Shown: positions 1 through 64,000, counted from the first letter of the stretch. The stretch: 64,000 nucleotides of DNA from an uncultured Cytophagales bacterium (GCA_963719525.1 CAVRCG010000004.1:925579-989578), one strand, 5' to 3'. Notes: generated by a model not told the origin, from the letters alone. A program made the numbers and translations.

Positions 1-174
1 TGAAACCCATAGCGAAATACGCCGTTAGCATTTTAACACCGAACGAGAAACACGGACGGCACAAACAATAAACATTAACTAACTAACAAATATGTAATAT
101 TTATTTAAAAGTAATATTTTTTATTTATTTTTATTTACTCTATTTTTCCAAACTACTCCAAATCTCAATTTATT

Positions 175-783
175 ATGAACACACTTAATTTAATCAGCAA
201 ATCAGCTTTAGCTTTCGTTTTCGCTATTACTCTATCTTTTACTTCTATCACTACTTCTGCAACTCCTTTGGGCGAAGATGATATAATTGCCACCGTTGAG
301 GCAGTACCAAATAGCATTAAATTTCTTTTAAAATTTGAAAATGAAAAACAGGAAAATATAAAAGTCAAAATTTATAATTCAGATTTGAAACTTGTACATT
401 CGGAATCGGTAGGCAAAAAAGTTCAAATTCAACGTATGTATAATATGAGTAAACTTGGCGAAGGAACTTATACAGTTTTGATAGAAGGAAAAACATACAA
501 TGAAAAGAGAACTGTTGTTTTGAAAAAGGCTTTAAAAAATGATTTTATAGCTGTTTTTTCTCCAGAAGCAACTAATGACAAAGTTTTTGCATCTGTAGAA
601 AACAACAAAGGAACTGTAAAACTAACGCTTACAAATTTGGAAGGACGTATTTTGTATGAAGAAACTATAAATGAAGAAAGCAAAGAACGAACACTAAATC
701 TTACAGACTTAAAAAAAGGAACCTATTTTTTACAAATTATTGGGCAAGACAAAACGAGTTACCAAACTTATTATATCAACTAA
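175..783 (+). CDS. secreted protein with putative T9SS (Por) C-terminal sorting domain
   Basis: N-terminal signal peptide (MNTLNLISKSALAFVFAITLSFTSITTSA); beta-rich C-terminal ~80 aa ending ...GTYFLQIIGQDKTSYQTYYIN typical of Bacteroidetes T9SS CTDs. Confidence 0.5.
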   Translation: MNTLNLISKSALAFVFAITLSFTSITTSATPLGEDDIIATVEAVPNSIKFLLKFENEKQENIKVKIYNSDLKLVHSESVGKKVQIQRMYNMSKLGEGTYTVLIEGKTYNEKRTVVLKKALKNDFIAVFSPEATNDKVFASVENNKGTVKLTLTNLEGRILYEETINEESKERTLNLTDLKKGTYFLQIIGQDKTSYQTYYIN

Positions 784-815
784 TTTAACTAACGATCTCT
801 TCATGAAAACAAACA

Positions 816-841
816 GCAACTTCTTTGAGGTTGCTTTTTTT
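816..841 (+). terminator. rho-independent terminator hairpin (gcaacttctttgaggttgc + T7)
   Basis: perfect 5-bp stem/9-nt loop followed by T-run, 33 bp after stop of 175..783. Confidence 0.5.
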
Positions 842-847
842 ATGTAG

Positions 848-1010
848 GTTAATCGCACCAAAAAACGAGGATTTTTGTAATTGTCAATGAATTTTAGCTG
901 CGTAGCTGCGTAATGTTGATATTTCTTATCTTCTTCAAAAACCAAATCACGACATTGCGCAGCTACGCAGCTTAAATCTCAAAAACGTCTAAATTAGATG
1001 CGATTAACTT
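848..1010. repeat. nested inverted-repeat (palindromic) element between convergent genes
   Basis: outer arms ggttaatcgcacc (848-860) / gatgcgattaac (999-1010); inner 20-bp arms agctgcgtagctgcgtaatg (896-915) / cattgcgcagctacgcagct (954-973), 1 mismatch. Confidence 0.6.
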
Positions 1011-1028
1011 ATTTTTATGAACAATTTT

Positions 1029-2675
1029 TTACATCTTTATTAGTTTTGAGTAATCAATTTTCGAATAATGACGTTTGTCTTTTGGTATATTTTTGATAAA
1101 AGTGAACTCTTCTATTTCTGAAAAATTATTTTTTAGTTTTTTGTAAATGACTTTCTCAGAATCATTGTTTTGAAACTTCTTTTTTAATTCTAAAACCAAA
1201 ACAAGGTTTTTATTTTTCAAAATAAGCGTTCCATTTTCTACTTCACTTATCGCAGTAAGAATATTTTCATAATAAAATGGAGAGTAAATCTGGTTATTTT
1301 TATAGATTAAAGAATTACATCTTCCTGTCAAAAACAAATTATTCTCGTTATCCAAGAAACCACTATCGCCTGTTCTGTGCCAGCAAATTCCATTGACAAA
1401 GATTTTATTTTTCAAAAGAACTTGTTTTGATTGTTCGATGTTTTCTGTATTGTTTTCATCAAAATAATACTGATCCAAAACGTGTAAGCCACTTACTATT
1501 ATTTCTCCAATCTCGTTTTTAGATTTAGTAATTTGATTTAATTCTTCTTCATCTTTGCAAAAAATAATATCAGTATCAGTTTTGATTAAGTCAAAATTTA
1601 TATCAATGATTTTCACATTTGTTTTGTGATACGGTTTTCCTACAAAAAGTCCTTTTGAGTTATCATTTTCCTTTGTTTTTGCTTTAAATTCTGTTGTAGA
1701 AACTACACTAATTGGTTCTGCTTCTGTTGAGCCATAGACAATTTTGATTGTAGAATCCTTAAAAACACGTTCAAAATATTCTACATCAGACTTGAAAACA
1801 GGTGCGCCACCAACAAAAATTTCTTTTAATGAAGAAAAATCTGTTGTATTAATGTTACCTTTTCTAGTTTTTTTAGCTTGATTTTCAATGAAATTACCTA
1901 ATGTTTTTACGAAAAAAGGAGAACCAACAAGTCTATCAATTTTATAATTTTTGATTTGAGATAGAATTTTTTGAGGTTTTATTTTCTCAATTTTTTTAAA
2001 ATCTGCAATCACAGAAGTACTTCCAATTCCCAAATTTAGAAGCAAAACGATAGGTAAAGTAGTGAGTTCGATTTTATAGTTTTTGCTGTCTTCAATTTGA
2101 TTATTATTCAAGACATCAGAAAGTGCTAAAAATTGTTCATTCAAAAAATTATGTGTTCTCTTTGCAGCTTTCGGAACTCCTGTACTTCCTGTCGTGAAAG
2201 TTATTAAAGCTGTTAGAGAAGAATTAGTAGAATAGAGACTATCAAATTTTTTATTCTTACTATTACCTTCAAATTTATCAAAATCTATTTTTACCTTCAA
2301 ACGAATAGGAATTTTACGAATCTGCTTAGAAAATAGAAGCAGTAATTTTGACTTCCAAACACCAATAAAACCTTTACAATTAGCAATTTTAGCGCAATTT
2401 TCTAATTTTTTTCTATCCAAAAATTGGTCTAAAAAAACGGCTGTTGCACCGATATAAAAAAGAGAAAGCACATTTACATACAAATCAACACTTATCGGAA
2501 CAAAAACCAAAACTCTATCTCCTTCTTTTATGTTTATTTCGTGAAAGTAAAGAGATGTTGCTGTTACTCGTTTTTTTAATTCTTTAAAAGTTATGGACTG
2601 ATTTTTATGAACAATAGCTATTCTATTGGGAAATTCTTTAGCAGAATTAAGAAAGTAATGACAAATATTTTCCAT
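1029..2675 (-). CDS. AMP-binding enzyme (acyl-CoA synthetase / adenylate-forming family)
   Basis: 548 aa; AMP-binding core motif TFTTGSTGVPKAAKRTH (T[SG]GSTGxPK) and C-terminal YRTGD-like HRTGDSG motif. Confidence 0.8.
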   Translation of the reverse strand: MENICHYFLNSAKEFPNRIAIVHKNQSITFKELKKRVTATSLYFHEINIKEGDRVLVFVPISVDLYVNVLSLFYIGATAVFLDQFLDRKKLENCAKIANCKGFIGVWKSKLLLLFSKQIRKIPIRLKVKIDFDKFEGNSKNKKFDSLYSTNSSLTALITFTTGSTGVPKAAKRTHNFLNEQFLALSDVLNNNQIEDSKNYKIELTTLPIVLLLNLGIGSTSVIADFKKIEKIKPQKILSQIKNYKIDRLVGSPFFVKTLGNFIENQAKKTRKGNINTTDFSSLKEIFVGGAPVFKSDVEYFERVFKDSTIKIVYGSTEAEPISVVSTTEFKAKTKENDNSKGLFVGKPYHKTNVKIIDINFDLIKTDTDIIFCKDEEELNQITKSKNEIGEIIVSGLHVLDQYYFDENNTENIEQSKQVLLKNKIFVNGICWHRTGDSGFLDNENNLFLTGRCNSLIYKNNQIYSPFYYENILTAISEVENGTLILKNKNLVLVLELKKKFQNNDSEKVIYKKLKNNFSEIEEFTFIKNIPKDKRHYSKIDYSKLIKM

Positions 2676-2745
2676 TTTTGTAATTCTATTTTTTTTCGCA
2701 CCTTAAAAGGTTCGGTATATTTTATCATTCTAAATTACTCAAAAA

Positions 2746-3006
2746 ATGACAGTTTCCGTAGAAGTTAGTGTTTATCCACTTACAGAAAATTACAAACCAA
2801 CCGTTAAAGCATTTATCAAACTACTCTCCGAAAATGAAAACCTACAAATAAAAGTAAATGGAATTAGTACACAAATATTTGGGCAGCTAAATGAAGTTAT
2901 GCCAAGCCTAGAAAAAGCCATTCAATCATGTTTCGAAACTCAAAAAGCGTCTGTCGTAATAAAGTTTCTAGGAACAGATTTAAGTGAATATGAATATAAA
3001 GGGTAG
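2746..3006 (+). CDS. MTH1187/YkoF-like small thiamine-binding-fold protein (DUF77-like)
   Basis: 86 aa, MTVSVEVSVYPL... N-terminus and overall length typical of the MTH1187 family; weak. Confidence 0.4.
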   Translation: MTVSVEVSVYPLTENYKPTVKAFIKLLSENENLQIKVNGISTQIFGQLNEVMPSLEKAIQSCFETQKASVVIKFLGTDLSEYEYKG

Positions 3007-3046
3007 GAATTAGGAAATGAAAATGGGAAGCAGGAAACAAAAAAGC

Positions 3047-3078
3047 CTTCACTTTTACAAGTGAAAGCTTTTTTTTGA
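3047..3078 (+). terminator. rho-independent terminator (cttcacttttacaagtgaaag + T8)
   Basis: 8-bp stem then T-run immediately downstream of 2746..3006. Confidence 0.5.
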
Positions 3079-3085
3079 GAATAGC

Positions 3086-3121
3086 ATTCTCTCGCCGTTG
3101 TTGGTGTCCCACCACCGACGT
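3086..3121. repeat. REP-like palindromic repeat (family 1: cattctctcgcc-gttgttggtgtccc-accaccgacg)
   Basis: GC-rich hairpin motif in AT-rich intergenic DNA; related copies at 12087, 12250, 26041. Confidence 0.55.
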
Positions 3122-3128
3122 ATAACTT

Positions 3129-3956
3129 TTAGAAAAATACCGTACAATCAGGCTGCTTTTTCTGCAACAAATTTGCTGTCGTTTCTGTAACCCTTGTGTT
3201 TTCACAATAGACGATAGATAGCATACTTGCTTTACTAAGAGGAGTAAGGTCTGCTACTTCTGTTTTCGCAAAAACCACTTCTCTGAGCTTAAGGAGATTG
3301 GAAAGGGGACTAATACTTGAAACTTTGGTTTCTGAAAAAGTAAGTTCACCCAAATTCTCAAGGTCTTTCAAAGGAGCAAGACTAGCTACCTTTGTGCGAG
3401 CCATATAAAGTACTTCCAATGATTTGATATATTTTAAGGGAAAGATATTACTAACAGGAGTATTCGAAAAATCCAAAACTCTGAGTTTGCGCATTCCACT
3501 AAGAGGAGCAAGATTTGAAATCCGAGTATCATAACAATCCAGACGGCTAAGTCCTGTCATGGAACGCAAAGGCTCTAAATCACTTATGCCTGTTCCAGAA
3601 CAATCTAATTCTTTGAGCCCTACAATGTTCCTTAACGGGTCTAGAGAGTTAATACCAGAATTACCATCACACCAGAGAACTTTCAAATTTTTCAAACTTG
3701 CTAAAGGTTCTAATGTACTTAATCCACTTTCTTTACAATCTAGTTTTTCAGCTGCATAAATTTTGCTTAACTCAGCAGTTGAGGGAGAAGCACTAATACC
3801 AAACTTGGTCATAAAAACATTTTTCCAGTTTTTGTCTAATGAGTTCCACCAACTTGTTGAAAGTTGTGCGTTTGCTTGTGTAGTCATGAAGAAATATAGA
3901 CCACAAAAAATGCTTATACGAAATAAAGAAAGCAATTTTTTCATAAATAATTTCAT
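3129..3956 (-). CDS. leucine-rich-repeat (LRR) secreted protein
   Basis: signal peptide MKLFMKKLLSLFRISIFCGLYFFMTTQANA; ~10 tandem 22-aa LRR units (LxxLxxLxxLDCSxTxISDLxPL). Confidence 0.75.
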   Translation of the reverse strand: MKLFMKKLLSLFRISIFCGLYFFMTTQANAQLSTSWWNSLDKNWKNVFMTKFGISASPSTAELSKIYAAEKLDCKESGLSTLEPLASLKNLKVLWCDGNSGINSLDPLRNIVGLKELDCSGTGISDLEPLRSMTGLSRLDCYDTRISNLAPLSGMRKLRVLDFSNTPVSNIFPLKYIKSLEVLYMARTKVASLAPLKDLENLGELTFSETKVSSISPLSNLLKLREVVFAKTEVADLTPLSKASMLSIVYCENTRVTETTANLLQKKQPDCTVFF

Positions 3957-4317
3957 TTTAAAATTCTTAAAAAGGAGTGAATAAAGTTGTTACATACAAC
4001 TGAAATAAATTTGTAGCATAAATAATAAGAATGAAAATGAAATTAAACTATCTAATAATTTATCTTTACCTATTGTCTAATCAAATTCAATTCTAAATTT
4101 CATATATTTCAAAATAGCATTCTATAAGGCTACTTATCAACTATATTCTTATTCTGCAATTATTATGCAAAAAGATATTTTTGAGAATATTACGTCTTAG
4201 AAAGTGAGGGTAATTGAAAAGGATAGCCTAATTTCATCTATCTCTTTCTCTATTCTTTATTTGCTTTTTCATATTTTCCTCTCGTTAGTCGGTACTGAAT
4301 TACATCCAATTAAAATG

Positions 4318-4457
4318 AAACCCACGAATTTATTCGTGGAAGCTACCACCACCTTCTTCATTTTTTTGTTTCTACTCTATTCTAAAATAAAAGGAGTAAT
4401 TTTAATAAAACGGAAAAGTAGATTCATGTAAAAAGTAGTGATTACTTTCGTGGGTTT
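4318..4457. repeat. ~140-bp element bounded by perfect 11-bp inverted repeats (aaacccacgaa / ttcgtgggttt) with internal hairpin
   Basis: IR arms at 4318-4328 and 4447-4457; internal hairpin ccacgaat-tt-attcgtgg at 4322-4339; lies in a 730-bp gene-free AT-rich region. Confidence 0.4.
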
Positions 4458-4692
4458 GGTCTAAACTTCTCTAAACTTTGATGTTGCGTAACGTCAGAAA
4501 ATAACTAACAATATGAGTAACATTCTAGAATTGGAAATATTACTACCAAGTTTTATTCTGTGCAATCGTCTTTTTTCCATAAAATAGGATTTACAAACCT
4601 TATTTTATGAAAAAAGCAAACTATTATTTTGACAAAAACAAGTTCATATACGGAATTTGGAAAATGTTACTCCTACTGAACTAAACTCTAAA

Positions 4693-5136
4693 TTAATGAG
4701 GAATCAATGTTTTCTCTACTTTCATATGAGGAATTCCTATTTCTGTAAACTCTTTTCCCTGTTTTATATAGTTCATGCTTTCATAAAAACCCATAGCTGT
4801 CTGTCTTACGTGTGCTTCAATAAGTGCATACCCTTTTGACTGCGCAAAATTTTCAGCAAATTCAATTAATTCCTTTCCAATTCCTCTGCCTTGCCAATCT
4901 TCCGAAACTACTACTTGTCGCATCTTGAGTTTGGTAGTTGATAAAGGGACAAACATAGCTGTACCAACTATATTATGGTTTTCGTCGTAGGCTGCAATGT
5001 GATAACTATTATTTTCTAATTCTAGCTCTTCAGCAGAAAAACGCATTCCTAAAGGTTGGCGCAAAACCAATTCTCTCAAATGAACAGTATCCCAGTAATC
5101 TTTTGTATTGTGTTCGATGACTCTAAATTCTAACAT
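4693..5136 (-). CDS. GNAT family N-acetyltransferase
   Basis: 147 aa; acetyl-CoA binding motif RQVVVSEDWQGRGIGKELI (Q/RxxGxG/A). Confidence 0.85.
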   Translation of the reverse strand: MLEFRVIEHNTKDYWDTVHLRELVLRQPLGMRFSAEELELENNSYHIAAYDENHNIVGTAMFVPLSTTKLKMRQVVVSEDWQGRGIGKELIEFAENFAQSKGYALIEAHVRQTAMGFYESMNYIKQGKEFTEIGIPHMKVEKTLIPH

Positions 5137-5370
5137 AAAAAGGTAAGTTTGTTTTATTATTTTGTATTCTATACTTTATAATTATTAGAAACAAGATAAC
5201 ATTTTTCTAACGTTATTTTGCAACTGCATAATGGTAAAACTAATTATAAAACTAATTTTTCTGAAAATAGTTGCTATCTTTTTAGAGTAATTTAGTAGTT
5301 TTGGTATTTGATTTACTAAAAGTACAATCTGAATTAAAAATCATTCAACTTCATTTAAAAAACAGAAATT

Positions 5371-5928
5371 ATGCAAGAGGAAATCAATATGTATCTTGAT
5401 GATGCAAAAGAACAAATGGAAAAAGCTGTTAAACATACTCTTTCGGAGTTTACCAAAATTCGTGCAGGTAAGCCAACTGCTTCTATGTTTGATGGTATTA
5501 TGGTAGAGTATTATGGAGCAAATACGCCACTTTCTCAAGTAGCCAATATTTCTATTCCAGACGTAAAAACAGTACTAATCAAGCCTTGGGAAAAAAGTAT
5601 GGTAGCCGAAATTACTCGTGCCATTCGTGATAGTAATTTAGGCTTTAATCCAATGGGAGAAGCTGATGCTGTGCGTATAAACATTCCTGCTCTTTCAGGA
5701 GAACGTCGTCAAGAACTCGTAAAACGTGCTAAAAATGAAGCTGAAGAGGGAAAAATAGGAATTCGTAATGCTCGCAAGAACACAAATAATTCTTTACGTG
5801 CCATCGATGGCGCACCTGAAGATATGATAAAAGGGGCAGAAAATAAAGTTCAAACTCTAACAGATGATTATACTAAAAAAATTGATGAGCTTTTAGAAAT
5901 AAAAGAAAAAGACATCACAACAGTTTAA
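5371..5928 (+). CDS. frr: ribosome recycling factor
   Basis: 185 aa; full-length similarity to RRF (…FTKIRAGKPTASMFDGIMVEYYGANTPLSQVANISIPD…RRQELVKRAKNEAEEGKIGIRNARK…). Confidence 0.9.
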   Translation: MQEEINMYLDDAKEQMEKAVKHTLSEFTKIRAGKPTASMFDGIMVEYYGANTPLSQVANISIPDVKTVLIKPWEKSMVAEITRAIRDSNLGFNPMGEADAVRINIPALSGERRQELVKRAKNEAEEGKIGIRNARKNTNNSLRAIDGAPEDMIKGAENKVQTLTDDYTKKIDELLEIKEKDITTV

Positions 5929-6012
5929 TAAGTATGAAGTTTTAATTTTAGAATGAGATACAGAATTAAGAATCTATCTATTTTGTATCTCTTCCATGTA
6001 AAAGCTTGATCT

Positions 6013-6056
6013 AAAAGCCTTGTCTAAATTTATTAGATAAGGCTTTTCTATTTTTG
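6013..6056 (+). terminator. rho-independent terminator after frr
   Basis: aaaagccttgtct...agataaggctttt stem (1 mismatch) followed by T-run. Confidence 0.5.
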
Positions 6057-6209
6057 TTGCTTAATTTCTCTTTACCTACCATTTTGTTAAACATATTTTT
6101 TGATTAAACTAAAAATCATTTTATCTTTAATCCTTCAAAAGTATTTCTAAAAACAGTATTTCCTCATTTTTATTTTCCATTTCCCATTTCATAATTCCCA
6201 TTCCCCGCA

Positions 6210-6980
6210 ATGTACACCAACTACGAAGTCAAAAACAGAATTGCTTTTATTACGCTCAATCGTCCAGAAAAACGAAATGCTTTTAGTGATGAATTGGTAG
6301 AAGAACTAAAAACTAACTTTTCGAAAGCAGAAAACGACCAAAATGTAAAAGTAATAGTTTTGAAAGCAGCAGGTAATGTTTTTTGTGCAGGTGCAGATTT
6401 GGGATATTTACAGACATTACAGACAAATTCCTATCAAGAAAATTTAGGAGATTCTTCTTCGTTGAAAGATTTGTACGAGCAGATTTATATGCTCTCTAAA
6501 CCTACCGTGGCACAAGTACAAGGTCATGCGCTTGCTGGTGGTTGTGGTTTGGTATCGGTTTGTGATTTTGTTTTTTCTGTTCCGAAGGCAAAATATGGTT
6601 ATACAGAAGTCAAGATTGGCTTTGTTCCTGCGATTGTGATGTATTTTCTGATTCGCAAAATTGGAGAAGCTCGTGCAAGACATTTACTTATTTCTGGAAA
6701 TCTTATCAAAGCCGAAAAAGCAGAACAGTACGGAATTGTTACCGAAATTGTAGAGGTAGAAAACTTAGAACAAACCGTTTTGGATTTTTGTCAAAATATC
6801 TGCGATACTAATTCTGGAGAAGCAATGAAACTGACAAAACAAGCGATTTTAGATGTGCAAGAAAAGACAATTCCTGATGCCCTTCGTTATGCAGCCGAAC
6901 TCAATGCAAAAGCAAGAATGACAGAAGATTGTAAAAAAGGAATTGGAGCATTTTTGAATAAAGAGAAAATTAGTTGGTAG
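6210..6980 (+). CDS. enoyl-CoA hydratase/isomerase (crotonase) family protein
   Basis: 256 aa; crotonase fold motifs (…LNRPEKRNAF…AAGNVFCAGADL…GHALAGGCGL…). Confidence 0.85.
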   Translation: MYTNYEVKNRIAFITLNRPEKRNAFSDELVEELKTNFSKAENDQNVKVIVLKAAGNVFCAGADLGYLQTLQTNSYQENLGDSSSLKDLYEQIYMLSKPTVAQVQGHALAGGCGLVSVCDFVFSVPKAKYGYTEVKIGFVPAIVMYFLIRKIGEARARHLLISGNLIKAEKAEQYGIVTEIVEVENLEQTVLDFCQNICDTNSGEAMKLTKQAILDVQEKTIPDALRYAAELNAKARMTEDCKKGIGAFLNKEKISW

Positions 6981-7102
6981 ATTGTTATGTAGTAAACCCT
7001 TTATAGTATTGATATAAAATTATATTCGTACTTTTCAAATGTATAAATTAGTCTTCTATATTATCTCAAGTGCAATAATTGAATTTATCAAAACGAATTA
7101 TT

Positions 7103-9340
7103 TTACTCAAAAAACGGAAAAACATGTTCACTCATAAACTTATAAAGTTCTTTTTTCTTTTTCTTCGAGTGTAGTTTTTCTATCTGACTTTGATAATCTC
7201 TTCTAATATTTACTTGATAATCAGACTTTCTTTTTTCTAAATAAGGAATCCAAGCCGAATGCAACGTAAAAAAATAGATAAGTGAAGGATGATGCAAAAC
7301 ACAAACAGCTCCTTTCTGCAAATCAGCAGCATCAAAAATCCAAACTTCACGCTGATAATCTACATTTGGTTTTGTTCCTTTGCCATTTACCATCATACAA
7401 AAAATATAACCATCAGTAGAAGAGATAGTTTCTTTGTCCAAGTTTGCTTTGGTATGTTTGCGTGGCATAAATTGTAGAGAACGAATTTCATAATTTTTAG
7501 GAAATTCATAGAAATCTACTAATTCCATTTTTTCTGTATCCAAACAAGTAATGGTAGCAGGAATTTCTTGTAACGTATAATTTTCTATGTCTTTTATAGG
7601 AACAATTCTATTAGGATAATTTTTATACGAATTATAGACAAAACGAGTAAGTCGTTGATGCTCAATTCCAGAACATTGCCAATAGATATGTTTTATTTTA
7701 GTATGGGGAATAGACTCAGAAATAATATCTCTACATGTATATAAACCTACACCCCACGTATGCGCACCTACTTTTTGATTTGAATTTGTGCTTTCTTTAG
7801 CTTCCATATTTCCAATATTGTGGTATAATTTTGTATGTATAAACTTTTCATTTTCTACATCAATCACAAATTTTCCCATTCTAGACACATCCATTCCTCC
7901 AACTGCTAATATACCTTCTGTTTTTTCTTCTATATCTGTATCTTTTGGGAAGTTTAGAATTTTATCATAATAGCGAACCCATTCAGACAAACATGCGCCT
8001 GCATTGTTGGCTGTATAAAAAGTTATTTGTCCATTTGGATTTTCATAATTAGTTGTGAAATGTATCGTTTCGATAGGAATATGAAATTGTTTTACTTTTA
8101 CTATATCTGCATCTTCTATCAAATCTTGTCTTCTAACCACATACATTTTGGTATAAGGAAGCTGTTTACTAGCGACAAGTTCACGCAAAATTTTATTAAG
8201 ATTTTGATTTTGAGGAAATGGGTTGTTCATCAGAACATCTAAACCTACCTTAAAAGAAGCATCAATAAGTAAAATATAGTCTTGACTTAAACTGGTCTGG
8301 TGCATACATTGAAGAATATTAATCGGTTTTCCATCTTCTTGCACAAGTTTCCAAGTATGAACCAGTTCATCTCCTTCCCATTTCATAAGTTGTAAAATAG
8401 GTTCGGTGGCTGTTTTTATAGTGGTTAGGTTTTTGAATCTAGCTTTGATCCAAGAAGAAGTTTTTTGAAAAAAAGTAGTTTCTTGACTCTCTTGACTCTT
8501 TTGATTTTTTACGTTTTCTGCAATTTTCTTATTCTGATTAGAATCAACTCTACTATGAAGAGTAGTAAAATAGGTATAAATTTCATTTTTCGAAACTTCG
8601 TTGGCTCTCACAACTGCATGTTTGAAATGATTTTTGATAGAGTTTCGTTTCTGAATCAAACTTTCAATAATCTGAACTAGAGAAGTTACATTTTTTGCAC
8701 CTTTTATATAATTTACTGTGAAAAGTTCTTTTGTAATGGGATCAAAACTAGGATGCGCACTTGTCTGTTGAATAGGAAAAACCCATTCTATAAAAGGAAC
8801 ATTTTTAGCTTGCCATTGCTCATTTGTTCCGATAGGCGTAACAACTTCTAACGTATTTATATCAATTTCAAAAGGTCTGCCCAAATCAGAAGTAGCAAGT
8901 ATTCGAATACAATCATTATCTTTCGATTTGAAAGGGATTAGAGCTGTACTTAACAAATTTCTTGCTCCTAATTCGAAAGAAATACGAGCAATTCCCATAT
9001 TCGAAAAGCCATATTTTTTGTGTCTTACTGTTTTTTGTTTAGAAGCCAAATCGGCATAATAACAAGGAGGTTTTAGAAGAGCAGATTTGAGTTTTACTTT
9101 TCCTGTTTCATTAAAATCAAAACGAAATACCATTGCATTACCATTCAGTATAGGACTTCCATATTCTGAATTAGCTTTTCCATCATCTGTAGTTTTTGGA
9201 TAAGGAAGACCCTTAGAGTTGACAGACCCAACGGAAGAGTTTACAAACACATGTCCATAAATATCAGTTGGAATTTTGCCTTCTTTGATTAAAAGTTCAA
9301 TGTCTAACTCTTCGCTGGTTGCAGAAACTAATGGTAACAT
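7103..9340 (-). CDS. carotenoid oxygenase (RPE65/CCD) family protein, extended (745 aa)
   Basis: N-terminal region (…IPTDIYGHVFVNSSVG…NGNAMVFRFDFNETGKVKLKSALLKP…) parallels the CCD/ACO N-terminus (…G.LYRNGPG…FDGDGMV.AF.F…G.V.F.S.FV.T); C-terminal HHPS…H cluster; ~250 aa longer than typical CCDs. Confidence 0.45.
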   Translation of the reverse strand: MLPLVSATSEELDIELLIKEGKIPTDIYGHVFVNSSVGSVNSKGLPYPKTTDDGKANSEYGSPILNGNAMVFRFDFNETGKVKLKSALLKPPCYYADLASKQKTVRHKKYGFSNMGIARISFELGARNLLSTALIPFKSKDNDCIRILATSDLGRPFEIDINTLEVVTPIGTNEQWQAKNVPFIEWVFPIQQTSAHPSFDPITKELFTVNYIKGAKNVTSLVQIIESLIQKRNSIKNHFKHAVVRANEVSKNEIYTYFTTLHSRVDSNQNKKIAENVKNQKSQESQETTFFQKTSSWIKARFKNLTTIKTATEPILQLMKWEGDELVHTWKLVQEDGKPINILQCMHQTSLSQDYILLIDASFKVGLDVLMNNPFPQNQNLNKILRELVASKQLPYTKMYVVRRQDLIEDADIVKVKQFHIPIETIHFTTNYENPNGQITFYTANNAGACLSEWVRYYDKILNFPKDTDIEEKTEGILAVGGMDVSRMGKFVIDVENEKFIHTKLYHNIGNMEAKESTNSNQKVGAHTWGVGLYTCRDIISESIPHTKIKHIYWQCSGIEHQRLTRFVYNSYKNYPNRIVPIKDIENYTLQEIPATITCLDTEKMELVDFYEFPKNYEIRSLQFMPRKHTKANLDKETISSTDGYIFCMMVNGKGTKPNVDYQREVWIFDAADLQKGAVCVLHHPSLIYFFTLHSAWIPYLEKRKSDYQVNIRRDYQSQIEKLHSKKKKKELYKFMSEHVFPFFE

Positions 9341-9509
9341 AAATAATTTGAAAAAGATAGGTAAATCATTTTGGGTTCAGTTTCTATTAAGAAACTACGC
9401 ATGTAAAATACCAACTATTTTAGAACAAAAAAAGGAATTTGATAAAATTATATCAAACTCCTTTTCTATCAAACAGCTTCTCACTCTAAAGAGTGAGCTA
9501 CATTTCTGA

Positions 9510-11693
9510 CTATTTCACAAACAAAAGTTCACGATATTTAGGTATTTGCCAAAGCTCATCGTTGACAAACTGCTCTAACTTATCGGTTTCATAGCGAATC
9601 TTGTCAAAATAAGGCTTAATTTTATTGCAATAGGCTTCTGCACCTTCTTGTGGTTCTAAAAGGTTTGCTTTCTTGCGCTCGTTTATCATTTCTTTTACCA
9701 GTTTTGTAGCTTTATTAATGTGTTTCGAAATCCTACGAGCTGTATCATTTATCATTTCCATGTCATTATCCAAATCAATTTTTTTCATTTTATGGATAGT
9801 TTCAGAAATTTCGCCTAGATATTTCATAGCCGAAGGAACGACATGATTTATGGTAAGGTCGCCAATCAAACGAGATTCAATTTGAACTTGATGCAGGTAA
9901 TTTTCTAAGTGAATTTCCTGACGTGCTTCAATTTCATCTTCTGTTAAGATTTTATTATCTGTAAATAATTTCTTTCCTTTTTGGGTAAGATTAGCCTTTA
10001 GAGCTTCTGGAGTAGTTTTGAAGTTAGAAAGTCCACGTTTTTGAGCTTCTTCTGCCCACTCCTCGCTATAATTATTTCCCTCAAAACGAACTGCTTTTGA
10101 TTCTTTGATATAACGGCGAAGTACATTGACAATAGCGAGTTCCCTTTTATCGCCATCTAATTCTAATTTTTCTACTTCTTCATAAAACTTAGTAAGTTGG
10201 TCTGCGACAGCCGTATTCAGAACCATCATCGGAAGCGAACAGTTAGCCGAAGAACCAACGGCACGAAACTCAAATTTATTTCCTGTAAAAGCAAAAGGCG
10301 AAGTACGATTTCTATCCGTATTGTCTAACAAAATTGGTGGAATTTTATCAATTCCTAACTTGATGTACATATTATCTCCTTTTCCAACTTCTACTTTTGC
10401 GTTTTCTTCCAATTCATTCAAAACTTTATCTAACTGCGAACCTACAAAAACAGAAATAATTGCTGGTGGAGCTTCATTTGCACCCAAACGATAATCATTC
10501 GAATCTGATGCAATACTTGCTCGCAACAAATCGGCGTGTTCGTGAACAGCTTTAATTGTATTTACAAAAAAGGCTAGAAACTGTAAATTTTCTTTTGGCT
10601 TATTTGATGGAGCTAATAAATTTTTCCCTGTATCGGTACTCAATGCCCAATTGTTGTGTTTTCCACTTCCATTTACTCCTTGAAACGGTTTTTCATGGAA
10701 CAGAACTTTCAAATTATGACGTTCTGCAACTCTACTCATGACATCCATCAAAACCATATTGTGATCGACGGCTACATTTACTTCCTCAAATTGTGGAGCG
10801 CATTCAAATTGTGCAGGTGCAACTTCATTATGACGAGTCGTAATTGGAATACCTAACTTCAATGATTCAATTTCAAAATCTTGCATAAATGCTTTCACTC
10901 GTGAAGGAATCGAACCAAAATAATGATCGTCTAATTGTTGCCCACGAGCAGGCGCATGACTCAAAACAGTACGACCACCAAGCATCAAATCATGACGAGC
11001 ATAAAAGAGTGATTTATCGACTACAAAAAATTCCTGTTCCACGCCCAAAGTAACCGTAACTTTATTTACGTTTCTATCAAAGAGTTGACAAACATTTGTT
11101 GCAGCACGATTAAGTAAATCTATAGAACGAATAAGAGGCGTTTTATGGTCTAATGCTTCACCAGTATAAGAAACAAAAAGTGAAGGAATACAAAGTGTTT
11201 TTCCTCCTCCACTCTCTACAATAAAAGCAGGAGAAGACGGGTCCCAAGCTGTATAACCACGAGCTTCGAAGGTTACACGAAGTCCACCACTCGGAAAAGA
11301 AGACGCATCAGGTTCTTGTTGAACTAAAGTTGAGCCTTTAAATTCTTCTAATGGAGTTCCGTCTGAACTAGGGCGAAAAAATGAATCATGTTTTTCTGCA
11401 CTCGTTCCACGCAACGGCTGAAACCAGTGTGTATAATGCGTAACACCGTTTTCGATTGCCCATGCTTTCATTCCAGAAGCAACTGCATCGGCAAGACGAG
11501 TATCTATTTTTTGCCCTTTTTCGATAGCTGCATTTAGATTTTTGAAAGTGGTAGAAGACAAGTAGCGTTGCATTGCTTTTTTATTAAAAACATTTACACC
11601 AAAATAATCTGAAATACGATTTGTGGGAGGAGTTACTTTTACTTCTGAACGGTTTTTGGCTTCCTTTAAGGCTTCAAAACGAATATGTGACAT
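9510..11693 (-). CDS. glnN: glutamine synthetase type III (GSIII)
   Basis: 727 aa, Bacteroides-type GSIII length and N-terminus (MSHIRFEALKEAKNRSEVKVTPPTNRISDYFGVNVF…). Confidence 0.9.
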   Translation of the reverse strand: MSHIRFEALKEAKNRSEVKVTPPTNRISDYFGVNVFNKKAMQRYLSSTTFKNLNAAIEKGQKIDTRLADAVASGMKAWAIENGVTHYTHWFQPLRGTSAEKHDSFFRPSSDGTPLEEFKGSTLVQQEPDASSFPSGGLRVTFEARGYTAWDPSSPAFIVESGGGKTLCIPSLFVSYTGEALDHKTPLIRSIDLLNRAATNVCQLFDRNVNKVTVTLGVEQEFFVVDKSLFYARHDLMLGGRTVLSHAPARGQQLDDHYFGSIPSRVKAFMQDFEIESLKLGIPITTRHNEVAPAQFECAPQFEEVNVAVDHNMVLMDVMSRVAERHNLKVLFHEKPFQGVNGSGKHNNWALSTDTGKNLLAPSNKPKENLQFLAFFVNTIKAVHEHADLLRASIASDSNDYRLGANEAPPAIISVFVGSQLDKVLNELEENAKVEVGKGDNMYIKLGIDKIPPILLDNTDRNRTSPFAFTGNKFEFRAVGSSANCSLPMMVLNTAVADQLTKFYEEVEKLELDGDKRELAIVNVLRRYIKESKAVRFEGNNYSEEWAEEAQKRGLSNFKTTPEALKANLTQKGKKLFTDNKILTEDEIEARQEIHLENYLHQVQIESRLIGDLTINHVVPSAMKYLGEISETIHKMKKIDLDNDMEMINDTARRISKHINKATKLVKEMINERKKANLLEPQEGAEAYCNKIKPYFDKIRYETDKLEQFVNDELWQIPKYRELLFVK

Positions 11694-12086
11694 AATTTAG
11701 ATATAGATTAAAAAATTGAGAATTTTGAGTGAATAATTTGTTAAGTAAAAATAGTGATTAGGCTTTTTTTATTAGGTCAATTTTTGAAAAATGAAGTGAC
11801 TTTTATAAATATGACATTTAATTATAAGTCAAATGTAGATAAATTTTGTCAATTAATTGCAAATGACCTTAAAAACAAACCTATTTTTATTTTTTGTAAA
11901 GTTTGTTTTACTATAAATAAACATGTGTTTTTTAATCTTGTTTAGAAAATTATCAATTTACTCAACTCTACCATGGACTTCCTATTCTGTCTAAATAAAT
12001 TCGTATATTTGATGAAGGAAAAAATGAAATAAGTTTAGACTTTCTTAAAGAAATTGCTACACAATATTGGAAAAATTTTTCTAAAT

Positions 12087-12144
12087 GAGTTTCTACCATT
12101 GCTCGTGTCCTCTTCGCCGTTGTTGGTGTCCCCACCAACGACAT
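12087..12144. repeat. REP-like palindromic repeat (composite: ccattgctcgtgtcc + cgccgttgttggtgtccccaccaacgac)
   Basis: hairpin gttggtg-tcccc-accaac; 5' half (ccattgctcgtgtcc) identical to start of the copy at 59684. Confidence 0.6.
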
Positions 12145-12249
12145 CATTTATTATAAAAAAAACACAAATCCATTTTCTACGTTCTTACTAAGTAGAATTT
12201 TTTTAACTTTCGCAAAAACAGCTAAATTTTAGCTTTTATCGATATCTAT

Positions 12250-12278
12250 GCCGTTGTCGGTGTCCTCACCGATGACAC
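12250..12278. repeat. REP-like palindromic repeat (ccgttgtcggtgtcctcaccgatgacacc)
   Basis: 6-bp stem ggtgtc/gacacc; family 1 variant; 20 bp upstream of the DUF445-like gene. Confidence 0.55.
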
Positions 12279-12300
12279 CAATACTAATTAAAACCTTTTT

Positions 12301-15300
12301 ATGGTCGGACTTACTTACGCAGCAAAAGCACTCACAGGCGCATTTGTGGGATATATTACAAATGATTTGGCAATTCAGATGCTTTTCAGAAAGCGTTTTG
12401 GTTTGGGTGGCATTTTTCTCAAAACACATCACGAATTTGTAATCAATATTAGCAAACTCGTCGAAAAAGATATTCTAAATCATAAAACGTTGCTGCCAAA
12501 AATAGAAAACGAACAATTTCAGAAGGCACTTCAAAAAACGGTTCAGACGTATATCGAATCAAAACTGGGAGCTTCTGTTTCAGATAATTTTACGCTACAA
12601 GATATTCCCAAATTTAAGGAAACCACAAATGTAGTTAGGGAACAAATAAAGGGAAGTTTGCCACAAACAGTAGAACCTTTTCTACTTCATCTTTTCAAAA
12701 GAAACTACATTAGGCGATGCCATTTCGGACGAGCAATGGCAAAGTGTAAGTAAGAATATTGTGAAAGAATTAATGGCTGGCGTTTCAGAATGGAATAGTT
12801 TGGAAAAATTGGTGCGTGATTTTACAGATGAGATTGGAAACGAATCTATTTCGTCTTTTATTCATCAAGATTTACAAAATAATATCAAAGAGGAGTTACA
12901 TTTTCTGACAGCCGATTTGCATCTTTTATTAGAAGCACAGCACAAAAAACCAATAGAAAATCTAATCAATCAGACTTTTGAGGAATTAGAAATCGAAGAA
13001 CTAGTTACTAATCTGGCTGGACGAATTTCGAAAAAAACGATTAATTGATATTTTGGGAGAAGAAAAAGCAGAGCATTTAGTGAAAGAAGTTTTGAAGCGT
13101 TTGCAGGCGATTTTGGAAACCGAAGAAGGAATAAAGATTTTAGATGTCTTTTCAGATTTTTTGATTAATACATTAGAAAAGGAAGAAAAAACGATTTTCA
13201 AACTTTTAGACCCAACTACAAAAGTAACATTACAAAAATTCTTTGCTCATCAATTTCCTGCTATTTTGGTAAAAGTAATTGGTTGGCTGTATAGCCGTCA
13301 GAGGGAATTAGAAATTTTGATTGACCAAACTTTTACAAATAATGTAGAATCTGGTTTCAAAAATTGGTTGGTAAAAGTTTTTGTGGGAAGTATTAGCCAA
13401 TTGACCGATATTATTGGAAAAGTAACAAGTATTATTGATTCCTACCGTCGTAATCCTGATGAAGTGGCGAAAGAACTTACGCAGCAAGTTGTAGAATATC
13501 TGGAAAGCAAAAGTATAGGAGAAATTGTTGGAGGACTAAAAAACCAGAATACCGTTGTTTCGCTGACCAAAATTTTGCGTAAAAATGTCTATGATGCCCT
13601 TAATCGAATGGACGTAATGCCGTTAGCAAAACTATTTCTGGAGAAAGAAATTGGAGAATTTATTCCTATTGAAAAACTAACTCCGTTCTTACTTATTAAT
13701 CTAAATAAATTTAGAAAAAATTCTGTACAAACGCTTATTTTTAATGCTAAATTTTCTGAAAGACTTACAAAAGAACTCAACAAGCGAGTAGATAAAATAA
13801 TTGAAACACCTATAAATCAACTTATTGCAGCCGAACAGCGTAAAAAATTAGCGATTAATTTTGAAAAATGGGCAGTCGAAAAATCTCAAAATCACACTTC
13901 TGAAATAGCTGATTTTTTATCAAAAAATATTTCTCAAAGAGTAAATGAGCAGTCTTTGAGTCGTCTTATTTCGGCAGACCAAATTGAAGAATTAGCTATC
14001 GGACTTACAGAACGAGCAGATTCTTACGCCATAGAATTTCTAAAAGACATAGAAAACGAGGAAGTCAAAAATTACTTAGCTTCTCTCAAAAAGTTTCCCA
14101 GCATTTCGGAAGATTTATCAAAAACGCTGCACAAATTTTTGGTTCAAAACTTAGATACGCTTGTTAATGGAAGGATTGAAGAAGTCGTTCAACTTAATTT
14201 GAGCCAACAAACGCCTGAAACTATCCGAACGATGGTGGAAAAGTTTATGGGAAAAGAACTCAAACCGATTACGGCTTTGGGTGCGCTTTGGGGTGGAATT
14301 GCTGGAGGAACGCTTGCTGCAATGCCTGAAATTAATCATTTAGCATTAAAATATACTGTTCCTGCGCTTGCGTATGGGGTTACGGGTTTGGGTACAAACT
14401 GGATTGCGCTGCAAATGATTTTCAAACCTTACGAGAAAAAATATTTCCCTCTTACCAAAAAAACCGTTCCTGTTCCACTTACTCCCGGAATTGTCATAAA
14501 AAATAGAGGACGTTTTGCCGAAAATATGGGAAATTTTGTAGGTAACAAACTAATGAGTGAAGAAGGTTTGAGAACTTCTTTTGATGCCAGCAAAGATAAG
14601 ATTTTAGAGGGTGCGAAAAATTGGATTCAGTCTGATAATTATGCCAAAATTTATGAATATACAGAAGATTATAAAGCCTTTATTGCTCAAAAGGGAGCTT
14701 CTTTAAGTTGGAAATTGGTTGAAGGTTTTACTGAAAATGAAAATGATAGTTTAGACACAAATCAAGAAACTAAATTATCGTCTTTACTCAAAAAAGCAAT
14801 TCAGCCGTATCAAAAATTTACATTAGAAGACATCGATACCTCTTCTTTTGAGAGTACAGTTCTGAAATATATTCAAGATGATTCGCTTTCTGATTTGGTT
14901 TCAGAAACAGCTTTTGAGCAAATAGAAAGCTATTTGAAAAGCCACGAAACGTTGGGCGATGCGCTTCCACAATCTGTACGAACGGTTTTGTACGATAAAA
15001 TAAAAAACTGGATTAGCTTAGAAATGGATTCGTTTTTTGAGAAAATAGATAGTGATGAGCAAGTTAATTTCTTGATAAAACAATTAAATTCGGAATTTGC
15101 AGAACAGGCAACTGAACGAACTATTCAGAGTTATTTGAGCAAAAAGCAAACTCGTAATTTGGAAACAAAACTATCCGATTATTTAGTCGAACAATTACAG
15201 GACACCAAAACACAAGGAAAAGTTTTTGAATTTATCGACAAACATATTTCGACAGAAATCTCTGATGATAAAAAAATAGGAGAATTATTTGATGGTTCTT

Positions 15301-16499
15301 TGCTTAGTCTTCTGACAAATAATATCGATTTTATTATTCAAAAAATGATAGAAACAGGTGCAGAATGGCTTACTCAAAATAGTGAAGAAGTCGCTACACA
15401 AGTTTATGAGAAAGCTTATTCGGAACAAAAAGCTGCATTTATCTATAAAAAAGCAATCAAAAAAACAGCAAAAGAACTGGCTACGGAAGGAATACCAAAT
15501 TTTTTGTTAAAAGAAATTGAAAGTGTAAATCGTTTAGTTCATAATGAAGTAGAACGAATTGGAGAAGTTTCGTTAGGCGAAGTGGGTGTAAAACTCAATA
15601 ATTCGTATTTAGAAAAAACGGTTTCGAATCTTTTGGGAAATGAAACGACACAAAAAGCAGTTAGAGATTTGACAAACGAACTTTTAGAAACTCTTTTCCA
15701 GACTAAAGTTTCAACGTTTATTTCGGTTACAGATATTCATTCTTTGGAGGATTTACAAAATTTACTTCAAACAGAACTAAAACTAGCAGGAAAACACCTA
15801 AGAACGCATTATTTTTCACATCGAACGCAGTTACAAGAAAAGCCAAACGAACTTATTATTGGTGTAATTGAATCGATTTTACAAAAAAATAGCTTCGAAA
15901 ATCAAGAAAATAATTTGACTTCGAATAAAGCGTTATGGCAACGAATTGATAAATCTGCACTTAATCAAACCATTGAAAAAGTAAGCAAACAGATTTTGAA
16001 ATCGGCTGCTTTAGATGCACAAGGGCGAAGAGTGGTCGCACTTTTATTTGAGCGAATCAAAAAAATTCCAGCAAATGAGTTTGTAGATTGGACTATTTTG
16101 GAAAAAGACCTTGCGAGAGCTATTCAAAAACAGTTAGACCAGCCCAAAAACAAAGAACTTTTTGAAGAAGCATTATCTCATTTTATCCAAAAAAATCTCC
16201 TTCCACTACTAAAAAACATTCCAAATGAAAGCAAAGATTTTGTAGTCGAACTTTTATTGAATGCAGGTTTGGAAGCTCTACAAGAAGAATTACCTCATAT
16301 TTTGGCTTCTATTCCGATAAAAGATATTGTTATTTCCGAAATTTCACAGATGCCCCCACAAGAAATTGAAGCCTTGTTTAATTCGTTTGCCAAAAAGTAT
16401 TTTGATAGGCTTGTACAATATGGTTTTGGTTTTGGAATTGTCTTTGGGCTTACGCTAGATACACTTTTAGAGTTTGGGTTGGATTATGTGGAGAAGTAA
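12301..16499 (+). CDS. giant DUF445-like membrane protein (~1390 aa), reading frame broken twice (12753/12761 and 13048/13053)
   Basis: three consecutive ORFs in frames 1,2,0 with continuous sense; N-terminus …GYITNDLAIQMLFRKRF… and C-terminus …FAKKYFDRLVQYGFGFGIVFGLTLDTLLEFGLDYV resemble DUF445-family termini. Confidence 0.5.
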
Positions 16500-16524
16500 A
16501 AATTTATATTAAATAATCAAATCA

Positions 16525-16971
16525 ATGAAATATTTCATTAATAATTATGATAAAATAGCACACGAAATATTTGTGGCTGCTTTGTTCATTTTTTCACTTC
16601 TTTTTTTTACACTAACTTATAGACATTTAGGTTATTATTCAACTAGATTCATTTCCAATTTTATACAAGATGCTAGTTGTTGTGGTAGTTCTCTTACGTC
16701 TTTTGCAAAAGATGCACGTATATTTGGATTACTAATTTCCCTCTATCTTTTTCTTGAAATAGGTCTTTTGAGAAAACTATATGTTGTAACGTTCTTATTT
16801 GTCGTTTCTCTTTTTGGATCGTTATTTTTTATCTGGTTAATGAGTTTCTTTGAAGAACTAGGATGCTTGATTTCTTTCCTAATATATAAAGAGGTTTTAG
16901 TTATTTACTTCATTTATTTTTTAAGTGTGAAAGTTATTAAAAAGTTTAAGGAGAGTAGAAGCAAACTTTAA
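16525..16971 (+). CDS. hypothetical integral membrane protein
   Basis: 148 aa, 4 predicted hydrophobic helices; no recognisable motif. Confidence 0.35.
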   Translation: MKYFINNYDKIAHEIFVAALFIFSLLFFTLTYRHLGYYSTRFISNFIQDASCCGSSLTSFAKDARIFGLLISLYLFLEIGLLRKLYVVTFLFVVSLFGSLFFIWLMSFFEELGCLISFLIYKEVLVIYFIYFLSVKVIKKFKESRSKL

Positions 16972-17016
16972 ATTAAAGAATTACGTTTTGATAAAAACAC
17001 CTAAACACTAAAAATA

Positions 17017-17268
17017 ATGAAAAAAGTAACGATTGAATTAGACAACGACTTGGCTCAAAAAGTAGAGAAATTAGTTGATTCTCATACAAATAAGAATATT
17101 TTATTTGAACGATTTATATCAAATTACAGGGAAGAAATAGAACGCAAGATAGCCAAAATTGATAAAGATTTGAAAAAGTATGAAGCAAAACATAACATGT
17201 CTTCCGAAGCTTTTCATGAAAAATTTGAAAAAGGAGAAGTGGGAGATTCTACTGATGTTATGCTTTAG
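17017..17268 (+). CDS. small RHH-like (putative antitoxin-type) protein, paralog A (truncated by TAG relative to paralog B)
   Basis: 83 aa; MKKVTIELDNDLAQKVEKLV… beta-strand/helix start typical of ribbon-helix-helix; ~60% identical to 18031..18339; downstream in-frame sequence SGIYEMKLNSKIRLKEIS matches paralog B tail. Confidence 0.5.
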   Translation: MKKVTIELDNDLAQKVEKLVDSHTNKNILFERFISNYREEIERKIAKIDKDLKKYEAKHNMSSEAFHEKFEKGEVGDSTDVML

Positions 17269-17401
17269 TCGGGGATTTATGAGATGAAATTGAACAGTAA
17301 AATTAGGCTAAAAGAAATCTCATAAATTATCCTCAACGAACAGTTTTAATTCTATCTTTTTGTAAATTACGATAGAGCTAAAAAAATAAACAAAAATCAA
17401 A

Positions 17402-17617
17402 ATGGAAACAGTATTAATACAAATAAACGACTTAAAAGCCTATCAAATTTTGGAAGGTTTGGAGGATTTGAAAATAATAAAAGTTTTGGAAAAAAATAAG
17501 CAACCTAAAAAAAAACTTTCTGAAAAGTATGCAGGTAAACTCTCAAAAGAAACAGCCGAAAAATTACAAAATCATGTTACTCAAAGTAGAAACGAATGGA
17601 ACAACACAACTATTTAG
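17402..17617 (+). CDS. putative antitoxin of PIN-domain toxin (VapB-like)
   Basis: 71 aa; stop overlaps start region of the PIN gene by 22 nt, the classic TA operon arrangement. Confidence 0.5.
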   Translation: METVLIQINDLKAYQILEGLEDLKIIKVLEKNKQPKKKLSEKYAGKLSKETAEKLQNHVTQSRNEWNNTTI

Positions 17618-17982
17618 TTGATACTAATGCCGTTATAGATTATTTAGCAAATAAATTACCTGTTTCTGGAATGAATTTTATGAACTCCGTTGTTGATTCT
17701 ATTCCTATAATTTCGGTCATTACAAAAATAGAACTTTTAGGTTTTACTACTGCTAACGACGAATATGCTATTTTAGATAATTTTGTAAACGATGCTAGAA
17801 TTATAGAACTCAATAATTTTGTTGTAGAAAAGACTATCTTTATTAGAAAACAGTATAAAATTAAATTACCTGATGCTATTATTGCAGCTACAGCTTTAGT
17901 TTATGATTTAAAAGTGGTTTCAAGAAATGTAAGTGATTTTTCTATTGAAAATTTGGAAGTAATAAATCCACATGGTTTATGA
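17596..17982 (+). CDS. vapC: PIN-domain ribonuclease toxin (VapC-like)
   Basis: 128 aa; PIN acidic residues in LVDTNAVIDYL…, …ISVITKIELL…, …LPDAIIAATALVYDLKVVSRNVSDF. Confidence 0.85.
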   Translation: MEQHNYLVDTNAVIDYLANKLPVSGMNFMNSVVDSIPIISVITKIELLGFTTANDEYAILDNFVNDARIIELNNFVVEKTIFIRKQYKIKLPDAIIAATALVYDLKVVSRNVSDFSIENLEVINPHGL

Positions 17983-18030
17983 TTCTAGAATACAAAACAC
18001 ATTTTAAATATCAATTAAATATCAAGAATT

Positions 18031-18339
18031 ATGACAAAAATAGCGATTGAATTAAACAGCGATTTGGCTCAAAAAGTAGAGAAATTAGTTGATTCTTATA
18101 CGAACAAAAATATATTGTTCGAACAAATTATTGAAAGTCAGAAAGATAAAATAAGACAAGAAATAAACGAAATTGATAAAGATTTGAAAAAGTATGAAGC
18201 AAAATATACTATGTCTTCAGAAAACTTTTATGATAAATTTGAAAAAGGAGAAGCAGGTGATTCTCATGATTTTATGATTTGGGCAGGAATTTATGAAATG
18301 CAATTAAAGCGTAAAATTAAACTTGAAAAAATCTTATAA
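18031..18339 (+). CDS. small RHH-like (putative antitoxin-type) protein, paralog B (full length)
   Basis: 102 aa; MTKIAIELNSDLAQKVEKLVDSYTNKNILFEQ… paralog of 17017..17268. Confidence 0.5.
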   Translation: MTKIAIELNSDLAQKVEKLVDSYTNKNILFEQIIESQKDKIRQEINEIDKDLKKYEAKYTMSSENFYDKFEKGEAGDSHDFMIWAGIYEMQLKRKIKLEKIL

Positions 18340-18543
18340 TTTCTAATTAAATTACTCGCTATCCTTCAAATATTTAAGTAAATCTACCAAATGTTGTTCT
18401 GAATGAATACGTATCAGTAGTTCAAAATACCACAGAGTTTGTTTTTCAGTTGTATGTTCAAAACGCCATTTTATTTCTAATAAGTCATTGATTATATCTG
18501 TTAAATCATCAATAGCATCTCCTATTGCCAAATTATCTTCTTT

Positions 18544-18849
18544 CTACGTTTCATTTATTTCTAAAGTAGTGCTATACCAACCCAAATCTGGAAAATTACT
18601 TTCTACAATTTTTCTTGTTTCATTATAATCAAATCTAGGAGCTTCGATTTGATTACTATCTTTGTCATCATCTTGTAATTGAGAAGAATTACTATTCAGA
18701 TAATGAGCATAAATTTCTACCAATAATCTTTTGATCTCAAGAATTTTATCTTCACATTCTACTTTTGGATTTATTCCAAATTCTGTGAGTTTATTGATTA
18801 AAACTCTAAGATCGTTTATCTTAATTTTATTTGTGTGTTTGATGTTCAT
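18544..18849 (-). CDS. hypothetical protein
   Basis: 101 aa ORF, good coding appearance, no recognisable motif. Confidence 0.35.
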   Translation of the reverse strand: MNIKHTNKIKINDLRVLINKLTEFGINPKVECEDKILEIKRLLVEIYAHYLNSNSSQLQDDDKDSNQIEAPRFDYNETRKIVESNFPDLGWYSTTLEINET

Positions 18850-18900
18850 TTCTTATTATTCTCTCGTCCCTCGCCCCCATTCTCTCGCCCCTAATTCCCC

Positions 18901-19773
18901 CTAATACAAAAACTCAATTTCTTTATTCTCAAAATAGCTAATTTTCCCACTTTGTCCTGCTATTTCTAATGCTAATTTTCCTTCTGCATTAATTCCCAAA
19001 ATCTGTCCTGTAAATTTTTGATTTTTGAGTTTGTCTTTGTAATAATGCCACTCTTGATAACGAAAAAGATGCGAAAGATAATCGGCTCTTAAAGTTTCTC
19101 GTTTTCCTGCTCGTAATTGCAAATAACGTTTTTCTATAAAAAAAAGAATTTCAGTCAGTATTTCTTCTTTGTTCCAGTCTTGGTTTGTCAAGTCCTTTAT
19201 TGAAATAGCCCTATTTGTAGTATCTTCTAAACTATTTTCTGAATTGATTGGGTCAAAAATCTGATTAACATTAATTCCAATTCCTACAATACTCTGACTA
19301 ATCCGATTTGAATTAATTTGATTTTCTATAAGTATTCCTCCTATTTTCTTATTATTCAATTTGTTGTTGAAGGTATGATTAATAAAAATATCATTCGTCC
19401 ATTTTATCTGAAAAGTATCAGCAATTTCTGGAAAATCCGTCTTCAAAACCTGCTCCAACGCATCACGTACACCCAAAGAAACAGCAATCGTAATCCAAAA
19501 TGATTCTTTTGGAGATAAAAAAGTAGGATTGAGTAAAATAGAAAAAGTAAGATTTTCATTTTCCTTCGATATCCAATTATTTCCACGTTGTCCTTTTCCT
19601 TTTGTTTGATGATTTGTCCAAAGAAGTGTTCCTTCAAAAACACTCGTTTTATCGCTGATTTTTTGCTCGTTTATACGCAACGCCAAACTCTCATTGGTGG
19701 ACTGACAGCTTGGCAGATAAATTTGATTTTGTCCTATAAATAATCCCTTTGTATGAATTTTGTAATTGTCCAT
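18901..19773 (-). CDS. birA: biotin--[acetyl-CoA-carboxylase] ligase (BirA catalytic domain family)
   Basis: 290 aa; biotin-protein ligase signature QTKGKGQRGNNWIS (QxxGRGRxGxxWxS). Confidence 0.7.
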   Translation of the reverse strand: MDNYKIHTKGLFIGQNQIYLPSCQSTNESLALRINEQKISDKTSVFEGTLLWTNHQTKGKGQRGNNWISKENENLTFSILLNPTFLSPKESFWITIAVSLGVRDALEQVLKTDFPEIADTFQIKWTNDIFINHTFNNKLNNKKIGGILIENQINSNRISQSIVGIGINVNQIFDPINSENSLEDTTNRAISIKDLTNQDWNKEEILTEILFFIEKRYLQLRAGKRETLRADYLSHLFRYQEWHYYKDKLKNQKFTGQILGINAEGKLALEIAGQSGKISYFENKEIEFLY

Positions 19774-20092
19774 TATAAATGAATAGTTTGCTTATTTTCT
19801 TGATTAATACCGTATCTTTGTAGTTAAATTGTTTTTATAAGTAGCAGATAGTTTCCAACTATTATATTACTTTGTCGTTTACCACATAATTTTTACTGTT
19901 GTTGGTATTTTAGATTTTATGGAACAAAATGGAACAAAAAGCTACTTTAAAGTGTAAAAGGAAAGTATAAAAAAAGGAATGTAAATCAATACTCAAAATT
20001 ATGAAAGCCAATTACTTTCCTCTAATTTATATATAAAATAAAATTTTCCGTACTTTTTAGAGTTATGGAATCAAAATTACTAAATCTAAACT

Positions 20093-20467
20093 ATGACTCA
20101 AAAACAGTCGGCTAATTCACAAATGCTTTCACAAGCAGTAGTGGCAGGTCTTCAAGACCGAAAAGGAAAATCAATTACACTTCTTGACCTTAGAGATGTC
20201 AAAAATTCTATTGCAGATTTTTTTATTATCTGTACAGGAACGTCAGATACACACGTCGATGCGCTCAAAACTTCGGTAGAAGTACAAACTTACAAACAAC
20301 ATAAACAAGATCCTTGGCATGTAGAAGGTAGAGAAAATCGTCAATGGATTTTGATGGATTATGTAGATGTTGTGGTTCATATTTTTCAAGCTGAGAAACG
20401 AGAACGTTTTGGCTTAGAAGAACTTTGGGGAGATGCAAAAATTACTCAAATTCCTGATTTGGAGTAA
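20093..20467 (+). CDS. rsfS: ribosome silencing factor RsfS (Iojap)
   Basis: 124 aa; …FFIICTGTSDTHVDAL…WILMDYVDVVVHIFQAEKRERFGLEELW… typical RsfS. Confidence 0.85.
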   Translation: MTQKQSANSQMLSQAVVAGLQDRKGKSITLLDLRDVKNSIADFFIICTGTSDTHVDALKTSVEVQTYKQHKQDPWHVEGRENRQWILMDYVDVVVHIFQAEKRERFGLEELWGDAKITQIPDLE

Positions 20468-20792
20468 ATAAGAATAGAAAATTAGAAAATAACAAATTAA
20501 AGGTAAAATGGAGTTGATCAAAATTCTATTTTACTTTTTGGTTAATAGTGAAAATAAAATTTATCAATACTTAACCTTATTTATTTCAAACAGAATGAAA
20601 TAACAAAATTTTGATAAAACGATTACAAACAATAGAACTAACTTTTCGTTTATTAACCGATAATTTAGATTCATAGACCCAAACAGATTTAATAGAATTA
20701 GAAACCGAACTATAAAAATAGATTTAGCGTAGTGCAAAAAAGGTTATGCTAAATAAATCTATCATTATATACACTTATATACTTTTTTATAA

Positions 20793-30436: not shown

Positions 30437-31231
30437 TTATTTAGAATTAAGTGAAGCAATAATCATTTTCAGAATGCTTCTAGTTCTTGGCGACCACCAT
30501 TGTTTCAACATTGGTGCAAGTATTTCTTCCATATTGTTCATGTCCATTCCTTGAAGCATTCCAGAACGCAGATTTGTTTTGCTAAGCGACCATGTCTTTC
30601 CATCAAAATTAGCATAATCTTCCATTTTTTCTTCTGCATGCGAAAGCACTTTATCAGCCGAAACAACTGCATCAACTAAACCAATTTCCTTTGCTTGACT
30701 AGGATTAATTAATTTTCCCTCCAAAAGATATTGATAAGCTGTTTTATTTCCAATCCAAAACGCATACAAATCAAAAATTACCTTCGGTACAACGATTCCA
30801 ACAGGAATTTCATTGAGTCCGATAATATAATTTCCCTCAGCCATCACTCTATAATCTGCACAAACTGCCAACACACAACCACCAGCAGGACTATGACCTG
30901 TAATAGCTGCAATAAGTGGTTTTGGAAAAGAAGCAATTACTTTTGTCATGGTAATAAAAGCTACCCAAAATTCTTTTACTTCGTCTTCCTTCATAGCGTA
31001 AAGCTGCTTTAAGTCTAATCCAGAAGAGAAAAACTTTTCTTTTCCTGTAATGATTACACCGTTTACATCTTCATCATTTGCTGCTTTTTCAAAAAAGGCA
31101 TGCAAATCACTAATCATTTGGCGATTAATCGGATTTGCTTTTCCTCTATTTAATTGTAGAGTTACAATGTTATCTTTACTTGAAACAGTTAGCGTTTCAA
31201 AATCTGTTTTTACGGTTGCGTTGCTAGTCAT
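30437..31231 (-). CDS. enoyl-CoA hydratase/isomerase family protein
   Basis: 264 aa; crotonase motifs (…FFSSGLDL…ITGHSPAGGCVLA…). Confidence 0.8.
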   Translation of the reverse strand: MTSNATVKTDFETLTVSSKDNIVTLQLNRGKANPINRQMISDLHAFFEKAANDEDVNGVIITGKEKFFSSGLDLKQLYAMKEDEVKEFWVAFITMTKVIASFPKPLIAAITGHSPAGGCVLAVCADYRVMAEGNYIIGLNEIPVGIVVPKVIFDLYAFWIGNKTAYQYLLEGKLINPSQAKEIGLVDAVVSADKVLSHAEEKMEDYANFDGKTWSLSKTNLRSGMLQGMDMNNMEEILAPMLKQWWSPRTRSILKMIIASLNSK

Positions 31232-31424
31232 AGTTGTATTACGTATAACAGACTTCCTAGTCTGTTTGAATGTTTAAATACTTTGTTTTTTGCACAGACT
31301 AGGAAGTCCGTGCTACTTTTGATTAAAGTATAATACTACTAAAAAAAACTCAAAAACAGAAATTATGCGTGCATACTATTTTATTAATTTTAAAGATTTA
31401 TATATTTTTCAGTACTATTAAGTA

Positions 31425-31462
31425 AAAAGGCTCTACATTATTATTAATGTAGAGCCTTTTTT
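31425..31462. terminator. bidirectional rho-independent terminator (aaaaaggctctacatt-attatta-atgtagagcctttttt)
   Basis: perfect 13-bp stem flanked by A-run and T-run, 15 bp downstream of the MVP gene end. Confidence 0.6.
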
Positions 31463-31477
31463 ACGTATAACAAATCG

Positions 31478-33985
31478 TTATTCAATTTCCGTATTTTCGG
31501 ATATTTTCAAACTATTCAAAACAGAACTAAGCTGCGTTCCTTTTAAAAGATTTCCGAAGACATCTGCAATAGATTTTCCTCCCAAAATAGCTAATGGAGC
31601 CATAGAATCTGCCATTTTCTGAGCGAGTTCTTTATCAGAAAACGATTGTAATGCTGCAATCAAATCTGGAGAAATAGCTTTTGCTTTTGCTACAACAGCT
31701 TCTACTTCGGTTTGCTCTTCCAAAATAAACTGCTCTAATTCTCTTTGTGCTTTTTCCAACTCAAGGTTATTAATAGATTTTTGACGTGAGAGTTCATCGT
31801 CATTGATTTGATTAAGCGATTTTTGCTCGTCTAATCGTGCTTGCAGATGACGTTCCTTACTAATTATCTCACTCTCAATTTTTGATAAAGTTACTTCTAA
31901 AAGTTTTTGAGTTTCTTGTCTTTGTAGGTCGTAAATGGTTTGTTTGGTTTGGGACTGCGTGGCTGCAATCTGACGAGTAATGGCTTCACTTTCTTGTGTG
32001 AATTCTAATTTTCGTTTTTCAGAATTAATACGCAACGTTTGCATAACGGTATCTTGCTGTGAAGAAATAAGTAAGTTTTCAATGTTTGCATCTCCCAAAC
32101 TAATATCCAAAATTTCTACGTCATAAATACGCATTCCGTTTTCTTCAAAGAGTCGTCCTGTTCGTTTTCCTGTTTTCTTGTCGTTTTCTCCCAAAATAGC
32201 ATCTCTCAAAATCGTAATTCCGTTGGCGTAAAATTCCATAATCGGATATTTTCTGACTGTATTACGAATATAAGAGCGCATGTGGTCTGTTAGAAACTTA
32301 ACATAATTTTCCACATTAAACCATTTATCCGAACTTCCTTCAAAATTGACACGGTAGGAAAGACTGAGTTTTACCTGCGTATAATCTGCTGATTCTGCAA
32401 AAATTTCATCAGAAACTTTATTATACAACACTCTCAAATAAACGGTTTTGATAGAATTTTCTGTCGTTTTTGGTGTTCCTGTCGAAAGCTCAATTCCCTC
32501 TAATTCTTCATCATATTCCAACAAATAGGATTGAGAGCATCTTCAATAACTTTGCGCTTTCCTGTCTTGCTGACCACCAAAACAGCATAACCTGTCCAAG
32601 GCGCAATCGTAACTGCTCCCTCAAATTTTGTATCTAGCGTAATCATACGAGGAGGTGTAAACGAATTATCACGATTAAACTCATCACTAATTACGCTACT
32701 AGAAATTTTTTGCTTTTTATTGAGTTGCTCTTGTGGTTTTGGTGGAGCTTGATTCTGCTGCTGCAATTCAAAATCAGTAACAAAATTATCGTTTTTGGCA
32801 ATATCTTGTAAAGCCATATTGTACTTCATCGCTTCATTATTATTCGGAAACCAAAGCGAAGTCTGACTTTTTGTAAGCACACGACGCACCAAAACAAACT
32901 CTCTAGGATCTGGCAAAAACATCGCTGCCCCTTTCATAAGTGCAACCGTTCCTGTCTTTCTATTGAGATAATAACGTCCTTCTCCTGCTGGAATAGCAAT
33001 TGCATAATGGCGTTCTTTGTTTCCATAACGCACAACGGCATGTTCTGGACGAGGGTAATAAATCATTTGATCTTTTCCTGTAATAAAAAGTTCGTCGCCT
33101 TCTTTGTATTCATTTTTTCCTTCTTTATAAGGTGCAATTACTTTTATATACAAACCACTCATTTCATTGAGTTCGATGGCTTTAAATTTTCGTTGTCCAT
33201 TTTTTTCAATAAACTCTTCTGAAGGTTCTGGGAAAACTACTTTTGGTTCATTGAATATATCTTTTATTTCCGTCTTCATTAAGTAAAATACAATATTCCA
33301 AACGCTCTAAAGTTACGGCTTCACGCACATATTCATCGTTTTCGTAAGAATACATAGGCTCTGTACGAACTACTTCAATTCCTGTTGGTGGAATATAAAA
33401 TGAAACGGCATCACCACGAATAATCAAAAGTTGTCCCATAGTAAGACTTTCGGCAACTTCTTTGAGTTCTTTTATTTCATTTTTGACTTCTTTTTTTTCT
33501 CCTTCTTTTGTTTTGATAACTGATTTGCCCCAATTTTCTCTTGCCTGCACTTCATCATAGACACGAACCAACAAATATTGATTCGAACTTAGATTATGAC
33601 CGTGAACAACTCGTGCCATTTGTCCTGCCCAAAGTGCAAAAGAAATTGCGCCGAAATATTTACTTTTCGTCCTACATTCAATTCTACCAAATTATTGCTC
33701 GTTCCTGTTTTTGGTGGATTTGTATCTTTCGAAAGGATTTTTCAGAACTACATACCAACCTTCTGGAGCAATCACAAAAGCTCTCATCGCTTCTTCTAAA
33801 TTACATTTTTCGAAACGCTTAGTAGCATCATCGAACATAACAGGACGGTCAGTATTTGCAAGGCTTGTTTTGTAAGGACCTACATAAACATTAATATTTC
33901 CCTTTGTTTGGTCGGAAATAAAAGCGTATTCGTTGGGAGCTAAAACTAAATCTCGTTCTCGGCTTTCTCGGCTTGTGTCAGACAT
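31478..33985 (-). CDS. major vault protein (MVP) homolog, fragmented into four ORFs in different frames
   Basis: N-terminal ORF (…LAPNEYAFISDQTKGNINVYVGPYKTSLANTDRPVMF…RAFVIAPEGWYVVLKNP) aligns with eukaryotic MVP repeat 1 (…[36 protein letters not shown]…RMVTVPPRHYCTVANP); following ORFs continue MVP-repeat-like segments, then an SPFH/band-7-like shoulder and a long Q/E-rich coiled-coil cap helix in 31478..32524. Confidence 0.65.
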
Positions 33986-34233
33986 AAGTGATTATTTTTT
34001 GAGTTGAAATGGTAAGCTATTTTGAAAAACCATAAATTCGCACTCTATAGTTAGTGTAAAAGATACAATAAGTACTTTCATTTTTATAAACGCTAATTTT
34101 TTGATAAAGGTTTCATTGATTATGAATAAGTTCCTTGATAAATCCAGACGAGAATGATTTAGAGGTAGTAGCAATAATTCGGCTTACATACTATTTTGTT
34201 TATTCAGAAGACTTATAATTTCCCTGATAAAAA

Positions 34234-34533
34234 TTATATCAAAGCTAAAGCAGCAAATATACTTATTGCGATAGATAGAACAGTAACTCCAGCAAGTACA
34301 AAGGCTTTTACGTTCTTCTTTTTGGGTTCTGAAAAATGACTTGCTGCAAAACCAATCAAAAGTCCAGAAACTCCTAACGAAAGTGTATAGAGTGGAATTA
34401 CGTCTTTTAGTTCATCTATTTTTAAGCCTACATTTGCTAATATCAAAAAAGGTAAAATGATTGTGAGAATTTTTAATAATTTTGTTAGATCGAACGGTTG
34501 ATTTTCTTTCATGAGTTTTGTCGTTTTGTACAA
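34234..34533 (-). CDS. small membrane protein (3 TM helices)
   Basis: 99 aa, hydrophobic segments; no motif. Confidence 0.35.
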   Translation of the reverse strand: MYKTTKLMKENQPFDLTKLLKILTIILPFLILANVGLKIDELKDVIPLYTLSLGVSGLLIGFAASHFSEPKKKNVKAFVLAGVTVLSIAISIFAALALI

Positions 34534-34552
34534 TGAATGGTTAAAATGGAAT

Positions 34553-35464
34553 TTACTTTTTCTTGTTCAAGTATCTTTCTTTAGCTCGTTTTATCAAAAT
34601 TTCCTTATCACTTTTTGTAGTCAGTTCTGTCCCTATTTTTAGTTGAGCAGGTACAAAATAAATGCTTTGCATGATACTTGTAGTTTCAGTTACATACCAC
34701 ACTTTCATTGGTCGAATACCATAATCTTCTATATTTTTCACGTAAAATTTCATTCCTTCTTTTACTCCTGCATTCTTACCTTTATCTATCGTAACTATTG
34801 ATTTTGTTCCTTCGTATTTATTTTTTCCAACTAAATTTTTATTGTTTATCATTCCATCTACAATTTCCATTTTTATAACTTTTGCATCTAAAAAAGTGTC
34901 CAGTAAATAGTCTTTCCATTCTTTTGGAAGCTGTTCTCTTACTGATTTTGAAGGCAAATCACAGTTATTTTTTTTAGTCCAAAAGAAAGAATTTGGCGAA
35001 TTTTGTTTTCCTCCATTTATCAAATCATATAGTTTCATAAAGTCCGTTTCTTTCGAAATATGATTATAAGAATCAATTTCTTGATTACTCAATAAAAAAA
35101 TATTTTCATCATAGTAAACCACAAAAAGTGTATCTCTAAAAGTATGAATTGATTTATCATAAACAGTCTTTACGGTATCTTCTTCAAATTCAGTTACATT
35201 AATTTTGGTACACTTAGAAGGATAAAAAATTACTTTATTCCCTTCAATTACATATTTTCCTTCAAATCGTTCTGACTTAAAACCAATTTCTGTACAGGTA
35301 GTAGTCTGTACTTCATTTGAAAAAGTAAAATCTTCATCCAAACTTAAAAAGGTAGCTTTGTTGAAATCCTCTTTATATTCGTAATTTCCTATAATACAAT
35401 CATTCCAATTAGCAAAAGCAGAAAAGGAATAAAGTAGAAAAAATAAAGTAAAACAGAATTTCAT
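34553..35464 (-). CDS. secreted hypothetical protein (start moved to MKFCFTLFFLLYSFSAFA signal peptide)
   Basis: signal peptide at internal Met; the upstream extension in the ORF track lacks coding character. Confidence 0.4.
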   Translation of the reverse strand: MKFCFTLFFLLYSFSAFANWNDCIIGNYEYKEDFNKATFLSLDEDFTFSNEVQTTTCTEIGFKSERFEGKYVIEGNKVIFYPSKCTKINVTEFEEDTVKTVYDKSIHTFRDTLFVVYYDENIFLLSNQEIDSYNHISKETDFMKLYDLINGGKQNSPNSFFWTKKNNCDLPSKSVREQLPKEWKDYLLDTFLDAKVIKMEIVDGMINNKNLVGKNKYEGTKSIVTIDKGKNAGVKEGMKFYVKNIEDYGIRPMKVWYVTETTSIMQSIYFVPAQLKIGTELTTKSDKEILIKRAKERYLNKKK

Positions 35465-35597
35465 AATTTTGCTGTTTGATTTGTAAAACACTAATTTACA
35501 TTTTTGATTTGCAAATCCAAAAACGGTTCTACAACTTTGCTTACAAGCTGCTCGTTGAGTAAACAAAATAGTTACTTCATTAAATAATAAAAAAATC

Positions 35598-35837
35598 ATG
35601 AAAGATTTAATTATTCCTTATCCAATTTTGCAAAGTATAGAATTTTCGGCTAACGAGCTAAAAATTGAAATTGCTACTTATTTGTACCAAAAACAAAAAT
35701 TAAGTATGGGAAAAGCAAAAAAATTAGCAGGACTTACACAAATTGAATTTCAAAAAGAATTAGCTAAAAGAGATGTGTACATAAACTATGATATAAATGA
35801 TTTGAAAATAGATTTGAAAAATTTAGACTCTTTTTAA
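35598..35837 (+). CDS. UPF0175-family antitoxin-like protein (orphan)
   Basis: 79 aa; …LKIEIATYLYQKQKLSMGKAKKLAGLTQIEFQKELAKRDV… matches UPF0175 helix-turn-helix antitoxin pattern; no PIN/DUF3368 partner adjacent. Confidence 0.55.
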   Translation: MKDLIIPYPILQSIEFSANELKIEIATYLYQKQKLSMGKAKKLAGLTQIEFQKELAKRDVYINYDINDLKIDLKNLDSF

Positions 35838-35975
35838 TTTAGAACTAAAGCTAACAAAATAGAAAAAAGATACAGAATACACTAAATTATAGTTTATAAA
35901 AAATGACCGATAAATCAATCAAAATAAGTGTATTTGTAGTCTATATCAGTCATTTAAAACAAACCTCCAAACACA

Positions 35976-36536
35976 ATGAAAGAAAACGAAAACTATCTAA
36001 TTTATTTATTTGACAAGTCTGTAAATTGTAAAACACACGAAGAAGCAAGAGAGATTTTTGAAAAAATAGAATTATTTATGAGAGAGAATAATTGTTCAAG
36101 AAAAAACAGAAGTAATATTTTCAATTTAGTTGTATATCATATTCAGTTAGTTGTACTAAATAATTTAGATGCAACTTTTCAAATAATTATGAGTTCAAAA
36201 AATGACCTTAAAGTAGAGATTATCTATAAAGACAGAGAAGAAGAATTTATCAAAACACTTAAAAAGTACAATGATTTTTGTAGAGAAAATAGTGATGAAG
36301 AAATTGCGACCTTCGGAAAAGAAATAGGTAAAATATTAAGGAATAATTTAAGAGAAGGTAAAAAGATGAATCTTTCTGATAAAGAAATTAATAAACTATC
36401 AGATAATGCTTATTCTTTGACTTTCACTTTAAGAAAATATTACAAACCCGCAATAAAAAACTACATTTGTCTAACAGAATATACAGAGGACAACAAAGGA
36501 ATTAAAGTTACTTATAAAGTAGGAAATCCAATCTAA
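35976..36536 (+). CDS. hypothetical protein
   Basis: 186 aa ORF with coding appearance; no motif. Confidence 0.35.
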   Translation: MKENENYLIYLFDKSVNCKTHEEAREIFEKIELFMRENNCSRKNRSNIFNLVVYHIQLVVLNNLDATFQIIMSSKNDLKVEIIYKDREEEFIKTLKKYNDFCRENSDEEIATFGKEIGKILRNNLREGKKMNLSDKEINKLSDNAYSLTFTLRKYYKPAIKNYICLTEYTEDNKGIKVTYKVGNPI

Positions 36537-36644
36537 AAAATACTTTTCTCAAAAAAAACTCCTCAAATCTCAAAAAATTTTTGCAATTTTGGTACAATCA
36601 AAAAATAAAATTGCCAATAAAAATAGCTAGACAATCACACCATC

Positions 36645-39326
36645 ATGAGCAAAAAATCAACTTCCCAAAAAAGTAAAACCAGTCACACCGACACAAAAAA
36701 AACAAAGCAAACTCCTTTGATGAAACAATACAATCAAATCAAAGGAAAACATCCTGATGCCATTTTGCTTTTTCGTGTTGGCGATTTTTACGAAACGTTT
36801 GGAGAAGATGCTGTTCGTGCTGCCAAAATCTTAGATATTACACTTACCAAACGTGCAAACGGTGCAGCTTCCGAAATTGCATTAGCAGGTTTTCCTCATC
36901 ATTCGTTAGATAATTATTTACCAAAACTGGTTCGTGCAGGACTTCGTGTTGCAATCTGCGACCAATTAGAAGACCCAAAACTAGCAAAAGGAATTGTAAA
37001 AAGAGGAGTTACAGAACTCGTTACACCGGGGCTGGTTTTGGGAGATAATGTGTTGGAGAACAAGAAAAATAATTATTTAGCATCTGTTTATTTTTATAAA
37101 AACAAAAAATACGAAGCTGTTGGAGCTGCTTTTTTAGATTTATCGACAGGAGAATTTTTGGTAGCAGAAGGAGAATATTCGTATATCGAACAATTATTAG
37201 AACGTTTTGCACCTTCTGAAATTATTTTTAGTAAGTCCAACAGAAAAGAATTTGAGGCACAGGTAGTCAGACAGGGAAGTGATTTTTCACAGTTTGCTAT
37301 CGAAGAGTGGATTTATACGATAAATTTTGCTTACGAAAAACTGACAAAACATTTCGGAACGGCTTCTCTAAAAGGTTTCGGAATTGAGAATCTGCACGCT
37401 GCCACGATTGCAGCAGGAGCAGTTTTGTATTATTTGGAAACGACAGAACACCACGAAAAAAATCATATTCTTTCTCTAAGCAGAGTAGAACAAGATAAAT
37501 ATGTTTGGTTAGATTCTTTCACTACTCGTAATCTGGAACTGCTCGTTCCGATGCACGGAAATGGTTGTTCGTTGATTGAAGTATTGGACAAAACCGTTAC
37601 GCCAATGGGCGCAAGACTGATGAGAAAATGGGTTGCTTTTCCATTAAAAGATGCACGACCAATTCAAAATAGACTTCGAAATGTGGCTATTTTGGTAGAA
37701 AAAGATGCCTTACAAGGCGAGCTACTTTCGTATTTGAAGGAAGTAGGAGATTTAGAACGTTTAATTTCAAGAGTTGCTGTGGGTAGGATTAGTCCGAAAG
37801 AGCTAGTAAAATTGAGAGATTCTTTGGAAGCCATTCCACCGATAAAAGATATTTTATTGAAAAGTAAAACGAACGAATTAGAAGCCATTGGAGAAAAAAT
37901 AGTTCTGAATACAGATATTTTAAAGAAGCTACAAAACGAGCTGGAGGACAATCCACCAATTGCAGTTCAGCAAGGGACAACTATAAAGCGAGGCGTAAAT
38001 CAAGAATTAGATGAGCTTAGAGATATTTCTAGTTCGGCAAAAGATTTTCTGGAAAAAGTACGTCAGAGAGAAATTATTGCAACAGGAATTACATCGCTCA
38101 AAATTAGTTTCAATAAAGTTTTTGGTTATTATATTGAGGTTAGTAATGCTCACAAAACCAAAGTTCCGACAGAATGGATTCGCAAACAAACGCTCGTCAA
38201 TGCAGAACGTTACATTACGCCAGAGCTAAAAGAATGGGAAGAAAAAATTGTTACAGCAGAGGAAAAAATCGCTAGTATTGAGTACACACTTTATCACAAT
38301 TTGGTTTCTGAAGTCGCTAAGTATGTAAAGGTAATTCAGCAAAACGCAAAGTTTTTGTCGATGCTGGATGCCCTTTGTGGACTTGCAGAAGTGGCGATGC
38401 AAAATAATTACTCCTTACCAGAAATCACAGATGACAACATTTTAGAGATTAGAGAAGGAAAGCATCCTGTTATCGAAAAATTATTACCGATTGGAGAGCA
38501 GTATGTTCCAAATGATGTAATTATGAATCCTGAAAGCGAACAAATTTTTATCATAACGGGTCCGAATATGGCTGGTAAATCTGCTCTTTTACGACAAACG
38601 GCTTTGATAGTTTTGATGGCTCAAATTGGAAGTTTTGTTCCTGCTAAGAGTGCAAAAATAGGAGTAGTGGATAAAGTTTTTACTAGAGTTGGAGCGTCGG
38701 ATAATATTGCAAAAGGAGAATCTACTTTTATGGTAGAAATGTCTGAAACGGCTAGTATTCTGAATAATTTGAGTGATAGAAGTCTTGTTTTGATGGACGA
38801 AATAGGACGTGGAACAAGTACTTACGACGGAATTTCGATTGCATGGGCAATTGTGGAATACTTGCATTCTTTACCTAATGCAAAACCAAAAACACTTTTT
38901 GCTACGCATTATCACGAACTCAACGAACTCAAAAACGATTTTGATAGAATTAGAAATTACAATGTTTCGGTAAAAGAAGTGGGAGGAAAAATAATTTTTC
39001 TTAGAAAACTAAAAGAAGGAGGAAGCGAACATAGTTTTGGAATAAATGTAGCCTCACTTGCAGGAATGCCTAAAAAAGTAGTTTTGAGAGCATCGGAAAT
39101 GATGCACCATTTTGAAACCAATAAATTTGCAGAAAAAGACAAAGAAACGCTGCAATCTGCGCCAAAAAATACGTTTTATGAAAACACTTTGTTTGCTGGA
39201 AATGGAACAAATGACCCTGTTTTAGAAAAACTAAAAGAAGAATTATTACAACTTGATGTCAATCGTCTTTCGCCTGTGGAGGCACTTTTGAAATTGAATG
39301 AATTTAAGATTAGAGTGGGGAAATAA
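36645..39326 (+). CDS. mutS: DNA mismatch repair protein MutS
   Basis: 893 aa; mismatch-binding N-terminus (TPLMKQYNQIKGKHPDAILLFRVGDFYETFGEDA), Walker A GPNMAGKS, MutS domain V DEIGRGTSTYDG. Confidence 0.95.
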   Translation: MSKKSTSQKSKTSHTDTKKTKQTPLMKQYNQIKGKHPDAILLFRVGDFYETFGEDAVRAAKILDITLTKRANGAASEIALAGFPHHSLDNYLPKLVRAGLRVAICDQLEDPKLAKGIVKRGVTELVTPGLVLGDNVLENKKNNYLASVYFYKNKKYEAVGAAFLDLSTGEFLVAEGEYSYIEQLLERFAPSEIIFSKSNRKEFEAQVVRQGSDFSQFAIEEWIYTINFAYEKLTKHFGTASLKGFGIENLHAATIAAGAVLYYLETTEHHEKNHILSLSRVEQDKYVWLDSFTTRNLELLVPMHGNGCSLIEVLDKTVTPMGARLMRKWVAFPLKDARPIQNRLRNVAILVEKDALQGELLSYLKEVGDLERLISRVAVGRISPKELVKLRDSLEAIPPIKDILLKSKTNELEAIGEKIVLNTDILKKLQNELEDNPPIAVQQGTTIKRGVNQELDELRDISSSAKDFLEKVRQREIIATGITSLKISFNKVFGYYIEVSNAHKTKVPTEWIRKQTLVNAERYITPELKEWEEKIVTAEEKIASIEYTLYHNLVSEVAKYVKVIQQNAKFLSMLDALCGLAEVAMQNNYSLPEITDDNILEIREGKHPVIEKLLPIGEQYVPNDVIMNPESEQIFIITGPNMAGKSALLRQTALIVLMAQIGSFVPAKSAKIGVVDKVFTRVGASDNIAKGESTFMVEMSETASILNNLSDRSLVLMDEIGRGTSTYDGISIAWAIVEYLHSLPNAKPKTLFATHYHELNELKNDFDRIRNYNVSVKEVGGKIIFLRKLKEGGSEHSFGINVASLAGMPKKVVLRASEMMHHFETNKFAEKDKETLQSAPKNTFYENTLFAGNGTNDPVLEKLKEELLQLDVNRLSPVEALLKLNEFKIRVGK

Positions 39327-39347
39327 TTTTTTAATGTAAGTACAAGT

Positions 39348-39914
39348 ATGACACAATCTGAATTTAAAGATAAACCACTTTTACTAAGAATTGAACCTAA
39401 ATTTGCCTATTGGTTTTTTATCATTCTAATATTGCTATTAATCTTCTTTTTTGCTTTTTTTGTTTACAAAGATTGGGTAAGGGGAGATTATGATATTATT
39501 AATCTTCTACTAACTATTGGATTGATATTTTTCTTATATAAAATACTTTCTATTAAAAAAGTCTTATTGATAGAATTATATCATACAGAACTTATTATAA
39601 AACATTCATTTGGCGATGATATAGATTTAAAATACAATCAAATTGATAAGGTAAATATTTATTATGACATAACATTTCATACAAGAAATCCTCATGAGAG
39701 AATTGTAGTTTGGAGAAAGAGAGGACATAATATTCAGTTTAGCATAGAACGCAATAAGATAAATTTGAGAGAAGATTCTGAGTTTTTACAATGTATTAAT
39801 TTTTTATCTACTAAAATACCTGTAACAATTCATATACATAATGACCGTAAAAAATATATTGACAAAGATATAATTAAAGCAAAACTAAAATGGTCAAATA
39901 ATCCTTACGGTTAA
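39348..39914 (+). CDS. hypothetical membrane protein
   Basis: 188 aa with two N-terminal TM helices. Confidence 0.35.
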   Translation: MTQSEFKDKPLLLRIEPKFAYWFFIILILLLIFFFAFFVYKDWVRGDYDIINLLLTIGLIFFLYKILSIKKVLLIELYHTELIIKHSFGDDIDLKYNQIDKVNIYYDITFHTRNPHERIVVWRKRGHNIQFSIERNKINLREDSEFLQCINFLSTKIPVTIHIHNDRKKYIDKDIIKAKLKWSNNPYG

Positions 39915-39961
39915 GTTAGAGATTAAGTAACTAGTACAATAAGTCTTAAATTTAAGTATCT

Positions 39962-40501
39962 TTGTCTTTAGCTTACCAACTACCTATCCTTATGCCTATT
40001 TTAGAAATAAACGAAAAAGAACATGAACTTCTCCAACAGATAAGCAAAAGCCAAAAGTTATCTGTTCGGCTTGTTAAGCGAGCTACTCTTTTGTGTTCCT
40101 TTCACCTTCATAAGCGTTATTCAGAAACGAGTTCCTCCTTACAAGTATCTATAAATTTTGCACGCCAATGGGTTAGCACTTGGAATAAAACTGCTCTCAT
40201 TCGTCAAAATTTATATTCAGCTTATATTCAAGGAGAATTGAAAGAATTTGAATACCGTAAAGAATTACTATCTATTTTATCAGATAAGCCTCGTAGTGGT
40301 TCGCCTCGTAAATTCACAGAATCAGAGCGCAGTCAAATTGTTGCTTTGGCACTCCAAAACCCCTCTGATTTAGACTTGCCTTTTACGCATTGGAGTCAAG
40401 AATTACTAAAAACGGAAGTGATAAAACGAAATATTGTTGCAAGTATAAGTCAACGGCAAATCTGCCGAATTTTAAAAAAATCAGCGTTTATCTCCTCATA
40501 A
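39962..40501 (+). CDS. IS630-family transposase, N-terminal HTH part (orfA)
   Basis: 179 aa; …SDKPRSGSPRKFTESERSQIVALAL… typical of IS630/Tc1 DNA-binding region. Confidence 0.75.
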   Translation: MSLAYQLPILMPILEINEKEHELLQQISKSQKLSVRLVKRATLLCSFHLHKRYSETSSSLQVSINFARQWVSTWNKTALIRQNLYSAYIQGELKEFEYRKELLSILSDKPRSGSPRKFTESERSQIVALALQNPSDLDLPFTHWSQELLKTEVIKRNIVASISQRQICRILKKSAFISS

Positions 40502-40574
40502 ATCATCCTATTGGGAATACCCAAACATAGATAATTGGGAAGATTTTACCCACCGTGTAGAAAGTATTTGTGAG

Positions 40575-41282
40575 TTGAATGCAAGGGCTGAGGAGTTGTA
40601 TGAATCAGGTATTCATCTTATCAGCACAGATGAAAAAACAGGAATGCAAGCCTTAGAACGTCAACATCCAACGATGCCACTCAAAGAAGGAGTGTGTGAA
40701 AAACGTGAATTTAACTATGTGCGACATGGTACACAAGTTTTGACTGCAAATCTTGAAATAGCAACAGGAAAAAGTATCTCTCCTACAGTAGCCGATACAC
40801 GCAAAGAAGAAGATTTTGCAACACATATTGAAAATACAATAGCCACAGATCAAACAGGAGAGTGGATATTTATTGTTGACCAACTTAATACACACAAATC
40901 AGAAACGTTAGTGAGGCTGGTAGCAAAATCTATTGAAGACGAGCAAGATTTAGGAGTAAAAGGTAAAAGTGGTATTTTGAAAAATCAAAAGACAAGAATG
41001 GCATATTTAGAAAACAAAAAACATAGAATTCGTTTTGTCTTTACACCTAAACACTGTTCTTGGCTCAATCTAATAGAATGCTTTTTCTCTGGGTTTGCTA
41101 AACGAGTAATTCACAGGGGAAATTTTTTATCTACACAAGATTTAAAAAATAAAATTCTAAAGTATATGGAGTATTACAACGAAAATTTAGCAAATAAATT
41201 TAACTGGACAGTAGCTTCAAATGAAGATATTAAAAAAATGATACAAAAGGTAAAAAGATACGTGATTAAATTTATGGCTTGA
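40575..41282 (+). CDS. IS630-family transposase, DDE catalytic part (orfB, +1 frame)
   Basis: 235 aa; …HLISTDEKTG… (D), …IFIVDQLNTHK… (D), …SWLNLIECFF… (E) DDE triad; frame open upstream to the A7 run at 40474-40480. Confidence 0.75.
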   Translation: MNARAEELYESGIHLISTDEKTGMQALERQHPTMPLKEGVCEKREFNYVRHGTQVLTANLEIATGKSISPTVADTRKEEDFATHIENTIATDQTGEWIFIVDQLNTHKSETLVRLVAKSIEDEQDLGVKGKSGILKNQKTRMAYLENKKHRIRFVFTPKHCSWLNLIECFFSGFAKRVIHRGNFLSTQDLKNKILKYMEYYNENLANKFNWTVASNEDIKKMIQKVKRYVIKFMA

Positions 41283-41336
41283 TGTACTAGAGCCGTTCCA
41301 AGTGTCGTTTGTAATACAATTTTATACTAAAAAACT

Positions 41337-41690
41337 ATGAGAAGAGTTGATAAACAACTTCTAACATTTGTAAAGTTATTGAGTAAAGAAAACCAAGAAA
41401 AGGTTTTAAGGATAACTGAAGAATTGATAGAAGAACAACTAAAAGAACAAAGGAAATTCGTAGATTCTCTTACAGAACCTTTATTTGAAGAGCAACCTTC
41501 TTATAATGAGAATGATATTTGGGAAATAATTTATAAATTCCCTGCTGAAAAACTATGGACTTTTTACGATTTAGACCACCCACTTGTTTTCCCACCTGAT
41601 TTGATGGTAAAAGTAGAAATACTGGATTATAGAATCTATGTTAATGGCTGTCCTAATCCAAAACTATTTACTGTAAAAAAGAAATTGTAA
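41337..41690 (+). CDS. hypothetical protein
   Basis: 117 aa ORF adjacent to IS630 end; no motif. Confidence 0.3.
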   Translation: MRRVDKQLLTFVKLLSKENQEKVLRITEELIEEQLKEQRKFVDSLTEPLFEEQPSYNENDIWEIIYKFPAEKLWTFYDLDHPLVFPPDLMVKVEILDYRIYVNGCPNPKLFTVKKKL

Positions 41691-41791
41691 AATTGAAAGT
41701 TTAAAGTTTTAGAAGGTTTTGAATTAGATTTGGAAAATGTATTTTAAGTATCACAGACTTCCCAGTCTGTGCAAAGAATTTTTGAATAATT

Positions 41792-43129
41792 TTGATTGAA
41801 AAAATGAAAAATATAGAAAACATAAAAAAAGCCATTTCTTTACAAAAAGAATTAGACGAATTACGTCCTTTGAGTAAAGAACAGAATCAAAAAGTACTAC
41901 AAAAATTTAGATTAGATTGGAATTATCACTCCAATAATATTGAGGGAAATTCACTTACCTATGGAGAAACAAAACTTTTGCTTTTACATGGACTTACAGC
42001 ACAAGGAAAACTACTAAAAGATCATTTGGAGATAACAGGACACAATGAAGCAATGGATTGGATTTTTGATATTGTAAAAAAACAAGAACCAATCACAGAA
42101 CATTTTATTCGTTCTCTGAATGAAATGCTTTTGGGAAGTGAGCCGATTCATAAAAAAGCTATTGATAGAGAAGGAAATGAAACTACAAGAATTATTCAAG
42201 GTGGAAAATATAAAACGCAGCCTAATCACGTTCTGACCAAAACAGGAGAAACATTTTACTTTGCTTCGCCAGAAGAAACACCATCAAAAATGTATGATTT
42301 ATTGCAATGGTACGAAACTGAAAAACAAAACAAAGAACGAGAACCGATTATTTTAGCAGCACAATTTCACTACAAATTTATCCGAATACATCCTTTTGAT
42401 GATGGAAATGGAAGAACAGCACGGCTACTGATGAATCTTATTTTGATGCGTTTCGATTTTCCTCCTGCTATCATAAAGACAAACGACAAAGAAAATTATT
42501 ACAACGTTTTGCGACAAGCCGATGGAGATAATATTGTTCCTTTTATAGATTACATTGCTCAAAATATCATTCATTCGTTAGAAATTATGATTTCGGCAGC
42601 AAAAGGAGAAGATATAAGTGAACCGAATGATTTAGATAAAGGGATTGCACTTTTAGAACAACAGCTTAAAACGGCTACGAGTGAGTTATTAATAAAAGTA
42701 TCTTTAGATATACGACAAAGTATTTTTGATGAAGAATACAGAAGAATAAAACATTTCTTTTTTGGTGAAAATAAAAAATTTGCAAAACTTTATCACGAAT
42801 ACGACCAATACACAGAAGAATTAGATTATCATAACATACCAGAAATTAGTATTTTAGATGAAGGAGGAGATTTTTTAAGAATAGAATCTAGTTTTCATAA
42901 TTTAAAATATGACGGTTTTGAAAAATTTAAACATTCAAGTTGGATAGAAATTAGATTTAGTGAATTTAAGTATATTGTTTGTGATAGTAATGAAAAAATA
43001 ATTATTCAAAAAAAATACAACCAACAACTCACAGACCAAGAAATAAAATCTTTAGTAGAAGCAGAAACGACTTTGCATAAAGAATTGATAGCTCAAAAAA
43101 TAAAGGAATATCAGAATAAAGACAATTAA
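41792..43129 (+). CDS. Fic-domain protein (AMPylator family) with intrinsic inhibitory motif
   Basis: 445 aa; Fic motif HPFDDGNGRTARL; N-terminal SNNIEGN fits the (S/T)xxxE(G/N) auto-inhibitory helix of class II Fic proteins. Confidence 0.85.
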   Translation: MIEKMKNIENIKKAISLQKELDELRPLSKEQNQKVLQKFRLDWNYHSNNIEGNSLTYGETKLLLLHGLTAQGKLLKDHLEITGHNEAMDWIFDIVKKQEPITEHFIRSLNEMLLGSEPIHKKAIDREGNETTRIIQGGKYKTQPNHVLTKTGETFYFASPEETPSKMYDLLQWYETEKQNKEREPIILAAQFHYKFIRIHPFDDGNGRTARLLMNLILMRFDFPPAIIKTNDKENYYNVLRQADGDNIVPFIDYIAQNIIHSLEIMISAAKGEDISEPNDLDKGIALLEQQLKTATSELLIKVSLDIRQSIFDEEYRRIKHFFFGENKKFAKLYHEYDQYTEELDYHNIPEISILDEGGDFLRIESSFHNLKYDGFEKFKHSSWIEIRFSEFKYIVCDSNEKIIIQKKYNQQLTDQEIKSLVEAETTLHKELIAQKIKEYQNKDN

Positions 43130-43249
43130 TAAAAAATCAACATTTTAAATAAACTAAATTTTAATTTTTTCGTTACTTTTTGTAACTTGCAAAGTTTTGT
43201 TTTTGATTCTATTGCTATTAAACAGACCATTTTTTAAACTTTATTTTTT

Positions 43250-43669
43250 ATGAGTACTACCAATACAGAAAATTTTTTATTCGAAAATGAGTATGTTCTT
43301 TTCGATGTTACCAAATTTCCATTTATCTACATAGAACATACAGCGCATCAGCCTACACCAGAAGAATTTAATGACTACATAAATTGTATGAGTAGAGCCT
43401 TGTTGCGAAATGAACCCTATGTTTTGCTTGTCGATATGAGCAAAGTAGAATATCTGAATACTGAATACAGAACTATTAGTGAGAATTGGAATAAAACTAA
43501 TTCTGCTCATTTGGGTAAACATTGTAAAGGTGCTGCTAATTTGGTGCGTGATGAAGAACAAAAAGCAATATTGAATTATGTACTCAAATTAGCGTATGAC
43601 ATAACTTATCCAAATTTTGTTACTGTAAGTAAAGAAAAAGCAGAGCAATGGTTGGAAGGAAGAGTTTAG
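43250..43669 (+). CDS. small protein, tandem paralog 1 of 4 (unknown function)
   Basis: 139 aa; shared motifs FLFENEY-LFD-TKFP, CKGAAN, EQWLEGRV. Confidence 0.6.
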   Translation: MSTTNTENFLFENEYVLFDVTKFPFIYIEHTAHQPTPEEFNDYINCMSRALLRNEPYVLLVDMSKVEYLNTEYRTISENWNKTNSAHLGKHCKGAANLVRDEEQKAILNYVLKLAYDITYPNFVTVSKEKAEQWLEGRV

Positions 43670-43705
43670 ATTTTAAAACAGTGCTATAATTATGAATTTA
43701 ATTTT

Positions 43706-44122
43706 ATGGATAATTTTAATGTAAAAGAATTTCGTTTTGAGAATGAGTATTTTCTATTTGATGCAACTAAGTTTCCTTATTTGTACATAAGATTTAAAAT
43801 TGAAAAGCCGAACAGGAAACAGTTTGATGAGTATTTATATTGTCTGAATAACGTCATTCTACAACCTCAAAATTACGTTCTTTTTTCTGAACTCAAAGAA
43901 ACAGAATATATACAAGCCGAATTTAGAAAGGAGTTAGACAGTTGGCTTATCAAAAATATTGGACACATTAATCAATATTGTAAAGGTGCTGCAAATGTAG
44001 TAGCCGATGAAAATCAAAGACTACTTTTGACTCAAATGGTAAAAGCTCATCAACCAGTTTACCCTGTTTTTATTACCGATGACGAACAAAAAGCGAAAGA
44101 GTGGCTAGAAGGAAGAGTTTAG
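43706..44122 (+). CDS. small protein, tandem paralog 2 of 4
   Basis: 138 aa; FRFENEYFLFDATKFPYLYI…CKGAANVV…KEWLEGRV. Confidence 0.6.
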   Translation: MDNFNVKEFRFENEYFLFDATKFPYLYIRFKIEKPNRKQFDEYLYCLNNVILQPQNYVLFSELKETEYIQAEFRKELDSWLIKNIGHINQYCKGAANVVADENQRLLLTQMVKAHQPVYPVFITDDEQKAKEWLEGRV

Positions 44123-44158
44123 AAATTAATAAAACATTTTTTTAACTTTATTATCACT

Positions 44159-44575
44159 ATGAAAAATACTGAACCATCAAAATTTCTTTTTGAAAACGAT
44201 TATTGTCTTTTTGACTCTACTAATTTTCCTCATTTGTACATGAAGTTTAAAATTGAAAATCCTGATAAAAAGGAATTTTATGAATATTTAGACTGTATGA
44301 ATAAAATTTTGCTTCACGATAAAAAATATATTGTATTGGTGGAGCTAAACGGTTCGGAATATCTAAAAGCTGAATTTAGGAAAAGGTTAGCCGAATGGAA
44401 CGATGAGCATCATGAAATATTGAAAAAATATTGTAAAGGAGTAGCTTATATTAGCCATTCAGAAGAACAAAGGACGATGCTAAAAATTATTTTAGATGGT
44501 TATGTCTTGCCTCATCCTGTTGTGGTAACAGACACGCAAGAAAAAGCTGAAAACTGGCTGGCAAACAGAATTTAG
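44159..44575 (+). CDS. small protein, tandem paralog 3 of 4
   Basis: 138 aa; FLFENDYCLFDSTNFPHLYM…CKGVAYISHSEEQR…ENWLANRI. Confidence 0.6.
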   Translation: MKNTEPSKFLFENDYCLFDSTNFPHLYMKFKIENPDKKEFYEYLDCMNKILLHDKKYIVLVELNGSEYLKAEFRKRLAEWNDEHHEILKKYCKGVAYISHSEEQRTMLKIILDGYVLPHPVVVTDTQEKAENWLANRI

Positions 44576-44622
44576 ATTCAGAAAAATACTATTGATCATA
44601 TAAATCATTATCTTGTTTTGTT

Positions 44623-45039
44623 ATGAATAATTTTAATCCGAATGAATTTTACTTTGAAAATGAATATTTCTCTTTTGATGCAACAGCATTTCCATATATT
44701 TACATAAAATTCAAACCTCAAGTAGCTGAAAGAGAACAGTTTGATGGTTACATTCATTGTATGAATAAAATTCTTTTACAGGAAAAGTTTTATGTAATTT
44801 TGATAGAACTAGCAGATTCGGAATATTTAAAAGCAGAATTTAGAAAAGAACTAGCAGAATGGAACGTTAAATATATAGCACACATGGGCAAGTTTTGCAA
44901 AGGAGTAGCACATATTAGCCATTCGGAAGAGCAGCGTGTTATGATGAAAACAATTTTGAATAGTTATGTTTCGCCTTATCCTGTTGTGGTAACGGACACG
45001 CAAGAAAAAGCTGAAAATTGGCTGGCAGGACGAGTATAA
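44623..45039 (+). CDS. small protein, tandem paralog 4 of 4
   Basis: 138 aa; FYFENEYFSFDATAFPYIYI…CKGVAHISHSEEQR…ENWLAGRV. Confidence 0.6.
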   Translation: MNNFNPNEFYFENEYFSFDATAFPYIYIKFKPQVAEREQFDGYIHCMNKILLQEKFYVILIELADSEYLKAEFRKELAEWNVKYIAHMGKFCKGVAHISHSEEQRVMMKTILNSYVSPYPVVVTDTQEKAENWLAGRV

Positions 45040-45192
45040 TTATTACATAATTATTTTCTAGCCTAAAATTTTTATAACAAAAAAGGTTCTTTAAGATTGT
45101 GTATATTTGTATCTATCAAATTACTATGGCATTTTTTTATTCGTAGTAATTCTCAAAAAACATAACCTTCAAAAATACATAAATCTAAACGC

Positions 45193-46482
45193 ATGCAATT
45201 CACAACCCTCAACGTAAATAATCCAGAACTAAAATCGTTTGTCGAAGTAAAAAAAGATTCTGACTTTCCAATTCAAAACCTACCTTTTGGTATTTTTTCT
45301 ACTGCAAACCAAGATGCTCGTATAGGCATTCGAATTGGAGATTTTGTGTTAGATTTAGCAGAACTTTCAGATTTAGGATTACTAAACGATTTAGAATTTG
45401 ACCAAAGTGTTTTTTATGAAAACGTTCTTAATCCATTTATAGAATTAGGACGAAAAAATTGGAGAGCAACTCGTGGAAAAGTGTCAGAGTTATTACAGCA
45501 CGGTTCTAAATTAGAAGAATACGTTGAAAAGCATAAAGATTCAAACAAAGTTCTCTTCAAAATTGAAGACGTAACAATGCACATGCCTGTAAAAGTTGGG
45601 GATTATACCGATTTTTATTCTAGCATCGAACACGCTACCAATGTAGGAAAAATGTTTCGTCCTAATGGTGATGCACTTCTTCCAAATTGGAAACATATTC
45701 CTGTAGGTTATCACGGTCGTGCTTCTTCCATTGTCGTTTCTGGTACAGAATTACACAGACCAAAAGGGCAGATTATGCCGAAAGATGCAACAGAGCCTAT
45801 TTTTTCGCCTTGTAGATTATTAGATTTTGAGTTAGAAATGGCTTTTATTGTTGGAAAATCCACAAAATTAGGAGATTCTGTAACGATTGATACGGCAGAA
45901 GCACATATTTTTGGAATGGTCGTTTTTAATGATTGGTCGGCTAGAGATATTCAAAAGTGGGAATATGTTCCCTTAGGGCCTTTTTTAGGCAAAAGTTTTG
46001 GTTCTTCTATCTCGCCGTGGGTCGTTACCCTTGATGCTTTAGAACCGTTTAGAGTAGCAAGTCCGAAACAAGAGCCAGAAGTTTTGGATTATCTAAAATA
46101 TACTAGCGACCACAATTTTAATATTAATTTAGAAGTAGATTTGATTCCACAAGGAAGCGAAGCGACTACAATTTGCCGTTCTAATTTCAAACATTTGTAT
46201 TGGAATATGGCGCAGCAACTTACCCATCACACCGTAAATGGATGTAATATTAATGTAGGCGATATGTGTGCTTCGGGTACAATTAGTGGAAAAGATGAAA
46301 ATTCGTATGGTTCAATGTTGGAGCTTTCGTGGAGTGGTCAGAAGACAATTGCTTTAAATGGAGGCGAAGAGCGCAAGTTTATTCAAGATAACGATACGAT
46401 TGTAATGCGTGGATTCTGTAAAAATGATTCTGTCAGAATTGGTTTTGGAGAAGTGAGTGGAAAGATTTTGCCTGCAAAGTAG
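45193..46482 (+). CDS. fahA: fumarylacetoacetase (FAH)
   Basis: 429 aa; N-terminal FAH domain (…NLPFGIFST…) and C-terminal hydrolase core (…DFELEMAFIVGK…). Confidence 0.85.
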   Translation: MQFTTLNVNNPELKSFVEVKKDSDFPIQNLPFGIFSTANQDARIGIRIGDFVLDLAELSDLGLLNDLEFDQSVFYENVLNPFIELGRKNWRATRGKVSELLQHGSKLEEYVEKHKDSNKVLFKIEDVTMHMPVKVGDYTDFYSSIEHATNVGKMFRPNGDALLPNWKHIPVGYHGRASSIVVSGTELHRPKGQIMPKDATEPIFSPCRLLDFELEMAFIVGKSTKLGDSVTIDTAEAHIFGMVVFNDWSARDIQKWEYVPLGPFLGKSFGSSISPWVVTLDALEPFRVASPKQEPEVLDYLKYTSDHNFNINLEVDLIPQGSEATTICRSNFKHLYWNMAQQLTHHTVNGCNINVGDMCASGTISGKDENSYGSMLELSWSGQKTIALNGGEERKFIQDNDTIVMRGFCKNDSVRIGFGEVSGKILPAK

Positions 46483-46512
46483 ATTTGCATTAGCTAATAA
46501 AAGTAATAACGA

Positions 46513-46543
46513 AACCATTCTTCATTGAAGAGTGGTTTTTTTG
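46513..46543 (+). terminator. rho-independent terminator after fahA
   Basis: aaccattcttca-t-tgaagagtggtt stem (1 mismatch) + T6. Confidence 0.5.
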
Positions 46544-46668
46544 TTGATTTAGAGTTGACTAAACTGTTTTCTTAGTTTTTCTCAAAAAAAATTCAATACT
46601 TTTTTGTAATTTTAGGTAGAATTTCATTTTTTATACTCATTAATTACTACTTCTGATTTCATTTTAAA

Positions 46669-48078
46669 TTGACCAATAAAATCCTGTCTAAAAATAATTT
46701 ACTTTCAGAATTTAATGCTCGCAAACTATCTTATGTTTCGAATCGCATTCAGATTTTTTATGTAGATGAAAAAGGATTTATTACAAATACGTGTCAAGGA
46801 ATTTGGCAAATAAATCAGAAGGAAGAAACTAATTTTTTTGAAGTTTTTCAAAATTTCGAATTGCATAAAGAAGCTATTGATTTTCTATTTTCTACCAAAG
46901 AAAAAGACGGAAAGAGTTTATCTATAACTAATTTAGAAATTGTTTTTGAAGAGGAAGTTTTTTTTGTAGATGTTATTTTCAAAACAATCAAAAACGAAAG
47001 TACTGATTTGTTTTTGGAATGTCTGGTAGAAGATAAAACAGATTATTATATTTCTTTGAACGAGCTAAAAGAAAATAATAAATTACAGGAAGTAGAATTT
47101 TTGAATGAAAAATGGCAGCTTACAAAAGACACAGAACTTTTGCAGGTCAGTCATCAAAAAGAATTGGCTACACTTGACGAACAGTTGCGATTAGACTGGA
47201 CAAATTTACTTGCTAGTAATTTGAAGAAAATAGCTACACAAAATTTTATTCAATCTGACCTTCAAAATGAGTTTAAAAGTAATTTTGAAAACCTAATTAT
47301 TTTATCCAATTCTTTCGAAAAAATAAGTGGAATTCGTCTTTTTCCTCAAACAACAGAAGCCTTTTTACCCAAAAGCAAAACAATTTCTTATTTGGGAGAT
47401 AATTTGGCTCATCAAAAATTAATTCAGAATATAGTAGAACTAGCTGGAGGAAAATTTTTAGAAATTGAGATACAAAAAGATTCAGAATTTGATTTAGAAT
47501 TTGATTTTTCTGGAATAGATTTTATTTTTGTAGAACAGAATACTACAATGAATGCTCAAAACAATCCTATTGCATCTTGTTTGCTTGTCGAAACTAATTT
47601 TTTAGAGAAAGAACAACATTTAATAAACAACAAAACAAATTTGTTGATTTATCCTTTATATCCTTTTCAGATTTGGCAACAACTACTATCCTTTACCAAC
47701 ACTAATACTATGAGTTACCACGAAAAAATTGACCTTTCTCAAATCTACGAAATTGTAGATAACGAACCGATGCTTGTGCAGAGTATGTTACAGATTTTGG
47801 ATAAAAACTTGAGAGAATATCCAGCGCAGTTACAGCAAGAATTTAACGACGGAGAATTAGACACGCTTCGCCAAACTGTTCATAAATTCAAGTCGTGTAC
47901 AGCTTATACAGGTCTGACAGAATTTAATACTACTCTTTCAGAAATTGAAGCCAGTCAAGAAAATGGTTGGACGATTGCACAAATCAAAGATAAATTAGAA
48001 TTTGTCTTGCAAGCCATTCCTGTAATTAAAGTGCAGGTAGAAGAGAAGTTACAGGAGTTGGAGAAAGAAATTTCTTAG
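46669..48078 (+). CDS. hypothetical protein with C-terminal Hpt (histidine phosphotransfer) domain
   Basis: 469 aa; C-terminal …LRQTVHKFKSCTAYTGLTEF… fits Hpt HxLKGxxxxxG motif; N-terminal 350 aa without motif. Confidence 0.45.
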   Translation: MTNKILSKNNLLSEFNARKLSYVSNRIQIFYVDEKGFITNTCQGIWQINQKEETNFFEVFQNFELHKEAIDFLFSTKEKDGKSLSITNLEIVFEEEVFFVDVIFKTIKNESTDLFLECLVEDKTDYYISLNELKENNKLQEVEFLNEKWQLTKDTELLQVSHQKELATLDEQLRLDWTNLLASNLKKIATQNFIQSDLQNEFKSNFENLIILSNSFEKISGIRLFPQTTEAFLPKSKTISYLGDNLAHQKLIQNIVELAGGKFLEIEIQKDSEFDLEFDFSGIDFIFVEQNTTMNAQNNPIASCLLVETNFLEKEQHLINNKTNLLIYPLYPFQIWQQLLSFTNTNTMSYHEKIDLSQIYEIVDNEPMLVQSMLQILDKNLREYPAQLQQEFNDGELDTLRQTVHKFKSCTAYTGLTEFNTTLSEIEASQENGWTIAQIKDKLEFVLQAIPVIKVQVEEKLQELEKEIS

Positions 48079-48105
48079 GTTTTTAATTGTCAGACACTTT
48101 CAGAA

Positions 48106-48516
48106 GTGTCAGATAATTTACACCAAATAATTATGATAATAATAAGAAGTATTTTTTTATTTGTATTAATGCTTTTATTGTCATTCCTGTTATTTTCCTG
48201 TAGTTGGATGATAACAGATGATGATAAAACAAAATGTATTTACTCTTCTGCGTTTGAGGGAGGTATGGGTGGTATGGACTTATTTGAAGTAAAAGAAGAC
48301 AATACATTTAGATATTATTCTGTGGCTTTTTTAGGAGAGCCTAAAAATATAGAAGGAAGGTGGTATTATAAAAATGATACAATTGTTTTACACAAATATA
48401 AAGATAGTACAACCACTTATGGGGATATTTTTACAAGATATGAAACTGTTCCTTATTTTAGATTGAATGGAAAAGATACTGTTTCCTTGAAAGATTTAAC
48501 TTATCCAAATGTTTGA
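48106..48516 (+). CDS. hypothetical membrane-anchored protein
   Basis: 136 aa, N-terminal TM helix. Confidence 0.3.
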   Translation: MSDNLHQIIMIIIRSIFLFVLMLLLSFLLFSCSWMITDDDKTKCIYSSAFEGGMGGMDLFEVKEDNTFRYYSVAFLGEPKNIEGRWYYKNDTIVLHKYKDSTTTYGDIFTRYETVPYFRLNGKDTVSLKDLTYPNV

Positions 48517-48963
48517 AACCATTTGAGTTATCACAATCCTCCAAAAGATATTTTTTTTAAAGTGAATAGAACAAAAGCAAATAGAGAAATAAAACAGAAA
48601 TAATTAATCTTTAAAATCTGAAAGAGGTTCATCAAAAGTATTTACAATCAAAGTAGAGAGATATTTTTCGTTATTGGAAAAAGCCATAATTTTATTCTAA
48701 TTGATACAACATTAAATTCTTTAGTAAATATACACTTATTCTATCTCTTCGTAATCAAAAGGAGAATTGATTTTTATTTGTTTTTTCTTGTTCTTTGTTT
48801 TATTATCGAATTAGAGTATAGTTGAAAAGACAAATTTCGTAATAAAATAGCTAACTTTGAGTAAAAAGAAACAAGAATATGCTTTTTGAAGAATATAAAT
48901 ATTTTGATTATCAATTTCCAGAACCTCAATATTTGGGTGCAAAACATATGCTTTTACCGTTCT

Positions 48964-50550
48964 TTACACCCAAACAGCAAAAATCTCTTTACCGTTATGT
49001 TGTATTTTCTCTTCTTTCCAATTGGGTTTTTCTCTGTCATCAAAAATAAGCAAAAAACCATTTTCTACGCCGTGAATTTCTAAGTAATTTGAAAGTTGAT
49101 TCAATCCTTTTTCGTGTAATTTTTCTCCTCTCCAAATTTTGAGTTCGATAATATATTTCCATTGCAAGTACGTAACAACAATATCCAAACGCTTTTCCTC
49201 CGACGTTTCAACTTCTTTAAAATCGTGTCCTTGTCCGTTCAGAATGGGTTTTAGAAAAGCTAAGAAAATCAAACGCCATTCTCGTTCTATTATGTTTCTA
49301 TTTTTTTTGCTGTACTGCTCTTTCATAAAAGCCTGAAACTTTCGCAGTATAGTTTCCAAATCCAGACTGCCATCATCTTCTGTAAACTGACTACCCAAAA
49401 AACGTCCTGCACCTAATTGTCCTGCTTCAATAAGACGTGCTGTCATGTATCTATAAATGCGCTGTTCGTAAATGCGATTATGAATTTTTATTATTCCGTT
49501 CTCCTTAAAAATACCATACATAAATCCAATACGTGTGAGAGAAGTATCAGGATTGAAGGGTATGCGTTCTCCTTCTACCAAAACTCTGTAAGTCAAATCG
49601 TACAAACCTTTATTATTCTCTAAATTTTTTATCAAACTATCAAAATTCGTGTTATTTTCTTTTAGTAAAAATTGTACGCTTACTTCCAAATCATCTAATG
49701 TCCATCTATTTTTATCTTCTTTGTTTATTTCGCCTTTATTAGGTAAAATATCTTCTGCAATAGTTTTGCATAATTTGGAAACCAAAAACGGATAACCTGA
49801 CGTATAATAATAGAGTTTTTCTGAAAACTGCTCAAAATCAATTTGCACATTTTCGGCTTCACTATACTGTTTGAGCATAAAGGCAATTTCATTTGGATAA
49901 AATTCCATTACAACCTTAAAATCAGCAGCAATATTCCACGGACTGTTATATTGAGTGTCCTCAGGATTACGTAACTTGAATTTTAAAGATTTGATGTCGT
50001 GTACTCCTGCCAAAACAATGCTATGAAAAGTGTAATGTTGAGGCAAATCTCTGCTCAAATATTTGGTACGCAACATACCCAACAAAACCAAAAAAGGCTC
50101 GTAATTACTACTTGCATCGACTTCATCTATGAGCAAAACTATTTTTTTTGAAGTCAGATGAACAATATCGGTTATAATGCTTGAAAGTTCTTCAATAGTT
50201 TGGGGTAGAACCAACTCCGTTAATTTGTCTTTTCCTTCAAATTCTTTAGAATAATTTAAAGAACGAAGTAGCTGTGTATAAAAAAACTGTCCGAAGGCAA
50301 TATCACTTTTGTAAGCCGAAGAACTTACTCCTTGAAAATTCATCAGAATAGGTAAGTAATCTTTTCTTTCATTCAATAGTCTATGTAAAGCAAAAAGCAT
50401 CGTCGTTTTTCCATACTGACGAGGACGATTAATAACAAAATAATCTCCATACTTTACCATCTTCATAATTCCTGCAAAACGACGACTATCGTCCATCATA
50501 TAATGCTCCGATGGGCGACATGTACCTGTTATATTAAATCCTTTTTTCAT
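48964..50550 (-). CDS. AAA-ATPase-like domain + PD-(D/E)XK nuclease (PDDEXK_9) family protein, copy 1
   Basis: 528 aa; Walker A RPRQYGKTT, Walker B LLIDEVD; C-terminal D…ELK nuclease core (RLDIVVTYLQWKYIIELKIW). Confidence 0.8.
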   Translation of the reverse strand: MKKGFNITGTCRPSEHYMMDDSRRFAGIMKMVKYGDYFVINRPRQYGKTTMLFALHRLLNERKDYLPILMNFQGVSSSAYKSDIAFGQFFYTQLLRSLNYSKEFEGKDKLTELVLPQTIEELSSIITDIVHLTSKKIVLLIDEVDASSNYEPFLVLLGMLRTKYLSRDLPQHYTFHSIVLAGVHDIKSLKFKLRNPEDTQYNSPWNIAADFKVVMEFYPNEIAFMLKQYSEAENVQIDFEQFSEKLYYYTSGYPFLVSKLCKTIAEDILPNKGEINKEDKNRWTLDDLEVSVQFLLKENNTNFDSLIKNLENNKGLYDLTYRVLVEGERIPFNPDTSLTRIGFMYGIFKENGIIKIHNRIYEQRIYRYMTARLIEAGQLGAGRFLGSQFTEDDGSLDLETILRKFQAFMKEQYSKKNRNIIEREWRLIFLAFLKPILNGQGHDFKEVETSEEKRLDIVVTYLQWKYIIELKIWRGEKLHEKGLNQLSNYLEIHGVENGFLLIFDDREKPNWKEEKIQHNGKEIFAVWV

Positions 50551-50587
50551 ATTTTTTGTTGTTTTACCTTACAAAGATAACAAAAAA

Positions 50588-50735
50588 GCAGGGGCGTAGA
50601 ACAAAAAAGCGTATGGCAATTTGTAGTAATGTAGGGACAATGCACGCATTGTCCTATAAAGCAGGAGGGAGTAGAACAAAAAAAACGTATGGCAAGCTAT
50701 AATTATGTAGGGACAATGCACGCATTGTGTTTGCT
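50588..50735. repeat. two tandem ~75-bp direct repeats, each with a gggacaatgcacgcattgtcc hairpin, upstream of copy 1
   Basis: unit 1 50588-50660, unit 2 50661-50735, ~85% identical; a degenerate partial unit follows copy 2 at 52458-52490. Confidence 0.7.
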
Positions 50736-50822
50736 AGAATAGATACGATAGAATAAAATTTTGTTGTATCAAAGATTTAGGAAATTCGTAAAAAACACTC
50801 CAAAAAAACAAAATATCTTTCT

Positions 50823-52424
50823 TTACACCCAAACAGCAAAAATCTCTTTACCGTTGTGTTGAATTTTCTCTTCTTTCCAATTGGGTTTTTCTCTATCATC
50901 AAAAATAAGCAAAAAACCGTTTTCTACGCCGTGAATTTCTAAGTAATTCGAAAGTTGATTTAATCCTTTTTCGTGTAATTTTTCTCCTCTCCAAATTTTG
51001 AGTTCGATAATATATTTCCATTGCAAGTACGTAACAACAATATCCAAACGCTTTTCCTCCGACGTTTCAACTTCTTTAAAATCGTGTCCTTGTCCGTTTA
51101 GAATGGGTTTTAAAAAAGCTAAGAAAATCAAACGCCATTCTCGTTCTATTATGTTTCTATTTTTTTTACTGTACTGCTCTTTCATAAAAGACTGAAACTT
51201 TCGCAGTATAGTTTCCAAATCCAGACTGCCATTATCTTTTACAAATTGACTGCCTAAATAAGATTCTTTTAGATTGTATTGCTGCTCGTGGAGCGTTTTT
51301 ACTAAGCGATTATTTGTCATATAATTATAGATGATTTGCTCATAAATGCGATTATGAATTTTGATAATCCCATTTCCTTTAAAAATCCCATACATTTCCC
51401 CCAATCGTATAGAACTTACGTGAGGATCATAAGGCACTTTAGAACCCTCCAGTAGAATAGCTTCAACCAATCTGTATAAACCTTCGTTGTTCTCTAAATT
51501 TTTTATCAAACTATCAAAATTCGTATTATTTTCTTTTAGTAAAAATTGTACGCTTACTTCCAAATCATCTAATGTCCATCTATTTTTATCTTCTTTGTTT
51601 ATTTCGCCTTTATTAGGTAAAATATCTTCAGCAATGGTTTTGCATAATTTGGAAACCAAAAACGGATAACCTGACGTATAATAATAGAGTTTTTCTGAAA
51701 ACTGCTCAAAATAAATTTGTACGTTTTCGGCTTCACTATATTGTTTGAGCATAAAAGCAATTTCATTTGGGTAAAATTCCATCACAACTTTAAAATCAGC
51801 AGCAATATTCCACGGACTATTATATTGAGTGTCTTCAGGATTACGTAACTTGAATTTTAAAGATTTGATGTCGTGTACTCCTGCCAAAACAATGCTATGG
51901 AAAGTGTAATGTTGAGGCAAATCTCTGCTCAAATATTTGGTACGCAACATACCCAGCAAAACCAAAAAGGGTTCGTAATTACTACTTGCATCGACTTCAT
52001 CTATAAGCAAAACTATTTTTTTTGAAGTCAGATGAACAATATCGGTTATAATGCTTGAAAGTTCTTCGATAGTTTGGGGTAGAACCAACTCCGTTAATTT
52101 GTCTTTTCCTTCAAATTCTTTAGAATAATTCAAAGAACGAAGTAGCTGTGTATAAAAAAACTGTCCGAAGGCAATATCACTTTTGTAAGCCGAAGAACTT
52201 ACTCCTTGAAAATTCATCAGAATAGGTAAGTAATCTTTTCTTTCATTCAATAGTCTATGTAAAGCAAAAAGCATCGTCGTTTTTCCATACTGACGAGGAC
52301 GATTGATAACAAAATAATCTCCATACTTTACCATCTTCATAATTCCTGCAAAACGACGACTATCGTCCATCATATAATGCTCCGATGGGCGACATGTACC
52401 TGTTATGTTAAATGCTTTTTTCAT
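50823..52424 (-). CDS. AAA-ATPase-like + PD-(D/E)XK nuclease family protein, copy 2 (tandem duplicate)
   Basis: 533 aa; >95% identical to copy 1 except a divergent ~80-aa internal cassette (residues ~320-400). Confidence 0.8.
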   Translation of the reverse strand: MKKAFNITGTCRPSEHYMMDDSRRFAGIMKMVKYGDYFVINRPRQYGKTTMLFALHRLLNERKDYLPILMNFQGVSSSAYKSDIAFGQFFYTQLLRSLNYSKEFEGKDKLTELVLPQTIEELSSIITDIVHLTSKKIVLLIDEVDASSNYEPFLVLLGMLRTKYLSRDLPQHYTFHSIVLAGVHDIKSLKFKLRNPEDTQYNSPWNIAADFKVVMEFYPNEIAFMLKQYSEAENVQIYFEQFSEKLYYYTSGYPFLVSKLCKTIAEDILPNKGEINKEDKNRWTLDDLEVSVQFLLKENNTNFDSLIKNLENNEGLYRLVEAILLEGSKVPYDPHVSSIRLGEMYGIFKGNGIIKIHNRIYEQIIYNYMTNNRLVKTLHEQQYNLKESYLGSQFVKDNGSLDLETILRKFQSFMKEQYSKKNRNIIEREWRLIFLAFLKPILNGQGHDFKEVETSEEKRLDIVVTYLQWKYIIELKIWRGEKLHEKGLNQLSNYLEIHGVENGFLLIFDDREKPNWKEEKIQHNGKEIFAVWV

Positions 52425-52570
52425 ATTTTTTGTTGTTTTACATTACAAAGATAGCAAAAAAGCAGGGAGAGGAGAATAAAAAAACGTACTGAAATTTTTG
52501 TTTTAATGTCAAGAAGATTGAAGGCTTGAACTTCTTAGTTAAACTAATTACTTTTTCGTAATTTTACATT

Positions 52571-54676
52571 ATGTCAATTCCATCACACGTAATAGACCAA
52601 ATACGAGATAGCTGCTACATTGAAGAAGTAGTGAGCGATTTTGTTACGCTCAAAAAACAGGGAGCTAGTTTTAAGGCGTGTTGTCCTTTTCATCAAGAAA
52701 AAACTCCTTCTTTTGTTGTTACGCCAAGCAAAGGAATTTTCAAATGTTTTGGGTGTGGAAAAGGAGGAGATAGCATTACCTTTGTGATGGAACACGAAAG
52801 TATGAGCTATCCAGAAGCGTTGAGGTATTTGGCAGGAAAATATAGTATCGAAATTCCAGAGGAAAATGAACGTAGCGACGAAGCAAAACAAGAACAACAG
52901 CATAAAGAAAGCCTTTTAATTGTGCTTGCGTTTGCTCAAAAATTCTATACCGAAAACCTCAAAAATACAGACGAAGGAAAATCTATTGGAGGAAGTTATT
53001 TTAAAGAACGTGGATTTATCCAAAAAACACAAGACAAATTTGAGTTGGGTTATGCTTTTGATGAATGGGATTCTATTCTGAAAGCTGCCACCGAAAAAGG
53101 ATATAGTAAACAGTTTTTGGAAGATACAGGATTAGTAATAAAAAAAGAAGAAGACAGACATTACGACCGTTTTCGTGGTCGTGTTATGTTTCCGATTCAT
53201 AATGTTTCGGGAAGAACGATTGGTTTTGGTGCAAGAGCATTGAAAAAAGACCAACAACCTAAGTATTTAAACAGTCCAGAAACAGAAGTTTATCAAAAAA
53301 GCCACGTTCTTTACGGAATTTTTCAAGCTAAAAATGCTATTCGTAAAGAGGAAAATTGTTATTTAGTAGAAGGTTATACCGACGTAATCGGACTTGCTCA
53401 AGCAGGAATCGAAAACGTAGTAGCAAGTTCGGGAACTTCACTCACAGACGGACAAATAAATCTTCTAAAACGCTATACAGATAGAGTAACCTTACTTTTT
53501 GATGGCGATAAAGCTGGTTTGAAAGCTGCTATTCGTGGAATTGATATTATTTTAGAAAAAGGATTAGATGTTCAAGCCGTTGTTTTGCCAGAAGGACACG
53601 ATCCAGATACATTCGTTACCGAACAAGGAGGAGAAAAAACTAAAACATATTTGGAAAGCAAAGCACAGAATTTTTTGCGTTTCAAGTATCAAGTTTTAGT
53701 TCCAGATAAAGATGACCCAATGGCACGAGCAAGTGCATTGAAGGAGCTTTGTCAGACGATTGCTGTTGTTCCAGATGTTTTTAAGCGTTCTTTGTTGAAT
53801 AAAGAATTGGCGCATTGGATGGAAATAAGTGAGCAGGATGTGATTTTGGAAACTAATAAATTCATTAATCGCAAAACAGAACAGAAACTAAAAGAACAGG
53901 AAAGAGAACAAAATAGGCAGCAGCGAGAAAGACAGCAAAACAGGAATAACCAGAATAATAACCAGAATAATAATCAAAATTCTACTTCAAACAATTCTCA
54001 AAGCAGTAATGATTTAGATTATTTTCCACCTTCAGAATATGAGCAGAGTTATAATTATGAAGAGTTTGGAGGACAAGCCATTGATTTATCCGAATTAGAG
54101 AATGCCTTAAATCCTCAACAGAAAAAAGAACAACAAAACACAGCTTTTTTTCGCCAGTACGAAGACGAAATTACACGCCTTTTGATTCGTTACGGACATC
54201 AAACCATTGCAGGAGGAGAATATATTTGTGATTATATTTTGGAAGAAATTAGTGAAATTCCGTCGATTAATCCATCTTATTCTCAACTTCGTATTATTTA
54301 TGAAAACGCACGTATTCAGAATATTAAAATTTCGTATCAAGAATTATTGACCGATTTTATTCAAAAAGATGAAAAATTAATTCAAATCGTTACAGGATTT
54401 CTGACTGATAATTCAGAGATTAGTCCAAATTGGGAAAAACGGATGCAACTCGTCATTCCGAATGAAGAAAAGCAGTTACATATAATTATTCCTCAAACAA
54501 TTCTGCATTTGAAACGTGTTTATTTGAAAGGAATTTTGAACGAAAATCTACGAAAAATCAAAAAAGCGAATAATCAAAGTCAGGAAGAAATAGAAAAATT
54601 ATTGCTTATCTATCAAGAACTCAAAACACAGGAAATCAAAATTTCTAATGAATTGGGAATTGTTATTCACAAATGA
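52571..54676 (+). CDS. dnaG: DNA primase
   Basis: 701 aa; zinc ribbon CPFHQEKTPSF…CFGCGKGGD, TOPRIM (…YLVEGYTDV…LLFDGDKAG…); Q/N-rich low-complexity insert at residues ~440-480. Confidence 0.9.
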   Translation: MSIPSHVIDQIRDSCYIEEVVSDFVTLKKQGASFKACCPFHQEKTPSFVVTPSKGIFKCFGCGKGGDSITFVMEHESMSYPEALRYLAGKYSIEIPEENERSDEAKQEQQHKESLLIVLAFAQKFYTENLKNTDEGKSIGGSYFKERGFIQKTQDKFELGYAFDEWDSILKAATEKGYSKQFLEDTGLVIKKEEDRHYDRFRGRVMFPIHNVSGRTIGFGARALKKDQQPKYLNSPETEVYQKSHVLYGIFQAKNAIRKEENCYLVEGYTDVIGLAQAGIENVVASSGTSLTDGQINLLKRYTDRVTLLFDGDKAGLKAAIRGIDIILEKGLDVQAVVLPEGHDPDTFVTEQGGEKTKTYLESKAQNFLRFKYQVLVPDKDDPMARASALKELCQTIAVVPDVFKRSLLNKELAHWMEISEQDVILETNKFINRKTEQKLKEQEREQNRQQRERQQNRNNQNNNQNNNQNSTSNNSQSSNDLDYFPPSEYEQSYNYEEFGGQAIDLSELENALNPQQKKEQQNTAFFRQYEDEITRLLIRYGHQTIAGGEYICDYILEEISEIPSINPSYSQLRIIYENARIQNIKISYQELLTDFIQKDEKLIQIVTGFLTDNSEISPNWEKRMQLVIPNEEKQLHIIIPQTILHLKRVYLKGILNENLRKIKKANNQSQEEIEKLLLIYQELKTQEIKISNELGIVIHK

Positions 54677-54940
54677 AAAGGATTTGGAATAATTTTTAAG
54701 AAAATGCTTGATTCTAGTTTATTTAATAAGAATAAACAAACAAAAAATTTTGCATTTTGATAAAAGTAATGTAGATTTGAGTAGAAACAAATTGATTTTT
54801 GCTTTTAGGTTGAATAAAAGCTAAAAAAGTACAATTAGTTCAAATAGAAATTTAATAGTTGTTTAGTACGATATTTGAATACTAATAAACTATATTAACC
54901 TTTAACAATTTACCATTCAATCATAACTAAACTATAAATT

Positions 54941-55321
54941 ATGGGTGCTAAAAAAATACTTATTGCAGAAGATAGTTCTGTAATTCAAAACATTACTCGC
55001 AAAGTATTGCAGTTTCAAAATTATGAAATCGAAACAGCAAAAGACGGTTTGCAAGTATTAGAAGCAATGGCAATGGAAGATTTTGATGCTATTTTAATGG
55101 ACATCAATATGCCAAAAATGGACGGAATGGAATGCGCTAAGAAAATCCGTGCAATGAGTGACCCTAAGAAATCTAAAATTCCAATTATTGCAATTACTGG
55201 AAATGCTCGTAATTATACCTCAAAGGATTTTAATGCCGTAGGAATTAATGATTACATGCAAAAGCCTGTAAATTTTGATGATTTGGTAGAAAAATTGTCT
55301 TCGTATTTAGATGATAAATAA
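54941..55321 (+). CDS. single-domain response regulator (CheY-like receiver)
   Basis: 126 aa; …ILIAEDSS…DAILMDINMPKMDG…IIAITGNA… receiver motifs (DD…D…T…K). Confidence 0.85.
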   Translation: MGAKKILIAEDSSVIQNITRKVLQFQNYEIETAKDGLQVLEAMAMEDFDAILMDINMPKMDGMECAKKIRAMSDPKKSKIPIIAITGNARNYTSKDFNAVGINDYMQKPVNFDDLVEKLSSYLDDK

Positions 55322-55403
55322 ATAAGTAATAAGTAAAAAGATATTTTAAAAAGTATTTTAAAAAGTATTCTCTTCCAAAAACCGATTTTATTTCGGTAAA
55401 ATT

Positions 55404-55452
55404 AAAAACCTTCATTCTTCTATCTTTTCGATAGAATTGTGAAGGTTTTTTG
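55404..55452 (+). terminator. rho-independent terminator after response regulator
   Basis: aaccttca…tgaaggtt 8-bp stem with nested inner hairpin, then T-run. Confidence 0.5.
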
Positions 55453-55544
55453 TGGTTGAAATACTTCTATAAACATTATGCAGCTAAATTTCAATTTATC
55501 TTACTTTATCATTCTCTAATCCCTATTCTCTCGCTCTAACGAAA

Positions 55545-56645
55545 TTACCTTACAAAACTAATTAACCAAACCAAAATTAAACTCACTACCAGACCAGCAA
55601 ATACTTTCAATAAATCAGAACCTATCATTTTCAAAATAGCTGATATATCAGAATAACGTGGATAAAGTGGGTGATTGAGAATATCTTCATTTTTCTCAAT
55701 AAAGATTCCTTTATCTAAAGTATCATCTGGACTGTCTTTAAATCCTTTCTTTTTAGCCTTTTTATTTTCTTGTTTCAAACGAGCTTCAAAAGCAACTTGC
55801 ATATTTATACGAAGATTTATCATCAGTTCTCGTCCTGCTAAAAGACCTACAAAAACCCACGTCGTACTCATCGGAATATCACTCATTTCTTTAAAGACAA
55901 ACAAGATAACACCATAAATAAGGTCGATAATGGTAGCCGAACGAATATCAGATGTATTAGTTTTTGTAGTAACAATTTTTTGAATACTTCCACCACGACT
56001 ATAAAAAATGTAACCCAAAAGAGCCACTAGCATAAGCGTCGATAAGAAAAAAGAAGTAGAGGAAAGGTCGTTTCCACGAGGTAAATACACATAAATATTT
56101 GCTAAATCTTGAATCAACCATTGCGACCACAAAAATCCTGTCGAAAGCCATTGTAAAACTGTCCAGATTCGTTTCTCGTTTTTCTTTATCTCTTTTCTAA
56201 TAAAATTCTCTTCAAAAAATCTACTTATCAATAAATAAATGAAAATAGCAGCACCAAAAGCAACTAAATATCCTAAGCCTGATTTGATAACCATATCGCC
56301 AATTCTTTTTGTTGCAAAGACACTCAACACCAAAAAAGTCGTACTGACAGGAATACCAAAACGAGTAATGATAAGCAAAACTAAAGGAGGCAAAACGTGC
56401 CACCATTGCAGTACTTCTGGAAACGGAATTTTGTCTAATCTTCCATACGCCACACCTTGCCCAGAATACCAACCATAGAAAAGAACACTTATCAAAATTG
56501 TTCCTGTGTAAGCCCAGAGCAAATACCAAGGCGTTTTTCCATTCGAACTAATAAATGTTCCTAGCGTTTGGATTACGTCATTTCCAACTACTGAATAAGC
56601 AGCAAAACTAAACCCCAAAATCATAAATACAATGTGATAATCCAT
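55545..56645 (-). CDS. PiT (PHO4)-like inorganic phosphate transporter family membrane protein
   Basis: 366 aa polytopic membrane protein; N-terminal …YSVVGNDVIQTLGTF… resembles the GANDxxxxxG PiT motif; adjacent to a Na/Pi cotransporter gene. Confidence 0.5.
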   Translation of the reverse strand: MDYHIVFMILGFSFAAYSVVGNDVIQTLGTFISSNGKTPWYLLWAYTGTILISVLFYGWYSGQGVAYGRLDKIPFPEVLQWWHVLPPLVLLIITRFGIPVSTTFLVLSVFATKRIGDMVIKSGLGYLVAFGAAIFIYLLISRFFEENFIRKEIKKNEKRIWTVLQWLSTGFLWSQWLIQDLANIYVYLPRGNDLSSTSFFLSTLMLVALLGYIFYSRGGSIQKIVTTKTNTSDIRSATIIDLIYGVILFVFKEMSDIPMSTTWVFVGLLAGRELMINLRINMQVAFEARLKQENKKAKKKGFKDSPDDTLDKGIFIEKNEDILNHPLYPRYSDISAILKMIGSDLLKVFAGLVVSLILVWLISFVR

Positions 56646-56705
56646 TTTTTTTACTTGATTGTTACTCTAAACTGGTTGTTGTTATTTATTAGTTTAAGTT
56701 GTTTT

Positions 56706-57977
56706 TTATTCCTTATTATTCTGAACAAAGGAAGAATCTTGTTTTACTTCTGTTGTACTTACTTTCTGCAAATCTAAATTATTATGTTGGAAAGAACTAT
56801 AAATCATTCCGAAAGGAAGAACAAAAAATACGACCAACAAATAAGCTAAAGCACTACTTCGATTATTCATCGCAGCCATTCCCAAACGCTGTGAAAGTGA
56901 AATCGGAATCTGCCTCATGAAAGGAACAACAAGGAAAAGTATTGCTCCAATAAGATTGAAAAGAAGATGAACAAGCGCAATCGTAATGGCTGCTTCCGAC
57001 TTGAAAAGTGCTGCCAAAAGTGTCGTGAGTGTAGTGCCAATATTAGCTCCTACAATAAATGGAAAGGCTTTTTGAATATTTACTTTACGAGTAGCGACCA
57101 AAGGAACGACCAAAGAAGTAGTAACCGAACTAGACTGAATAGCTGCCGTTGTGATAAATCCCCAACCAAAAGATTTCCAAACACTTCCAAAAAAAAGCTC
57201 ATGTATTTGTTTCTTTTGTGTTCCTATCATTTGTTCTTTTAAAAGATTGACAAACAATCGAATAGCTAAAAACAGACACAGAATAGCAAAAATGAGAATC
57301 AAGATAGGATAATCATTTAATTTATGGACAATAAAACTAGAAGGAATAGAAATAATAGAAGGAATAAAATTTCCAGAGTTAGCCGAAAAAGGAAATAATT
57401 CGGTTATATATTTAGCAAGACTTGACAAAAAGTGCGTGTAATATTCTAATGGAAAAAGAATAATAGCAGTCAAGACATTAAAAAAATCGTGCAAACTAGC
57501 TGCTGCAAAGGCTTTTCGGAGTTCTTTCTTCTTTGAGATATGACCCAACGCAACAATCGCACTCGTAATAGTTGTTCCTACATTCGCTCCCATAATAATA
57601 GGAGTTGCCGTTTCGATAGTGAGTGCGCCTGCTGCAACGGCTGCCACCACCATTGCCGTAACAGTAGAGCTACTTTGCAAAATTGCAGTAATCAAAAGTC
57701 CGACAAAAATTCCGACAAAAGGGTGAGCAGAAATAGAAAAAATAATATCAGCTACATCTTTTCCAAACAAACGAAAAGCACTCATCAACATATCTATCGA
57801 AACCAAAAACAGACAAACAATCAGTACTGCATACAAAATGCGAAGTAGTAATTTTGAGATATTTGTCTTATTTTCGTTTTCTGGAGTAAGAGTCGGAATA
57901 AGATTAGAAGTATTATTTTGTGGAGGTGCGTTCAAAGAATTAAATAGTTGTATTTTGTTAGTTTTGCCTTTATGCAA
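56706..57977 (-). CDS. Na+/phosphate cotransporter (NptA/type II Na/Pi) family protein
   Basis: 423 aa; duplicated …LQSSS.VT… / …IQSSSVTTSLVV… and GANIGTT motifs characteristic of Na/Pi cotransporter repeats. Confidence 0.8.
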   Translation of the reverse strand: MHKGKTNKIQLFNSLNAPPQNNTSNLIPTLTPENENKTNISKLLLRILYAVLIVCLFLVSIDMLMSAFRLFGKDVADIIFSISAHPFVGIFVGLLITAILQSSSTVTAMVVAAVAAGALTIETATPIIMGANVGTTITSAIVALGHISKKKELRKAFAAASLHDFFNVLTAIILFPLEYYTHFLSSLAKYITELFPFSANSGNFIPSIISIPSSFIVHKLNDYPILILIFAILCLFLAIRLFVNLLKEQMIGTQKKQIHELFFGSVWKSFGWGFITTAAIQSSSVTTSLVVPLVATRKVNIQKAFPFIVGANIGTTLTTLLAALFKSEAAITIALVHLLFNLIGAILFLVVPFMRQIPISLSQRLGMAAMNNRSSALAYLLVVFFVLPFGMIYSSFQHNNLDLQKVSTTEVKQDSSFVQNNKE

Positions 57978-58125
57978 AGTGTGCTTTTTTGCAACTACAA
58001 AGGTAGTGTTTCATTTATCTAGTCTTTATGTTTGGTAAATGAACGATTTGTTAAGTTTTGGTTTACTTAATAAATGCAGTAATTTGATTTATCAAATATC
58101 AAAATCAGTTTAATTTTAGCATAAA

Positions 58126-58842
58126 ATGAAAATATATTTAATTCCGATTTGGTTGGAAGATGGAAATAAGGAAAGTCTTTCGGTAGAAGTGCCATTGATT
58201 ATAAAACAAACAAAATACTTTTTAGTGGAAAATCTACGAACAGCAAGACGTTTTGTTTCTGCTTTGAAATTAGATATTGTAATCGATGATTTAGTTCTTT
58301 TTGAGTTGGATAAAAAAACTACAAAAGCAGAATTAGAAGGTTACTTTAAACAAATCCCACAAAAAGATGAGAACGGTAATCCTACAAAAATAGGAATTAT
58401 GTCAGAAGCTGGTTGCCCTGGAATTGCTAACCCCGGTGCGTTGGCAGTCGAATATGCACACAAAAATAATATTGAAGTTGTTCCTCTTGTTGGAGCGTCT
58501 TCGATTTTGTTGGCACTTATGGCTTCTGGTTTTAATGGACAAAATTTTGCTTTTCATGGTTATCTTTCAATTGATAAAGAAAAACGTCAGAATGAAGTCA
58601 AAAACTTAGAATCGGAAAGCCAAAAATTAAAACGTTCGCAGATTTTTATGGAAACACCTTATCGAAATAATTCTATTTTAAAGGATATTTTGAAAGTCTT
58701 GAATCCGAAAACTAAGCTTTGTATTGCTTCAAATATTACCTCTCAAAATCAATTTATCAAAACAAAAACGGTTGCAGAATGGAAAAAAGAAATACCAGAT
58801 TTACACAAAATTCCGACTATTTTTGTTCTATATGCAGTATAA
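58126..58842 (+). CDS. SAM-dependent methyltransferase, tetrapyrrole-methylase fold (RsmI-like)
   Basis: 238 aa; …IYLIPIWLEDGN… N-terminus and SEAGCPGIANPG (EAGTPGISDPG-like) motif. Confidence 0.65.
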   Translation: MKIYLIPIWLEDGNKESLSVEVPLIIKQTKYFLVENLRTARRFVSALKLDIVIDDLVLFELDKKTTKAELEGYFKQIPQKDENGNPTKIGIMSEAGCPGIANPGALAVEYAHKNNIEVVPLVGASSILLALMASGFNGQNFAFHGYLSIDKEKRQNEVKNLESESQKLKRSQIFMETPYRNNSILKDILKVLNPKTKLCIASNITSQNQFIKTKTVAEWKKEIPDLHKIPTIFVLYAV

Positions 58843-58859
58843 TAAAGTTAGAAGCCAGA

Positions 58860-59543
58860 ATGAAGAAGTTAGAAGTAAATACAATTTTAATCACAGAGTT
58901 CACAGAGGAATACAAATACTTTTTTCTGAAAAGAAATATGTTTTTTTCTGTTTTTTCTATAGTTTTTTTCTCGTTTTTTCTGCATTCAAATTTTGCTTCT
59001 GCTCAACTGGTTTCAGCAGGTTTTTTGACACAAGCAAATTATTCAAGGATTCGAAATATTGAAAATGTACGTCGTATTTCTTATGGTGCAGGTGGATTTT
59101 TGGAAATAAAATTGAAAGATAATTGGGCTATTCGACCACAGATTTTTTACAATCAAATTGGAGGAAATATAGGTTTAGAAAGACCAACTGAAAATTCTTT
59201 GCGCCTGCATTATTTAGAAAATCAATATTCACTTTCTTATATTTTTGAGGGTAATTACTGGCATTATCAAGTTTCGGCAGCACTTTCAGCAGCTTATCTT
59301 TGGAGAGCAAGGTTTGGACAAAATCCTGCTATTGATTTGCGTTGGGCAACTCACGATTTTGATTTTGGCTGGTTAGTGGGTTTTGGTTTTCGGTATGAAA
59401 CAGGTAATTGGCGATGGCTTTCAACTGAATTTCGGCATTATTGGGGAAGGAACTCTGTTTTTTTAGATGAATTTGGTTTTCCTGTTCGCAATTCTGTTTT
59501 TTCGGTTCGATTGGCGTATAGTTTTGCTTTGAAAATGAAGTAA
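58860..59543 (+). CDS. outer-membrane beta-barrel protein (start moved to MKKLEV…)
   Basis: signal-like hydrophobic N-terminus, alternating aromatic/hydrophobic beta-strand pattern, C-terminal …RLAYSFALKMK (terminal aromatic-x-hydrophobic typical of OM barrels). Confidence 0.5.
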   Translation: MKKLEVNTILITEFTEEYKYFFLKRNMFFSVFSIVFFSFFLHSNFASAQLVSAGFLTQANYSRIRNIENVRRISYGAGGFLEIKLKDNWAIRPQIFYNQIGGNIGLERPTENSLRLHYLENQYSLSYIFEGNYWHYQVSAALSAAYLWRARFGQNPAIDLRWATHDFDFGWLVGFGFRYETGNWRWLSTEFRHYWGRNSVFLDEFGFPVRNSVFSVRLAYSFALKMK

Positions 59544-59546
59544 TTA

Positions 59547-59752
59547 GCATGTCGCTGGTGCAACGTTATTACGTTAAGGATTTTCCATGTCGCTCGTGGG
59601 ACACGAGCAACGGAGGAGTTATTTTTTAGTTTAAAAAGAAACTAATTTACCAAATAAAATTTGTTTTCTGACAAAATACCTTACCATTGCTCGTGTCCCA
59701 CGAGCGATACAACCACTACAATCCTTAACTTAATGACATTGCATGAGCGATA
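59547..59752. repeat. MITE-like element: two ~65-bp inverted copies of a REP family-2 unit (gctcgtgggacacgagc core) flanking a 70-bp AT-rich spacer
   Basis: left copy 59547-59612 (…ccatgtcgctcgtgggacacgagcaacgg…); right copy 59684-59752 is its reverse complement (ccattgctcgtgtcccacgagcgatacaacc…); ttaaggatt / aatccttaa also inverted. Confidence 0.6.
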
Positions 59753-59768
59753 CAAAACATCAAAAATT

Positions 59769-60302
59769 ATGTCAAATTACACACCATCCAAATCATTCGA
59801 AAAAATAAATTTTACAGAAAAAGAGTTGCCAAAAGGAGAATATGAAGAATGTGTTTTTCTAAATTGTAACTTTGCTGAGAGTAATTTATCAGGAATTACC
59901 TTCATAAATTGTAATTTTAGTGGCTGCAATCTAAGCAACACAAAATTAGGTAATACATCGTTTCAAGATACAAAATTTAAAGATTCCAAACTTTTAGGAC
60001 TTCAATTTTCAGATTGTAATCCTTTTTTGCTTACGCTACATTTTGAAAACTGTTTGCTTGATTTTTCTTCATTCTATAAACTTAATTTGACAGGCTTTAC
60101 GTTCAAAAATTCTACCTTAAAGGAAGTTGATTTTACAGACTCTAACCTTAAAAAAAATAGTTTTGAGAACTGTGAATTGGAAAGAGCAGTTTTTGAAAAT
60201 ACCAATCTGGAAGGCACAGACTTTTCGAAAGAGCAACCAATTATTCTATCAATCCATCGAAAAACAAAATTAAGAAAGCTAAGTTTTCAAGTAGTGGAAT
60301 AA
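59769..60302 (+). CDS. pentapeptide-repeat protein (start moved to 59769, MSNYTPS…)
   Basis: tandem A(D/N)LxG-like pentapeptides (…CNFAESNLSGITFINCNFSGCNLSNTKLGNTSFQDTKF…); the upstream extension in the ORF track reads through the REP element. Confidence 0.7.
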   Translation: MSNYTPSKSFEKINFTEKELPKGEYEECVFLNCNFAESNLSGITFINCNFSGCNLSNTKLGNTSFQDTKFKDSKLLGLQFSDCNPFLLTLHFENCLLDFSSFYKLNLTGFTFKNSTLKEVDFTDSNLKKNSFENCELERAVFENTNLEGTDFSKEQPIILSIHRKTKLRKLSFQVVE

Positions 60303-60562
60303 AAGGACTTTTAGATGCGTTTGATATTCTGATAGAATAAGCTAAACAAAACAGTAATTACTGTCTAACAAAAATCTTTATTCGGTCTGTATTTGTTAAT
60401 TAGACTTAAACATTGTATTTTTGTTGTTTAGACAAATAGTGCTACTCTTTAAACGTTTTCCTTTGTGTAGGAACGTAAATTTAGATAAATCACTACTTTT
60501 TTTAACATATCAATCAGTTTGTAAGTCTATGAGTTATAATTTTAGTTCATAATTTTTAATCT

Positions 60563-61258
60563 TTGTTTATGTCTATTCTTCAAACTGTTCGTACTTCTAC
60601 TCGTTCAAAACACGATTTAATGGAAAATCTCATTGGTTCAGACCGTTTGAGTGAATTTTCTATTGAAGATTATATATTACTCTTGAGTACAAATTTTATT
60701 TTTCATTCGCATTTGGAAGAAAAAGTAAAAGAGTTTTTGCTAGAAGAAGAAGCGCAAAACGAATATAAAAAGGAAGCTCAAAAGGAGGATAAAAAGAACA
60801 ATAAAAAGAACAATAAAAACAAGGAACTAGAGAATAAATGGATTACAAAATTTGATTTTGACGAACGTATAAAAGCGATTGTCTTAGAACAAGAATTGAA
60901 AAATATACTTCCTCCTTCAACTTTTAAAGAAGTAAAGGCTATTCAAAATACAGTTTCGTTTTTAGATTATCACTCTCTTTTGGGGCGTGTTTATGTAGCA
61001 GAGGGTTCAATGTTGGGAGGAAAAATGATGCAAAAAATATTAGCCCAAAATGAGCAAATAAATCAGGTTACAAATTTTGATTTTTTCAAGAGTTTTGAAG
61101 GAACAGCTTTTCCTCTTTGGAAATCGTTTAAAGAATTGGTAGAAGAAGAATGTGTTACTGAAAAACAACAAGAAAATTTTTTAAATGGTGCAGAAAAATC
61201 TTATCTCTATTTCGAACAATCATTTTATAAAGCTAAAAACATTTTACAATCAAAATGA
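60563..61258 (+). CDS. bphO: heme oxygenase (BphO-type)
   Basis: 231 aa; …LGRVYVAEGSMLGGKMMQKIL… matches the HO distal-helix motif (Y.RYLGDLSGGQ.L); immediately upstream of a bacteriophytochrome. Confidence 0.65.
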   Translation: MFMSILQTVRTSTRSKHDLMENLIGSDRLSEFSIEDYILLLSTNFIFHSHLEEKVKEFLLEEEAQNEYKKEAQKEDKKNNKKNNKNKELENKWITKFDFDERIKAIVLEQELKNILPPSTFKEVKAIQNTVSFLDYHSLLGRVYVAEGSMLGGKMMQKILAQNEQINQVTNFDFFKSFEGTAFPLWKSFKELVEEECVTEKQQENFLNGAEKSYLYFEQSFYKAKNILQSK

Positions 61259-61315
61259 TTAATGCCTATAAATGCTACAAAGTTACTAATTCCTTCTTTC
61301 CATTAACTTACTTTT

Positions 61316-63733
61316 ATGCTCCCTATTACTGAAAAAGAATTAGAATTAGCCATTGAAAATTGTGCGAAAGAACCCATACATCGCTTAGGTTTTGTTCAAC
61401 CTTATGGTTTTTTGGTTTTGTTTTCAGAGAAAATGAATATTTTGGGTGTTAGTCAGAATCTGACCGAACAGACAGAATACAGTTTTGAAGACCTTATTAA
61501 TACTTCTCTCATAAGTTTGTTGGGCGACCGACAAACAAAATTTCTTAAAAGCAAAATAGAAAAATTAGAACTTGAAGACGAAACAGCTTATTACAAAGCA
61601 ATTAGTCCTTTACGTTTTTTTTTAGAAATAGATAATGAAAAAGCTCCTTTTGATGGGATTATTCATAGAAGTAATCACGGTTTTGTGTTAGAATTAGAGC
61701 CTGTTGATACAGAAATAAACGAAACTGGAAAGGATAATTTTTATCAAATCAATAAGAAATCAATTATTCGTTTTCAACATTCGAATCAGCTAGAAGAACT
61801 CTATAAAATAATTGTAGAAGAAATACAAAATATTACAGGATTTGATAGGGTAATGCTCTACAAATTTAATAAAAATTTTGATGGACAAATTGTAGCAGAG
61901 GTCAAACAAGAAGATATGAATTCTTTTTATGATTTATGGTTTCCTGCTACTGATATTCCCAAACAAGCTAGAGAAATGTATCTCAAGAATTGGTTGCGAT
62001 TAATTGTCAATATAAATCATACGCCTTCGCCTATTTTGTTGGAAGAATCTATCAAGAATGAACCTTTAGATTTGACTTTTTCTACATTGCGTAGCGTTTC
62101 GCCTGTCCATATCGAATACCTCAAAAATATGGGAGTTGGCGCTTCTATGTCTATTTCTATTATTATCGATGGTAAATTGTGGGGACTTATTTCGTGTCAT
62201 CATAATTTGGCTAAAAAGGTTGATTATTCTACTCGTATGACGGCTGAATTTTTTGCTCAACTTGTTTCTTTACAAATTGATAGATTGCAAAAAAATAATT
62301 TCCAATACGATAAATTAGAAAAACAGACACTTTCGGAAGGAATTGTAGAATCACTCAACGAAGAAAAAAATGTGTATGCAGGAATGATTAAAAAAGGAAA
62401 TTCTTTTTTGAAATTACTGAATGCTGACGGTTTTGCTGTTCTGACCGATATTGACAAAAATAGAAAAATATCGACAGTAGGAATTACACCGAATAAAGAA
62501 GAGATTTGGAAAATAAAAGACTGGTTGGAGGTAAATCATGAAAAGGGGATATTTTGTTCACATTGCGTTTCTGAAGATGTTGCAAAAGTAAAAATAGATT
62601 CTGCTATGTGTTCTGGTGTGTTGAGTATTTTGATTTCGAAGGAAGATAATAGTCGTATGATTTGGTTTCGAAAAGAATTGCAACAAAGTATAAGTTGGGG
62701 AGGAGAACCAGAAAAAGCCGTTTTTGAGCAAGGAAATGAATTTATATTAAAGCCTCGTAATTCGTTTGCCAAATGGAATCAAAACGTAGAATGTCAGTCG
62801 CAGCAATGGGAAGAGTCAGAAATAGAAATGGCAAAAAGCATTCAAGCAAAAATATTTTATATCGTTACTCAAAATATGAATGAGTATAGAGAAGAAATAA
62901 GGCGAAAAGAATTGGAACAGCAAGTTCAAATCCGAACAGAAGAACTCACATCAATTAACGAAAAGCTAAGTTCTGAAATAACGACGAGAGAAAATATATC
63001 ACAGCAGTTGAAGGAAGGTATGCAGCTTTTGGAACTTACCAACAAAGAATTAGAACATTTTGCTTACGTTGCTTCTCACGATTTGCAAGAACCTTTGCGT
63101 GCTATTGCTAGTTTTAGTCAGCTTTTGGAAAGGCGTTATAAAGGACAGTTGGATGAAAAAGCTGATATGTATATTCGTTTTATTATTGAAGGTTCAAACA
63201 GAATGAAAAGTCTGATTATGGATCTGTTGCAATATTCAAGATTACACCGAAACGAAACGCCTTATAAAGAAATTATTTTACAAAATGTATATGATGATGC
63301 TGTAAAAAACCTAACTGTTCGAATTGAGGAAACAGAAGCTACAATAGATTTGCAGAATACTATGTCTTCTTTCAATATATTTGGTAGTGAAATAAAACTT
63401 ACTCAACTCTTTCAAAACTTAATAGGAAATTCTTTAAAATATCGTTCGGCAGACAGAAAGCCTGTAGTGAAAATTAAGTGTATAGAAAAAGAAGAGCATT
63501 ATGATTTTACGATTTCAGATAATGGAATCGGAATTGACCCACGATTTGCAGACAGGATTTTTGTTCTGTTTCAACGTTTGCACACAAAGGAAGAATACGA
63601 AGGAACAGGAATTGGTCTAGCTCTTTGTCAGAAAATAGTAGAACAACACAATGGAAAAATCTGGCTAAACCTTCAAGAAAGTAAATATGGAAAGGGAACA
63701 ACTATTCATTTTACATTAAATAAACGCAATTAG
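61316..63733 (+). CDS. bphP: bacteriophytochrome histidine kinase (PAS-GAF-PHY-HisKA-HATPase)
   Basis: 805 aa; biliverdin-attachment context ENCAKEPIHRLGFVQPYGFLVL (CxxEPIHxxGxIQPxG), GAF/PHY region, H-box FAYVASHDLQEPLR, ATPase N/G boxes (IGNSLKY…DNGIGID…GTGIGLALC). Confidence 0.9.
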   Translation: MLPITEKELELAIENCAKEPIHRLGFVQPYGFLVLFSEKMNILGVSQNLTEQTEYSFEDLINTSLISLLGDRQTKFLKSKIEKLELEDETAYYKAISPLRFFLEIDNEKAPFDGIIHRSNHGFVLELEPVDTEINETGKDNFYQINKKSIIRFQHSNQLEELYKIIVEEIQNITGFDRVMLYKFNKNFDGQIVAEVKQEDMNSFYDLWFPATDIPKQAREMYLKNWLRLIVNINHTPSPILLEESIKNEPLDLTFSTLRSVSPVHIEYLKNMGVGASMSISIIIDGKLWGLISCHHNLAKKVDYSTRMTAEFFAQLVSLQIDRLQKNNFQYDKLEKQTLSEGIVESLNEEKNVYAGMIKKGNSFLKLLNADGFAVLTDIDKNRKISTVGITPNKEEIWKIKDWLEVNHEKGIFCSHCVSEDVAKVKIDSAMCSGVLSILISKEDNSRMIWFRKELQQSISWGGEPEKAVFEQGNEFILKPRNSFAKWNQNVECQSQQWEESEIEMAKSIQAKIFYIVTQNMNEYREEIRRKELEQQVQIRTEELTSINEKLSSEITTRENISQQLKEGMQLLELTNKELEHFAYVASHDLQEPLRAIASFSQLLERRYKGQLDEKADMYIRFIIEGSNRMKSLIMDLLQYSRLHRNETPYKEIILQNVYDDAVKNLTVRIEETEATIDLQNTMSSFNIFGSEIKLTQLFQNLIGNSLKYRSADRKPVVKIKCIEKEEHYDFTISDNGIGIDPRFADRIFVLFQRLHTKEEYEGTGIGLALCQKIVEQHNGKIWLNLQESKYGKGTTIHFTLNKRN

Positions 63734-63893
63734 TAAAACATATTTGCTTTTTTAGAGTAGTCAAATAGTGTAAATTCAGAAAAATAAAGCAGAATATTCT
63801 ATTAATTGGATAATTTTTTGTTTATTCATTTATAGACTTTACTTAAACAGACTAAAACGAAACCAAAAAATAGAAAAAAACAACTTAATACTA

Positions 63894-64000
63894 TGAAGCC
63901 TATCAAAATTCTACTCGTAGAAGACAATCTTGCAGATACCGTGCTTATTCAAGAGAGTTTGTTAGAGAGCAAACTCAACCTCGATATTGATGCCGTTATT
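63894..64000 (+). CDS. response regulator receiver domain (5' partial, runs off window)
   Basis: MKPIKILLVEDNLADTVLIQESL… typical receiver N-terminus directly after bphP. Confidence 0.6.

What the first reader, a model, noticed from the sequence alone, without database searches (positions are those of the whole stretch)
59547..59752. MITE-like inverted pair of REP family-2 units between an OM barrel gene and a pentapeptide-repeat gene
Two ~65-bp sequences (59547-59612 and 59684-59752) are reverse complements of each other (core gctcgtgggacacgagc; also ttaaggatt / aatccttaa). They flank a 70-bp AT-rich spacer, giving a ~205-bp element with long terminal inverted repeats. The ORF-track start of the pentapeptide gene (59661) reads straight through it, so the real start is almost certainly 59769. 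The element could be a mobile miniature element or a large regulatory/terminator structure.
Basis: seen in the sequence. Interest (0 to 1): 0.5.

Follow-up and report, generated by a model that had tools for sequence, protein, structure and literature searches.

The report
Decayed MITE carrying REP-like hairpins
The 205-bp palindrome is an old, probably immobile 181-bp copy of a miniature transposon (IS4-like ends, two REP-like hairpins inside) that is high-copy and recently mobile in related Bernardetia; this is an ordinary kind of element, though I found no description of this family.

Summary
Window 59548-59613 and 59684-59755 are inverted repeats around a 70-nt spacer of 20% GC (RNA fold -93.9 kcal/mol, z = -12.8).

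Related sequences show what the palindrome is made of. It is a 181-bp MITE (59561-59741): 19-bp terminal inverted repeats (CAATGTCATTAAGTTAAGG type), linkers, an inverted pair of 24-nt REP-like hairpins, and the spacer. Two half-REP sequences flank the MITE and lengthen the palindrome.

Bernardetia-like metagenome contigs hold many 183-bp and 192-bp copies that are 93-99.5% identical to their consensus. Eleven of 17 copies with scorable flanks (the window copy included) have perfect 10-bp target-site duplications. The window itself holds the empty site (30387-30420) of one such insertion. The element ends fit the published IS4-subgroup end signature and match E. coli IS4 at 16 of 21 bases.

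The window copy is 78% identical to the consensus, has a mutated left end and has no target duplication, so it is probably a relic. It is absent from the orthologous intergenic region of five relatives. The adjacent pentapeptide gene does start at 59769, and it is frameshifted near 60224.

No transposase gene was found. This is a new member of a known kind and of modest interest.

The parts
58938..59543 (+). Upstream gene: OMP_b-brl_2 outer-membrane beta-barrel protein. The likely start is M74 of the long ORF, which begins a signal peptide MFFSVFSIVFF...; the stop TAA is at 59541-59543.
   Evidence: Pfam PF13568, E 8.4e-10. Orthologues are 185-229 aa. Coordinates.
59548..59560 (+). Left flank, CATGTCGCTGGTG. 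It is a half-REP: the tag plus the 5' arm. Its last 10 nt are a 9/10 direct repeat of 59589-59598, inside the element.
   Evidence: (D1). The same kind of flank (ATGTCGCTCGTG next to CAATG) is seen at the L080, L082 and L144 insertions.
59561..59579 (+). Left terminal inverted repeat, CAACGTTATTACGTTAAGG. It matches the right one at 16/19 positions, and position 4 of the conserved -AATR end is mutated (T to C).
59580..59589 (+). Left linker, ATTTTCCATG. It corresponds to the 10-nt linker (TTTTTTTAAG type) of the family consensus.
59590..59613 (+). REP-like hairpin unit in + orientation, TCGCTCGTGGGACACGAGCAACGG. The stem is 59592-59598 paired with 59602-59608, with loop GGA.
59614..59683 (.). 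70-nt spacer of 20% GC, homologous to the 71-nt spacer of the class-A family consensus.
59684..59707 (-). REP-like hairpin unit in - orientation, CCATTGCTCGTGTCCCACGAGCGA. It matches the left unit at 23/24 positions.
59708..59722 (+). Right linker, TACAACCACTACAAT. It corresponds to the CATAAACCAACTAAAT linker of the consensus, so the element lies in reverse orientation relative to my consensus.
59723..59741 (+). Right terminal inverted repeat, CCTTAACTTAATGACATTG, identical to the family consensus.
59742..59755 (+). Right flank, CATGAGCGATACAA. It is a half-REP: the 3' arm plus the tag. It is a 13/14 direct repeat of 59699-59712, inside the element.
   Evidence: (D3).
59769..60340 (+). Downstream gene: a Qnr-like pentapeptide-repeat protein with its true start at 59769. 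It is frameshifted near 60224 in a T-run: the current ORF stops at 60302, while the homologous C-terminus is encoded in another frame up to 60340.

Best explanation
The feature is a diverged, probably no longer mobile copy of a non-autonomous DNA transposon (a MITE). The family element is 183 bp (class A) or about 192 bp (class B). Its layout is: 19-bp terminal inverted repeat CAATGTCATTAAGTTAAGG, a 16-nt linker, REP-like hairpin TCGCTCGTGGGACACGAGCAACGG, a 71- or 85-87-nt AT-rich spacer, the same hairpin inverted, a 10-nt linker, and the inverted terminal repeat.

Shown: the family inserts with 10-bp target duplications that abut CAATG.../...CATTG exactly. It was recently active in Bernardetia-like genomes. 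It often lands in palindromic sequences, especially the arms of REP-like hairpins and terminator stems, including the hairpins of other copies of itself.

Inferred: it is moved in trans by a DDE transposase of the IS4 family (IS4 subgroup) through cut-and-paste transposition with a 10-bp staggered target cut.

In the window, the copy landed just downstream of the OMP-barrel gene in or next to REP-like sequence. It has since accumulated about 22% divergence. Today it most likely acts only as a passive, very stable intercistronic hairpin. The simplest scenario for that, which is inference only, is two insertions into the two outer arms of a resident REP doublet followed by recombination between them.
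For: Family membership: the window copy aligns over its whole length to 11 full-length class-A copies at 77.6% identity to their consensus, and those copies are 93-99.5% identical to it. Linker asymmetry is preserved, so this is a true copy and not a mirror duplication.

Mobility: 11 of the 17 scorable copies have perfect 10-bp direct repeats at the ends and 12 have at least 8/10. The flanks are all different: ACCAATCCCC, ATCCAGTAGT, GGCTTTAGCC, CCCTAAGGGG, CTCTTTAGAG, GAGTAAAGGG, CACGAGCGAC, GTTGCTCGTG, and GTCGCTCGTG three times. In the filled/empty pair, L102 has the element inside AGACCCTAAGGGG|...|CCCTAAGGGGTTTTGAAAACCC, and the orthologous window site 30387-30420 has the uninterrupted hairpin.

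In the 117 low-GC contigs plus 9 genome loci I counted 240 hairpin units, with 69 tag-outward pairs and spacer-length modes at 71 and 85-87 nt.

Host: these contigs encode proteins 82-87% identical to window and Bernardetia proteins.

IS4 link: the element ends fit the IS4-subgroup signature -AATR--------WTW---- and its duplication range of 10-13 bp (PMC2266710 Table 1). They match the E. coli K-12 IS4 end at 16/21 positions (TAATGCCGATCAGTTAAGGAT against CAATGTCATTAAGTTAAGGAT); that IS4 copy has a 12-bp duplication.

Target choice: 34 of 100 scorable ends abut REP arms, and many others abut CTCTWWAGAG-type palindromes. Nested element-in-element insertions occur in L144 and L080. IS4-family targeting of REPs has a precedent in ISRm22 (PMC1525189).

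Polymorphism: the element is absent downstream of the OMP-barrel orthologue in L016, L017, L018, L019 and L020.
Against: The window copy has no target duplication: its 10-nt flanks match 2/10 as direct repeats and 7/10 as inverted repeats. No transposase gene of any kind was found in the 572 kb of held DNA, so the IS4 assignment rests only on end sequence and duplication length. Only one copy lies in this 64-kb window, and the source genome could not be retrieved, so copy number and activity in this genome are unknown. REP doublets without the terminal repeats and without target duplications also exist, although my pattern missed at least one variant terminal repeat, in L068. The hairpin pair may therefore also spread by a second route. 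Some metagenome contigs may be the same locus assembled from different samples; L111 and L145 look identical. The comparison with relatives is confounded because they have also lost the neighbouring pentapeptide gene.
Confidence: 0.8

Rival explanations
1. REPIN-type element. Under this reading the mobile unit is the inverted REP doublet (59590-59707), moved by a REP-associated tyrosine (Y1/HUH) transposase without target duplication, and the outer repeats are incidental.
For: The internal doublet has REPIN/BIME architecture, with tags outward: 69 of 100 adjacent unit pairs have this arrangement. Doublets lacking the terminal repeats sit in unique DNA without target duplications in Bernardetia genome contigs and in metagenome contigs. 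Hairpin arms covary between subfamilies (CTCG/CGAG, TCGG/CCGA, TTGG/CCAA), as expected for structure-recognised repeats. Y1 transposase subclasses 2.4 and 2.6 are frequent in Bacteroidetes (PMC6006769).
Against: The window copy carries both terminal repeats. Family copies have 10-bp duplications exactly at those repeats, not at the hairpins. No Y1 transposase was found with E. coli RayT by tblastn or with HUH/Y motifs in 572 kb, though this is a weak test. The 5' tag is RTC or TGTC, not GTAG.
Confidence: 0.1
2. Locus-specific regulatory or terminator structure. Under this reading a long hairpin was selected here to terminate or stabilise the OMP-barrel transcript, or to control the pentapeptide gene.
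For: The predicted hairpin is very stable. It fills the space between two co-directional genes, starting 5 nt after the stop codon and ending 13 nt before the start codon. Single REP-like hairpins are conserved at orthologous intergenic sites between species.
Against: The same element occurs at many unrelated sites. It is absent at the orthologous site in five relatives. No terminator-like site with a T-run was found in 58600-60700. No Rfam family reaches threshold; the only matches are generic sub-threshold miRNA-precursor hits to a long hairpin.
Confidence: 0.05
3. Mobile insertion cassette. Under this reading the MITE and the adjacent Qnr-like pentapeptide gene moved together, as described for the qnrD and qnrS2 cassettes.
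For: The relatives L018 and L020 lack both the element and the gene. The best pentapeptide homologue is only 59% identical. Papers on qnr genes in mobile insertion cassettes exist (PMC3913671 and PMC2600179, from their titles and abstracts).
Against: There is no terminal repeat downstream of the gene. L019 keeps a relic of the 3' end of the same gene at the same locus (74.7% over 95 nt; tblastn E 0.001), so the gene was ancestral here and was lost elsewhere. The element is complete on its own.
Confidence: 0.03

Closest known systems
MITEs and cassettes derived from IS4-family insertion sequences, e.g. IS231-derived MIC231 of the Bacillus cereus group (mentioned in PMC2266710; details from my own knowledge)
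   Same: Short and non-coding. Terminal inverted repeats match the family end signature. Target duplication is about one helix turn (10 bp). Targets are often palindromic. The element depends on a transposase supplied in trans.
   Different: The host is Bacteroidota (Bernardetia). The interior is an inverted doublet of REP-like hairpins rather than remnant IS sequence or a passenger gene. The cognate IS has not been identified.
REPINs and BIMEs (Bertels and Rainey 2011, PMC3116915)
   Same: There is an inverted REP doublet with a spacer that folds into a long hairpin. Doublets predominate over singlets. New copies insert into or next to existing ones, building clusters.
   Different: REPINs are linked to RAYT genes and carry GTAG-tagged REPs. 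Here the complete element has extra DDE-type terminal repeats and 10-bp duplications, no RAYT was seen, and the tag is RTC or TGTC.
CGTC-tagged REP super-family, 'HH' dimers (Di Nocera et al. 2013, PMC3733652)
   Same: An unpaired tag sits at one end, and CGTC is often TGTC in that super-family. Most units form HH dimers with 20-100-bp spacers. No dedicated transposase is known. The super-family has been found in Bacteroidetes.
   Different: The described families have 8-9-bp stems starting with A/T pairs, 4-5-nt loops and a CCA tail. Here the stem is 7 GC-rich pairs, the loop is 3-4 nt and the tail is AAYGG.
Insertion sequences that target REPs, such as IS1397, ISKpn1, IS621, ISPpu9 and the IS4-family ISRm22 (Tobes and Pareja 2006, PMC1525189)
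   Same: Insertion goes preferentially into REP palindromes: 34 of 100 ends here abut REP arms.
   Different: Here the inserting element is a MITE that itself carries the same REP hairpins, so each insertion adds two new targets, and nested copies are observed.
Correia elements of Neisseria (from my own knowledge)
   Same: About 100-150-bp MITEs in intergenic regions that form long hairpins in transcripts.
   Different: Correia elements duplicate TA and have unrelated ends. No RNA-level data exist for the present family.

Membership tests
MITE (non-autonomous DNA transposon) | Short (under about 300 bp) with no coding capacity | tested here: met
   The element is 181 bp. The only ORF through it is the spurious 5' extension of the pentapeptide ORF.
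MITE (non-autonomous DNA transposon) | Terminal inverted repeats shared by all copies | tested here: met
   CAATGTCATTAAGTTAAGG / CCTTAACTTAATGACATTG are found at both ends of 17 scorable copies, and 100 ends were scored. The window copy matches 16/19 between its own two ends.
MITE (non-autonomous DNA transposon) | Target-site duplication of fixed length flanking the copies | tested here: met
   For the family, 11 of 17 scorable copies have perfect 10-bp duplications and 12 have at least 8/10. The window copy itself does not: its flanks match 2/10 as direct repeats.
MITE (non-autonomous DNA transposon) | Presence/absence polymorphism with an identifiable empty site | tested here: met
   The filled site in L102 aligns to the empty site at window 30387-30420. 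The element is absent at the orthologous OMP-barrel locus in L016-L020.
MITE (non-autonomous DNA transposon) | Multiple dispersed copies in one genome | tested here: inconclusive
   There are many copies in Bernardetia-like metagenome contigs and several in one Bernardetia MAG. Only one copy lies in this 64-kb window, and the source genome was not retrievable.
IS4 family, IS4 subgroup (as source of the ends) | End signature -AATR--------WTW---- (PMC2266710, Table 1) | tested here: met
   CAATGTCATTAAGTTAAGGA fits at every specified position, and 16/21 positions are identical to the E. coli IS4 end. The left end of the window copy breaks the signature (CAAC).
IS4 family, IS4 subgroup (as source of the ends) | Target duplication of 10-13 bp | tested here: met
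   The duplication is 10 bp in 11 copies. One variant copy, in L068, has about 12 bp.
IS4 family, IS4 subgroup (as source of the ends) | Cognate single-ORF DDE transposase with a YREK motif, flanked by the same ends | tested here: inconclusive
   None was found in 572 kb by tblastn with E. coli InsG or by a YREK pattern; the one pattern hit is a glycosyltransferase.
REPIN | Two REPs in inverted orientation plus a spacer, forming a hairpin | tested here: met
   The internal doublet 59590-59707 has this form, and tag-outward pairs make up 69 of 100 adjacent pairs.
REPIN | Association with a RAYT (Y1 transposase) gene flanked by the same REPs | tested here: inconclusive
   No RayT-like sequence or HUH/Y motif was found in the held DNA. 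Whole genomes were not searchable.
REPIN | GTAG tag at the 5' end of the REP | tested here: not met
   The tag is RTC, often TGTC.
CGTC-tagged REP families 1-4 (PMC3733652) | A CGTC, TGTC or CCTC tag; an 8-9-bp stem starting with A/T pairs; a 4-5-nt loop; a CCA tail | tested here: not met
   The tag is compatible (TGTC or RTC). The stem is 7 bp and GC-rich (GCTCGTG), the loop is 3-4 nt and the tail is AAYGG. Predominance of HH dimers is met.
Intrinsic terminator | GC-rich hairpin immediately followed by a T-run | tested here: not met
   No terminator-like sites were found in 58600-60700.
Any Rfam RNA family | A match at the family's gathering score | tested here: not met
   The only matches are miRNA-precursor models far below gathering score (49 bits against 200), which reflects a generic long hairpin.

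The most novel reading that the evidence does not exclude
The family is a chimera in which IS4-type terminal repeats mobilise a REP doublet, and the transposase prefers REP arms as targets. Every insertion then adds two new targets, so the element nests into itself and into resident REPs. BIME-like mosaics would in that case be built by DDE transposition rather than by a RAYT. The doublets without terminal repeats, and the flank arrangement of the window copy (half-REP | element | inverted half-REP), would be recombination or decay products of such nests.
Probability: 0.35. Interest if true: 0.5.

Novelty: new member of a known kind. Interest (0 to 1): 0.3.

Why it matters
The result explains a conspicuous palindrome as transposon debris rather than a regulator. 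It corrects the start of the neighbouring pentapeptide gene and shows that the gene is frameshifted. It also documents, with target duplications and an empty site, a MITE family in Bernardetia (Cytophagales) that I found no description of and that breaks metagenome assemblies. The family links two classes of small repeats that are usually treated separately, REP doublets and DDE-type MITEs. If REP arms are its preferred target and also its cargo, it offers a simple route to mosaic repeat clusters without a RAYT. Practically, the 19-bp end sequence and the 24-nt hairpin are usable markers for repeat masking and strain typing in this genus.

Tried and rejected
- Exact-protein look-ups for three window proteins found nothing, so the source genome is not on record there.
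- The viral contig scan for the core 19-mer gave 0 hits.
- A plasmid search with the consensus element gave no match.
- Rfam gave only generic long-hairpin hits.
- The sigma-70 promoter scan was not above shuffles (11 found, 8.0 +/- 3.0 expected) and the terminator scan found no sites.
- tblastn with E. coli IS4 InsG and with RayT against all held DNA found nothing. Motif scans for Y1 and YREK gave one false positive, a glycosyltransferase in L006.
- The IS that interrupts the OMP-barrel orthologue in L017 has unrelated ends (CTAGTTAACGTGAACTCGGT), so it is not the autonomous partner.
- I searched for target duplications around REP doublets that lack the terminal repeats and found none adjacent.
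- I searched for symmetric REPs (tag on both sides) that could explain the window flanks as a loop insertion and found only one variant, in L045.
- I searched the window for a second copy of either 10-nt flank, as would be expected for a composite element including the pentapeptide gene, and found none.
- I considered an integron attC site and a CRISPR repeat from the look of the sequence. I rejected both: there is no R-box pattern, no array, and units occur as inverted pairs with variable spacers.
- I considered a mirror duplication of one half of the element. I rejected it because the two linkers differ exactly as they do in the family consensus.

Full report
**1. The observation**

The region was read directly. 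One search finds two inverted-repeat pairs: 59552-59582 with 59720-59750 (31 nt, 84% complementary) and 59590-59613 with 59684-59707 (24 nt, 96%), the latter 70 nt apart. The core TCGCTCGTGGGACACGAGC occurs exactly twice in 64 kb, once per strand, with none expected by chance. The stretch 59540-59770 folds as RNA into a single long hairpin at -93.9 kcal/mol, z = -12.8 against shuffles, and as DNA at z = -9.1. Rfam gives only far-sub-threshold miRNA-precursor matches, which reflect a generic long hairpin.

**2. The organism and the hairpin unit**

The window is about 31% GC. A scan of one genome per species with the 19-mer hit Bernardetia sp. OM2101, a Bernardetia MAG (eight copies on five contigs) and three uncultured Cytophagales MAG contigs, plus six chance hits in GC-rich genomes. 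The window's rRNA methyltransferase-like protein has Bernardetia orthologues at 85-89% identity. The source genome itself was not retrievable.

Aligning the copies defines a unit (R)T(R)TCGCTCGTGGGACACGAGCAAYGG, with a 7-bp stem and a 3-4-nt loop. The units mostly occur as inverted pairs with the TCGC end outward. A sister family (CCGTTGTTGGTGTCCCCACCAACGA type) occurs at window 3095, 12117 and 12251. Across all units, the four variable stem positions change in a compensated way: CTCG/CGAG in 195 units, TCGG/CCGA in 7, TTGG/CCAA in 6. These are REP-like hairpins in the general sense.

**3. The full element**

Nearly all are low-GC contigs from a few samples, and many end inside the repeat. These contigs encode proteins 82-87% identical to window and Bernardetia proteins, so they come from relatives. 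They contain 240 hairpin units. Tag-outward pairs dominate (69 of 100 adjacent pairs), and spacer lengths cluster at 71 and 85-87 nt. The window's 70-nt spacer is homologous to the 71-nt class.

Sequence conservation continues beyond the hairpins through short linkers to a 19-nt motif, CCTTAACTTAATGACATTG, and then stops abruptly. Full-length copies are 183 bp (class A) or about 192 bp (class B, with motif variant CCTTAGCTTAATAGCATTG). The window copy, 59561-59741, aligns end to end with 11 class-A copies at 77.6% identity to their consensus, while those copies are 93-99.5% identical to it. The two linkers differ from each other in the window exactly as they do in the consensus. The window copy is therefore a genuine, reverse-oriented copy and not a local mirror duplication.

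**4. Evidence of transposition**

Of the 17 copies with both flanks available (16 in relatives plus the window copy), 11 have perfect 10-bp direct repeats abutting CAATG.../...CATTG, and 12 have at least 8/10. Their outer flanks are all different.

Contig L102 is orthologous to window 30449-31246. There the class-B element sits inside a terminator-like hairpin with CCCTAAGGGG duplicated. The window has the uninterrupted hairpin AGACCCTAAGGGTTTTTGAAAACCCTTAGGGTCT at 30387-30420. This is a filled site and its empty site.

Thirty-four of 100 scorable ends abut arms of the REP-like hairpin, and many others abut CTCTWWAGAG- or GGCTTTAGCC-type palindromes. In L144 and L080, one copy lies inside the hairpin arm of another copy.

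**5. Which transposase**

The end CAATGTCATTAAGTTAAGGA fits the IS4-subgroup end signature -AATR--------WTW----, and the 10-bp duplication fits that subgroup's range of 10-13 bp (PMC2266710 Table 1). I took the IS4 copy of E. coli K-12 from its record. Its end TAATGCCGATCAGTTAAGGAT matches the element at 16 of 21 positions, and it is flanked by a 12-bp duplication. An IS4-family element with all nine copies inside REPs, ISRm22, has been described (PMC1525189).

The link to an IS4-type DDE transposase is therefore a reasoned inference.

**6. The window copy in detail**

The layout is:
- OMP-barrel stop, 59541-59543
- TTAG
- half-REP CATGTCGCTGGTG, 59548-59560
- left terminal repeat, 59561-59579
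- linker, 59580-59589
- hairpin, 59590-59613
- spacer, 59614-59683
- hairpin, 59684-59707
- linker, 59708-59722
- right terminal repeat, 59723-59741
- half-REP CATGAGCGATACAA, 59742-59755
- 13 nt
- ATG, 59769

The 10-nt flanks match 2/10 as direct repeats and 7/10 as inverted repeats. Each flank is also a 9/10 to 13/14 direct repeat of the outer arm of the nearest internal hairpin (D1 and D3). Elsewhere, that is the signature of insertion into a REP arm (L080, L082, L144).

One insertion cannot give a half-REP on both sides. The simplest history I can propose is two insertions into the two outer arms of a resident doublet, followed by recombination. This is inference and remains unexplained in detail. 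One other copy, in L052, also has inverted flanks.

The left terminal repeat has three changes, including one in the conserved -AATR end. Together with the 22% divergence and the missing duplication, this points to a relic.

**7. The locus in relatives**

L018, L019 and L020 have methyltransferase, OMP-barrel gene, heme oxygenase and phytochrome in the same order, but without the element and without the pentapeptide gene. L016 and L017 are rearranged downstream of the OMP-barrel gene.

The promoter-proximal region of the heme oxygenase gene aligns among all of them. L019 retains a relic of the 3' end of the pentapeptide gene. The gene was therefore ancestral at this locus and was lost elsewhere, and the absence of the element in relatives is partly confounded by those deletions.

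The spot is repeat-prone. L019 carries a different inverted repeat there. L017 has an unrelated IS in the OMP-barrel gene and another hairpin after it. Four Logan contigs all break 40 nt after the gene, in a hairpin whose first 14 nt also flank an element end in L077.

**8. The neighbouring genes**

Pfam confirms OMP_b-brl_2 and pentapeptide repeats. Homologues of about 190 aa align from their residue 5 to residue 40 of the 213-aa ORF, so the start is the ATG at 59769. The homologous C-terminus (residues 153-190) is encoded in a different frame, 60224-60337, after a T-run. The gene is therefore frameshifted, or that run is mis-sequenced.

**9. Rivals**

The REPIN/RAYT model fits the internal doublet and fits the doublets that lack terminal repeats and duplications. 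It does not account for the terminal repeats and the 10-bp duplications, and no Y1 gene was seen, although that test was weak.

A dedicated terminator or regulator is contradicted by the multi-copy, polymorphic nature of the element and by the lack of a T-run.

A cassette that includes the pentapeptide gene is contradicted by the relic in L019 and by the lack of a second end.

**10. Comparison with the literature, and verdict**

By the criteria of Di Nocera et al. (PMC3733652), the hairpins resemble CGTC/TGTC-tagged REPs in HH dimers, but they fail the stem, loop and tail definitions. By the criteria of Bertels and Rainey (PMC3116915), the doublet looks like a REPIN, but it lacks the GTAG tag and a RAYT.

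The searches I ran on Bernardetia repeats and on Bacteroidetes MITEs linked to the IS4 family returned no description of this family.

Verdict: this is a real feature and was correctly read as MITE-like. It is a new member of a known kind, and the copy in this window is probably inert. Interest is modest. The REP-carrying, REP-targeting behaviour is the one aspect worth following up.

Noticed in passing
window 60219-60340: The Qnr-like pentapeptide gene is frameshifted at a T-run (gacttttcgaaagagc). Homologue residues 5-153 align in one frame up to 60224, and residues 153-190 align in another frame up to the stop at 60338-60340. This is either a pseudogene or a homopolymer sequencing error.
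   Followed up: yes
L019 11649-11742 (orthologous intergenic region of a related Bernardetia): This stretch is a relic of the 3' end of the same pentapeptide gene (74.7% identical over 95 nt; tblastn E 0.001). The gene was therefore ancestral at this locus and was deleted in relatives.
   Followed up: yes
window 30387-30420: The terminator-like hairpin AGACCCTAAGGGTTTTTGAAAACCCTTAGGGTCT is the empty site of a class-B MITE insertion seen in metagenome contig L102, where CCCTAAGGGG is duplicated.
   Followed up: yes
window 12093-12145 compared with L129 2700-2745: At an orthologous intergenic site the relative has one intact family-2 hairpin. The window has a 22-nt insertion that creates a family-1 hairpin followed by the left-over loop and 3' arm of the family-2 unit. 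This looks like a snapshot of how hairpin subfamilies arise.
   Followed up: partly
window 3095-3118, 12117-12141, 12251-12275: These are single REP-like hairpins of a sister family (CCGTTGTTGGTGTCCCCACCAACGA type). The one at 12251 is conserved at the orthologous place in L129, which suggests that single units are old and stable.
   Followed up: partly
L144 1034-1261, L080 1152-1379, L052 3113-3245: L144 and L080 show element-in-element insertions into the hairpin arm of another copy. L052 shows a threefold tandem repeat of a 44-nt unit (hairpin arm plus linker plus terminal repeat).
   Followed up: partly
L021-L024 (Logan contigs), last 25 nt: All four contigs end 40 nt after the OMP-barrel gene, in the hairpin GGTTAAAGGCTTGCCTTTGACC. 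The same 14-mer flanks an element end in L077. A repeat probably sits at this locus in that lineage too.
   Followed up: no
L019 11490-11625: A different inverted-repeat pair (AGTTACAGCGCAACGCAC ... GTGTGTTGCACTGCAACT) occupies the same intergenic position downstream of the OMP-barrel gene.
   Followed up: no
L017 11160-12233: An IS with a DDE_Tnp_1 transposase (302 aa) and 28-nt inverted repeats interrupts the OMP-barrel orthologue. Its ends are unrelated to the MITE ends.
   Followed up: partly
window 48964-52424: Two tandem paralogous genes (528 and 533 aa, with long stretches 96-97% identical in DNA) are separated by a pair of 50-nt direct repeats (50603-50652 and 50679-50728), each ending in the hairpin ACAATGCACGCATTGT. 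Their function was not examined.
   Followed up: no
window 891-977; 31250-31318 and 41746-41778: Further small GC-rich palindromic repeats occur here (GCTGCGTAGCTGCG type and ACAGACTTCCTAGTCTGT type). They are probably other hairpin-repeat families of this genome.
   Followed up: no
window 43248-45027: Four copies of a 160-nt repeat spaced about 456 nt apart, plus a second 138-nt repeat pair. This is probably a repeated domain within a coding region.
   Followed up: no
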